Source: Eledone cirrhosa
Taxonomy: Eukaryota
Length of the DNA stretch: 64,000 nt
Direction of reading: 5' to 3'
Assembly: GCA_964016885.1 (NCBI GenBank)
Contig: OZ024760.1
Coordinates: 7,316,001-7,380,000 of the forward strand
Made by a program: the position numbers and the translations under genes. Below the pieces are notes generated by a model that saw only the letters and a program-made list of their open reading frames with translations, did no database searches and was not told where the DNA came from. Shown here piece by piece: positions 1-64,000 of the stretch (its first letter is position 1; each line of letters opens with the position of its first letter).

Positions 1-180
1 ATTAGTATGCATATAAATACACACATGTATACATATGTACATGTACTGAGTTTTTCACTGGACACTTTACTGTGAGTGTCCAGCTAGTCTGTATGTAACC
101 AAACAGACAAACCGGGTTTTAGAGTCATACGGGTTTTCAAGGAAACACATTTCCTCTATTCTCCAGAGAGCCAGACAGGA

Positions 181-223
181 ATATTGGACTAGTTTCGATG
201 TTATTACATCTCATCAGCAATAT
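181..223 (-). ncRNA. Minimal type I hammerhead ribozyme (inverted copy)
   Basis: Reverse complement of 1034-1076. Confidence 0.9.
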
Positions 224-1033
224 ATACCCATCTTCCGGCTTCTCTAGAGAATCGTAAAAGCACATATCGTTATATGCTTTTTCTATGAAAATTAGTAGTG
301 GGCAGACTAATTTGCATAGAACGTGAGTCATTGTACGCACCGGTTCAGCGGAAACGATAAAAACAAATAACGAAACGAAATTAAATTTCGTTTCGCTTCT
401 AACTCACTTTTGTATGACTGACACTTAAACAATTAAGTTAAAAGTGTACATCTACATATGTATACGGAAATATTAGTATGCATATAAATACACACATGTA
501 TACATATGTACATGTACTGAGTTTTTCCTGGACACTTTACTGTGAGTGTCCAGCTAGTCTGTATGTAACCAAACAGACAAACCGGGTTTTAGAGTCATAC
601 GGGTTTTCAAGGAAACACATTTCCTCTATTCTCCAATATGTTTCCTTGAAAACCCGTATGACTCTAAAACCCGGTTTGTCTGTTTGGTTACATACAGACT
701 AGCTGGACACTCACAGTAAAGTGTCCAGTGAAAAACTCAGTACATGTACATATGTATACATGTGTGTATTTATATGCATACTAATATTTCCGTATACATA
801 TGTAGATGTACACTTTTAACTTAATTGTTTAAGCGTCAGTCATACAAAAGTGAGTTAGAAGCGAAACGAAATTTAATTTCGTTTCGTTATTTGTTTTTAT
901 CGTTTCCGCTGAACCGGTGCGTACAATGACTCACGTTCTATGCAAATTAGTCTGCCCACTACTAATTTTCATAGAAAAAGCATCTAACGATATGTGCTTT
1001 TACGATTCTCTAGAGAAGCCGGAAGATGGGTAT

Positions 1034-1076
1034 ATATTGCTGATGAGATGTAATAACATCGAAACTAGTCCAATAT
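1034..1076 (+). ncRNA. Minimal type I hammerhead ribozyme
   Basis: atattg-CTGATGA-gatgt(aata)acatc-GAAA-ctag-TC^caatat. Perfect 6-bp stem I, 5-bp stem II, palindromic ACTAGT stem III, GUC cleavage after 1070. Confidence 0.9.
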
Positions 1077-1291
1077 TCCTGTCTGGCTCTCTGGAGAATA
1101 GAGGAAATGTGTTTCCTTGAAAACCCGTATGACTCTAAAACCCGGTTTGTCTGTTTGGTTACATACAGACTAGCTGGACACTCACAGTAAAGTGTCCAGT
1201 GAAAAACTCAGTACATGTACATATGTATACATGTGTGTATTTATATGCATACTAATATTTCCGTATACATATGTAGATGTACACTTTTAAC

Positions 1292-1384
<93 letters not shown>

Positions 1385-1552
1385 TGAGATATGATAAACC
1401 CAGCCTAATCCAAGCCAGAAATAGTTCCAGCTGCTGTCTTTGTAGAACAATAAATATCTCACTTGCTTCTTTCCAGGAGGAAATGGTAAATTTTCTCCTA
1501 TTGATTCCTGATTTGGTGTATTGGAAGAATTCTATGAGACAAAAGACACAGA

Positions 1553-2830
1553 TGTTGTTGTTGTTGGTGGTGGTGGTGGTGGCGGTGGTGATGATGTTGT
1601 TGTTGTTGTTGTTGGTGGTGATGGCAGTGGTGGTGGTGGTGGTGGTGGTGGTAAAGGTGGTGGTGATGGTGGTGGTAGTGGTGGTGATGGTGGTGGCGGT
1701 GATGATAGTGGTGATGTTGTTGGTGGTGGTAGTGGTGGTGATGGTGGTGGTGGTAGTGGTGTTGTTGGTGGTGATGGTGGTGGTGATGGTGGTGGTAGTG
1801 GTGGTGATGGTGGTGGTGGTAGTGGTGGTGATGGTGGTGGCGGTGATGATAGTGGTGATGTTATTGGTGATGGTGGTGATAGTGGTGGTGATGGTGGTGG
1901 CGGTGATGATAGTGGTGATGTTGGTGATGGTGAGGGTAGTGGTGGTGATGGTGGTGGTAGTAGTGGTGGTGGTGGTGATAGTGGTGGTGTTGTTGGTGAT
2001 GGTGGTGGTAGTGGTGGTGGTGGTGGTGATAGTGGTGTTGTTGTTGGTGATGGTGGTGGTGATGGTGGTGGTGATGGTGGTGGTGATGGTGGTGGTAGTG
2101 GTGGTGGCGGTGGTGGTAGTGGTGTTGTTGTTGGTGATGGTGATGGTGGTGGTGATGGTGGTGGTGATGGTGGTTATAATGTGGTGGGGTGGGGTAAGGG
2201 AATGTGGTAAAAAGCTATTGTCAATAAAATTTCCGATCAACACTTCCACAAGATTTGGGAGACACACTCAGATGGTGGTGGGGGTGGTGGGGAAGGGTTG
2301 TATTGGTGCGGTGTGGGGTGGTTGTATTGGTGTGGTATAGTGGCAGTGGTTGTAGTGGTGCGAGATGGTGGTGGTGGTGGTTGTAGTGGTGGTGGGGGAT
2401 AGTGGCAGTGGTTGTAGTGGTGCGAGATGGTGGTGGTGGTGGTTGTAGTGGTGGTGGGGGATAGTGGCAGTGGTTGTAGTGATGGGGGCATGGGGGCGGC
2501 GGTGGTCTTGGTCATAGTGGTGGTGGGATGGTGAGGGGGGTAATGCTGATGGTGGTCATGGTGATAGTGGCGGGGATGGTAGTAGTGGTGGTGGTTGCAG
2601 TAGTGGTGGTTGCAGTAGGGGATGGGGGTGATGCTAATGGTGGTCAAGGTGATAGTGGCGGGGATGGTAGCGGTGGTGGTGGTTGCAGTAGTGGTGGTTG
2701 CAGTAGTGGTGGTTGCAGTAGTGGTGGTTGCAGTAGTGGTGGTATTAGTAGGGGATGGGGGTGGTGGTGGTGGGATGGTGATGGTAATGGTAGTGGTAGA
2801 AGTAGTGGTGGTAGTAGTAGTAGTGGTGGT
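1553..2830. repeat. (GGT/GAT/GTT)n low-complexity array
   Basis: Degenerate trinucleotide repeat, giving spurious poly-V/G/T ORFs. Confidence 0.95.
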
Positions 2831-2898
2831 AGAGATGGCCGTAGCAGTAGTAGCACCAGTCCACTGGCAACAGATGTCAAAATTAACTTAGCAACTGC

Positions 2899-2929
<31 letters not shown>

Positions 2930-3198
2930 CACAACACAATACTCTTAATCCTCCCTTCTAACTCTATGTAATCAATTTCCATTCCTCCTCTTCTTCTCCT
3001 CCTCCTCCTCCTCTTCATCTCTCAGTAACAACCCCCCCTCCCTCTCTTACACTTCTCTTCTTTCTTTCCCTTTCTCACTTTCTAACTATTTTTCCTTCTA
3101 TTATAAATATATATATATATATATGTGTATATATATATTTATACCTCTGTGTATGTGTGTGTATATATATGTGTGTGTGTACAAGTGTACATACATAC

Positions 3199-3245
<47 letters not shown>

Positions 3246-3315
3246 TGTGTGTGTGTGTGTATGTGTGTATATATATATATGTGTGTGTACAAGTGTACAT
3301 ACATACAGACATGTG

Positions 3316-3373
<58 letters not shown>

Positions 3374-3756
3374 TGTATATATATATATAAGTGTGTACAA
3401 GTGTACATACATACATACATGTATATATATATACACATATATATAGGCACATATATATCATATGTGAGACCTGGGTTCAATCGGAGGTATCCACAGTAAG
3501 TAAGGTACTCAATACATTAGTAGAGTGTAAACATCAAATTTAATATAGAAATGGCTTCTACAGGACTAGAACTGTTTCATTAGAAAGAAATCAAGTCACA
3601 CACAATGCTTTACATTGACTATCTAGCTATTCAGAGTCGATCTGCGGCACCAATAATACCCAGGTCATAGGCCATCTCTGAATCAAATATTTAAAAATAT
3701 TTTCTTTGTTTGTTGTATGCCATAATTCCTTTATTGATTAAGTGATTGTGCAATTC

Positions 3757-3813
3757 ACACCTGATGATGTTGTCAGAATCTCACATAACAAGCCATTGAA
3801 ATATTTCTAGTGT
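3757..3813 (+). ncRNA. Hammerhead-like motif, probably partly decayed
   Basis: acac-CTGATGA-[irregular hairpin]-GAAA-tatttc-TA^gtgt, 4-bp stem I. Confidence 0.5.
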
Positions 3814-4164
3814 TTTTGCAATAATAAAACTTTAAAGGAGCATCACCAGTCCGGCCTCCTGTTATTTTAATCAAACCAATATTTAATTCCATTCCTGCAC
3901 CAACCCCAGGATTCAACATCAACAATGGATGAGTTACGTAATGTAGAGTACTTTTCTTACTAATACATCATAGTTAACTAAACTATCCAGTAGTGAAGCA
4001 CTAAGCATAAATGAATATATCATCATCATCATCATCATCATCGTTTAACGTCTATCTTCCACGCTAGCATGGGTTTAGACGGGAATTGTCCCACTTGAGG
4101 CAAAATTGGTCAGGTGACCATGTCTCTTGTATAGGACTGTCTGGCAGATTTTCTACGGCTGGAT

Positions 4165-4498
4165 CATCATTTCATTCTACGTCCGCTTTTTCCCTGCTTG
4201 CAAGGGTGGGACGGGAACTGATTCTGGCTTGATTTCTACAGCTGGATGCCCTTCCTAACACCAACCTCATTTACAGTGAGTGCTGGGTGCTTTTTTGCCG
4301 TGGCACCTCCACGACCACTTTGCAGTGGAATGATATGGACCCCAGTCCCTATCATCTCATTTCTACAGCTGAGTAAACTGGAGCAATGTGAAATAAAGTG
4401 TCTTGCTCAAGGAAACAACACATCACCCGGTCTGAGAATTGAACTCACAACCTTTCGATTGCAAGGCCAATGCTCTAACAACTAAGCCATGTGCCTCC
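4165..4498 (-). mobile_element. tRNA-derived SINE family A, full length
   Basis: Head GGAGGCACATGGCTTAG... with A/B boxes (GAGTTCAATT), core GTTTCCTTGAGCAAGACAC, tail ...GGAAGGGCATCCAGC...CCCACCCTTGCAAGC...(ATG)n. Confidence 0.85.
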
Positions 4499-5687
4499 TA
4501 ACACCAACCACGTTTACAGTGTGGACTGGGAGGTTTTTACTGTGTTACCTACACAGCTACGTTACAGCGTGGACTGTGTGTTTTTTTGTTGTGACACCTA
4601 CACGACCTCATTTATTTTGGACTGGATGTTGTGGTACCAACATAACTTTACAGAGAAAGGATGGTGTTGGTGGGAGTGGGAGGGTGAGTAGGGGTAGTGG
4701 GATGGGGTGTATATTTGATTAAGAGGTGCCTACTGACTTTAGGTTTCGCTTTGTATATAGGCAAGGCAGGTCTTCTGTATTATATATATATATATGTATA
4801 TCTATATATATATATATATAAAGAAAAAGAGATGAAATCGAAAATGCAACTGGAGTCTTATTTTTTTTTAAAATATATTAAAAAATATATTAAAAATATA
4901 TTAAAAAATATATTAAAAATATATTAAAAATATATAAAAAAATATATTAAAAATATATATTTTTTAAAAAATAAGACTCCAGTTGCATTTTCGATTTCAT
5001 CTCTTTTTCTTTATACTTTCACTCGTGTAAGACACCTCGGTTATTTTTCATTTTGTAAAAAAAACCTCACTTTCTAATATATATATATATATATATAAAT
5101 ATTTACATATACACCAATTAAACAAAGTCACAGATATATATGTGTTTTGGCAACCATTCACGATGTGGCTCAATGAAGAATTAATAAATTAAATAATCTA
5201 TATATATGCATACACACATACATATACAAACACATACATACATATATATACTATAAAGTATATATATGTATGTATGTGTTTGTATATATGCTTTATAGTA
5301 TATATATATACTATAAAATAAAGCATGTCCATAGAATCATTTGATAATATATATACATCATGTAATTAAATGTATATATATTATCAAATGATTCTATGGA
5401 CATGCTTTACTTTATAGTATATATATATACTATAAAGCATATATACAAACACATACATACATATATATACTTTATAGTATATATATGTATGTATGTGTTT
5501 GTATATGTATGTGTGTATGCATATATATATATGTGTGTGTGTGTGTGTATATATGCTTGTGTCTGTATGTATATATATATGTGTGTGTGTGCGTGTGTTA
5601 AGTATTTCTGTAGAAAAGGTAAAGGTTAGAAGAGTGCTCTATATATAATACAGAGCTATTTAATTACATGATTAACAACACAATATA

Positions 5688-5765
5688 ATTATTTCATTTC
5701 TGAAGCTTTCGAGAAACTAGACGGTTCTTGCAGAAACATCTAGCTCGTTCATCAGACAAAACAAT
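5688..5765 (-). ncRNA. Decayed hammerhead, same family as 59777-59844
   Basis: attgttttgt-CTGATGA-acgagctaga...tctagtttctc-GAAA-gcttcag-AA-atgaaataat. Stem I pairs over 10 nt but U16.1 is replaced by A. Confidence 0.45.
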
Positions 5766-5955
5766 TTGTAATTGTTTCTCAAAAGTTTGGTAATGAAAAA
5801 AATTGAAAAATATTGTGTTGTTTATTATGTAAAAAAAAAAATATATATGTGAGTGTGTGTGTGTATGCATGCGTATGTATGTGTATGTACGTGTGTATGT
5901 TTGTATATATGTGTATATATACACACACACAACCAATATCTCACCTAATACTTAC

Positions 5956-6005
5956 CAAATTTTTGTCATTCCTCAAGACGTCAACCATTCTCGGATGATT
6001 GTAAC
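5956..6005 (-). CDS. ABAT: ABAT coding exon 4; the gene continues beyond the window start
   Basis: CTCTCTTTAG acceptor and TTG|GTAAG donor, 50 nt. (G)YNHPRMVDVLRNDKNL completes the GYNHP motif in the correct phase. Confidence 0.92.
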
Positions 6006-6730
6006 CTAAAGAGAGAGAATCAAGATGTGATATGTTTATGTTATACAGAACACATGGAAACGTGTGGCCTAGTGGTAAGGGTGTTGGACTTATGACCACA
6101 ACATTGTGGGTTCAATTCCTGGACTGGGTTCTGTGTTGTGTTCTTGAGCAAAACACTTCATTTCATATTTATTGTTCCAGTATACTCAACTGAAAATGAG
6201 TACCAGCAATAGCTGGGGGGTTTAACCCTTTAGCATTTAAACCGACTATATCCAGCCAGAACCCCCCCCCCCCCTTTCTGCTCAAACCTGTCATAACTGG
6301 CCACTAAAACTGATGTTAAGGTATTATTCTCAAAATAAATATCAAAATCTCATAAAATGTAATATTATGTGAGATAAAGTGTTTACAGTGAAAATACAAT
6401 AGTAGATATAGAGTAACGGGTTAATTAACTTTTCCCACAATTCGATGAGTTTGACGAGAAATAGAGAAAATATAAAATATGGTGGGGGGGGGGGGGTGAA
6501 CAATAAAACAACAAAAAGCTAGAAAAAAAGGTGAAGAAAGAATATGTTAATACACACACAAACACACATATATAACATATATATATATATGTAAATATAA
6601 TATAAATGGGTGACCCCATCCAATGCAACTACTTAGTAACATTGGAATACAAATTTACTAATTATATGTAAATATATATATATATTATTCAAAATATTAA
6701 TAAATGAAAAATATTCTCATAATTAAAATA

Positions 6731-6797
6731 TATATTTTATTATACATATTTCAAAGGTACAATGGTGTTTAAGTACGTTTTCATCAGACAAAATATA
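6731..6797 (-). ncRNA. Type I hammerhead ribozyme
   Basis: tatattttgt-CTGATGA-aaacgtac...gtaccttt-GAAA-tatgta-TA^ataaaatata, 10-bp stem I. Confidence 0.75.
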
Positions 6798-7019
6798 AGA
6801 TTTGATATGTGACATACCGCTATGGTTTTGATTATTCAATTCCAGTAATGGCAGTGATTTATTTCACCAAATCTCAACGTTTTTATGATATAAAAACGTT
6901 GAGAGTTGGTGAAATAAATCACCAAATGTTAAGACCCTCTTCCTGCTATATCAAGCGTTAACCTAATATATTCCTTCCATATACTGTACCGATTGTGTTG
7001 TTATTTCTGTTTACCTTTT

Positions 7020-7069
<50 letters not shown>

Positions 7070-7108
7070 GATATTAACAAATGGAAACTATATTTATAAA
7101 ACCATATT

Positions 7109-7173
7109 TATTTCATTATACATATTTCAAGGACACCAAGTTAAATTATGGTGTGCTTTCATCAGATAAAATA
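7109..7173 (-). ncRNA. Type I hammerhead ribozyme
   Basis: tattttat-CTGATGA-aagcacacca...tggtgtcctt-GAAA-tatgta-TA^atgaaata, 8-bp stem I, 9 of 10 pairs in stem II. Confidence 0.78.
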
Positions 7174-7462
7174 TAATATAGATCAGTTTTATAAATAAAT
7201 ATTGACATACCCTTAAAGAATGCAACCATTCCTGTTGGAAGCTCCCGGATAGTGGAGTTGTAGCTTTAATTATTTTATTAGTATTGGATATTTTTAAAAT
7301 AAGCCGTTGGGTTACGGAGAAAGAGAAAGATAGATATATATTTACATATTTATATATGTAAAAAGAATATAAAATAAGTGAGGGAGGGGGGGGGGGGGGA
7401 TAAAACAACAAAAAAAACAAAAAAAAAACTAGAAGAGAAGGCTAAGAAAAAATGTTTCTTAC

Positions 7463-7580
7463 CGAGAGGAATGGAAGCGATCTGTGTGTAGAGATCAAGA
7501 AGGCAGTTGCCATCAGCGTCAGTGATGTAGTTACCTTGACACTTGTCAAAGTCTGTGAAGAATACAATACTACCAGTATT
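7463..7580 (-). CDS. ABAT: ABAT coding exon 3
   Basis: TTACAG acceptor and G|GTAAG donor, 118 nt. NTGSIVFFTDFDKCQGNYITDADGNCLLDLYTQIASIPLG carries the class III aminotransferase 'GNY..D.DGN..LDLY.QI.S.P.G' motif. Confidence 0.95.
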
Positions 7581-7658
7581 CTGTAATGATTTCAATAAAT
7601 GAGATAATGAGATCGAGATCGTGTAGGTGTCACGACAAAAAAAAAACACACACACAGT

Positions 7659-10600
7659 CCACGCTGTAAATGTGGCCGTGTAGGTAACATGGTAAAAAGT
7701 TCCCAGTTCCACACTGTAAATGTGGCCGTGTAGGTAACACGGTAAAAAGTTCCCAGTTCCACACTGTAAATGTGGCCGTGTAGGTAACACGGTAAAAAGT
7801 TCCCAGTTCCACACTGTAAATGTGGCCGTGTAGGTAACACGGTAAAAAGTTCCCAGTTCCACGCTGTAAATGTGGCCGTGTAGGTAACACGGTAAAAAGT
7901 TCTCAGTTCCACGCTGTAAATGTGGCCGTGTAGGTAACACGGTAAAAAGTTCTCAGTTCCACGCTGTAAATGTGGCCGTGTAGGTAACACGGTAAAAAGT
8001 TCCCAGTTCCACACTGTAAATGTGGCCGTGTAGGTAACACGGTAAAAAGTTCCCAGTTCCACACTGTAAATGTGGCCGTGTAGGTAACACGGTAAAAAGT
8101 TCCCAGTTCCACACTGTAAATGTGGCCGTGTAGGTAACACGGTAAAAAGTTCCCAGTTCCACACTGTAAATGTGGCCGTGTAGGTAACACGGTAAAAAGT
8201 TCCCAGTTCCACACTGTAAATGTGGCCGTGTAGGTAACACGGTAAAAAGTTCTCAGTTCCACACTGTAAATGTGGCCGTGTAGGTAACACGGTAAAAAGT
8301 TCTCAGTTCCACACTGTAAATGTGGCCGTGTAGGTAACACGGTAAAAAGTTCTCAGTTCCACACTGTAAATGTGGCCGTGTAGGTAACACAGTAAAAAGT
8401 TCTCAGTTCCACACTGTAAATGTGGTCGTGTAGGTAACACGGTAAAAAGTTCTCAGTTCCACACTGTAAATGTGGCTGTGTAGGTAACACGGTAAAAAGT
8501 TCTCAGTTCCACACTGTAAATGTGGCCGTGTAGGTAACACGGTAAAAAGTTCTCAGTTCCACACTGTAAATGTGGCCGTGTAGGTAACACGGTAAAAAGT
8601 TCCCAGTTCCACACTGTAAATGTGGTCGTGTAGGTAACACGGTAGAAAGTTCCCAGTTCCACACTGTAAATGTGGCCGTGTAGGTAACACGGTAAAAAGT
8701 TCTCAGTTCCACACTGTAAATGTGGCCGTGTAGGTAACACGGTAAAAAGTTCCCAGTTCCACACTGTAAATGTGGTCGTGTAGGTAACACGGTAAAAAGT
8801 TCTCAGTTCCACACTGTAAATGTGGCCGTGTAGGTAACACGGTAAAAAGTTCTCAGTTCCACACTGTAAATGTGGCCGTGTAGGTAACACGGTAAAAAGT
8901 TCCCAGTTCCACGCTGTAAATGTGGCCGTGTAGGTAACACGGTAAAAAGTTCTCAGTTCCACACTGTAAATGTGGCCGTGTAGGTAACACGGTAAAAAGT
9001 TCTCAGTTCCACACTGTAAATGTGGCCGTGTAGGTAACACGGTAAAAAGTTCTCAGTTCCACACTGTAAATGTGGCCGTGTAGGTAACACGGTAAAAAGT
9101 TCTCAGTTCCACACTGTAAATGTGACCGTGTAGGTAACACGGTAAAAAGTTCCCGGTTCCACACTGTAAATGTGGCCGTGTAGGTAACACGGTAAAAAGT
9201 TCTCAGTTCCACACTGTAAATGTGGCCGTGTAGGTAACACGGTAAAAAGTTCCCAGTTCCACACTGTAAATGTGGCCGTGTAGGTAACACGGTAAAAAGT
9301 TCCCAGTTCCACACTGTAAATGTGGCCGTGTAGGTAACACGGTAAAAAGTTCCCAGTTCCACGCTGTAAATGTGGCCGTGTAGGTAACACGGTAAAAAGT
9401 TCTCAGTTCCACACTGTAAATGTGGCCGTGTAGGTAACACGGTAAAAAGTTCTCAGTTCCACACTGTAAATGTGGCCGTGTAGGTAACACGGTAAAAAGT
9501 TCTCAGTTCCACGCTGTAAATGTGGCTGTGTAGGTAACACGGTAAAAAGTTCCCAGTTCCACACTGTAAATGTGGTCGTGTAGGTAACACGGTAGAAAGT
9601 TCCCAGTTCCACACTGTAAATGTGGCCGTGTAGGTAACACGGTAAAAAGTTCTCAGTTCCACACTGTAAATGTGGCCGTGTAGGTAACACGGTAAAAAGT
9701 TCCCAGTTCCACACTGTAAATGTGGCCGTGTAGGTAACACGGTAAAAAGTTCTCAGTTCCACACTGTAAATGTGGCCGTGTAGGTAACACGGTAAAAAGT
9801 TCTCAGTTCCACACTGTAAATGTGGCCGTGTAGGTAACACGGTAAAAAGTTCTCAGTTCCACACTGTAAATGTGGCCGTGTAGGTAACACGGTAAAAAGT
9901 TCTCAGTTCCACACTGTAAATGTGGCCGTGTAGGTAACACGGTAGAAAGTTCCCAGTTCCACACTGTAAATGTGGCCGTGTAGGTAACACGGTAAAAAGT
10001 TCCCAGTTCCACACTGTAAATGTGGCCGTGTAGGTAACACGGTAAAAAGTTCTCAGTTCCACACTGTAAATGTGGCCGTGTAGGTAACACGGTAAAAAGT
10101 TCCCAGTTCCACACTGTAAATGTGGCCGTGTAGGTGACACGGTAAAAAGTTCCCAGTTCCACACTGTAAATGTGGCCGTGTAGGTAACAAGGTAAAAAGT
10201 TCCCAGTTCCACACTGTAAATGTGGCCGTGTAGGTGACACGGTAAAAAGTTCCCAGTTCCACACTGTAAATGTGGCCGTGTAGGTAACAAGGTAAAAAGT
10301 TCCCAGTTCCACACTGTAAATGTGGCCGTGTAGGTAACACGGTAAAAAGTTCCCAGTTCCACACTGTAAATGTGGCCGTGTAGGTAACACGGTAGAAAGT
10401 TCCCAGTTCCACACTGTAAATGTGGCCGTGTAGGTAACACGGTAAAAAGTTCCCAGTTCCACACTGTTAAATGTGGCCGTGTAGGTAACACGGTAAAAAG
10501 TTCTCAGTTCCACACTGTAAATGTGGCCGTGTAGGTAACACGGTAGAAAGTTCCCAGTTCCACACTGTAAATGTGGCCGTGTAGGTAACACGGTAAAAAG

Positions 10601-11072
10601 TTCCCAGTTCCACACTGTAAATGTGGCCGTGTAGGTAACACGGTAGAAAGTTCCCAGTTCCACACTGTAAATGTGGCCGTGTAGGTAACACGGTAGAAAG
10701 TTCCCAGTTCCACACTGTAAATGTGGCCGTGTAGGTAACACGGTAAAAAGTTCCCAGTTCCACACTGTAAATGTGGCCGTGTAGGTAACACGGTAGAAAG
10801 TTCCCAGTTCCACACTGTAAATGTGGCCGTGTAGGTAACACGGTAAAAAGTTCCCAGTTCCACACTGTAAATGTGGCCGTGTAGGTAACACGGTAGAAAG
10901 TTCCCAGTTCCACACTGTAAATGTGGCCGTGTAGGTAACACGGTAAAAAGTTCCCAGTTCCACACTGTAAATGTGGCCGTGTAGGTAACACGGTAGAAAG
11001 TTCCCAGTTCCACACTGTAAATGTGGCCGTGTAGGTAACACGGTAGAAAGTTCCCAGTTCCACACTGTAAAT
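7659..11072. repeat. 50-bp minisatellite, about 68 copies, SINE-derived
   Basis: Unit ccacactgtaaatgtggccgtgtaggtaacacggtaaaaagttc(c/t)cagtt. It runs directly into a SINE 3' tail at 11073-11265. Confidence 0.95.
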
Positions 11073-11228
11073 GTGGTTGGTGTTAGGAAGGGCATCCCCA
11101 GCCGTAGAAAACCTGCCAGACAGTCCTATATGAGCGAGACACGGTCACCCGACCAACCTTGCCTCAAGTGGGACAACTCCCGTCTAAACCCATGCTAGCG
11201 TGGAAGATGGACGTTAAACGAAGACGAC

Positions 11229-11265
<37 letters not shown>

Positions 11266-12142
11266 TCACACATTGGTTAAACTAACCCTTTAGCATTTAA
11301 ACCGGGCCATATCAGGCCAGATTTCTCTCACCCCTTTCTGTTCCTAAACTGGCTGTAACCAGTGGCTCATACAGATGTTAACCCTTTATTTAACACAGAG
11401 GTTCTCTGGGGTTGGGGGGGGGGGTCAGTCTCCATCAACAGCTAGCCCCAGTGTGGATTGCCAGAGGTGACTACTGAATGTGTGAGTGCCAGGATCTCTA
11501 CCATAGCACCAGTGGGAGTAAGGGTGATATGGATGGTGGTCATGCATCACTGGGAAGAGATGGTTAGGAGCCGTGTCCATCAGCAGGTTGTGTGTGTGAC
11601 TCACCAGAGCATACAATACTGAGGGAGTGGCCTGATCTCCACCCACTGAGAGTATGGAGCTCACACACCCTAATTCCACTACTACCATGAGCTGGTTACA
11701 ATGCCTGGGGCTGGGGGAGATATCACATAATTGCAGCTGTCACGTATGCTTTGCGACATAGAGTTACGTCCCTTTACATTGTGATTTCAAATCTCACTAA
11801 GGTTAGCTCTGCCTTTCATCCTCATGGAGTTTATAAAATAAAGCACCAGTAATGTATTGGGGTTGATTTAACCCCTTAGCATTTAAACCGGCCGAATGTG
11901 GCTAGAATACTTTCACCTCTTTCGCCCATAACCAACCACTCATACTGATGTTAAGGTATTGTTCTCAAAATAAATAATATCAAAATCTCATAGATTCGAT
12001 ATTATGTGAGGTAAAGTGTTTACCGTGAAAATACAATAGTAAATATAGAGTAATGTAAATGGTAAAGAGTTAATCAACTTTTCCCACTTCCCTTCAAATT
12101 GCTGGCCTTGTGCTAAATATAGAAACAATTATATATAATAAT

Positions 12143-12505
12143 GAAATTATTGTGTACAGTGCTCAGGTGCACTACAACTCATCAAAGGTGCATGTATAGT
12201 ACATAGAATAATGTACAAATGTCAGGAAAATGAACAGTGTATGAGTCATGATATAATAACAATAACAATAATGAAATATTGTGTACAGTGCCCAGGTGCA
12301 CCACAACCCATCAAAAAAGTGCATGTACAGTACATAGGGCAATGCACAAACATCAGTAAAATGAACAGTGCACGAGTCATGATACACACATGTGTGCATG
12401 TGTATGGAAGGGGTACATCAGGTGTAGTTTTGGCGTATTTCGGGAAGCATGAGTGTCTTAAAGGATGCAGTGTCTCGGCAGCTAACAATTGACGCAGGCA
12501 GTTTG
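12143..12505 (-). mobile_element. CR1/L2-like LINE 3' end with a duplicated 3' UTR
   Basis: KLPASIVSCRDTASFKTLM resembles the CR1 'LP..VV......FK' C-terminus. A ~110-bp tail is present twice (12143-12252 and 12274-12383). Confidence 0.55.
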
Positions 12506-13012
12506 TATAAATGAAACAATGCTACAAAAAGAATATTTACCCTTATCCCAGAATTTTAAGTCCAACACTCTAACCACTAGGCCACATACCTATATACCTT
12601 CTGCCAACGATAACAACAAATATCACTAGCTCTCACCTGTCTTCCTCTTTAGATTCGTATCCCCTGGTGAAGTCGGTGAGGTGCCGAGGTGGCATGCACT
12701 ATGTCTTGGGCATTTTCTAAAAAACCTGGTGGAGCCCATCTCCTCTCCAGGTCTGAATACAGTAGATTTCTTCCAGAGAAGGACAGAGTAGGAGAGAAAG
12801 GAAGTGAGGAAGAGATATAGAGGAAGAATCGACCCCCAGTACTAGACTGGTACTTTTTTGTTTTTAGCGATCTTGAATGGATGAAAGGCAAAGTTGACCT
12901 CGGCAGGATCTGAACTCAGGGAGCAGAAAGCCAGGACAAATACCACAAAACATTCTATCCGACATTCTAATAACTTTGCCAATTCCTTGCATTCCTCCTC
13001 ACCTGTACTTAC

Positions 13013-13125
13013 CTGTAATTTACCAAGTTCAGCTTTCAAAGCTAATGATTTAGGTCCAGGTATTTTTGTATTCACTACCGGACACCTTGGTTCCACTCCA
13101 TTGGATATACTGGCTTTTTGAATGA
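13013..13125 (-). CDS. ABAT: ABAT coding exon 2
   Basis: TTTGCAG acceptor and CAG|GTAAG donor, 113 nt. Encodes ...EPRCPVVNTKIPGPKSLALKAELGKLQ, matching the GABA-T N-terminal 'T.VPGP.S' motif. Confidence 0.9.
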
Positions 13126-13673
13126 CTGCAAATATAAATACAAACTGTTAAGGATTATTATTGGTAGAATTGGTGGAATTAGTAGAACATTGGACAACAT
13201 GCTTTGTAGCATAGTTACGGCCCTTTACAGTCTGAGTTCAAATCCACAAAGATTTCGTACTTATGGGGGTCCATAATCAACTTTACCCTCTCCTAAAATC
13301 ATTGGCCTTGTGCCTAAATCAGAAACCATTACTATTGATGAGGGCAGTGAAATAAAGTGTCTTGCTCAAGGACACAACACATCACCCAGTCCAAGAATTG
13401 AACTCACAACCACCCAATTGCAAGCCCAATGCTCTAACCATTAAATCATGTGCCTTCACTTATGTGTGTATATATATATATATATAACTAAAGAAATTTT
13501 AGTCTGATAGTGTAGTTTAAAACACTCTAAAACATGGAAAAGGATGGAAGGATGGATATTGACTTACATTATCCCCATGTACGTCAATACTCATCCTTTT
13601 CCCTTTTTTAGAGGGTTTTAAACCCCACTATCGGGCTAAATTTCAAACTTCGCTTCCAGTTTCAAAACAAACT

Positions 13674-13708
<35 letters not shown>

Positions 13709-13757
13709 AATGAAATGATAGGAGGCTGGATTTGTGTAAATCCTTGAAAGGTTTATT

Positions 13758-13815
13758 ATACTATGATCATTTCAATGACCGGGTTCCGTATGAATCCGGT
13801 GATATCATCAGGTAT
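13758..13815 (-). ncRNA. Type I hammerhead ribozyme
   Basis: atac-CTGATGA-tatcaccggattc(atacg)gaacccggtcatt-GAAA-tgatca-TA^gtat, with palindromic ATGATCAT stem III. Confidence 0.72.
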
Positions 13816-14001
13816 TCGAAATATAATACGTGAATGTAGTAGATAAAATCCATGGGGCTGAAAATCAAGGACCCATAATAGCACCACCAACTACAAAAAC
13901 AAAGACGGTTGAACTGCTTTACGTTGAGTACTCTCTATATTATTACATTGCGATTGACCATACGGAATTGACCAGCTCTATCCAGTGGTGAACCTCAAAC
14001 C

Positions 14002-14074
<73 letters not shown>

Positions 14075-14879
14075 GGGGGGGTGGCTGTAGGAAAATGGTC
14101 TAAGATATTATGAAATGTTGCTTTTTATTTTTATTTTTAACCTTTTCTTATCATATAGTGTGGATATTATACAACTTGACATGTGTCAAACCAATTATAT
14201 ATATCACTTCTTTTTCTCCTCTCAGCCAAATGTCAGATACTTTTTTTGAAGGACATCACATTGCAAATTTTTACAACATAAAGTATAAACCAACACTATG
14301 ACTACATCACATTAAATATTGAAGTCTTTACTCTAATACTACACATTTCCACAATCTTTCCCTTTAGTAAAGATACTATAAACATTAAACATTTGAAATA
14401 ACAAACCACATGAAACCACATTAACAAGACATTCTTCAAAAGTACATAATAACACTATGACTACATAACTTTAAAAAATAGTCTTTATTCCAGTTTACAG
14501 TAAATTTTCACAATGACCTATCTACCAGTAAAGATACTATAAAAATGGAGTAGTAACCAGAAATTGTTTTTTATATATTTATTTCCTTATTTTTATAATG
14601 GTTTTTTTTTTTACTCCCTTTCGATTTACCTATTCTTTCACTCCCCACCTCCTCCTCTTCTCCAGTACACTTTTCTGGACCTTTTATACACTAAACTTAG
14701 AATCTGCTGTATAGATTTCACTTTCAACACTTGACTGGGTTCCCCCCAATCCTTCTTTGTTCTACCGGCAGGTTCGGCCACCCCTATCTTCCACCAAATG
14801 CCATGATAGATTTATCTGTCTTTACAACAAATTTTTGACCATTCCTCTTGACATTTGCTATCTTCCCATATAAGGAAAT

Positions 14880-14975
14880 ACCCCCTAAGAAGTTCGGCTA
14901 TTTATTTACCAGGCTAAAAATTCTTATTTAGTCCAGAAATAGCCGTCGAAACGGCTTGAGCACTGCCGTCGGGGT
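14880..14975 (+). ncRNA. Type I hammerhead with a full stem III; core has a 1-nt deletion
   Basis: acccc-CT(G missing)AAGA-..cggctattt...aaatagccgtc-GAAA-cggc(ttgagcact)gccg-TC^ggggt. Confidence 0.6.
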
Positions 14976-15431
14976 CATACTTGTTCCTATTACCACTCTA
15001 CTACCCTAAGTATTGAGTACTTTGGTGCGTTATGGTCCATCTAGTTCTTTACCACAATTCCTTCGTTATATATATATATATATATATATATAGGGGGTGT
15101 AACTAGAAGTTACTGCAGGTTCACTTCTGTGATGAGGTGTAGAGCTATACAGAGTGTAATATATAGAAAGGATAAAAAGGATGATTGATTATTCCTTCAT
15201 TCCATTTATTGATAGGTGACGCGCGTTTCGCCACTGATCAGCTCAAGGTTCGATCCATTTCGATCCTACACGACTCAATAATCCGCAGCTCGACGGACCC
15301 TCTTAAAATGCTATAAGAATATATATATAAGTAGTTACACAACAGTTAGTTCACTGTGTAAACACTTCTTCCTAACTCGTCCCTTGGACAGAATGCTCTA
15401 CCACTACGGATATTACCTTCCAGTGTTCCAC

Positions 15432-15483
<52 letters not shown>

Positions 15484-15866
15484 TGGCTGCCAACTCGTTT
15501 TCGAGTACGGCCACTACTTTATATCCATGTAGGAGAACCCCTACCGATGCGCTGACCGAGTGTGACATTTTAGTCCAGCCAGCGACTTGAAAACTCTGGT
15601 ACAAACACTACACTTGTGACAATTATTGACACATAGTGCTGGGCCTATGGTACCATGTGACGACAAGTGCAGAGAGATCTCCAGATATAAAGCAATGCCT
15701 ATGCCGTGAAGCTTTTATAGTGAGCAAAGGCACTGCACAAAGCCAGTCCCACTCTCTTAACCAAGATGATATTTACCAAAAAGAAGAACAAGTCAACATC
15801 ATTGGATACCGTCAGGGTTGCAGGTGTTATATCAGAGTTTTCCTTCTCCTAGAATTCTGCCTTTAC

Positions 15867-15905
<39 letters not shown>

Positions 15906-16599
15906 TATACGTATATATCGGCTGGATCGGAGGATCTTAGCTAAATAAGGGGCGGGGGAAGTCTAGTTTTTTTTTTTTTCAAATATATTTTCATTTTATC
16001 ATTAATTTTTATTCTAAACCACTAAACCACAAACATTACGCACACACACACATATATACATTAATTAGTCTTTATCATTAAGATTAATATATAAAAAAAA
16101 TCAAAATAATGGTTTCTTATATAGGCACAAGGCCAGCAATTTTGGGGAGGGAGAAGTCGATTAAATCGATCCAGTGCATTACTGGTACTTTATTTTATCG
16201 ATCCCGGAAGGATGAAAGGCAAAGTTAACCTCGGCGGGATTTGATAAAAAAAAATCAAAATAATAATTATGTATAATTATTTAAAATTCAAATCCCGCCG
16301 AAGTTGACTTTGCCTTTCATCCTTACGAGGTCGATAAAATAAAGTACCAGTAATGCACTGGGTAATTGCTGGCCTTGTGCCTAAAGTAGAAACAATTATT
16401 TAAAACATTTTTTGCCCAATTTTTTTTTTTTTTTTAAGGGCAGGGTCCTCAAATTTCATACAGCTTAGAGGTCTCAACAGGTGAATGTCCAGCCCTGATT
16501 CTAGGGGACTAAACAACACAACCACCAACCCACCCAGCCAGCCACGCGTAATAAGGGAGGACAGGAAATTGTAATTAGTGAACGGAAGGAGGAAAGAAA

Positions 16600-16905
16600 G
16601 ATAGACGAGTAACAACAACACAGCTCTGTCTGTCTGTCCCTTAAAGAAGAAAGGATAGACGAGTAACAACAACACAGCTCTGTCTGTCTGTCCCTTAAAG
16701 AAGGAAGGATAGACGAATAATAACAACACAGCTCTGTCTGTCTGTCCCTTAAAGAAGGAAGGATAGACGAATAATAACAACACAGCTCTGTCTGTCTGTC
16801 CCTTAAAGAAGGAAGGATAGACGAATAATAACAACACAGCTCTGTCTGTCTGTCCCTTAATGAAGAAAGGATAGACGAATAATAACAACACAGCTCTGTC
16901 TGTCA
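16600..16905. repeat. 54-bp tandem repeat, about 6 copies; related degenerate copies at 17270-17810
   Basis: Unit gatagacgaataataacaacacagctctgtctgtctgtcccttaaagaaggaag, in ABAT intron 1. Confidence 0.9.
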
Positions 16906-17839
16906 CCTAATGAAGGAAGGAACGAGCAACAACAAAAACGGCTCTGAAAAATACGCTGTCTACAAGGAGCTGTGACACTGAGGAGACCATAGTCGCGAAT
17001 AATTATATTTTTCTCCCCAAACTACTAAAACACACATCTATTTCTATATATGCTACAATTTATGTGCATGTTATGTTTATCACGTATCAAAGTTGTTTTT
17101 ATATCTTAGTTGATATTTGATAATAGCTAAACCAATCACTACAACTAAATTGACCAAATTTGGTTCACCCCACCCTACCCCACCAGTTCAGAAATGTTTC
17201 TACCGCCCCTGGTCTATCTGTCCTCAAAAGAAAGAAGGGACAATATACCAGTAACATCTCTGAAAATAACCTCTATCTGTCTGTCCCATAACGAAAGGAA
17301 CGAGCAACAACAACAACAGTTCTGGAAATAAGCTATCTGCCTATCTGTCCCCTAATGAAAGAAGGAACGAACGAACAGCAACAGCTCTAGAAATAAGCTC
17401 TGTCTGTCTATCTGTCCCCTAATGAAAGAAAGAAGGGACGAGAGACAAGCAACAACAACAACAACTCTAGAAATAAGCTCTGTCTGTCTATCTGTCACCT
17501 AATGAATGAAGGGACGAGACGAGCAACAGCTCTAGAAATAACCCCTATCTGTCACCTAATGAATGAAGGGACGAGACCAGCAACAGCTCTAGAAATAACC
17601 TCTATCTGTCACCTAATGAATGAAGGGACGAGACCAGCAACAGCTCTAGAAATAACCTCTATCTGTCTATCTGTCCCCTAATGAATGAAGGGACGAGACC
17701 AGCAACAGCTCTAGAAATAACCTCTATCTGTCTATCTGTCACCTAATGAATGAAGGAAGGAACGAGAGACAAGCAACAACAACAGCTCTAGAAATAAGCT
17801 CTGTCTGTCTGTCCCCCCCGCCCCCGAAAATCTTCTTAC

Positions 17840-17957
17840 CTGTATAAAGTAGCAGACGTCTTTGAGAGATCACTGTAGCAGAATTATTCCATATTCCAAT
17901 CGATCCTTTCATACAGACCAGAAAGCGATTCTTGAAAAACACCCTTGCACTCTGCAT
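17840..17957 (-). CDS. ABAT: ABAT coding exon 1 (mitochondrial targeting peptide)
   Basis: ATG at 17957 gives MQSARVFFKNRFLVCMKGSIGIWNNSATVISQRRLLLYT (Arg-rich, no acidic residues). Donor G|GTAAG, phase 1, splices in frame to the exon at 13125. Confidence 0.75.
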
Positions 17958-18339
17958 CGTTCTGATTTTCAATGTGAAAAGCGTCGCAACTTCTGTTTCA
18001 AAATTCCTCCTCCCCTTCCTCTTCCTTCCTTCTGCTTCAGCCGCTCTCTCTCTCTCTTTCTTTCTCTCTCTGTCACAAAGACACTCTTTTTCTTTCTCTG
18101 TCACTCTATCGCTGTGTCAGCCCGTCTTCTCTCTCTCTCCCTCTCTCTCTCTGTAACCATAACTCTCTCTCTCTCTCTCCCTGTCACAAAGACACTCTTT
18201 TTCTTTCTCTGTCACTCTATCGCTATGTCAGCCCGTCTTCTCTCTCTCTCCCTCTCTCTCTCTGTAACCATAACTCTCTCTCTCTATAGCCATAACTCTC
18301 TCTGTTGCTATAACTCTCTCTCTCTCTCTGTAACCATAA

Positions 18340-18370
<31 letters not shown>

Positions 18371-18787
18371 CTTCTCTGTCTGCCACCCCTCCCCCTCCCT
18401 CGGTAACACTGATAATATCTAATCCATTTAACAAGTTGCTTCTACGAGCACGTCTCGTCTCTATCTATATCACCCTCTCTCCCCCAATCCTCTCTCCCCC
18501 ACCCTCTCTCTCTCTCTCACTTTATTTACCATCATTTTCATCTGTACACACACACACACACACACTACAGACTACACACACATACCACACATACACACCA
18601 CACATACTACACACCTTGTTTGTATCTATATATTTCTCTTTCTCTTTAGGTAGATGTGTGTCTGGGACCGGGTACGGGTTAATGTGAATGCAATAGCGTT
18701 CAAGAAACAACTCACTCTTTCTCACTTTCTCCCCCCCCCCCCCGCCTCTCTCTCCATCTTTCTATATATATATATATATGTGTGTGT

Positions 18788-18820
<33 letters not shown>

Positions 18821-18981
18821 TAAGGCCCGCGTTCAATCTGCGGTATTCCACAGTAAGCACGGCACACAATAGATTAGTAGAGTGTAAACATCAGGAAAGC
18901 CTTGCTGATTTCTTTTGAATGAAACAGTTCTAGTCCTGTAGGAGCCATTTCTATATTAAACATCATATATATCTATCTCTC

Positions 18982-19251
18982 TAAGGTGGGTAAAATTCCC
19001 GAGATCCATGGACGAGTTCTCTCCAGCGGTCTCTGTCCCTCATTATCGCTGCCATATCCTGCATCTCCAACAGACCAGTGTCTGTCCTTAGGGCATCAAC
19101 ATATGTTAACCTTGGTCTTCCTCTTCTAGTGTGTCCATGTATCCCAAAAGTCAGCTCAAAAGTGACACAGAGGAGATTGAGGTTGGCTGGACATGCTCAC
19201 CGACATCCAGAGTTGACATTGCACTCAGTGCTCCTTTGGGAGCCCCTACAT
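18982..19251 (-). mobile_element. RTE-like LINE 3' fragment with a 5' inversion
   Basis: The + segment reads KVTQRRLRLAGHAHRHPEL...LLWEPLH. It continues on the - strand as HGHTRRGRPRLTYVDALRTD...MRDRDRWR. Confidence 0.75.
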
Positions 19252-20054
19252 CATATATATATATATATCATCATCATCATCATCATCAACGTTTAACGTC
19301 CGTGTTCCACGCTTGCATGGGTTTGGACGGGGGTAGTCCCACTTGAGGCAAGAGTGATTGTCTTGCTCGCATAGGACTGTCTGGCAGGTTTTCTACAGTT
19401 GGATGCCCTTCCTAACACCAACCACATTTACATATATATATATAAAAAGTCAGATCAATTGAACATGTCTTGCTCCCACATAACTGTTTCTGTTTTGGTT
19501 TCTATGGCTGGATGCCCTTCCTAGCGCCAACCGCATTTACATACATACATACATACATAGATATTGCGCATGTATTGTTTTTGCTGGTAGTCTCCTTTCT
19601 CCCATTTTCGGGACCGTGTGAGATTTTCTTTAGAACCGCTGGACTAACAACCTAACAGTCCCCTCAAGCACTGATGGTGATTATCGCTAAATATTGATGT
19701 TGATTTGGTTATCAATATTAATGTTATTGGGTTACCCACTGAAGATTTATAAGTGCCCACTTGAATAAATATCTATTGATCTTATACAAGCTTCTACATA
19801 ACTTGGTATAATTTCACCCAATTCGTAGAAATCTTATAATGAAACGAGTCGTCTGGGAAATGATATATTTGATATATCTCATATGAAATGATACAGCCAA
19901 TTATCCACACAATACAATATAGTTAGCACCCCGAACGTTTAATTGGGAATATACTCAGGTATTTCCTAATGTTTGTTGAGTGAGTTGGAATTTGGCCGGA
20001 GTATCACTTTTAGCTTTTTCCGATTATGTATTTATATATATATATATATATATA

Positions 20055-20246
20055 TAACGAAGGAAATGTGGTAAGGAACTAGGTGGACCATAACGCACCA
20101 AAGTACTCAATACTTAGGGTAGTAGAGTGGGTAATAGGAACGAGTAGGACCCCGACGGCTGAGCTCAAGCCGTTTTCGACGGCTAATTCTGGTCCAGAAT
20201 TAGCCGTCGAAACGGCTTGAGCTCAGCCGTCGGGGTCCTACTCGTT

Positions 20247-20251
<5 letters not shown>
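20055..20251 (-). mobile_element. Short TA-embedded element with a fold-back end (family of 14880-15070 and 60464-60660)
   Basis: Palindrome at 20134-20251. Shared tail ...ttacccactctactaccctaagtattgagtactttggtgcgttatggtccac...ccttcgttata. Confidence 0.75.
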
Positions 20252-20345
<94 letters not shown>

Positions 20346-20360
20346 TTATCTATCTATCTA

Positions 20361-22490
20361 GGTTGGCGCTTGTCGTCGAGAACCTGGTAGGGAAAGCGCA
20401 AACGTGTGCAATCCCGACCAGGTCCATACACGACAACCTCCACCTCATGCGATACATCATAGAGAGGGTGGGTAGTAAACCTGGCTTCGGTGGGGCTCTG
20501 ATCAACTTGGATCAGTCTAAGGCATTCGATAGGGTCGACCGTCGATACTTGGAATCGGTTCTCAAGTAGGCCGGTTTCGGTCCCATGTTCAGAGGATGGA
20601 TCGAGGCGATGCACACCAGCATCTGCTCGAGGGTCAAGGTGAATGGCTACCTATCGGAGCCGTTCGCAATCACGCGTTCCATTCGACAGGGGTGCCCTCT
20701 CTCCTCCATTCTGTATGTATTGACTCTAGATCCACTACTGCGGAAATTGGAGCTGTTGCAGGGCATCCCTCTAGAACCGGGACTGCGCAAAGCGGCGTCG
20801 GCTTATGCCGATGACGTGAAGGTAATGGTGTCGAGCACCTCGGAAATCGGGGTGATCGGCAACTTACTGAAAGAATACGAAACGCTGACGGGAGCAAAAC
20901 TAAACTTGGACAAGTCTGTCGGTTTGCAACTCGGTACGTGGAGAGGCAAACCGATGACGTCTGACAGTGTCGTTGGACGCTGGACGGACGGACCGGTGAA
21001 ATTGCTCGGGGTCTGGTTTGGTCCAGACCTCCAGGTGGAGAAAAACTGGAACGAGGTCACGGCCAAGGTGTTTGCACTCACCCAGAAGTGGGCAGAGTGC
21101 AAACTGTCCTTGAAAGGTCGAGCAGAGGTGGCGAACACTTTCATAGCGTCCGTCATCTACTACCGCTTGACTGTCATGCCTTGTCCCCGTGAACACCTCG
21201 CCAAGATGGAACGCATGCTCTTCCAGTTTCTGTGGAAGAAGCAGGCTCCGCAGGTGAGGAGATCCGTCTGCTGTCAGCACCCTTCCAATGGAGGGCTGGG
21301 AATGCCGTGGCTGATGATGCGCAAACATGCGCTGAGGCTGCAGCATCTCCAGGTATTCCTCACCGACCCCCAACCGGTGTGGGCACCGTTTGTGAGACAG
21401 ACTTTCCCACAGCTCGTCTCACTGACGGAGTTGCAGTCCTGGGTGAAGAAAAGGCCGAAAACGATGGGCGCCTGGCACATTGAATGCGCTCAGGCGCTCA
21501 CAGTCCTCTGGCAAGCGGGCGCAGCAATCAGTGGAGACTCCACTTCGACATTCTATAGAGGGATTGTACGTTACAAGGGCAACGACGTGCTCGGAGAGAC
21601 TCTGGGCGTCAAAGACGATGAGCACACCAGTCTGTTTGGTAGGACTTTCCGCCTGGGACCTATGGACAACTTCCAGAGGTCCGTGGCCTGGCAGTGCTAC
21701 CGAGGAGCTCTACCGGTTTGTGACAAGATCTACAGGCACGGACGCCCCGGCAGGGATCCTTCCAAGAGAACGTGTCCAAGATACGCACAGGACATTGAAA
21801 CAGTCCTGCACGCAATTGTACACTGCCCGGGCGTAACCGACCTGTGGAACTATGCAGAACAACTGCTGTCGCATATGGGACAAATCCAGTTGACTGCCGA
21901 GTCCATAGTAAGGATCAAACCGCCAGCCTCTTTCAAAAACGAAAGAGAGGCGGTTTTCCTCTGTACGGTGGCTATGGTGAAAGAAGTTATATGGTGGACG
22001 AGGTTGAGAGGACTGAGGACAGATGCCTTTCTCTCCGGACAACAATTGATTTGCTTCTTTAAGTATCACTTTAGAAGGAGAATCAGGGTGGAGAGAGAGG
22101 CACTGCACCCCAGTAAATTTACTGAAAGGTGGGTGAATGAAGCGAAAATGGCCCGAGTGATTGGGCCTTCTCTGTTTATAAGCCTGTAGGTTCAGGAAGA
22201 GAGCAAAAGGAAGAAAGGAGCACTTGCACAACACGCTCCTGGAGTTGAGGGTTGTTCTATCTACGGGGTATTATACAACCCATTTGTGGCGCCTCCCCCC
22301 TATTGGGGATTTCGATTGTTGAAATTGTCTGTTTTTATATTTTTTACACGACTGTATGTAAAATCCCCGGCATGTCTTTGTATTGTCCCCTTTTCTTGTG
22401 CGCCCTTGTGGCTAATAAAGAAATATATCTATATGTCCTGTATTGTCCTCTTTTCTTGTGCGCCCTTGTGGCAAATAAAGAAATATATCT
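20361..22490 (+). mobile_element. 5'-truncated L1/Tx1-type LINE, ORF2 with one in-frame stop
   Basis: Motifs [32 protein letters not shown] and a decayed zinc knuckle CPRY...ETVLHAIVHC. ORFs 20336-20569 and 20585-22189 share a frame, separated by TAG. The 3' tail with AATAAA is duplicated. Confidence 0.9.
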
Positions 22491-22594
22491 TTATATATAT
22501 ATATATATATATAAAAATATATATACATATATATAAGATATACATATATGCATATATATGTGTGTATGTGTGTGTCTGTGTGAGTATCTATCTC

Positions 22595-22627
<33 letters not shown>

Positions 22628-22930
22628 CACATGCATATACATACATATGACCTTCTCTCCTCACCATACCCCTCTTCCTCACTCTCTATACCCAGTCACT
22701 AACTTTCTCCCCCTCCCATCCATCATCTGTATCTGTCATTTAAGTAAAAGGCCTGCTTTTTTGTGATTTTTCTTTCCTTTATACGTGTGTGTCTGCCTCT
22801 GCATATAAATAGGTATATGTGTGTGTATATATATATATATATATGTGTGTGTGTATGTGTGTGTATATATACATATATGTATATTTTATATATATATATT
22901 TACGTATATATATTATATACATATATATAT

Positions 22931-23321
22931 ATCATCATCATCATCATCATTTTACGTCCGCTTTTCCTTGCATGCAAGGGTGGGACGGGAACTGATTCTG
23001 GCTTGATTTCTACAGCTGGATGCCCTTCCTAACACCAACCTCATTTACAGTGAGTGCTGGGTGCTTTTTTGCCATGGCGTCTACACATCCACTTTACAGT
23101 GTGGGCTGGGTGTTTTTTTGCCATGGCACCTCCACGACCACTTTACAATGGAATGATAGGGACCCCAGTCCCTATCATCTCATTTCTACAGCTGAGTAAA
23201 CTGGAGCAATGTGAAATAAAGTGTCTTGCTCAAGGAAACAACACATCACCTGGTCTGAGAATTGAACTCACAACCTTTCGATTGCAAGGCCAATGCTCTA
23301 ACCACTAAGCCATGTGCCTCC
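22931..23321 (-). mobile_element. SINE family A with two copies of the internal module
   Basis: Near-identical to 4165-4498. Confidence 0.85.
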
Positions 23322-23627
23322 ATATATATATATATATTTATATTATATACATACATGTATGTATGTATGTATGCATATATGTGTATGTATGTATATATGT
23401 GTGTTTGTGTGTGTGTATATATTAGGGGTATGTGTATTCTGTGTATGTTGTCTGATCATCACGTAGGTAAATATTCTTCCAAATAAAATTGGTCTTGGAT
23501 TATCACAGGGATTAAATTTGGTCAGGAATCATTATGTATATATGTATATATGTATGTATATAGGTACATGTATGTATGTATGTATATATGTATGTATATA
23601 TGTATATGTCAAGTCACCAATTGGTGC

Positions 23628-24216
23628 TACTGGTAACATGTATCCCAGTACAACCTGTCCCATGGTCGGGTCGTTGGCGACTAAACTGGCAACCCCACCA
23701 AGGTTTCTTGGTGAGGAGGGTGACTTTGGACATCCTGCAGGACTAAACAATAAACCTGTCAAAGGGCAAAGGAGCTCTTAAGAGTCAATGGCCATCCAAA
23801 ATCACCGGGAGAGATGACCCCTTAGCCTTTGTCAAGGCAGAATTCTAGGAGAAGAAAAACTCTGATATAACACCTGCAACCCTGATGGTATCCAATGATG
23901 TTGACTTGTTCTTCTTTTTGGTAAATATCATCTTGGTTAAGAGAGTGGGACTGGCTTTGTGCAGTGCCTTTGCTCACTATAAAAGCTTCACGGCACAGGC
24001 ATTGCTTTATATCTGGAGATCTCTCTGCACTTGTCGTCACATGGTACCATGGGCCCAGCACTATGTGTCAATAATTGTCACAAGTGTAGTGTTTGTACCA
24101 GAGTTTTCAAGTCGCTGGCTGGACTAAAAAGTCACACTTGTTCAGCGCATTGGTAGGGGTTCTCCTACATGGATATAAAATAGTGGCCGTACTCGAAAAC
24201 GAGTTGGCAGCCACTA
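23628..24216 (+). mobile_element. Two-module non-autonomous element, RTE-derived. Copies at 46238-46828 and 15481-15860 (3' module only)
   Basis: The 3' module encodes a decayed [18 protein letters not shown] zinc finger typical of RTE C-termini and ends GGCAGCCAC + (TA)n. Three near-identical copies in the window. Confidence 0.7.
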
Positions 24217-25111
24217 TGTATATATGTATATATGTATATATGTATATATATATGTATATATGTATATATGTATGTATATATGTATGTATGTATGTATGTA
24301 TATATGTATGTATGTATATATGTATATATGTATGTATATATGTATATATGTATATCTCTTTCTCTTAATTTCGAGTATATTTTTTTTGACCGGCCACCTT
24401 CCTGGTGGCAAGGTTGTAAAAGAAAAGAAATTGTCATCCCTTGAATCGCAAGAATGTTTTGCAAATTTTGAAGGTGCCAGCTATCGCAGCCATTTGTAGA
24501 CTATGAATTAGGGAGCTGCGCTTTTTGTCCGCAAATCCAAGTTCAGTCATACTTTGGTCCAAGTGGGTTGGTATATAACCCGTATATGTATGTATATATG
24601 TATGTATGTATATATGTATGTATACATATGTATGCATGAGACAAAACCACCCATTTAAAAGGTTACCAATTTAAATTAAAAATCTTCCAAGATAATTTTA
24701 TATAAGAACCTTGTAAATTTACTATCTTATGAAAGAAATAATTAATAATTTTAGTAAACCCCTCAAAATTATTCATTAATTAATTGAAATAGAATGTATT
24801 TCAGATTTTACGGACATAACTAACCGGCAGGAGACCTAGAGGTAGATCCAGCTTAGGGATCCAGTTGGATCAGCTTGAGATGTTCTGACAGGACCTGGTG
24901 GAAGGAGTGTTTGGGAACTCCGACCTCCCACGGCCCTCTCAAGAATCAGTGGGCGGCGGCGAAGAAGAAGAAGAAGCAATAGGGTCAGAAAAGGGTGAAA
25001 TTATATTTTTTGCTCTTACTATTTATATCGTTGTAAGTGGTGGGGACACGGGTGGGTTTATTTTTTAATAAATAATTTAAGGCTGGTTAATTTTCATATT
25101 TAGATGTTGGT

Positions 25112-25568
25112 TCATCATCACCACCACCACCACCACTATTATCATCATCATCATCATCACCATCATCACCCTCATCACCATCATCATCACCACCACTATC
25201 ATCATCACCACCACCACAATCATCATCATCACCTTCACTCCCCACCTCCACCTCCACCATAACCAATCTCACAATCACCAACACCACCATCATCCCCAAC
25301 AGCATCATCATCACCACCACCACAACCAACAACAATCACCACTACCATCACCTTCACCACCACCACCACCACCGTGTCATCATCATTTTCATCTCCCACC
25401 ACCACCACCAACAACACAATCATCAACACCACCACTACCACCACCATCGCCAACACCACCACCACCACCACCACCAACACCACCACCACCAACACCACCA
25501 CCAACAGCACCACCACCACCAACACCATCACCACCACCAATACCACCACCACCACCACCAACGCCACC

Positions 25569-25599
<31 letters not shown>

Positions 25600-26195
25600 C
25601 CACCAACGCCACCACCACCACCAACGCCACCACCACCAACGCCACCACCACCACCACCACCAATACCACCACCACCACCACCAACGCCACCAACACCACC
25701 ACCACCAACACCACCACCACCACCAACACCACCAACACCAACACCATCACCACCAATGACAACACCACCACCACCACCACCACCATCACCACCACCACCA
25801 CCAATGACAACATCACTACCACCACCACCACCACCACCACCACCACCACCAACACCACCAGCACCAGCACAACCATTACCATTACCAGCACCACCACCAT
25901 CACCACTACCACCACCATCACCAACGCCACCACCAACAACACCAACGCCACCACCACCGCCACCACCACCACCATCATTACCAGCACCACCACCATCACC
26001 ACTACCACCACCACCACCACCACCACCACCATCACCACCATCACCACCACCATCACCACTACCACCACCACCACCACCACCACCACCATCACCACCACCA
26101 CCACCACCATCACCACCACCACCACCACCACCATCACCACCACCACCATCACCACCACCAACACCACCACCACCACCACCATCACCACCACCATT

Positions 26196-26228
<33 letters not shown>

Positions 26229-26320
26229 ACCACTACCACCACCATCACCACCACCACCATCACCACTACCACCACCATCACCAACGCCACCACCACCACC
26301 ACCACCGCCACCACCACCAT
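25112..26320. repeat. (ACC/ATC/AAC)n low-complexity array; similar arrays at 30050-30640, 35560-35947 and 46935-47290
   Basis: Degenerate trinucleotide repeat. Confidence 0.95.
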
Positions 26321-26711
26321 ATTATCCTCATGACATCAGGTTGTTTCCCAGGCTGGGTAAATTACAGCTGCTGTTCACCCACCACTACTACTCTCAACCC
26401 CACCCCCACCAACCCTCACCCTCACCCTCACTGACTGAAACTCTCTCTCTCTCTCTTTCTCTTTCTCTCCCCCCACCTCTACACACCTGCTACCTAACAA
26501 CTAACATCACACATCTTATATTATCAACTATCAACACAGAACGCCCCCACCCTCACTCCCAACCCCCAGTAGATTACTGCAGAGCAGATATTGGATATCT
26601 TAATATTTAAATAGTATATGAGGGTGTATATATATATGTATATATGTATATATGTATATATATATATATATGTATATATGTATATATGTATATATATGAT
26701 ATGTTTATGTA

Positions 26712-26902
26712 TAATTGTTTCTATTTTAGGCACAAGGCCAGCAATTACCCAGTACATTACTGGTACTTTATTTTATCGACCCCGTAAGGATGAAAGGCAA
26801 AGTTAACCTCGGCGGGATTTGAACTCAGATCATAAAGGGACGTAACTCTATGCTTCAAAGCATGGCGTCCGACTCTCTACCGATACTGCCAATCCACCGC
26901 CC
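26712..26902 (-). mobile_element. tRNA-derived SINE family B (~190 bp). Other copies near 16106-16245, 16287-16399, 30848-31228 (tandem pair), 32250-32390, 34364-34712 (pair), 45797-45985 and 47870-48060
   Basis: Head GGATTGGCAGTATCGGTAGAG...GAGTTCAAATCCC, core GCCTTTCATCCTTACGGGGTCGATAAAATAAAGTACC, tail GGCCTTGTGCC...GAAACAATTAT. Confidence 0.85.
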
Positions 26903-27113
26903 TTGTGTTTATGTATAATAAGCGTACATAAGTCTTGCTATATATATATATATAGAGAGAGAGAGAGGTAGAACACTGGAAGGTAATATCCGTAGTGGTA
27001 GAACACTCAGTCCATGGGACGAGTTAGGTAGAAGTGGTAACACAACAGTTAGTTCACCATACCATGGTGAACTAACTGTTGTGTTACCACTTCTATATAT
27101 ATATACATATATA

Positions 27114-27151
<38 letters not shown>

Positions 27152-27155
<4 letters not shown>

Positions 27156-27483
27156 CAATTCTTGGACTGGGTGGTGCGTTGTTTCCTTGAGCAAGACACT
27201 TTATTTCACATTGCTCCAGTTTACTCAGCTGTAGAAATGAGATGATAGGGACTGGGGTCGATATCATTCCACTGCAAAGTGGTTGTGGAGGTGTCACGGC
27301 AAAAAAAGCACCCAGCCCACACTGTAAAGTGGTCGTGGAGGTGCCACGGTAAAAAAGCACCCAGCACTCACTGTAAATGAGGTTGGTGTTAGGAAGGGCA
27401 TCCAGCTGTAGAAATCAAGCCAGCATCAGTTCCCGTCCCACCCTTGCAAGCAGGAAAAAAGCGGACGTAAAATGAAATGATGA
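27152..27483 (+). mobile_element. SINE family A, 5'-truncated
   Basis: Same core and tail as the other family A copies. Confidence 0.85.
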
Positions 27484-28370
27484 TATATATTTTTATTATA
27501 TATATATATATATATATATGATGTGTTTATGTATAATCAACATGTATAAGTCTCGCTATGAACATTTTAAGCCGCGATCATGTCACAGCTATCTCAGTAG
27601 CTATCTAACAAGTTAATTTCCATAGAATACGAGTTTGACTGGCTGGGAGTAATTAGCAATGGGATGTGTCTGGGCAATAGCAGACAGACCAACATCATCA
27701 CTACCACAATGATATAATGCTATAAAAAAAAATGGACAGGTTGATAAGGGAAGACAGGGGAAAAAGGTAACAAAGTTAAGAAACCATTCTAGAACAAGTT
27801 TCTTGGTTCCTCCTATATTTTATTGCATATCTCATATTTACTCTTTTGATACTAACCTGCTGAAAACTGTCTGAGGTTCTATGAAACAAAACCACCCGTT
27901 TTTAAAGGCTTCTTATTTAGATTGATACTTTCCCATGTTTTCTTACGTTAAGTTACAAAAGCCGTCTTGATAATTATATAATTTCATATTTTTAGTAACT
28001 CCTTTCATGTCGTTTTTTCATTAAATAGTTGAAATGTGGTGTAATTCATTAGAAATACGGTCACGGAAGGGTTAAATTCTTCTTTAGAGCCATGACAGAT
28101 GGATTAGGTGGGTGATTTAGTTGAGCTGTACTGTTTACTGTTTGCTGGGGGTTAACAGATTTGTTGAAAGAGTCCACCTTCACCACCACCACACAACAAC
28201 AATACAGTCCTAGGCTGGAGAGACTCGATTAAAGGGAGGTAAATGAGAATTTCTGCTGATATTCCCAGTAATCACTGCCAGGTATTGTCATCTCTGATGC
28301 CTCCATCCTGTAAATATAGGAGAAACAATTTTGGATGAGAACAAAACTGATACACATATATGTAAGCTAC

Positions 28371-28404
<34 letters not shown>

Positions 28405-28568
28405 GTAGAAGTTATATTTAATTTGTTGGGATACAACAAGCAAATATTTTTATAACTGATATAAAGCACTCAACAAATTTTTGGAGTAAAAATACAATAT
28501 ATTAACAAATGGAAACTATATTTATAAAACCATATTTATTTCATTATACATAAAACTGATCTATATTA

Positions 28569-28633
28569 TATTTTATCTGATGAAAGCGCACCATAATTTG
28601 CCTTGGTGTCCTTGAAATATGTATAATGAAATA
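28569..28633 (+). ncRNA. Type I hammerhead ribozyme, family of 7109-7173
   Basis: tattttat-CTGATGA-aagcgcacca...tggtgtcctt-GAAA-tatgta-TA^atgaaata. Confidence 0.78.
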
Positions 28634-28664
28634 AATATGGTTTTATAAATATAGTTTCCATTTG

Positions 28665-28725
<61 letters not shown>

Positions 28726-29120
28726 AATACAATATCGGAGAAAGCTTTTTAGCGATACTCCAGCCAAATTCCAACTCACTCAACATTAGGAAATAAGTGA
28801 TTATATTCCCAATTATGTGTTCGGGGTGCTAACTAAAAGTATTGCGTGGAAAATTGGCTGTATTATTTCAAATGAGACATATTTATCAAGTAAGTATGTT
28901 TTGAAACAGAGAGCAGGTTTGAAATTAGAAAATATATAGCTTTCACCGTATTTTTGACTAAAGGAATTTTAGCCTGATAATGGGGTTTAGAACCCTCAGA
29001 TAAATGGAAAAAGATGAGTATTGACTCCCATGTACATCATGCTCATCTTTTTCCATTTATCTGAGGGTTCTAAACCCCATTATCAGGCTAAAATTCCTTT
29101 AGTCAAAAATACGGTGAAAG

Positions 29121-29163
<43 letters not shown>

Positions 29164-29197
29164 TAAAACCACAGAATATGTGTATATATATATATAT

Positions 29198-29310
<113 letters not shown>

Positions 29311-29389
29311 ATATATATTATATATATATATATTATATATATATATATATATTATATATATATATATATATATAATATATATATATAAT

Positions 29390-29469
<80 letters not shown>

Positions 29470-29591
29470 TATATATAATATATAGATATATATATATATA
29501 ATATATAGATATATATATTATATATATATATATATATTATATATCATCATTTCATTTTACGTCCGCTTTTCCCTGCTTGCAAGGGTGGGAC

Positions 29592-29623
<32 letters not shown>

Positions 29624-29700
29624 ATATATATTATATATATATATATATATTATATATATATATATATATTATATATATATATATATATTATATATATATA

Positions 29701-29794
<94 letters not shown>

Positions 29795-30523
29795 AATCTT
29801 AACTCTTCTTTCTATTTTTTCTTTGTTCTCTTCCTGTCTCCCCCTCTTCATCTCCCTCTCCCACTCACCCCCACAACCCCCCCCTTTCCCAGCCTCCACA
29901 CCAACGCCACCCCCACCCCCCAACAACAGCTGTTACAGAGAATTGTTCATCCTCATGTCATTTACTAAATGTTTCCTTTCTTGTTGCTGCACTTGTGCTG
30001 CACAGGGATGTATCAACCACAGCTGCAGCAGCAACTGCACTACTGCTAACAACACCACCACCACCACCACCACCACTGACAACATCACTACCACCACAAC
30101 CAACACCACCATCACACCAATGACAACATCACCACAACACCATCACCACCACCATCACCACCACCACCAATGACAACATCACTACCACCACCACCACCAC
30201 CACCACTACCACCACTGACAACATCACTACCACCACCACCACCACCACCACCACCACCACCACCCTCAATCACCACTACCACCACTACCATCACCACCAC
30301 CACCACCACCAATGACAACATCACTACCACCACCACCACCACCACCACCACCACCAATGACGATGATGGCGGTTACAATGGTGGTGATGATGGTGATGAT
30401 GGTGACAATGGTTGTGGTGGTGGTGGCAGTGGTGATGATGTGGTGGTGGGGATGATGATGATGATGGTGGTGGTGGTGGTGGTGATGTGGTGATGGTAGT
30501 GATGATGTTGATGATGATGATGG

Positions 30524-30582
<59 letters not shown>

Positions 30583-30733
30583 TTGATGATGATGATGGTT
30601 GTGGTGGTGTTGTGGTGATGATGATGATGATGAAGATGATTAAGACTTTAAAATAAACAGTATTGTCCTATAGAGCCTCCAGTGAAGGCATTAAGTAGTA
30701 TTACGTGGTATTAAAAGGGTTAAAGGGTTAAAG

Positions 30734-32590
30734 CAGAGGTTCTCAAACTATTTGTGCCCCTGCCCACCTCATGGCCACGTAATGCCCCCCCCCCACCCTA
30801 TTTACAGAGAGACCTGCCTATACGCAAATTGTAAATAATATATAATAATTGTTTCTACTTTTGGCACAAGGCCAGCAATTATCTCAGTGCATTACTGGTA
30901 CTTTATTTTATCGACCCCGTAACGATGAAAGGCAAAGTTTACCTCGGCGGGATTTGAACTCAGATCATAAAGGGCCGTAACTCCATGCTGCAAAGCATGG
31001 CATCCGACCCTCTACCGATACTGCCAATCCACCACCCTTATAATATATAATTGTTTCTACTTTAGGCACAAGGCCAGCAATTATCCCAGTACATTACTGG
31101 TACTTTATTTTATCGACCCCATAAGGATGAAAGGCAAAGTCAACCTCGGCGGGATTTGAACTCAGATCGTAAAGGGACGTAACTATGCTGGAAAGCATGG
31201 CGTCCAACCCTCTACCGATACTGCCAATAATAATGATAATAATCTTAACTATAATAAAGTAAGGAGCGCGGGACTGCGTACGGTTTATAGTATTTTATCC
31301 CATTAGTAAAATAAGTTGGATTACTTTGAATAAATAATGAATGAATATTATATAATTTATCTACTAAATTTCGTGGCTGTTGATTAAATATATTATATAG
31401 TTTATTTAAAGATTCACTTCTTTAAGATTTCTGAAATGTCAACACTTCCGGTTGGCCATCGCTTAAATAAACATACTAATTTTCTGTCACTAATTTTCTC
31501 CTAATACAGTTTATATATAATATCGTCTTTTTTAATGTATCATAGATTACGTTACTGATTAAATAAGATAGTGTAACGCAGTCTTCATTCAATTTCTATG
31601 TATTATATATTGTCAATTACAATTTTATTTGATGTATCATATCTACATGTATATATTCATTCATTTCATTTCATTTCATTTTACATCCGCTTTTCCCTGC
31701 TTGCAAGGGTGGGACGGGAACTGAGTTTTTGGCTTGATTTCTACAGCTGGATGCCCTTCCTAACACCAACCTCATTTACAGTGAGTGCTGGGTGCTTTTT
31801 TTGCCGTGGCACCTCCACGACCACTTTGCAGTGGAATATATATATATATATTAATATACACACTACACATGCTAGCAGAAAACCACCCGGGATGGGGGGG
31901 GGGTTCTTTTAGTATATAATAATGATAATAGACTGTATGTTTATTTTAAAACATTTTGAAGACGATTTGCCATGAATTTTTAAGCAGTGACTACATCACT
32001 TATTAGTCTCGGCAAAAGCAAAGGTGTTAATTGACAGTCCCATTTCTTGCTCATAAGCAGTTATCAAGAGTACATACTCCTTCACTTCTGCCGAGAGTTA
32101 TTGAAACTAGATTCTTATAGAATTCCAGTTACGTTTAAGGGCTGATTAAACAGAGCAGTTGCCGGTCTAGCAAAAATTAGGGATTAGTATTGGTGTTCTG
32201 AAATAACGATGTATATAATAAATTAAATCATTAATTTATATATAATAACAGCATAGTTACGTCCCTTTATGGTCTGAGTTCAAATCGCGCCGAGGTTAAC
32301 TTTGCCTTTCATCCCTACGGGGTCAATAAAATAAAGTACCAGTAATGTACTGGGTTTTTGCTGGCCTTGTGCCAAAAGTAGAAACAATTATTTTATATAT
32401 AATAAATAATATAATATATACTATGTATAAATAAATATATATTTTTTTTTATTTTACTATATTTATATATTTAATATTATCATTTGATATTTAATATACT
32501 ATTATATCATCCCTACCATACCCCTACCACCCCATGGACCTTTGTACCCCCTCCCCCCCGGAGTAGTTGCACCCTCTTTGAGTACCCCTG
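30734..32590. mobile_element. Decayed non-autonomous hAT (Charlie-like) element with nested SINEs
   Basis: Left end CAGAGGTTCTCAAAC vs right end CAGGGGTACTCAAAG (reverse complement). Flanks GGTTAAAG / GGTCAAAG match at 7 of 8 positions. Confidence 0.6.
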
Positions 32591-32675
32591 GGTCAAAGGG
32601 CAACTGACCGAGATAATGTCTGACTGGTAGGTGTTGTTTACACACCAACTAGGTTAACTATGTAATTGAAACCGG

Positions 32676-32716
<41 letters not shown>

Positions 32717-32719
32717 AAC

Positions 32720-32887
<168 letters not shown>

Positions 32888-32979
32888 ATATGTATATATA
32901 TATATATATATATTTATTAAAATAACAGATTAAAGTTTAAGCAAAGAATCGCTGCTTTCACCCTTAATTTTATTATTAT

Positions 32980-33018
<39 letters not shown>

Positions 33019-33048
33019 CATATATATATATGTATGAACATATATAAA

Positions 33049-33085
<37 letters not shown>

Positions 33086-33190
33086 GTATATATATATATA
33101 CATTTAGATATATATATATACATACATATATATATATATACATACATATATATACATTTATATATATATACATATATATATATATATGTT

Positions 33191-33247
<57 letters not shown>

Positions 33248-34152
33248 GTATATATATATATATGAACATATATATATGTATATATATAAAAATGTATATA
33301 TATATATATATGTATGAACATTTGTATATATATGATGATGATGATGTATATATATATATATATCTTTCTCTGTTTATCTCTCCCCCTTCCTCTCCCCAGT
33401 CTCTCTCTCTATCATATGTAAAATGGCAACATCCTTAATTTACGTTTGTTTCGTTGTTATTTTTCTACTTTCTAAAGAGGAGAGGTTAACTTGTTCTCTG
33501 TTCACAGACATCACTCTCTAGTCAATTGACAGCACTGATTCCACATATGACCTTTACAGCCATTTCATTCTATATGAGGGCTTCTAACTAGCTTATTGCT
33601 TGTGTATTGCTTGCCTATTGTAGCCTATATATATAACAAACAAATAGTTTAGTAGAATGACCCTGCCATTCTTGCTCTTGTGTTGGCATGTAAAAAGAAC
33701 TGCAGACACTAATGTTTCTGGGTGATTACCCTTCATCAGTACAGTTTATTGCTTACCTACCAAATTGTCAGAGCTAGTGAAAATATATGATATTTTCTAA
33801 AATATACAGTGACTGATCGGCCTGATTTGCATATTAGCAGACTGGCTGATCAATCAGATCTGCATATTAGCAGATCCACTGATCAGCCAGATTTGCATAT
33901 CAGCAAATAAACCAGTCAGTTTCATATATACGAGCAATTAATGGCCGGCTTTGCCATATTCAAATAACAAACAAATAGTTTATTGCCCTACATGGCTAAA
34001 TACAATAAATGTAATCTGAGTTTTTCGAATATTAATAATAATATTTGGGGTCACAGAGAAATGGGCGAAGTCTTCTAGAACATCATCTTTGTCCATTCCC
34101 TTGTCGTTTTAACTTGGATTGCCTCATGAATGTAATCTTATTATCTAAGAAG

Positions 34153-34225
34153 CTGTCTGATGAGATCATGGCACTGGGTACGCGGATTAGCATGGCCACT
34201 GTCGTCATTGAAATATGTATCACAG
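34153..34225 (+). ncRNA. Type I hammerhead ribozyme candidate with a long stem II
   Basis: ctgt-CTGATGA-gatcatggca...tgtcgtcatt-GAAA-tatgta-TC^acag. Confidence 0.65.
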
Positions 34226-35186
34226 GCTCATCAATAAAGGACTTTAACATCTGAAATTATTTCGCATTTTCTTATTCTATATATACTGTATTTCCCAGCG
34301 CCGAAGACGCTTCTTCCTCGATGATGTACCCTAGTTTTGAAAATCAAAAATTTGAAATAAAATAATTGTTTCTACTTTTGGCACAAGGCCAGCAATTATC
34401 CCAGTACATTACTGGTACTTTATTTTATCGACCCCGTAAGGATGAAAGGCAAAGTTAACCTCGGCGGGATTTGAACTAAAAATGTTAAGGGCCGTAACTC
34501 TATGCGTCAAAGCATGGCATCCGACCCTCTACCGATACTGCCAATGCACCATCCTTTGAAAATTTGAAAAAAATAATTGTTTCTACTTTTTGGCACAAGG
34601 CCAGCAATTATCCCAGTACATTACTGGTACTTTATTTTATCGACCCCGTAAGGATGAAAGGCAAAGTTAACCTCGGCGGGAATTGAACTCAGATCGTAAA
34701 GGGACGTAACTATAATAAACAACCTTCAGCCTCCAAGACGCATTGGTAGATTTTTGAGACTTATTTTAGGAAAAAAGTAGCATCTTCGAGGCCAGGAAAT
34801 ATGGTATATATAATATATATATATATAATGTATATATATATAATCGTTAATGAAGAAAACAAGGGGAAAAAATTATATAACCCCAAAAAAATAAACATTA
34901 AATATAAGTATGTATACGTACATACATATATGTATACAGACGTACAGTAGTATGAATATATATATACATACATGCGCACATATATATATGTACATATGGA
35001 TTCACCGAACATTTATTATAATGCTCGGTGTGTTTGTAAACAAACATCCCGAATTAAGCCGTACAGTGTCCAGCAACCATCATTGTTCATTTATTCAACA
35101 CTGACAAAGGAACGCTGTACTAGTTTCAAGCTTATTAGCTATCGTCAAATAAACATTGATAAAAATAAAAAAACAACATATCTAAC

Positions 35187-35529
35187 TTTTGTTCTCTTGT
35201 TGGTAAATTAGAATCAGAATTCATTAGTATTAACTGGTTGGATGTGACATTGGTAAACTTAGGATACTGGTGCTGTTTGCTGTCACCTGGTGTGTGGTGT
35301 TGGTAGTTCCGAATGAATGGTGCCTGGTTAGCTGTGTTATGTCGTGAGACGTTGGTAAACCTTTGGGACTGGTGATGTATGTTGATATCTGGTGTGTGAT
35401 GTTGGTGGTCCCTAAAGACTGCTATCTGGTTAGCTGTATTCTGTGGTGGGACTTTGGTAATCCCAGAGGTCTGCTGCTCTTTGTTGGGGTCTATCACTAT
35501 TTGGGTAAACTGTTTCCTCACTGGTAACC
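35187..35529 (-). CDS. PPP1R42: Probable PPP1R42 exon 7 (C-terminal repeat region); may instead read through to the stop at 35135
   Basis: Acceptor TCTCTTCTATAG, phase 1 compatible. GLPVRKQFTQIV... stays open for more than 110 codons. Possible donor AA|GTTAGA at 35186. Confidence 0.55.
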
Positions 35530-36587
35530 CTATAGAAGAGACAGACACAAATTGGGGGTTGATGTTGTTGTTGTTGTTATTGTTGAGGTTGTTATTATTG
35601 TTGTTTCTGTGGTAGTTGTTAGTGTTGCTATTGTTGCTGTTGTTGTTGTAGTTGTTGTTAGTGTTGCTGTTGTGGTTGTTGTTGTTGTAATTGTTGTTGT
35701 TAGTGTTGCTGTTGTTGCTGTTGTGGTTGTTGTTGTAGTTGTTGTTGTTAGTGTTGCTATTGTTGCTGTTGTGGTTGTTGTTATTGTAGTTGTTGTTGTT
35801 AGTGTTGCTGTTGTTGTTGCTGTTGTTGTAGTTGTTGTTGCTAGTGTTACTGTTGTTGCTGTTGTGGTTGTTGTTGTAGTTGTTGCTGTTGTGGTTGCTG
35901 TTGTTGTAGTTGTTGCTGCTAGTGTTGCTGTTGTGGTTGTTGTTGTTTGACCCCTGTCATTTCAGGTGGATTCAACATGACACAATAGAGTGGGGTGGGG
36001 TGGGTTAAACATTAATGCTTCCCCCCCCCCCCTCCTCCACACACCCACCCACACATTTGCCTTTCTGGGTTCTTGGACCAATTTGCCAACTGACTCTCCT
36101 ATCTCATCATCATCATCACCACCATCATCATCATCTTATGTCCGCTTGGCTGGGATATATCTTTTACGTCTGATAAAGACAATTATCAAACAGCCAATGC
36201 TAGAGCCAGAGAAAGCTCCTGCATTTAGAAATGGATCAAACCAGTGTCATCGTGTCATTCAGAGAAAACACATAATAACACACTGATGTGTATAAACAAC
36301 CATTAACCCTTTAGCATTTAGACCAGCCATATCCAGCCAGAATTCTCTCACTTTTTTTCTGTTCAAACTGACTATAGCTGGCTTCTCATACTGATGTTAA
36401 GGTATTGTTCTCAAAATAAATAATAGTAGAGACCATTCCACCAATACATACGCAGATACACACAAAAAATTAAAAACAACACACACACTCACTCACATGT
36501 CCCCCTATTTCTAATCTCAGAACAATTGTACTCTCCTGATGAAAGATTAATGTCCGATATGTTTAACTTCTTTCCTCTTTCATTTAA

Positions 36588-36808
36588 CCCTTTAGCATTT
36601 AAACCAAACATATCTGGCCAGAATTCTCTCACCTCTTTCTGTTCAAATTGTCTGTAACTGGCCACTCGTACTGATGTTAAAGTATTGTTCTCAAAATAAA
36701 TAATATCAAAATCTCACAGATTCAATATTATGTGAGATAATTATGTGAGATAAAGCCTTTACTGTGAAAATATAATAGTAAATATAGAGTAATGTAAATG
36801 GTAAAGGG
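36588..36808. mobile_element. piggyBac-type MITE (~220 bp). Other copies near 6226-6420, 11872-12069, 47772-48200, 50021-50210 and 55352-55904
   Basis: TTAA|CCCTTTAGCATTTA...TAAATGGTAAAGGG|TTAA, i.e. TTAA target duplication and CCC/GGG termini. Confidence 0.85.
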
Positions 36809-36872
36809 TTAAGTTGAATAGATGAAAGTATTGGATCTAGTTTTATGATTCAGTTTATATTATACATATACA

Positions 36873-36906
<34 letters not shown>

Positions 36907-37021
36907 GTTTTCACATCAATGCTAGCATGGATGCAGGAGTTGCACAAGGTATTTTTCAATCAGTTTTCTTGATGACAACTCCTTATTTATAAGTATTGTC
37001 ACAACAAAAAAACACCCACCC

Positions 37022-38160
37022 AACACTGTAAAGTGGTTATGTTGGTGTCACTGCAAAAAGCACCCAGTCCACAGTGTAAAGTGGTTATGTTGGTGTCACT
37101 GCAAAAAGCACCCAGTACACACTGTAAAGTGGTCGTGTAGGTGATGCAATAAAAGCACCCAGTATACACTGTAAAGTGGTCGTGTAGGTGATGCAACAAA
37201 AGCACCCAGTACTCACTGAAAAGTGGTCGTGTAGGTGATGCAACAAAAGCACCCAGTACTCACTGTAAAGTGGTCGTGTAGGTGATGCAACAAAAGCACC
37301 CAGTACACACTGTAAAGTGGTTGTGTAGGTGATGCAACAAAAGCACCCAGTACACACTGTAAAGTGGTTGTGTAGGTGATGCAATAAAAGCACCCAGTAT
37401 ACACTGTAAAGTGGTCGTGTAGGTGATGCAACAAAAGCACCCAGTACTCACTGAAAAGTGGTCGTGTAGGTGATGCAACAAAAGCACCCAGTACTCACTG
37501 TAAAGTGGTCGTGTAGGTGATGCAACAAAAGCACCCAGTACACACTGTAAAGTGGTTGTGTAGGTGATGCAACAAAAGCACCCAGTACTCACTGTAAAGT
37601 GGTCGTGTAGGTGATGCAACAAAAGCACCCAGTACACACTGTAAAGTGGTTGTGTAGGTGATGCAACAAAAGCACCCAGTACTCACTGAAAAGTGGTCGT
37701 GTAGGTGATGCAACAAAAGCACCCAGTACACACTGTAAAGTGGTTGTGTAGGTGATGCAACAAAAGCACCCAGTACACACTGTAAAGTGGTCGTGTAGGT
37801 GATGCAACAAAAGCACCCAGTACTCACTGAAAAGTGGTCGTGTAGGTGATGCAACAAAAGCACCCAGTACACACTGTAAAGTGGTCGTGTAGGTGATGCA
37901 ACAAAAGCACCCAGTACACACTGTAAAGTGGTCGTGTAGGTGATGCAATAAAAACACCCAGTACTCACTGTAAAGTGGTCGTGTAGGTGATGCAATAAAA
38001 ACACCCAGTACTCACTGTAAAGTGGTCGTGTAGGTGATGCAACAAAAGCACCCAGTACTCACTGTAAAGTGGTCTTGTAGGTGATGCAACAAAAGCACCC
38101 AGTACTCACTGTAAAGTGGTCGTGTAGGTGATGCAACAAAAGCACCCAGTACTCACTGTA
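37022..38160. repeat. 47-bp minisatellite, about 24 copies, SINE-derived
   Basis: Unit cactgtaaagtggtcgtgtaggtgatgcaacaaaagcacccagtac(a/t). It runs into a SINE tail at 38161-38330. Confidence 0.95.
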
Positions 38161-38830
38161 AAGGAGGTTGGTGTTAGGAAGGTCATCCAGCTGTAGAAAT
38201 CAAGTCAAAATCAGTTCCGTATGAGTAAGGCATGGTCACCTGACCTGGCATTGCCCAGAACAGGACAACTGGTCTAACCCATGCCAGTGTGGAAAAATGG
38301 ATGTAAAATGGTGATGATGATGATGATGATGATTGTAGCCACAGTATTTCTGCCGATCCTCATCTGTCAAACTGATAAGCTAGCTGAAGGACATAAACAA
38401 ATGGCACTGTAGCCCCAATCCTTGCTAGCAGGGAATGCAGACATTAAATGTTGATGATGATGGTGTATGTCTTCATATTGATACAGAATTTAAAAAAAAA
38501 AAAAAATAATGCCATATTGTCATGTTGAATCCCCCCGATTCACCAACACTTGTTAGAAACAACAGTGGTCAAACAAAACAATCCTATAATGGAATGGAGG
38601 TCACCTCTTCCTGAGCCCTCCCCTCTCTCTCCCTCTCCAATCAGTCTTTTTCCACAATGCAAACTGTCTCTTTGTTCCCGTATCTTTGAAGAGTATTATG
38701 GTATTGTGTTGTTTTCTAGGTGATGTTGGGAGACAAGCTGTTACAGGTAACATTTGGATGTTGGCTGTGTAAATATATACACAGGTGGTGAATTGGCAGT
38801 CGTTAGAATGTTGGATAGAATGGTTTATGG

Positions 38831-39034
38831 CAGGCCATGTCAAACTGATGGTTCTCTGAAAGCCACATCGATCATTTATGTGTTGTCTGTGGGGCCACAC
38901 ATGACAACTAATTCTGCACATTACAACTAATTTTTTTTATTTTATATTACAAAGATAAAGCATGCTCGCGCTGTAAAAATCTTTGTACGAGGCCGCAAGT
39001 GTGTTTGTAAAGGGCCACATGTTTGACATGCCTG
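38831..39034. mobile_element. hAT-type MITE inserted into a SINE head
   Basis: TIRs CAGGCCATGTCAAAC / GTTTGACATGCCTG with a perfect 8-bp TSD GTTTATGG (38823-38830 and 39035-39042). Confidence 0.85.
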
Positions 39035-39720
39035 GTTTATGGTATTCATTCTGGCTCTCTGAGTTCAAATCCTCCTAAGGTCAACTTTGTCTTTCATCCT
39101 TTTGAGGTCAATAAAAAAAGTACCAGTTTAGTACTGGGCTCGATTCTTCCTCAATATCTCTTTCTCATTTCCTCTCTCTCACTTTCTATCTTTCTCTGGA
39201 AGAAGTCCGCTGTACTCAGACCTGGAGAGAAATGGGCTCTGCCAGGCTTAAAATGTCCTAGAAATGCTGTATGTCAATATGGCGCCTGTACGACTCCCCC
39301 AGGAGTTACGGGACCATGAATACATACATACATACAATTACACACACAAACACATATATACATCATCAACATCGTTGAATGTCTGTTTTCCCTGCTAGCA
39401 AGGGTTGGATGGGTCTTCACAGGTCAAGACTGTCCTGAAGCAATACCACTGGCCTCCTTGACAGACCGGAGGTTCGCATCTTACTTACAGACGGTCTGAC
39501 ACTCTACTGAGTGTATTTTATCATAACACCATACTAAAGAGGTTGTCATGTCTTCGACACAACTGAAAGATCCTCCTGCCCCTTTGTTTGGCAGGTTTTC
39601 TACAGCCAGATTCACTTCCTATCACCAACCACTTTACAGAGTGTACTGGGTGCATTTATCATGAAGATCACCAGCACACTCAGTAAATAGTAAGACTAAT
39701 GTAGGGCAGTATTTCTGAAA

Positions 39721-42700
39721 GTGGACATTGTGGTATATATTGCTATATAGTGGACATTGTGGTATATATTGCTATATAGTGGACATTGTGGTATATATTA
39801 CTATATAGTGGACAGTGTGGTATATATTACTATATAGTGGACAGTGTGGTATATATTACTATATAGTGGACAGTGTGGTATATATTACTATATAGTGGAC
39901 AGTGTGGTATATATTACTATATAGTGGACAGTGTGGTATATATTACTATATAGTGGACAGTGTGGTATATATTGCTATATAGTGGACAGTGTGGTATATA
40001 TTACTATATAGTGGACAGTGTGGTATATATTACTATATAGTGGACAGTGTGGTATATATTACTATATAGTGGACAGTGTGGTATATATTACTATATAGTG
40101 GACAGTGTGGTATATATTACTATATAGTGGACAGTGTGGTATATATTGCTAAATAGTGGACAGTGTGGTATATATTGCTATATAGTGGACAGTGTGGTAT
40201 ATATTACTATATAGTGGACAGTGTGGTATATATTACTATATAGTGGACAGTGTGGTATATATTGCTATATAGTGGACAGTGTGGTATATATTACTATATA
40301 GTGGACAGTGTGGTATATATTGCTATATAGTGGACAGTGTGGTATATATTGCTATATAGTGGACAGTGTGGTATATATTACTATATAGTGGACAGTGTGG
40401 TATATATTACTATATAGTTGTCAGTGTGGTATATATTACTATATAGTGGACAGTGTGGTATATATTGCTATATAGTGGACATTGTGGTATATATTACTAT
40501 ATAGTGGACAGTGTGGTATATATTGCTATATAGTGGACAGTGTGGTATATATTACTATATAGTGGACAGTGTGGTATATATTGCTATATAGTGGACAGTG
40601 TGGTATATATTGCTATATAGTGGACAGTGTGGTATATATTACTATATAGTGGACAGTGTGGTATATATTACTATATAGTGGACAGTGTGGTATATATTAC
40701 TATATAGTGGACAGTGTGGTATATATTGCTATATAGTGGACAGTGTGGAATATATTACTATATAGTGGACAGTGTGGTATATATTGCTATATAGTGGACA
40801 GTGTGGTATATATATATTGCTATATAGTGGACAGTGTGGTATATATTACTATATAGTGGACAGTGTGGAATATATTACTATATAGTGGACAGTGTGGTGT
40901 ATATTACTATATAGTGGACAGTGTGGAATATATTACTATATAGTGGACAGTGTGGTATATATAACTATATAGTGGACAGTGTGGTATATATTACTATATA
41001 GTGGACAGTGTGGTATATATTGCTATATAGTGAACAGTGTGGTATATATTACTATATAGTGGACAGTGTGGTATATATTACTATATAGTGGACAGTGTGG
41101 TATATATTGCTATATAGTGGACAGTGTGGTATATATTGCTATATAGTGGACAGTGTGGTATATATTGCTATATAGTGGACAGTGTGGTATATATTACTAT
41201 ATAGTGGATAGTGTGGTGTATATTACTATATAGTGGACAGTGTGGTATATATTACTATATAGTGGACAGTGTGGTATATATTGCTATATAGTGGACAGTG
41301 TGGTATATATATATTGCTATATAGTGGACAGTGTGGTATATAGTGCTATATAGTGGACAGTGTGGTATAGATATATTACTATATAGTGGACAGTATGGTA
41401 TATATTACTATATAGTGGACAGTGTGGTGTATATTGCTATATAGTGGACAGTGTGGTATATATTGCTATATAGTGGACAGTGTGGTATATATATATTGCT
41501 ATATAGTGGACAGTGTGGTATATATTACTATATAGTGAACAGTGTGGTATATATTACTATATAGTGGACAGTGTGGTATATATTGCTATATAGTGGACAG
41601 TGTGGTATATATATATTACTATATAGTGGACAGTGTGGTGTATATTACTATATAGTGGACAGTGTGGTATATATATATTACTATATAGTGGACAGTGTGG
41701 TATATATTACTATATAGTGGACAGTGTGGTATATATTACTATATAGTGGACAGTGTGGTATATATTACTATATAGTGGACAGTGTGGTATATATTGCTAT
41801 ATAGTGGACAGTGTGGTATATATTGCTATATAGTGGACAGTGTGGTATATATTACTATATAGTGGACAGTGTGGTATATATATATTACTATATAGTGGAC
41901 AGTGTGGTATATATATATTACTATATAGTGGACAGTGTGGTATATATTACTATATAGCAGACAGTGTGGTATATATTGCTATATAGTGGACAGTGTGGTA
42001 TATATTACTATATAGTGGACAGTGTGGTATATATTGCTATATAGTGGACAGTGTGGTATATATTACTATATAGTGGACAGTGTGGTATATATTGCTATAT
42101 AGTGGACAGTGTGGTATATATTACTATATAGTGGACAGTGTGGTATATATTGCTATATAGTGGACAGTGTGGTATATATTACTATATAGTGGACAGTGTG
42201 GTATATATTGCTATATAGTGGACAGTGTGGTATATATTGCTATATAGTGGACAGTGTGGTATATATTACTATATAGTGGACAGTGTGGTATATATTACTA
42301 TATAGTGGACATTGTGGTATATATTACTATATAGTGGACAGTGTGGTATATATTGCTATATAGTGGACAGTGTGGTATATATTACTATATAGTGGACAGT
42401 GTGGTATATATTACTATATAGTGGACAGTGTGGTATATATTGCTATATAGTGGACATTGTGGTATATATTACTATATAGTGGACAGTGTGGTATATATAT
42501 ATTACTATATAGTGGACAGTGTGGTGTATATATATTACTATATAGTGGACAGTGTGGTGTATATATATTGCTATATAGTGGACAGTGTGGTATATATTAC
42601 TATATAGTGGACAGTGTGGTATATATTACTATATAGTGGACAGTGTGGTATATATATATTACTATATAGTGGACAGTGTGGTGTATATTACTATATAGTG

Positions 42701-43545
42701 GACAGTGTGGTATATATTACTATATAGTGGACAGTGTGGTATATATTACTATATAGTGGACAGTGTGGTATATATTACTATATAGTGGACAGTGTGGTAT
42801 ATATTGCTATATAGTGGACATTGTGGTATATATTACTATATAGTGGACAGTGTGGTATATATATATTACTATATAGTGGACAGTGTGGTATATATTACTA
42901 TATAGTGGACAGTGTGGTATAGATATATTACTATATAGTGGACAGTGTGGTATATATTACTATATAGTGGACAGTGTGGTATATATTACTATATAGTGGA
43001 CAGTGTGGTATATATTGCTATATAGTGGACAGTGTGGTATATATTACTATATAGTGGACAGTGTGGTATATATTACTATATAGTGGACAGTGTGGTATAT
43101 ATTACTATATAGTGGACAGTGTGGTATATATTACTATATAGTGGACAGTGTGGTATATATTACTATATAGTGGACAGTGTGGTATATATTGCTATATAGT
43201 GGACAGTGTGGTATATATTGCTATATAGTGGACAGTGTGGTATATATTGCTATATAGTGGACAGTGTGGTATATATATATTACTATATAGTGGACAGTGT
43301 GGTATATATTACTATATAGTGGACATTGTGGTATATATTGCTATATAGTGGACAGTGTGGTATATATTACTATATAGTGGACAGTGTGGTATATATTACT
43401 ATATAGTGGACAGTGTGGTATATATTACTATATAGTGGACATTGTGGTATAGATATATTACTATATAGTGGACAGTGTGGTATAGATATATTACTATATA
43501 GTGGACAGTGTGGTATATATTACTATATAGTGGACAGTGTGGTAT
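39721..43545. repeat. 29-bp minisatellite, about 130 copies
   Basis: Unit gtggacagtgtggtatatatt(a/g)ctatata, with occasional +4 nt variants. Confidence 0.95.
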
Positions 43546-45016
43546 ATATATATATAAGACTGCGTCTTCCTTCCACTGGGATATTTCTTGGCACTTCTTT
43601 ACCCAGCGGTCATCCTCCATGCGCACCACATGTCCATACCAACGCAGTCTTCTCTCCCCCGCACACTACAGACAAGGACAGAAGAGGTGGTGTAATGGCA
43701 GAGTTGTTAGAACATCAGACAAAATACTTTGTAGTATTTGTTCCAGTTCTCGCTTCTCTTCTCTCGCAGTTCAACACCTGCCAAGGTCAACACTTTGCCT
43801 TTCATCCTTTCAAGGTTGATAAAATTAAAAAAATATAAAGCAGCAGTCAAAGGTGAAGAATTGGCAGTCTCGTTAGAATGTCGGATAGAATACTTTGATG
43901 GTTATTAGTTCCAGCTCTCTGTGCTTTCCGAGTTCAAATCCTGCCAAGGTCAACTTTGCCGTTCATCCTTTTAAGGCCGATGAAAAAAAAAAGTACCAGT
44001 TCAGTTCTGAGGGTAGGGTGGGGTGGGGGGGAGGTGATTTTTCTTCTCTCTGTCTTGGACATTTCAAACCCGGTAGAGCCCACCCCTTCTCTATGCTGGA
44101 ACGCAGCCGTTTTTTTTCCAGAAAAGAAGAGATAGAGAGTAAAAGAAAGGAAGTGAGAAATCACTTCCTTTCTTTTACTCTCTATCTCTTCTTTTCTGGA
44201 AAAACAACGGCTGCGTTCCAGCATAGAGAAGGGGTGGGCTCTACCGGGTTTGAAATGTCCAAGACATGGTGTATATGATGGCAGCACCCCTACAATTCCT
44301 CCAGGAGTCACGAGTTCATATAGACATATCTTCTTTATGCCCCACAGGTCAGTACCCACATAGTCCTCTCTCTCTCACTATCTCTCCCTCTCCTTTCCCC
44401 TCACTCTCTCTTTCCCCCTTTCTCCTCCTCACTCTTTCTCCCTCCCACCCCATCTCTCTCTCTCTCTCTCTCTCCCCATCACATCCTAGATGTTATGCTG
44501 GATCAAAGGAGAGGCAGTCAGGAAAGAATCTGTCTCCACACATAAACCCAGCTTTTCTCTCAGTCCTCTTGTATTCCGATGTTCATACACCACACACTAA
44601 CATTGCCCATCCGGTGGAGCAATGTTTGCCCCATTTATTTCCACCATGACAGTCAACCCTCAGCAGATAAACCCTATGTTTTCCACCTGCCATACAGTAT
44701 CACACTACGTAGACAAACAATGCAATTCAAAGATGTTTATTGGTCAAAGATTCTTAAACAATTTTCACAGTTGCTGGGATTTAATCCACATATAATAATT
44801 ATCTATGGTTTTTTTTATTTGCTGTTGTACAAACAGAGAAAGAGAGTGAGTGGTAGTAGGAGGATAAAAATGCAAGGGGGTGAGACTGGTGGAATAAAAT
44901 TGAGAGTGAATTGGCGATCAGCCGGAGCAGTCAAGCTTACACAATTAAGAGTAGTGATAAAGTTACAAGATCTATGAGAGTTGATCAAGTGAAGTCTAGA
45001 CAATAGTTAGTATTAG

Positions 45017-45399
45017 TGGTCAAGTTACCAGACCTATGAGATTTAGGGGTCAAGTTACCAGGTCTATGAGATTTAGGAGTAAAGTTACCAGGACTATGAG
45101 ATTTAGGGGTCAAGTTACCAGGTCTATGAGATTTAGGGGTGAAGTTACCAGGACTATGAGATTTAGGGGTCAAGTTACCAGGTCTATGAGAGTTAGGAGT
45201 AAAGTTACCAGGACTATGAGATTTAGGGGTCAAGTTACCAGGTCTATGAGATTTAGGGGTCAAGTTACCAGGTCTATGCGAGTTGGTCAAGTAAAGCCTA
45301 CAGAAGAGTTATTATTACTAGTGGTCAAGTTACCAGGTCTATGAGAGTTGGTTAAATAAAGCCTACACAATAGTTATTAGTAGTGGTCAAGTTACCAGG
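45017..45399. repeat. 30-bp tandem repeat containing copies of the exon-6 splice donor
   Basis: Unit caagttaccaggtctatgagatttaggggt, about 8 regular copies plus degenerate ones. Confidence 0.9.
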
Positions 45400-45470
45400 C
45401 ATCATGTAGCCAGAAATTTTGGTGGTTAGCAGTACATTGCCGTCTTGGTTCTGGTTTGTTGACACATCAT
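45396..45470 (-). CDS. PPP1R42: Probable PPP1R42 exon 6
   Basis: Strong acceptor TTTCCTCTCCCACAG and donor G|GTAACT, 75 nt, phase 1/1. Open as [26 protein letters not shown]. Confidence 0.65.
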
Positions 45471-45512
45471 CTGTGGGAGAGGAAATACCAGGAGGGTATG
45501 AAAAAGGAGTAG

Positions 45513-45607
<95 letters not shown>

Positions 45608-46237
45608 CATATATATTTATATATATATATATAAATATATATATATATTTATATATAATATATATAAATATATATATATATTTATATATAATATATATAA
45701 ATATATATATATATTTATATATAATATATATAAATATATATATATATTTATATATAATATATATAAATATATATATATATTTATATATATTATAATAATT
45801 GTTTCTACTTTTGGCACAAGGCCAGCAATTATCCCAGTGCATTACTGGTACTTTATTTTATCGACCCCGTAAGGATGAAAGGCAAAGTTAACCTCGGCGG
45901 TATTTGAACTCAGTCCGTAAAGGGCCGTAACTCTATGCGTCAAAGCATGGTGTCCGACTCTCTACCGATACTGCCAATCCACCAATAATAATATTATTAT
46001 TATTTATACTTATATATATATATAATCTATATACAATTATAAATAAGATAAGGGTAATATTTTGTATTACCCAATTACCAGTAACAAAATTAGCTCAAGG
46101 TAAATATCAGGTATACTACAGAGCAGAAATACAACATAGAACACAATCAAATGTTTAATGTTTAATTTTGTTTAACGCAATTAAATGCATTAAACAAAAA
46201 TTTGATTGTTTTTTATCTTGTATATGTATATATATAT

Positions 46238-46826
46238 ATGGTGGCTGCCAACTCGTTTTCAAGTACGGGCACTACTTTATATCCATGTAGGAGAACCCCT
46301 ACTGATGCGCTGAACGAGTGACTTTTTAGTCCAGCCAGCAACTTGAAAACTCTGGTACAAACACTACACTTGTGACAATTATTGACACATAGTGCTGGGC
46401 CCATGGTACCATGTGACGACAAGTGCAGAGAGATCTCCAGATATAAAGCAATGCCTGTGCCGTGAAGCTTTTATAGTGAGCAAAGGCACTGCACAAAGCC
46501 AGTCCCACTCTCTTAACCAAGATGATATTTACCAAAAAGAAGAACAAGTCAACATCATTGGATACCGTCAGGGTTGCTGGTGTTATATCAGAGTTTTCCT
46601 TCTCCTAGAATTCTGCCTTGACAGGTCACCAGTTGGTGCTACTGGTAACATGTATCTCAGTACAACCTGTCCCATGGTCGGGTCGTTGGCGACTAAACTG
46701 GCAACCCCACCAAGGTTTCTTGGTGAGGAGGGTGACTTTGGACATCCCGCAGGAGTAAAAACAAAACCTGTCAAAGGGCAAAGGAGCTCTTAAGAGTCAA
46801 TGGCCATCCAAAATCACCGGGAGAGA

Positions 46827-46828
<2 letters not shown>
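46238..46828 (-). mobile_element. Second copy of the two-module RTE-derived element, with the 5' module inverted
   Basis: 46238-46623 is the reverse complement of 23830-24216, whereas 46625-46828 is in the same orientation as 23633-23817. Confidence 0.75.
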
Positions 46829-46871
<43 letters not shown>

Positions 46872-47334
46872 TACAGGTTGATAGACATACATACAGGCAT
46901 TCCCTGGTATTTGCAGGGGTTATGTTCCTAGAGCACCAGTAACAACAACAACACCACCACCACCAGTAACAACAACAACAATACCAGAAACAACAACAAC
47001 AACAACACCAGTAACAACAACAACACCAAGACCAGTAACAACAACAACAAAACCAGTAACAACAACAACAACAACAACACCACCACCACCACCACCACCA
47101 CCACCAACAACACCCGTAACAACAACACCACCAGTAACAACACCACCACCACCACCACCAATAACAACAACAACACCACCACCAGTAACAACAACAACAC
47201 CAAAACCAGTAACAACAACAACAACAGCAGTAACAACAAGAACACCAGTAACAACAACAACACCACCACCACCACCACCACCAACAACAACATATAAAAG
47301 TATATACACAGATACACCAAATTAATGAGATTAC

Positions 47335-47454
47335 CTTTCTGTTGGTTTTGAAACTGTGCACTGTTTCTCTTCTGTTTTATGGCAGTTTTACTGGCAGACC
47401 AGTTAAGGAGGAATGTCTTGGAGGTAGCACTGATGGCCTTCGTATCAAGGTTTT
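47335..47454 (-). CDS. PPP1R42: PPP1R42 exon 5
   Basis: GACCAG acceptor and G|GTAAT donor, 120 nt, phase 1/1. ENLDTKAISATSKTFLLNWSASK... matches the recalled 'E.LDGK.I......FL.NW.ASK'. Confidence 0.88.
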
Positions 47455-47579
47455 CTGGTCACACAACAGAGAAAATACAAATATATACAGACGGAGGCAT
47501 AACTAAGGAAAATAGCGTCTATGGTAAGCAGTGAAATTGCGCCCCTGCCCAGCACTGTATTTTTCTCTATGGGCCTTTC

Positions 47580-47765
47580 ATCATCATGATCATCATCATC
47601 ATCATTTTACGTCTGTTTGTCTCTGCTTGCAAGGGTGGGACGGGTCCTATTCAGCACACCATCTCTCCACTTGTCACGGTCCTTCGTCATCTCCTCCGTG
47701 AGTTTCAGCGATCTGAGGTCTGCTCTCACCACCTCCGCCCATGTTTTTCGTGGTCTTCCCCTACT
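47580..47765 (-). mobile_element. RTE LINE 3' end sharing its tail with SINE family A; another fragment at 43570-43665
   Basis: GRPRKTWAEVVRADLRSLKLTEEMTKDRDKWR followed by CCCGTCCCACCCTTGCAAGCAG...GACGTAAAATGATG. The 43.6-kb fragment reads RRLRWYGHVVRMEDDRWVKKC. Confidence 0.8.
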
Positions 47766-48471
47766 GCGTCTTTAAACCATATCGGGCCAGAATTTTCTCA
47801 CCTCTTTCTGTTCAAACCGGCCAGTTATGGCCGCTCATACTCATGTTAAGGTATTGTTCTCAAAATAAATAATTGTTTCTACTTTTGGGACAAGGCCAGC
47901 AATTACCCCCAGAGTATTACTGGTACTTTATTTTATTGACTCCGAAAGGATGAAAGGCAAGTTAACCTCAACGGGATTTGAACTCAGACCGCAAAGGGAC
48001 GTAACTCTATGCTGGAAAGCATGGCGTCTGACACTCTACCGATTCTGTCAATCCACCGCTCTCAAAATAAATGATATCAAAATCTCCTTGATTCGATATT
48101 GTGTGAGATATTATGTAAGATAAAGCCTTTACTGTGAAAATACAATAGTATATATAGAATAATACAATACTATATATAGAGTAATGTAAATGCTAAAGGG
48201 TTAATGATCCAGCCACCATAGTGTTCTCACCCTTTATAATGAGAGACAGGTCATACATCTGAAGGAGTTTCTTTTGTCACTCTCTGACGAAGCTTACTTA
48301 ACTTTAATAGAATTTGTTCCTAGTCCAAGTGGCACCCGCTTCATGTGGTACCCCCATTCATGTGGCACATGTCATGCTTGCCAAACCCTAGTTACGCCTT
48401 TGCATACAGACACACTTTGATTAGTGACTTACAAACGCACCTTACTTTGTGACTGATCACACTTGAGACTG

Positions 48472-48519
<48 letters not shown>

Positions 48520-49235
48520 AACACACCACACACAAACACAACACACACTACACCACAACAAATAACACACACTACACCACAACACACACTACACCACACA
48601 CTACACCACAACAAATAACACACACTACACCACAACACACACTACACCACAACACACAACACACACTACACCACAACACACACTACACCACAACACACAA
48701 CACACACTACACCACAACACACACTACACCACAACACACAACACACACTACACCACAACACACACTACACCACAACACTACACCACAACACTACATCACA
48801 CACTACACCACAACACTACACCACACACTACACCACACACTACACCACAACACCACACCACACACTACACCTCAACACACACTACACCACACACCACACC
48901 ACACACTACACCACAACACACAACACACACTACACCACACCACACACCACACCACACACTACACCACAACACACACTACACCACAACACCACAACACACA
49001 CTACACCACAACACTACACCACAACACACACTACACCACACCTCAACACACAACACACAACAGACACTACACCACATACTACACCACACACCACACCACA
49101 CACCACAACACACACTACACCACAACACACAACACACACTACACCACACAACACACAACACACACTACACCACACACCACACCACACACCACACACCACA
49201 CAACACACAACACACACTACACCACACACTACACA
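48520..49235. repeat. (CACAC/ACTAC/ACAAC) compound simple repeat
   Basis: Direct reading of the sequence. Confidence 0.9.
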
Positions 49236-49275
49236 GAGAAAGACACAACACAGACGGACCCGTGTCATCTCTTAC

Positions 49276-49510
49276 CTAATGTCTTCACCATCAGGATGAC
49301 CCTGTCTCTGTACCTCTTATAGTGGCACAATGGGTTGTTGTTCAGCTCCAGTGTCACCAACTGTTTCATGTATAACACAGCGTTGGCAATGTCACTGAAG
49401 TCGGAGAGGTTGTTGAGGCCCGCATAGAGGGAGGTCAACTGATGGAGGGGCTGAAGTTCCTTCAGGCTGGTCAGTCTGTTTTTGGAGAGGTTTAGTACTT
49501 GTAGACTGTC
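49276..49510 (-). CDS. PPP1R42: PPP1R42 exon 4 (LRRs + LRRcap)
   Basis: CCACAG acceptor and G|GTAAG donor, 235 nt. DSLQVLNLSKNRLTSLKEL...LELNNNPLCHYKRYRDRVILMVKTL. Confidence 0.92.
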
Positions 49511-49811
49511 CTGTGGATAGAGATGGGAGATATAGGGTGGTGGTGGTGGTGGTGGTGGTGGTGGTGGTGGTGGTAGAAGGTGATAGTGGTTGTGATGGTG
49601 GTGGAGATGGTGGGTGGTGGTGGTGGTAACCCTGCAATGGACTGGCGTCCTGTCCAGGGGGAAGTCTTCTACTCTCAGTCACTTCACACCACAGAAACTG
49701 GGGTAAGCATCGGCCTGATGGGCCTCTGGGCTCGAGACAGACTTTAGACTATTTTTTAGAAGGGTTGCATGATTTGACATATGAAAATAAAATTAAACCT
49801 GGATTACTCAC

Positions 49812-49950
49812 AGCAATCGACTGAATTGATCTAGGGTCAAGAAGTAGCTTCTCTCCCGGGGGCAGCTGTTGTTTATCAATGTAGAGTTCCTTTAGCTGGG
49901 TCAGGTTGTGCAGACCCTCAAGTACTGTGATACAGTTCTTACTTAAATAC
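49812..49950 (-). CDS. PPP1R42: PPP1R42 exon 3
   Basis: TTTTAG acceptor and GTGAGT donor, 139 nt. YLSKNCITVLEGLHNLTQLKELYIDKQQLPPGEKLLLDPRSIQSIA contains the diagnostic 'Q.LP.GEKL.FDPR' segment. Confidence 0.93.
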
Positions 49951-50590
49951 CTAAAACACAATGTAGAGTTCCTTTAGCTGGGTTAGGTTGTGCAGGTACT
50001 CTGATATAGTTCTTACTTAACCCTTTAGCATTTGCATTACTCTCTCTATATATACTATTGTATTTCCGTGGTAAAAGCTTTACATCACATAATTATCTCA
50101 CATAATATCGAATCTATGAGATTTTGATATTATTTATTTTGAGAACAATACCTTAACATCAGTATGAGTGGCTAGTTATGGCTGGTTTGAACAGAAAGAG
50201 GTGAAAAAATTAGAGTTTCTTTAGCTGAGTCCTAACTGGCTGGAACGCCAAAGGAAACCAGCTGAACTCATCGATGTTATCCAACCATCTTGCTCAATAG
50301 AGTACATAGCTTAGAAAAAATTAAAAACTTAAATTTGAATTTAATTTAAAAAGAAAAAAATAACATAAAAAATATTATGGAAATCAACACTAAAATCAAC
50401 AGTTGGGTGTTAATGTGACCCCTAGCTGACAGATTTAAGGGCCAGAAGGTACCCAGCTGGGTGTACATGGGACCCCTAGCTGTCAGCTGCAGTGAAGCGA
50501 CAGACTGTAGGACAGAAAGCACCCAGTCATGAGTTAATAAGACCCTGCTGTGCCCACATCACAACTGGTGCCTGGAAATGGTTAACTTAC

Positions 50591-50760
50591 AGTTTTGTCA
50601 GTTGTGTCAGGCTGGAAAGATCTGGAATGTAGAAGATCCTGTTGTCTTGGAGATAGAGATGGGACAGGTTCCTGTTGTTGGATAAGTTGGGTATGGCTGT
50701 CAAATGGTTGTCATAGAGATATAATACTGACAGTTCGGGACATACAGACAAGTCGCAATC
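50591..50760 (-). CDS. PPP1R42: PPP1R42 exon 2 (SDS22-like LRRs)
   Basis: CTTACAG acceptor and GTAAG donor, 170 nt. DCDLSVCPELSVLYLYDNHLTAIPNLSNNRNLSHLYLQDNRI... Confidence 0.92.
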
Positions 50761-50849
50761 CTGTAAGAAAAAGAGAGAATAAGAAAGTGAAAGGGAGAGA
50801 GAGAGATAAACAAACTCCCCCAAAATGTACATATATATATGTATATATA

Positions 50850-51224
50850 TCATTTCATTTTACGTCCGCTTTTCCCTGCTTGCAAGGGTGGGACGGGAAC
50901 TGATTCTGGCTTGATTTCTACAGCTGGATGCCCTTCCTAACACCAACCTCATTTACAGTGAGCGCTGGGTGCTTTTTTGCCGTGGATCCTCCACGACCAC
51001 TTTGCAGTGGAATGACAGAAATTTGACAGAAATAGTGAGTATGTCCTGATCTTTCAAATGAAATGATGGGGTCCCTATCATCTCATTTCTACAGCTGAGT
51101 AAACTGGAGCAATGTGAAATAAAGTGTCTTGCTCAAGGAAACAACGCATCACCCGGTCTGAGAATTGAACTCACAACCTTTTGATTGCAAGGCCAATGCG
51201 CTAACCACTAAGCCATGTGCCTCC
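50850..51224 (-). mobile_element. SINE family A with a templated insertion
   Basis: Full-length copy. 51015-51067 replaces part of the usual gatagggaccccagtccctatc hairpin. Confidence 0.85.
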
Positions 51225-51516
51225 ATGTATGTATATACATATGCATATATGTGTATATATATGGTTTTGCGAGGTTTTTTATATGAAATCGTGTGTCGAA
51301 ACAGATATTGTTATATTTGGGGAGGGTCATATTTGCGTAATATTGCCAGAATTAATAACAGAACACACTCACTGTTTGGTTGGTTTTCGCTTCTCGCTGT
51401 CTTTTATATATATATATCTGCGATCTAACTTACTCGGTCCTCAATGTTGCCATTGACTGACCGGCGGTCAAAAATAATACAGATACAATATAGACAAACA
51501 CATATATATATAGTTT

Positions 51517-51556
51517 ACATAAATCTTTCGTTGCACATCTGCAACATCGTCAGTGG
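51517..51556 (-). ncRNA. Hammerhead-like motif in the PLE 3' UTR (sense strand)
   Basis: cca-CTGACGA-t-gttgca(gatg)tgcaac-GAAA-gatt-TA^tg. Perfect stem II, but only about 2 bp of stem I. Confidence 0.55.
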
Positions 51557-51825
51557 TGTTATATTCATTGTTCCTCCTGTTGTGTTGTATGTCTACGCCA
51601 TTTTTTTTGTTCAGTCTGTCTATATATTTATTTATTTATTTGCTTGTTTGTTTATCTTATTTTATTTTGTCTTCTTTGCGCATGCGTTTGCGTGTGTGTA
51701 TAGTGTTATGTGTGATGTGTGACTAGTGTGTATAGTGTTGTGTCTGCTGGGTGACTAGTGTGTGTTTATGTGCTTGTGTATGTATTTATTTATCTTATTT
51801 TATTTAATTTAATTTACTTATTTAT

Positions 51826-54186
51826 TTATACTTCTCTTAGGTCAGTGTTGTTTGTTTGGGTGTTGTTGTTGTTCCACTCATTCTTTCTGTTTAGCTGTGG
51901 TCTTCTAATTTCTATTTCACTGGCCTCTCTGATTTGCCTATCTGCTGGGTCATTCCTATGTTTAGATATTATTCTAATTTCTATGTTGTCTATGTTACCG
52001 TCATGATGTTGTCTAGCATGTTCGTATAGTACTGACCCGTTTTTTCGTCCTTTTAGTTCCCCCCAGTGTTGGTCTATCCTTTCACCTATGCTACGAGCTG
52101 TCTCACCTATGTATGTTGTTGTCGTGTTTCTGCAAGTACCCTCTGTACATCTTATGCTATAGACTACGTTTCTAGTTTTACAGTTTATCCGGGGGTTCAC
52201 CTTACATATGATACATTTCCTATTGGTACAGTGGGTTTTCTTAAAAGGGTAGGTTTTGCTGATCAGGGATTTTATGGTGGTTCCTGGCTTTTCTACCACC
52301 TTTATTTTTAAGTGGGTCTTTCTCAGGGCCTTTCTACACTGGTTAGCTAATTTCCCTCCAGGGGTGGCGTCCACAAACATGACACTCTGATATCTCTGGT
52401 TGTCGTACCATGATGTGGCCTTCCCTATCTTATGTCTAGCCCTATCTAAGCTATTCCATGATTTGCTCCTGTATAGTGGGCAAATTCCTTTCATGTCCAG
52501 TTCTATGAGGGTCTTATACTTTTCCATGGCTCCTTCGTATACTCTGACTCTGTCTCTTTGGTTGTAGCCAGAGAACTGCATGCGGTTGATGAAGTGTTGG
52601 ATGTGTCCTTCCATTTCTGTTGGGTCGCACATGCTGGACACATTCTTCATCACTCGTACCAAATCTGCGATCAGAATATTAAACTTAGCACTACTGGACA
52701 TTGCTGAGTTTTTGAGTATCAGGTATTTGGAGGCCATGGGTTTAGCATAGTGTGAGTGGAGAATTTGGGCTCTCTCGTCTATAGTGTTAATCCAGAGTTC
52801 TGTGTCTAATACAGGTAGTCTATTGTTAGGGTGTTTGGAAGGGAAGTCTATAGTTACAGTTATACTCTGGTGTATGGAATTAGCTATCTGCTGGATGCTT
52901 TCCATCGTGCTACGTTCTAAATCAAACTTGTTAGTGCTCTCTAGTGGGGGTGTTCTTATAACTATATTGATATCGTCTACATAACGAGAGTACATGATGA
53001 GGTCTATGGAGCTTTCATTAAGGAGATCTTTAAGTCTCCTTTCCCACCATACCATGAAAAGGTTGGCAACATCGCCAGCTATGCTGACGCCGATGGCTGC
53101 TCCCTCATTTTGGGTGTAGATTTTCTCATTGAACTTAAATATGTGGCCCTTTAGGGTAGTTTTGATACTAGCCCCTATTGCATGTGCGACCATTTTTCTT
53201 ACCTGATCAGTGTTTTGGGGGGTCCGTATAGCTTTGGTCCACCCAATCCACCTTCCTATGGGAGTCTTTTTAGCCATTGAGGTTATGGTGGGGGGTCTAC
53301 CTCTTATAGGTCTACTAGGGCAGAAACATCTAAGGTCATGGCTGTCTAGGTAGTCAGTGTCGTAGGTAAGTCTAAGTAGGAGGCCCAGTTCGTCTGTGTC
53401 GACGTCGCAGAACTCCACCTCACTCTCAATGATCATCTCCACACATCTTTTCACAGCAAAATCAATGTTAATGGATGGGTACAGTGACACCACATCCATG
53501 CTGCCTATTATGCAGTTGGATAGGCTCCTGTTTTTGTTGCACTCACTGATTCTGCTGAGGAGGTCCTCTGTACTTTCACATACATCTGGGGACATCTTGA
53601 TTATGGGGCGTATAACCATTGAGAGGAAGTAGGAGATCCTGTAGTTGCTAGCTATATTAGCTCCGCATACAGGTCTTGTTGGTGGTCCTATTGTCGGGTC
53701 GTCGACTGTCTTGTGGTCTTTGCGGAGCCCATACAAGGGTGGTATGCCATTGTTAGACGCCTGGAAGTTGTTGGCAGTGCGTCTGCTTGGCTTTAGGATG
53801 TCAGTCCACATCATCATGTGAGCGTTGAGGATTTTTTCTCTCCCATCGTGTGTTAGTTGTGCAACTTCGCTCGTGTTGGTGATGTGGGGTTGCATTGCCT
53901 CGATGTAGTTCGGCATGCTATCTATTGACATCCTACCAGACTTATCTGTGGGTAGACACACTACCTCACCATCCCTTGTGCGCTGCTTGAGGCTAACCAA
54001 GCCTTCTACAGGTTTTATCCCAAGTTGTTGGGCCTCTGGTCTGCTCTGTCTCATAGTGTACCTGTCTACTACTTGTCTAATCTTATTTCTAGCTATGGTG
54101 AACTGTGCCTCCGTCTCGTCATCTATTTGTTGTGGTATGCAAACTCTTTTATTAAAGGGTAACCTCGTAGGATAGATATTACCCAT
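51826..54186 (-). CDS. PLE polyprotein: reverse transcriptase + GIY-YIG endonuclease
   Basis: Motifs TDKSG, LYGLRKDHK, RPV, MDVVSLYPSI, QNEGAAIG, RYVDD, LPVLD, Cys linker CTNRKCIIC, VVYSIRC...YIGETAR and REASEI...PQLN. The frame stays open about 125 codons upstream (Asn-rich) to ~54565. Confidence 0.95.
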   Translation of the reverse strand: MGNIYPTRLPFNKRVCIPQQIDDETEAQFTIARNKIRQVVDRYTMRQSRPEAQQLGIKPVEGLVSLKQRTRDGEVVCLPTDKSGRMSIDSMPNYIEAMQPHITNTSEVAQLTHDGREKILNAHMMMWTDILKPSRRTANNFQASNNGIPPLYGLRKDHKTVDDPTIGPPTRPVCGANIASNYRISYFLSMVIRPIIKMSPDVCESTEDLLSRISECNKNRSLSNCIIGSMDVVSLYPSINIDFAVKRCVEMIIESEVEFCDVDTDELGLLLRLTYDTDYLDSHDLRCFCPSRPIRGRPPTITSMAKKTPIGRWIGWTKAIRTPQNTDQVRKMVAHAIGASIKTTLKGHIFKFNEKIYTQNEGAAIGVSIAGDVANLFMVWWERRLKDLLNESSIDLIMYSRYVDDINIVIRTPPLESTNKFDLERSTMESIQQIANSIHQSITVTIDFPSKHPNNRLPVLDTELWINTIDERAQILHSHYAKPMASKYLILKNSAMSSSAKFNILIADLVRVMKNVSSMCDPTEMEGHIQHFINRMQFSGYNQRDRVRVYEGAMEKYKTLIELDMKGICPLYRSKSWNSLDRARHKIGKATSWYDNQRYQSVMFVDATPGGKLANQCRKALRKTHLKIKVVEKPGTTIKSLISKTYPFKKTHCTNRKCIICKVNPRINCKTRNVVYSIRCTEGTCRNTTTTYIGETARSIGERIDQHWGELKGRKNGSVLYEHARQHHDGNIDNIEIRIISKHRNDPADRQIREASEIEIRRPQLNRKNEWNNNNTQTNNTDLREV

Positions 54187-54722
54187 CTTATATGTTTTGT
54201 CAGCTGGGTTGAAAAATAGTTTCTCTAAGGGGTTGTCGTTATTTCTATCGTCATAGTTGTGTGTGTTGCTATTATTGTTATCATGGTGGTTGTTGTTGTT
54301 TCTATCCTTAGCATTAATATTATTATTGTTATGATTGCTAGATGTATTGTTGTTTACTTCACCGTTATTGTTGTTGTTACTGCTATTTCTACCATTGTGG
54401 TTGTTACTATTATTATGTTTCTTGTTTTTGTTGATGTTGCTACATGTACTATTTCCATTATTACCACTGTGGTTATTGTTGTTGTTGTTGTTCGTATTGT
54501 TACCGTTATTACTACTGTGGTCACTGTTGCTGTGTCTGTGGTTAACGTTTCTATTATTATTATTATAACGTTTCTATTATTATTATAACGTTTCTATTAT
54601 ATATATATAAAAGACAGCGAGAAGCGAAAACCAACCAAACAGTGAGTGTGTTCTGTTATTAATTCTGGCAATATTACGCAAATATGACCCTCCCCAAATA
54701 TAACAATGTATATATATGTATA

Positions 54723-54807
54723 TATATATATTTTGTCTGAGGAGAACATGTTTTGCTTTATGTTATACATAAAACATCTTTGAAATATATATAATGAAAT
54801 ATATATA
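54723..54807 (+). ncRNA. Type I hammerhead ribozyme
   Basis: tatatattttgt-CTGAGGA-...atgtttt...aaaacat..-GAAA-tatata-TA^atgaaatatata, with palindromic ATATATAT stem III. Confidence 0.65.
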
Positions 54808-54970
54808 ATGAAATAAATAGAGATGATATATATTATATATCTTTTGTTTATTACTATTATATATAAATATATATAGATATACATAAATATGTGTGTGTGT
54901 GTGTATAAAAATAAATAAATAAAATAAAAATGGCATAGACATTACAATACAATGGGAGGAAACATAAGTG

Positions 54971-55009
54971 CCACTGATGATATCACAGATGTGTGACGAA
55001 AGAACTTTG
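54971..55009 (+). ncRNA. Hammerhead-like motif, same architecture as 51517-51556
   Basis: cca-CTGATGA-t-atcaca(gatg)tgtgac-GAAA-gaac-TT^tg. Stem II differs in sequence but still pairs. Confidence 0.5.
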
Positions 55010-55131
55010 ATAGACTATAGAAAACCTGCCAGATAGTCCTATACAAGCGAGACAGGGTCACCCGACCAATCTTGCCTCAAGTGGGACAATTCCCGTCTAA
55101 CCCATGCTAGCGTGGAAGATAGACGTTAAAC

Positions 55132-55162
<31 letters not shown>

Positions 55163-55495
55163 TGTGTGTTTATACATGATTTAGTTGCGCAAATTCAAAA
55201 ATACTTTTATGATTCACAAATATTTTCATCACCACTTTCCTTTCTTTCATTGCTTAATTTCATTTTGATTTTTCTATATAATTTTCCCTTCATTATATGT
55301 CCACCAGTAATAATACTACAAACATTCGAATTAACAAACTCAAAGTGTTAACTCTTTAGCATTTACATTAATCTATATTTACTATTGTATTTTCATGGTA
55401 AACACTTTATCCTATATAATTATTTCACATAATATCAAATCTATGAGATTTTAATGTTATTTATTTTGATAACAATACCTTAACATTAATATGAT

Positions 55496-55824
55496 GGAGG
55501 CACATGGCTTAGTGGTTCGAACATTGGCCTTGCAATCGAAAGGTTGTGAGTTCAATTCTCAGACCGGGTGATGTGTTGTTTCCTTGAGCAAGACACATTG
55601 CTCCAGTTTACTCAGCTGTAGAAATGAGATGATAGGGACTGGGGTCCCTATCATTCCACTGCAAAGTGGTCGTGGAGGTGCCATGGCAAAAAAGCACCCA
55701 GCACTCACTGTAAATGAGGTTGGTGTTAGGAAGGGCATCCAGCTGTAGAAATCAAGCCAGAATCAGTTTCTGTCCCACCCTTGCAAGCAGGGAAAAGCGG
55801 ACGCAAAATGATGATGATGATGAT
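55496..55824 (+). mobile_element. SINE family A nested inside a piggyBac MITE
   Basis: Full-length copy that splits the MITE at 55352-55904. Confidence 0.85.
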
Positions 55825-55950
55825 GAGTGGGCAGTTATGGCCAGTATGAACAGAAAAAGGTGAGAGGATCCTGGCCAAATACGACCAGTTTAAATGCTAA
55901 AGGGTTAACAACTAAAGCGATACTAAGATGAAAGATCAGGACATACTCAC

Positions 55951-56085
55951 TATTTCTGTCAAATTCTTGCTTTCCAGGTGAAGGTGAGAAAGTCGTTTTA
56001 GGTAATGGTACTCAGATTCATCTTTCTTCTTCTTGGAATATTCAGAAGTACCACTGGCAATTAGGTTCACATTCAATTTCACCAT
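55951..56085 (-). CDS. PPP1R42: PPP1R42 (LRRC67) coding exon 1
   Basis: ATG at 56085 gives MVKLNVNLIASGTSEYSKKKKDESEYHYLKRLSHLHLESKNLTEI. Donor GTGAGT, phase 0. Resembles the PPP1R42 N-terminus as recalled (MVRLT.DLI...THI.F..KNI..I). Confidence 0.88.
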
Positions 56086-57428
56086 ATTGGGTCCAGTGTG
56101 TGTGTGTATATAGTGTATATATGTATCTATATGTGTGTGTGTATGAGTATGTATAATAAGTAGCTCTCTCTATATATGTGTGTTGGTAGGTGTCTGTATA
56201 AGTGTGTATAAATATATATATATAATATTAGTATGTATATATATATATATATATATATAGTAATAATAATAAATTTGAAGACTAAAATCCAAAGAGGGCT
56301 CGATAAGGATAAATATATATCAAATATATAAGAACTGTAGAGCAAATATTTATTAAAATAACAGATTAAAGTTTAAGCAAAGAATCGCTGCTTTTACCCT
56401 TAACGGAATCTTCTGATATATGTATGTATATATATATGTATATATGTATATATATGTGTGTGTGTGTGTGTATCTATTTATCTATGTATGTGTGTCAGAG
56501 AATATGCTTTGCAAACTGTATTTGTGTTGCAGATATAAAACTGAAAATATAAACGTAAAACAGATAAATGTAGAAATATATAAAAACAGAAACAAACAAC
56601 ATTATTTAAGCAGGTACGAAACTATTGAATTTACCACAGTGTATTACTGGTATCCACCTGAACTAAGGTGGTGAATTTTGATCTCTGTTTGAGCTCTCGG
56701 CATTCTAACTTCGAAATCCAGCAAAGCCCACTTTGGTTTTCATCTTTTTGGGGTCGGTAAAAGAAGCACCAGCTCTTTCTCTCACATCCTAGATGTTATG
56801 TTGGATTAATGGAGAGACAGTCAAGAAGGAGTCTGTGTCCACACATAAACTCCTAAACCCCTCAACAAAAAAACATGCTACATGCTACCAAGTTATACTC
56901 GATTGCGAGTGAAGGCTGAAGATTTTTTTATTTTTTTATTTTATTTTATTTTTAATTATTATTTGAGTCAATAAGGGGACCTGTGTAGTCGCTCGACCTT
57001 GCAAGAAAGAGCAACCAAATCTCCCTCAAATTACACCTTACTGACTGAAATTGAAATAACTATAGGCCGTCATTGACAAGTTTATTCAATCAGGGCTGAC
57101 CTCGGCTTATACAACAATAAGCAGCAGCAATATGCAAAGCTTGCGAGCTTCGAGGAACCCTCTACGTAGTCAATCGACTTGCTAAAAGTAACAGGCAAAT
57201 TCTCTAACGTCATAGCTTGCCGTGAAAAAGAACTAAAAGAACATTTTGGATACGGTGTAAAATAATTAGAAAAATGTGGCGTCTCTTCGTTATTACCCGG
57301 CATTTCAAATTGAAACAGACATTATAAAAATTAAGGGCTTAGGATTAGGATTAAAGAGCGTCGGATGCAAGACCTTAGCATTTGTTTCGGTTGACTAGTC
57401 TTCTGAGTTTTGAAACCCTTTAATCTTT

Positions 57429-57473
<45 letters not shown>

Positions 57474-57970
57474 CTATATATATATATATATATACATACA
57501 AACATACACATATGTGTGTGTGTAAAGTGGTAAGAAACTCTCAGAGAGAGTTGCACAGCAAAAGGTCTTCAAAGAAGAACTCCCTACACCCCCACCTCCT
57601 CAAACAAGTATTTCGACCCTTAACATATCAATTCAAAGATTGGTAGGGGTGGTGAATTTAGCGGAATCGTTAAAGAATTCGAAGTTGGGAGGCGGGGTTC
57701 TCTGCGTTAACTGATCCAGCAGTGTGTGTGTACGCATGTATATATTTATGTGTGTGTGTGTTCTGGGTTGAAATCCCGCCCTACCATACAATCTGCCTGT
57801 TATAGAAATGTGGGGGTAAAAACGAAGAAGAACAGAAGAAAAAGAAAAAAAAGTGAAGAAAAAAATATTAAAAACTCCTTACAAAGAAGTGAGGCCAGGT
57901 TTGTGTTTATTTTTTTTTTAATTTATTTTTTCTCTTCTCTCTGTTCCGGTTACCACTTTGTTTACACTTT

Positions 57971-58036
57971 GTTGCTAGGAGACCAAATGACAGTTCGTTC
58001 AAACGGTGTCAGGTTAATTTAAGCACTGCGCATGCG
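57971..58036. promoter_or_regulatory. Candidate PPP1R42 promoter elements: RFX X-box and NRF1-like site
   Basis: GTTGCTAGGAGAC (57971-57983) and TGCGCATGCG (58027-58036), about 1.9 kb upstream of the ATG in unique sequence. Confidence 0.45.
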
Positions 58037-58722
58037 TATTGGGCTATACTAAAAAAAAAATGGTCTGGACAATTGTAAAACAAGGAACCGAACCGGTGTC
58101 GCAAACTGAATTTCAACTAATCGTCTGTTTATTAATTTACTAAGCTCGTTGTGAAATTTTAGGGATGTGATATTGAATAAAGACACCGAGTATGTCTGGC
58201 TTATCAAGTGCGTAGATACATTGATATTTTCTCTCTTTCATTCACTGCCGCCGTCTCTCTCGCTCTCCCTATCTCTCACATTTATATGCAAATGGGAGTC
58301 CACGCGCTGACCGCGGGGCGGTCAGCGCGTGGACAGAATAGGGAAGACGTTTCTTCGGAGTATCGTGAGGGAGACGCATTGAAGAGCCATTCGAGCTCGC
58401 GAGGCCCACACCTGTGGATAGGCAACTCCGTGCCGATGGTAGTGAATAGGGAAGTGGTCCTAGGGCCAAGGACACAAGAAGTCTCCACTGTCACGGGCTC
58501 GACTGCAAATCTATCGAAGAGCGACCGATATTTGGAGAGTTTACCCTCCTCTGCACTCAGACTGTACTAGGTTGCAGCTGGAGAATGTATCGTAGATGAA
58601 GGGTTGTTTGTAATAGGTGGACGTGCGCACGCACATACACAGACACGGGCAAACATACACTCACAGGCACACGTACATAAACATACACACATGAACGCAT
58701 GCATACGCACACACACACGTAC

Positions 58723-58760
<38 letters not shown>

Positions 58761-58860
58761 AATTATATATATATTATGCATACTCCAGTCCTACAAACTG
58801 TAGAGTGCTTCTTATCCGATATCTGCATTGCTTTATTGTACTACAATAAAACTCACCCCC

Positions 58861-58931
<71 letters not shown>

Positions 58932-58960
58932 GAAAAGTATAGAAATTATTGTGAGCCTTC

Positions 58961-59020
<60 letters not shown>

Positions 59021-59112
59021 GAAAATAAACCAAAGAAGCCTTCAATACATCAAAAGTCTTTATTAGCCAACAATGTTTCGTCCTATTAAACACACTCTAG
59101 TATTTTAATTCT

Positions 59113-59144
<32 letters not shown>

Positions 59145-59776
59145 GTAATAATAATAAATTTGAAGACTAAAATCCAAAGGATAAATATATTTCAAATATA
59201 TAAGAACCGTATATATATGCAGAAGTTATATTTAATTTGTTGGAATTCAACAAGCTTAAAAGTTTTATAAGTATATATATATATACACACACAAGCAGAC
59301 GCACATACACACACGAACGCATGCATACTTATATATACACATGAGCACACACACACACACACACAGAGCATATTAACAGGTGTTGAACAAAATTCAATAT
59401 TTATTCAGTGAGAAAAATATTGTTACTTTGACACTATCAAAGGTTATCGATGTATAAAATAAATGAATAAATAAATATATAGCTTATTTGCTGTAAGTTG
59501 CTGTTTGGTCTCGTCTCTTACTCTTAGGACAGCGTTTGGCTTGTACCAGACACTGTGATTCCGGGTGGACCAGCTGTACCTTTGGTAAGGGTCGAAACTG
59601 CCAAAGTCCATCACAACGCCTGATGACCCTGGAGTTCCGTGTCTTTCGTTTGTATTTTTGTTTTAAAAAAATAATCTTTTAACGTTTCCCCTTAAAAAGA
59701 TGTTTTTCGTTTTGCCTTGCTTTCGTTCGTTGTCTTGTCCTCTCTTTGTTAATTTTCCTAAGTTTATATATAACAT

Positions 59777-59844
59777 CTCTGTCTGATGAACGATCTAGAC
59801 GTATTTTAATATTATCTAGGGTCCTGAAACCTTTGGTAATGGAG
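59777..59844 (+). ncRNA. Type I hammerhead ribozyme
   Basis: ctctgt-CTGATGA-acgatctaga...tctagggtcct-GAAA-cc(ttt)gg-TA^atggag, 6-bp stem I, GUA cleavage after 59838. Confidence 0.72.
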
Positions 59845-60144
59845 TAGTTATATATTGTGTTGTTCACTTTCTAATTATATATATATATATATAAACTAAT
59901 ATATATATTATATATATTAGTTTATACACGGCTCAGAAATATTTCCTTCTTCGAGCTAATTCCATTGTAAAAGAATTCATTACACTTAATAACATATATA
60001 TATAGTTATGTAATAAACAACATAATGTTGTTTATTACATAAATTGTTTAAACAACATATGTTGTTTATTACATAACTATTAAGCTCTGTTACCTACATA
60101 GAGCACTCTTTTTTCCTGGACTTTTCCGACGGAATTACTTCATT

Positions 60145-60176
<32 letters not shown>

Positions 60177-60219
60177 AATTTTTAAGCTTATTGAATCCCA
60201 ACAAATTAAATATAACTTC

Positions 60220-60262
<43 letters not shown>

Positions 60263-60430
60263 AAACAATGTTACCTCTGATCGAGACGAAGCGCAAGTGT
60301 ATTTGAATGTTGATATATGTGTATATATGTTTGGTAATTCGGAAGGAAAAGCAAAGAAAAAAAAGTGTTCTATGTATAGAACAGAGCTATTTAATTATAA
60401 AGTGAACAACTTTGTGTTCACTTTCTAATA

Positions 60431-60463
<33 letters not shown>

Positions 60464-60467
<4 letters not shown>

Positions 60468-60655
60468 GAACCAGTAAGACCCCGACGGCTGAGCTCAAGC
60501 CGTTTCGACGGCTAATTCTAGACAGAATTAGCCGTCGAAACGGCTTGAGCTCAGCCGTCGGGGTCTTACTGGTTCCTATTACCCACTCTACTACCCCAAG
60601 TATTGAGTACTTTGGTGTGTTATGGTCCACCTGGTTCCTTACCACATTTCCTTCG

Positions 60656-60660
<5 letters not shown>
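60464..60660 (+). mobile_element. Short TA-embedded element with a fold-back end
   Basis: Palindrome at 60464-60579 followed by the same tail as 20055-20251. Confidence 0.75.
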
Positions 60661-60733
<73 letters not shown>

Positions 60734-60776
60734 GTATATATGTATATATATATGTATATATGTATATATATATGTA

Positions 60777-60841
<65 letters not shown>

Positions 60842-60884
60842 GTATATATGTATATATATATGTATATATGTATATATATATGTA

Positions 60885-60929
<45 letters not shown>

Positions 60930-60974
60930 GTATATATATAGATATATAGATATATATATGTATATATATACAAA

Positions 60975-61320
60975 AGTTCTATTTAAAATTGTTGGGATAC
61001 AACAAGTAAATATTTTTATAACTGATATAAAGCACTCGACAAGTATTTGGAGTAGATATACGATATTAATAAATGGAAACTATATTTATAAAACCATATT
61101 TATTTCATTATACATATCTTAGGGATACCAAATTAAATTATGGTATGCCTTCATCAGACAAAATACAATATATAACAGTTTTACAAATAAGTTTTGATGT
61201 ACCCTTTTAAAGTGCAACCATTATTTTTGGAAGCCATCTGGATAGTGAATTGGTATCCCTGAAATATGTATAATGAAATAAATATGGTTTTATAAATATA
61301 GTTTCCATTTATTAATATCG
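60975..61320 (-). mobile_element. TA-embedded non-autonomous element (family of 7070-7290 and 28405-28670) with a decayed hammerhead and inverted end
   Basis: CTGATGA and stems at 61101-61165, with GAAA mutated. 61250-61320 is an inverted copy of the 3' half. Confidence 0.6.
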
Positions 61321-61344
61321 TATATGTATATATATATATACATG

Positions 61345-61614
<270 letters not shown>

Positions 61615-61757
61615 GATAAATCTACCAAGAGTTTACGGTAGTGTCCAATCCGTATGAAGAACTCAATGTATTCCGGATATCATGGAAAGAAGAGATGTAA
61701 TGAAAATCCACTTTCGGTGAAAGATAAACGGTATACAGAGTCAAGATAAAATATATT

Positions 61758-61982
<225 letters not shown>

Positions 61983-61991
61983 ATATATATA

Positions 61992-62031
<40 letters not shown>

Positions 62032-62855
62032 AAAATAAAATAAAATAAACATATATATATATGTGTGTGTGTAAATAAATACATACATACATACATACAT
62101 ACATACATACATACATGCGTTTTAGCTAAGCAGTTTATGTTTGATAATAATTAAAGAATATATATATATAGTTAGATAGATATTAAAAAAAATATTAACT
62201 AACACAACAACAAGAAGAAAACAAATGTAGCGTTCGTTTCGTGTAGAATTCCTATAATTACACGATCTCAGTTTTATATACAACTCTCGCACCTGTCATC
62301 GAGCGACACGTAGTTTGTTATTCTCAATAACTGTTGTGTGGGGAAAGCAATGTTTCCTCTCTTTATATGTCAACGTTTCAAAAACTTTTCTAGGAACCCT
62401 TACTCTAAATTTAGCCGATAGAAAGAAGTTTTCTTAAAAAAAAAATAGACGAGACGAGAGAAATTTGTAGAAAGGAAAGTTCGTTTGGGGATTATATTTA
62501 CATCTGTTAAAAGGAACACAGAGAGACGTTCATACACGAGTGTGTATGTATGAGTAACATATGCCTACTTCAATAGATATTAAATATAAATATCTATTAT
62601 CTAATGAGATGACAGCTACCGGTTAAATCCTCGCTCGCTCTCTCTCTCTTTTTATTTCCCATCTACATTTTTTCAGTCTTTTTATCCTCCGTCCTTATGT
62701 ATAATTAACACTTCTGTCTTTCTTATATTACCTTAAACTTTTTGTTTGTTTATATCGTTACCAATCACGCACACACACACACTACCTCACATCAAAATCC
62801 ATCTATGCCACCAGATATAGCAACTTCCACAAAACAACATACTTTTCGTTAAACT

Positions 62856-62978
62856 ATGGCGTCTGCCTTACTGGCCAGGACAGATTTCCCCATCTACACG
62901 GTTCGTGCATTGGACGAAAATCACTTTTTGGTGGCAGGAGGTGGTGGATCATCGAAAACCGGAGTTCCCAATGCTTTT
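62856..62978 (+). CDS. PREB: PREB/SEC12 (Sar1 GEF) coding exon 1; continues beyond the window
   Basis: MASALLARTDFPIYTVRALDENHFLVAGGGGSSKTGVPNAF contains the Sec12 K-loop GGGGxxKxGxxN. Donor GTGAGT at 62979. Confidence 0.88.
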
Positions 62979-64000
62979 GTGAGTTTGTTTATTTATTCAA
63001 TATATTTTACACAGTGTATGTATTGTCGAATGTTGTGCCACCATTACTTCTATCTTGTTTCCCTCTCCGTAATTTCATTTGGGTAGAAACCCATAGTTAT
63101 CACTGGTTAGACACAAACACCACACACACACACACACAAAAAAAGGCATCTAGAGTTTCCGTCGTGAACTTCATCTATAGCTTTCCTATATATCTTATTT
63201 CATCTTATTTCATCTTCAATGAAGGACCGCACCCTAAACGACACTACTCGCATCTCGCGGCCACAATTAGTTGAAAGGTTCATAGACTGACCAAGATACT
63301 TTCATGAAATGACCAAATGAGGTTTATTCTTCAACAGCCCCTGGAAAGAAACGATGCAGATATTATTAATAAGAAGAGTTGAAATTAAGGCATGCAAGAT
63401 TTCACAACTCTAGCATCACTCTTTTTCTGGTCATTCTGTGAACTTCTCAGCCCACCCTCGCATATATATATAGAAATAGCAGCCAAATCTTCATCAAATT
63501 ATACACCTACCGAAAGGACACATTGTATAATGCAGTCGTAAATGTCAGAGGAGCGGGGTGACAGGATGGTTATGGTTGGAAAATCTTTGATCTAGGTCTG
63601 CTTAATCATGATAAACCTAGGACTAACCACCAGCAATATAATCACACATATACACAGAGAATCACGTAGGATAGTCCATCTATCTGTCTGTTATTTAAAT
63701 ATACTATTTATCAATGTATCTGTCTTTCTATCAATATATCTATATATGTGCGTGTGTATTTTAAATAATGCAAAATGTGACGATTCTCTACTGGTAACTC
63801 CCACCTGCTAGAAACAGTAACCAAATCTACAGTACCTGACTGTCTAAGAGAGACAGACAGAGAGAGATTGAATAATGTAGAGTGACCATATAGAGGTTCG
63901 TTTACCATCGAATGCGAATCAGTTCTACACTGTTAAATGAAGCCATTTGAATTTTCTCATTAGCAATGTCTTTATCGCTTAGGAGGGTTAAACTATGTTG

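Follow-up and report, generated by a model that had tools for sequence, protein, structure and literature searches.

Palindromic copies of a hammerhead-derived repeat in TA microsatellites, possibly formed by two cDNAs joined inside the ribozyme

Two insertions in the window (the whole stretch of DNA that was analysed, 64 kb) carry the 3' half of a hammerhead ribozyme twice, head to head, with the junction inside the ribozyme and a tail on one arm only. They are read here as insertions, in TA microsatellites, of a very abundant short hammerhead-derived family, formed by two cDNAs of one RNA and mobilised by a Penelope-like (PLE) enzyme; this reading seems to us evenly poised between right and wrong. 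Its observed basis is the architecture of the copies, the fixed outer ends at 14990 and 15066, the 76-nt tail, the mirrored letters of the arms, a centre that falls at 14931-14935 and a 5' half that is seldom present. Three copies of this family (family A) were found within the window by BLAST and nhmmer: copy A (14880-15066, + strand) and the palindromic copies B and C (Table 1). Positions within the repeat follow the numbering of copy A.

Table 1. Positions of family A and of the inverted loci compared with it
Feature	Position	Strand	Description
Copy A, type I hammerhead fold with degenerate core	14880-14975	+	Fold prediction; no Rfam match
Parts of copy A	stem I 14880-84/14971-75; core 14885-92; stem II 14895-14945; GAAA 14948-51; stem III 14951-55/14965-69; GUC 14968-70
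Repeated stretch preceding the ribozyme, probably belonging to the body of A's element	14677-14879	+	Read depth; 5' boundary not fixed
Local inverted repeat, 5 bp, centred 14933; candidate annealing seed	14925-14941	+	One of 14 inverted repeats of at least 5 bp in A, weak alone
Segment doubled in inverted form in B and C	14931-14990 (A numbering)	+	Short arm has its fixed end at 14990
Tail of the long arm only	14991-15066 (A numbering)	+	76 nt in C, then (TA)n; alignment of A, B and C
Copy B	20057-20251	-	Tail 20057-20133, tailed arm 20134-20192, untailed arm 20194-20251 (+); (TA)n on either side
Copy C	60464-60656	+	Untailed arm 60464-60519 (-), 4-nt spacer, tailed arm 60524-60579, tail to 60656; (TA)n on either side
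Hammerhead family G locus	28400-28673		Tailed arm begins just after GAAA; untailed arm has 65 further 5' nt including the whole ribozyme
Family G locus	60965-61325		Untailed arm begins at 3' edge of stem II loop; tailed arm reaches about 90 nt upstream of core
Family H locus	15322-15440		Relative at 26955-27097; untailed arm has 13 extra 5' nt
Full-length Neptune-like PLE	51262-54707	-	915-codon stop-to-stop frame 51826-54573; hammerhead core 51553; inverted 5' piece 54598-54707; 44-nt tail
Inverted partial tandems, 471-bp period	1-1297		Complete hammerheads 1021-1093 (+) and 164-236 (-); junction near 635

Sequence and read data

The window is eukaryotic, with the look of an octopus-type genome, and is rich in (TA)n, LINE pieces and PLE pieces; short fold-back pieces occur every few kb across it. 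Two WGS-like contig sets from one sample (X2, X3) and two RAD runs from another study (X5, X6), out of seven runs listed (X1 to X7), were used. Raw reads matched to 14150-15070, a stretch that includes other repeats too, numbered 24451 of 12467656 and 24873 of 12785554. Summed contig depth does not equal copy number. The RAD runs were apparently cut at AATT, as judged from molecule ends at 14833, 14926 and 15059. This site flanks the centre on both sides, so that centre-spanning RAD reads are hidden and the RAD depth step is inflated, whereas the contig step is unaffected.

Base-by-base reading of palindromic copies refers to B and C (n = 2), both within the window. Inverted loci were counted when a hammerhead could be placed in them, and those at 4.8, 5.2, 6.85, 13.5, 15.3, 16.2, 27, 28.9, 44 and 60.0 kb were omitted as having no recognisable ribozyme. 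The sole hit of a pattern scan of metagenomes was rejected as chance: it matched 23-24 nt on a GC-rich, bacterial-looking contig.

Architecture of the palindromic copies

Alignment to copy A confirmed that 20134-20251 and 60464-60579 each hold the 3' half of the hammerhead twice, in inverted form and without the CUGANGA half, as the original prediction had stated. The 5' core of the hammerhead and the 5' strand of stem I are absent from both copies. The arms of copy C are complementary at 56 of 56 positions. Those of copy B are complementary except for one 1-nt indel, and its tailed arm has one extra A at GAAA. When arm is compared with arm, each copy shows 0 substitutions in 55 columns (B plus the indel), whereas the arms of B and C differ from one another by 2 substitutions in 55. 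These lie at 14977 and 14982, where the two arms of any one copy agree; copy A has a third letter, unlike B or C, at both positions. The chance of such mirrored letters is about 7e-5 if the arms evolved independently. The mirroring of copy-specific substitutions, noticed earlier, is borne out, and the derivation of both arms of each copy from one template is supported.

The outer ends, which the original prediction had overlooked, are common to B and C: one arm ends at 14990 and passes into (TA)n, and the other continues for 76 nt, to 15066. Over 195 nt the identity of the two copies is 95%; their ends coincide and their centres are almost alike. The cleavage site is retained uncut in the arms of both. 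An inverted 5'-truncated copy at the 5' end and a tail on one inverted end, as found in B and C, are PLE traits, as are the hammerhead in a terminal repeat and the (TA)n target of family A. No direct pLTR was found at A, B or C, and no 3'-to-5' go-back joint occurs among the 15 of 118 joints listed. Tandem retrozyme monomers with a complete type I hammerhead were not found: all three copies in the window are non-tandem. The PLE-type origin proposed earlier for the inverted copies is supported. Family A behaves like a PLE insertion, its membership being incomplete without a linked ORF.

Hammerhead fold of copy A

Copy A is predicted to fold into three stems around the core, with stem I open, and the MFE and centroid structures agree. 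The z score of this fold is -1.86, and equally good folds were obtained in 10 of 200 shuffles. Stem II has a lower stem of 9 bp, with 33 nt between its strands, and an upper 7-bp helix at 14912-14933; its axis is at 14920. GAAA and the NUH cleavage triplet, GUC, are present. The core is CUAAGAAG, with A at 14887 and 14890 (G5 and G8), where CUGANGA requires G. A at these two hammerhead positions is an inactivating change. The claim of a whole hammerhead in this copy therefore holds for the three-stem fold and fails for the core. Among reads of relatives, G at 14887 accounts for 36773 of 37204 of the contig depth in X2, 365 of 474 reads in X5 and 333 of 406 reads in X6; position 14890 falls outside the 40 of 401 rows listed. 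This suggests that family A once had a proper core and that copy A is a decayed copy. In an Rfam search of the whole window, no hammerhead at A, B or C was present among the 150 of 193 matches listed, and the microRNA matches were generic hairpins; a search with copy A alone gave no hammerhead and 4 weak unrelated matches.

Six-frame translation and tblastn gave no ORF upstream of copy A. No ORF with RT and GIY-YIG was linked to the family A ends, and there was no DNA match to the Neptune-like PLE of the window; an autonomous partner was not found and could lie elsewhere. A short pyrimidine/AC-rich motif occurs twice, at 14983-14997 and 15045-15056, at a distance of 60 nt. Both fixed ends of family A lie 2-4 nt after TTCCT, which could position the RT starts. 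In addition, an ATG some 12 codons short of the 3' end is reminiscent of pLTRs containing an ORF start.

Abundance of the half-ribozyme form

Family A is very abundant in the reads, with the 5' half (14863-93) at 2.1-4.9% of the arm depth. The depth rises 12-16-fold at 14925 in the two contig sets and the two RAD runs. At arm depth, about 30% of reads enter (AT)n behind 14990 (3713 of 12252 in X5 and 3504 of 12287 in X6), as do 120 and 111 contigs. Loose ends before 14926 and 14940 comprise 620-994 reads with an agreement of about 0.4; in many copies the 5' side is ill-defined.

Of the 15 joints listed (of 118), 6 connect opposite strands; in every one of these, one side lies at 14930-14942 (in five at 14930-33) and the other at 14993-15000. 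Taken literally, they may represent an inverted arm joined directly to the tail, a simple twin-priming product. The literal reading is uncertain, and the joints may instead be the tool's way of reporting palindromes. Under either reading they put the centres at 14930-33. Each listed joint is supported by 1-5 read starts, and a joint linking 14931 to 14933 is absent from the 15 of 118 listed. The random scatter of inversion centres against which the original prediction was set is not seen: B, C and the listed read joints cluster at 14930-14942. T>A at 14925 was found in 276 of 459 reads (X5) and 261 of 360 (X6). Together with the AATT of B and C, this change would give a 6-bp inverted repeat centred on 14932.5.

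Other inverted loci in the window

Two of the six hammerhead-family inverted loci, namely B and C, which belong to one family, have stem II as the end of both arms. A single arm ends there at 61 kb, and none at the remaining three (28.5 kb, 1-1297 and the Neptune-like PLE). Centring near stem II in 2 of 6 loci means that there is no general rule, and the idea of a general route to the inverted ends of PLEs is not upheld, 4 of the 6 loci being centred elsewhere.

At 28.4-28.7 kb, the tail of about 96 nt is on the arm opposite the 65 extra nt. If a tailed cDNA folded back, the spacer would run on without a break from the tailed arm, and a tail could not be templated by an untailed cDNA; this means that the loci at 28.4-28.7 kb and 15.32-15.44 kb need two primed cDNAs. 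Furthermore, at one position the two 28 kb arms agree with each other and with neither 61 kb arm, so that mirroring, seen here at an asymmetric locus, does not require snap-back. The 61 kb and Neptune-like loci fit either model, two cDNAs or snap-back. Family G pieces lie in (TA)n at 6694-6801, 7060-7262, 28400-28673, 54777-54841, 59210-59277, 60155-60231 and 60965-61325. This family has a short end that is likewise fixed and peculiar to it, and its tail measures about 96-105 nt. The pieces at 59.2 and 60.2 kb consist of tail alone and flank 900 bp in inverted orientation.

In the Neptune-like PLE, which has no DNA similarity to family A, the junction is more than 100 nt downstream of the ribozyme. 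Judged from its sequence, this element is apparently intact and possibly active. Its N-terminus is Asn-rich, its RT match is weak (Pfam E 2.5e-4, under the cut-off) and its inverted 5' piece is 100% identical; by eye, a CxxxxCxxC linker and a GIY-YIG-like end are seen. A second hammerhead at 54974 (+) is 72% similar to that of this PLE.

At 1-1297 the junction falls downstream of the cleavage-site equivalent, by about 22 nt in one arm and 37 nt in the other. This pair is young (99%) and retrozyme-like, each arm having a complete minimal hammerhead (Rfam HH9, 32.9 bits). Its arm starts look as if the template had self-cleaved.

Several further pieces were observed. Short inverted insertions without a recognisable ribozyme lie at 4817-5015, 5199-5529, 6854-6922, 16171-16361, 27029-27095, 44051-44266 and 60002-60080. 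A fold-back family at 28932-29128 and 13486-13650 has two copies about 74% alike with nearly the same centre; a link of family A to it was not accepted, the match to the upper stem II helix of A being 36 nt at 81% (E 0.085). A fragment at 15093-15320 (-) lies tail-to-tail with A across a TA run and has a minimal hammerhead-like motif near 15215-15245, with the core off consensus. A separate degenerate repeat at 14274-14550, with a period of about 160 nt, is very deep in the reads, and its go-back joints indicate tandem arrays elsewhere. An L1/Tx1-like LINE RT fragment (20360-22189, +; Pfam RVT_1 E 6e-10) begins just past the TA run of B. The segments at about 7430-7560 (-), resembling 4-aminobutyrate aminotransferase, and at 49265-49678 (-), with a leucine-rich repeat, are probably host exons.

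Possible formation of the palindromes

The centres of B and C correspond to 14932 and 14932.5 of copy A, 12 nt 3' of the stem II axis. The favoured route to this geometry is as follows. A PLE protein acting in trans would nick both strands of (TA)n, and the two cut ends would prime on the same RNA at the fixed sites 15066 and 14990. Both cDNAs would pass the uncut cleavage site and halt at 14931-14935, either at the foot of the upper helix of stem II or where the RNA has its 5' end. They would then be joined head to head with a 0-1 nt overlap or via the short inverted repeat centred near 14933. Among 10 letters at the centre, the untailed arm matches A better than the tailed arm (9 against 8 in B and 8 against 6 in C), which weakly favours two cDNAs. 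On the whole, the window favours two cDNAs.

A palindromic copy, once transcribed, would give a hairpin RNA yielding two new cDNAs complementary just past the loop; the centre would be inherited and the arms rebuilt at each insertion. If so, B and C need not be independent witnesses of the centre position, and the dominance of the half-ribozyme form would be explained. Family A might then be a self-perpetuating palindromic PLE parasite of about 195 bp, with the catalytic half of the ribozyme lost; its hairpin RNA would allow annealing of two target-primed cDNAs at the former stem II, and each insertion would rebuild both arms from one RNA arm. This extension is tentative, and we lean against it. 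If it is true, the parasite would be a natural high-copy record in which inverted ends and tails of PLEs come from twin target-primed reverse transcription with a stop defined by RNA structure.

Joining of two cDNAs has to be weighed against fold-back of one. A single tailed cDNA might fold back, self-prime on the short repeat near 14933 or on the loop of a palindromic master RNA, copy itself and jump to (TA)n at the first TAT (14990). The near-symmetric junctions with 1-4 nt spacers and the mirrored substitutions agree with this, as does the 5-bp inverted repeat at 14925-14941 in A, which with the 14925 change would presumably become the 6-bp repeat described above. The triplet at 14988-14990 is the first TAT met in copying outward from the centre, where a snap-back strand could jump to the target. 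Moreover, self-priming at junction palindromes has already been proposed in PMC3846280. However, in B as in C it is the untailed arm whose centre agrees with the parent, and neighbouring families show the geometries described above that are impossible by snap-back. The tails of PLEs are tied to two RT starts in vitro, according to PMC11167929, and one folded-back cDNA does not easily explain why the short arm always ends at 14990. This route is thought unlikely, if still to be taken seriously.

Alternatively, the palindrome might have arisen once or a few times and been copied as a unit, its arms being homogenised in DNA by quasi-palindrome template switching or gene conversion. The near-identity of B and C over their whole length, down to ends and centres, would fit copying as a unit, and a 5' half at 2-5% of the arm depth is what a self-standing family would show. 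The unrepaired 1-nt difference between the arms of B speaks against homogenisation. So do older inverted pairs with visibly diverged arms (74% at 13.5 kb and 85% at 60.0 kb), which indicate that it is inefficient here, and the substitutions mirrored at asymmetric loci too. This alternative is judged improbable.

In the original prediction, the cDNA passes the whole of stem II, snaps back on this hairpin and self-primes, which would be a route to the inverted ends of PLEs. In its favour, the stem II domain does contain the centres, a stem II fold is predicted for the cDNA of 14895-14990 (-15.5 kcal/mol) and one family G arm also begins at the edge of the stem II loop. The centring is nevertheless on the 3' side of the domain, not on its axis: snap-back on stem II would leave a 33-nt loop about an axis at 14920, whereas the spacers found are 1-4 nt. 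Beside the centre, the paired bases complement the loop at its 3' edge and do not represent the 5' strand of A. In addition, the majority of the hammerhead-family inverted loci, as counted above, are centred elsewhere. Relatives 10-13% diverged from A cross the long stem II loop with 0 gaps (X2 record 7 and X3 record 16), and the raw-read depth is level from 14863 to 14924 (586 and 609 in X5, 508 and 477 in X6). The long loop therefore looks typical of intact copies, within the joints (15 of 118) and indel rows (12 of 54) listed. Snap-back on stem II itself is contradicted for A-like parents and survives only if the parents of B and C had a short-loop stem II; such a parent subfamily may have existed. 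We consider this route quite doubtful.

Fold-back chimeras are a known sequencing artefact and few centre-spanning joints are listed, but the indel between the B arms, the one architecture common to both copies with (TA)n on either side, and the thousands of short reads from another study with the 14990-(AT)n end make an assembly or sequencing artefact highly improbable.

Comparison with known systems

According to PMC8557442, PLEs insert into (TA)n, carry tails of 30-40 bp and include 5'-truncated copies in inverted orientation; how the inverted repeats form is called unresolved there. Inverted pLTRs and short extensions are treated as standard PLE traits in PMC8969392, and PLE hammerheads are described in PMC4209133. 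PMC11167929 reports that a PLE protein cuts and extends both target strands in vitro, with the steps after initiation left open, and that its RT starts at two adjacent internal RNA sites bounding the genomic tail, ribozyme cleavage being unnecessary. Palindromes at inverted PLE junctions have been read since 2013 as self-priming, on an antisense template (PMC3846280). Hammerheads and palindromes are unmentioned in the passages of PMC13282606 that were covered. In the literature covered, which left most subscription papers and Repbase outside, no junction fixed inside a hammerhead or in stem II was found.

Family A resembles the endonuclease-bearing PLEs (Penelope/Poseidon, Neptune and Naiad; PMC8557442, PMC3846280, PMC11167929) in the head-to-head pair, the tail on one arm and the (TA)n target of B and C, and in the type I hammerhead near the 3' end and the palindrome at the junction. 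It differs from them in having no ORF and only about 195 bp, in a tail of 76 nt against the 30-40 nt reported for PLEs, in the junction fixed inside the ribozyme and in the loss of the catalytic 5' half from most copies. With the non-LTR (animal) retrozymes, non-autonomous PLE derivatives (PMC7229834; bioRxiv 10.64898/2026.07.22.740005), family A shares its short, non-coding nature, the type I hammerhead, the high copy number and the presumed mobilisation by PLEs. Retrozymes are defined as tandem in these texts, whereas copies A, B and C occur singly or in inverted form, and none of the three is predicted to self-cleave as it is.

Like MITEs and fold-back DNA transposons, family A is short, palindromic and high-copy, and lies in TA sites. 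Unlike them, it has a one-sided tail, a ribozyme origin and 5'-extended relatives, which point to reverse transcription and not to terminal inverted repeats. The 5' inversions of L1 reportedly arise by twin priming, as Ostertag and Kazazian are said to have proposed. The likeness to family A lies in two target ends priming on one RNA, internal priming at a short target match and an inverted 5' segment. L1 inversions are said normally to have no duplicated inverted segment and no fixed internal start, whereas B and C carry the segment on both arms.

The inverted architecture and the idea of self-priming are thus already known, and the junction fixed inside the ribozyme is what remains of value. 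How PLEs build their tandem and inverted structures is an unresolved question according to PMC8557442. Many short head-to-head copies with fixed tails, from several families, bear on it: which arm owns the spacer separates self-priming from the joining of two cDNAs.
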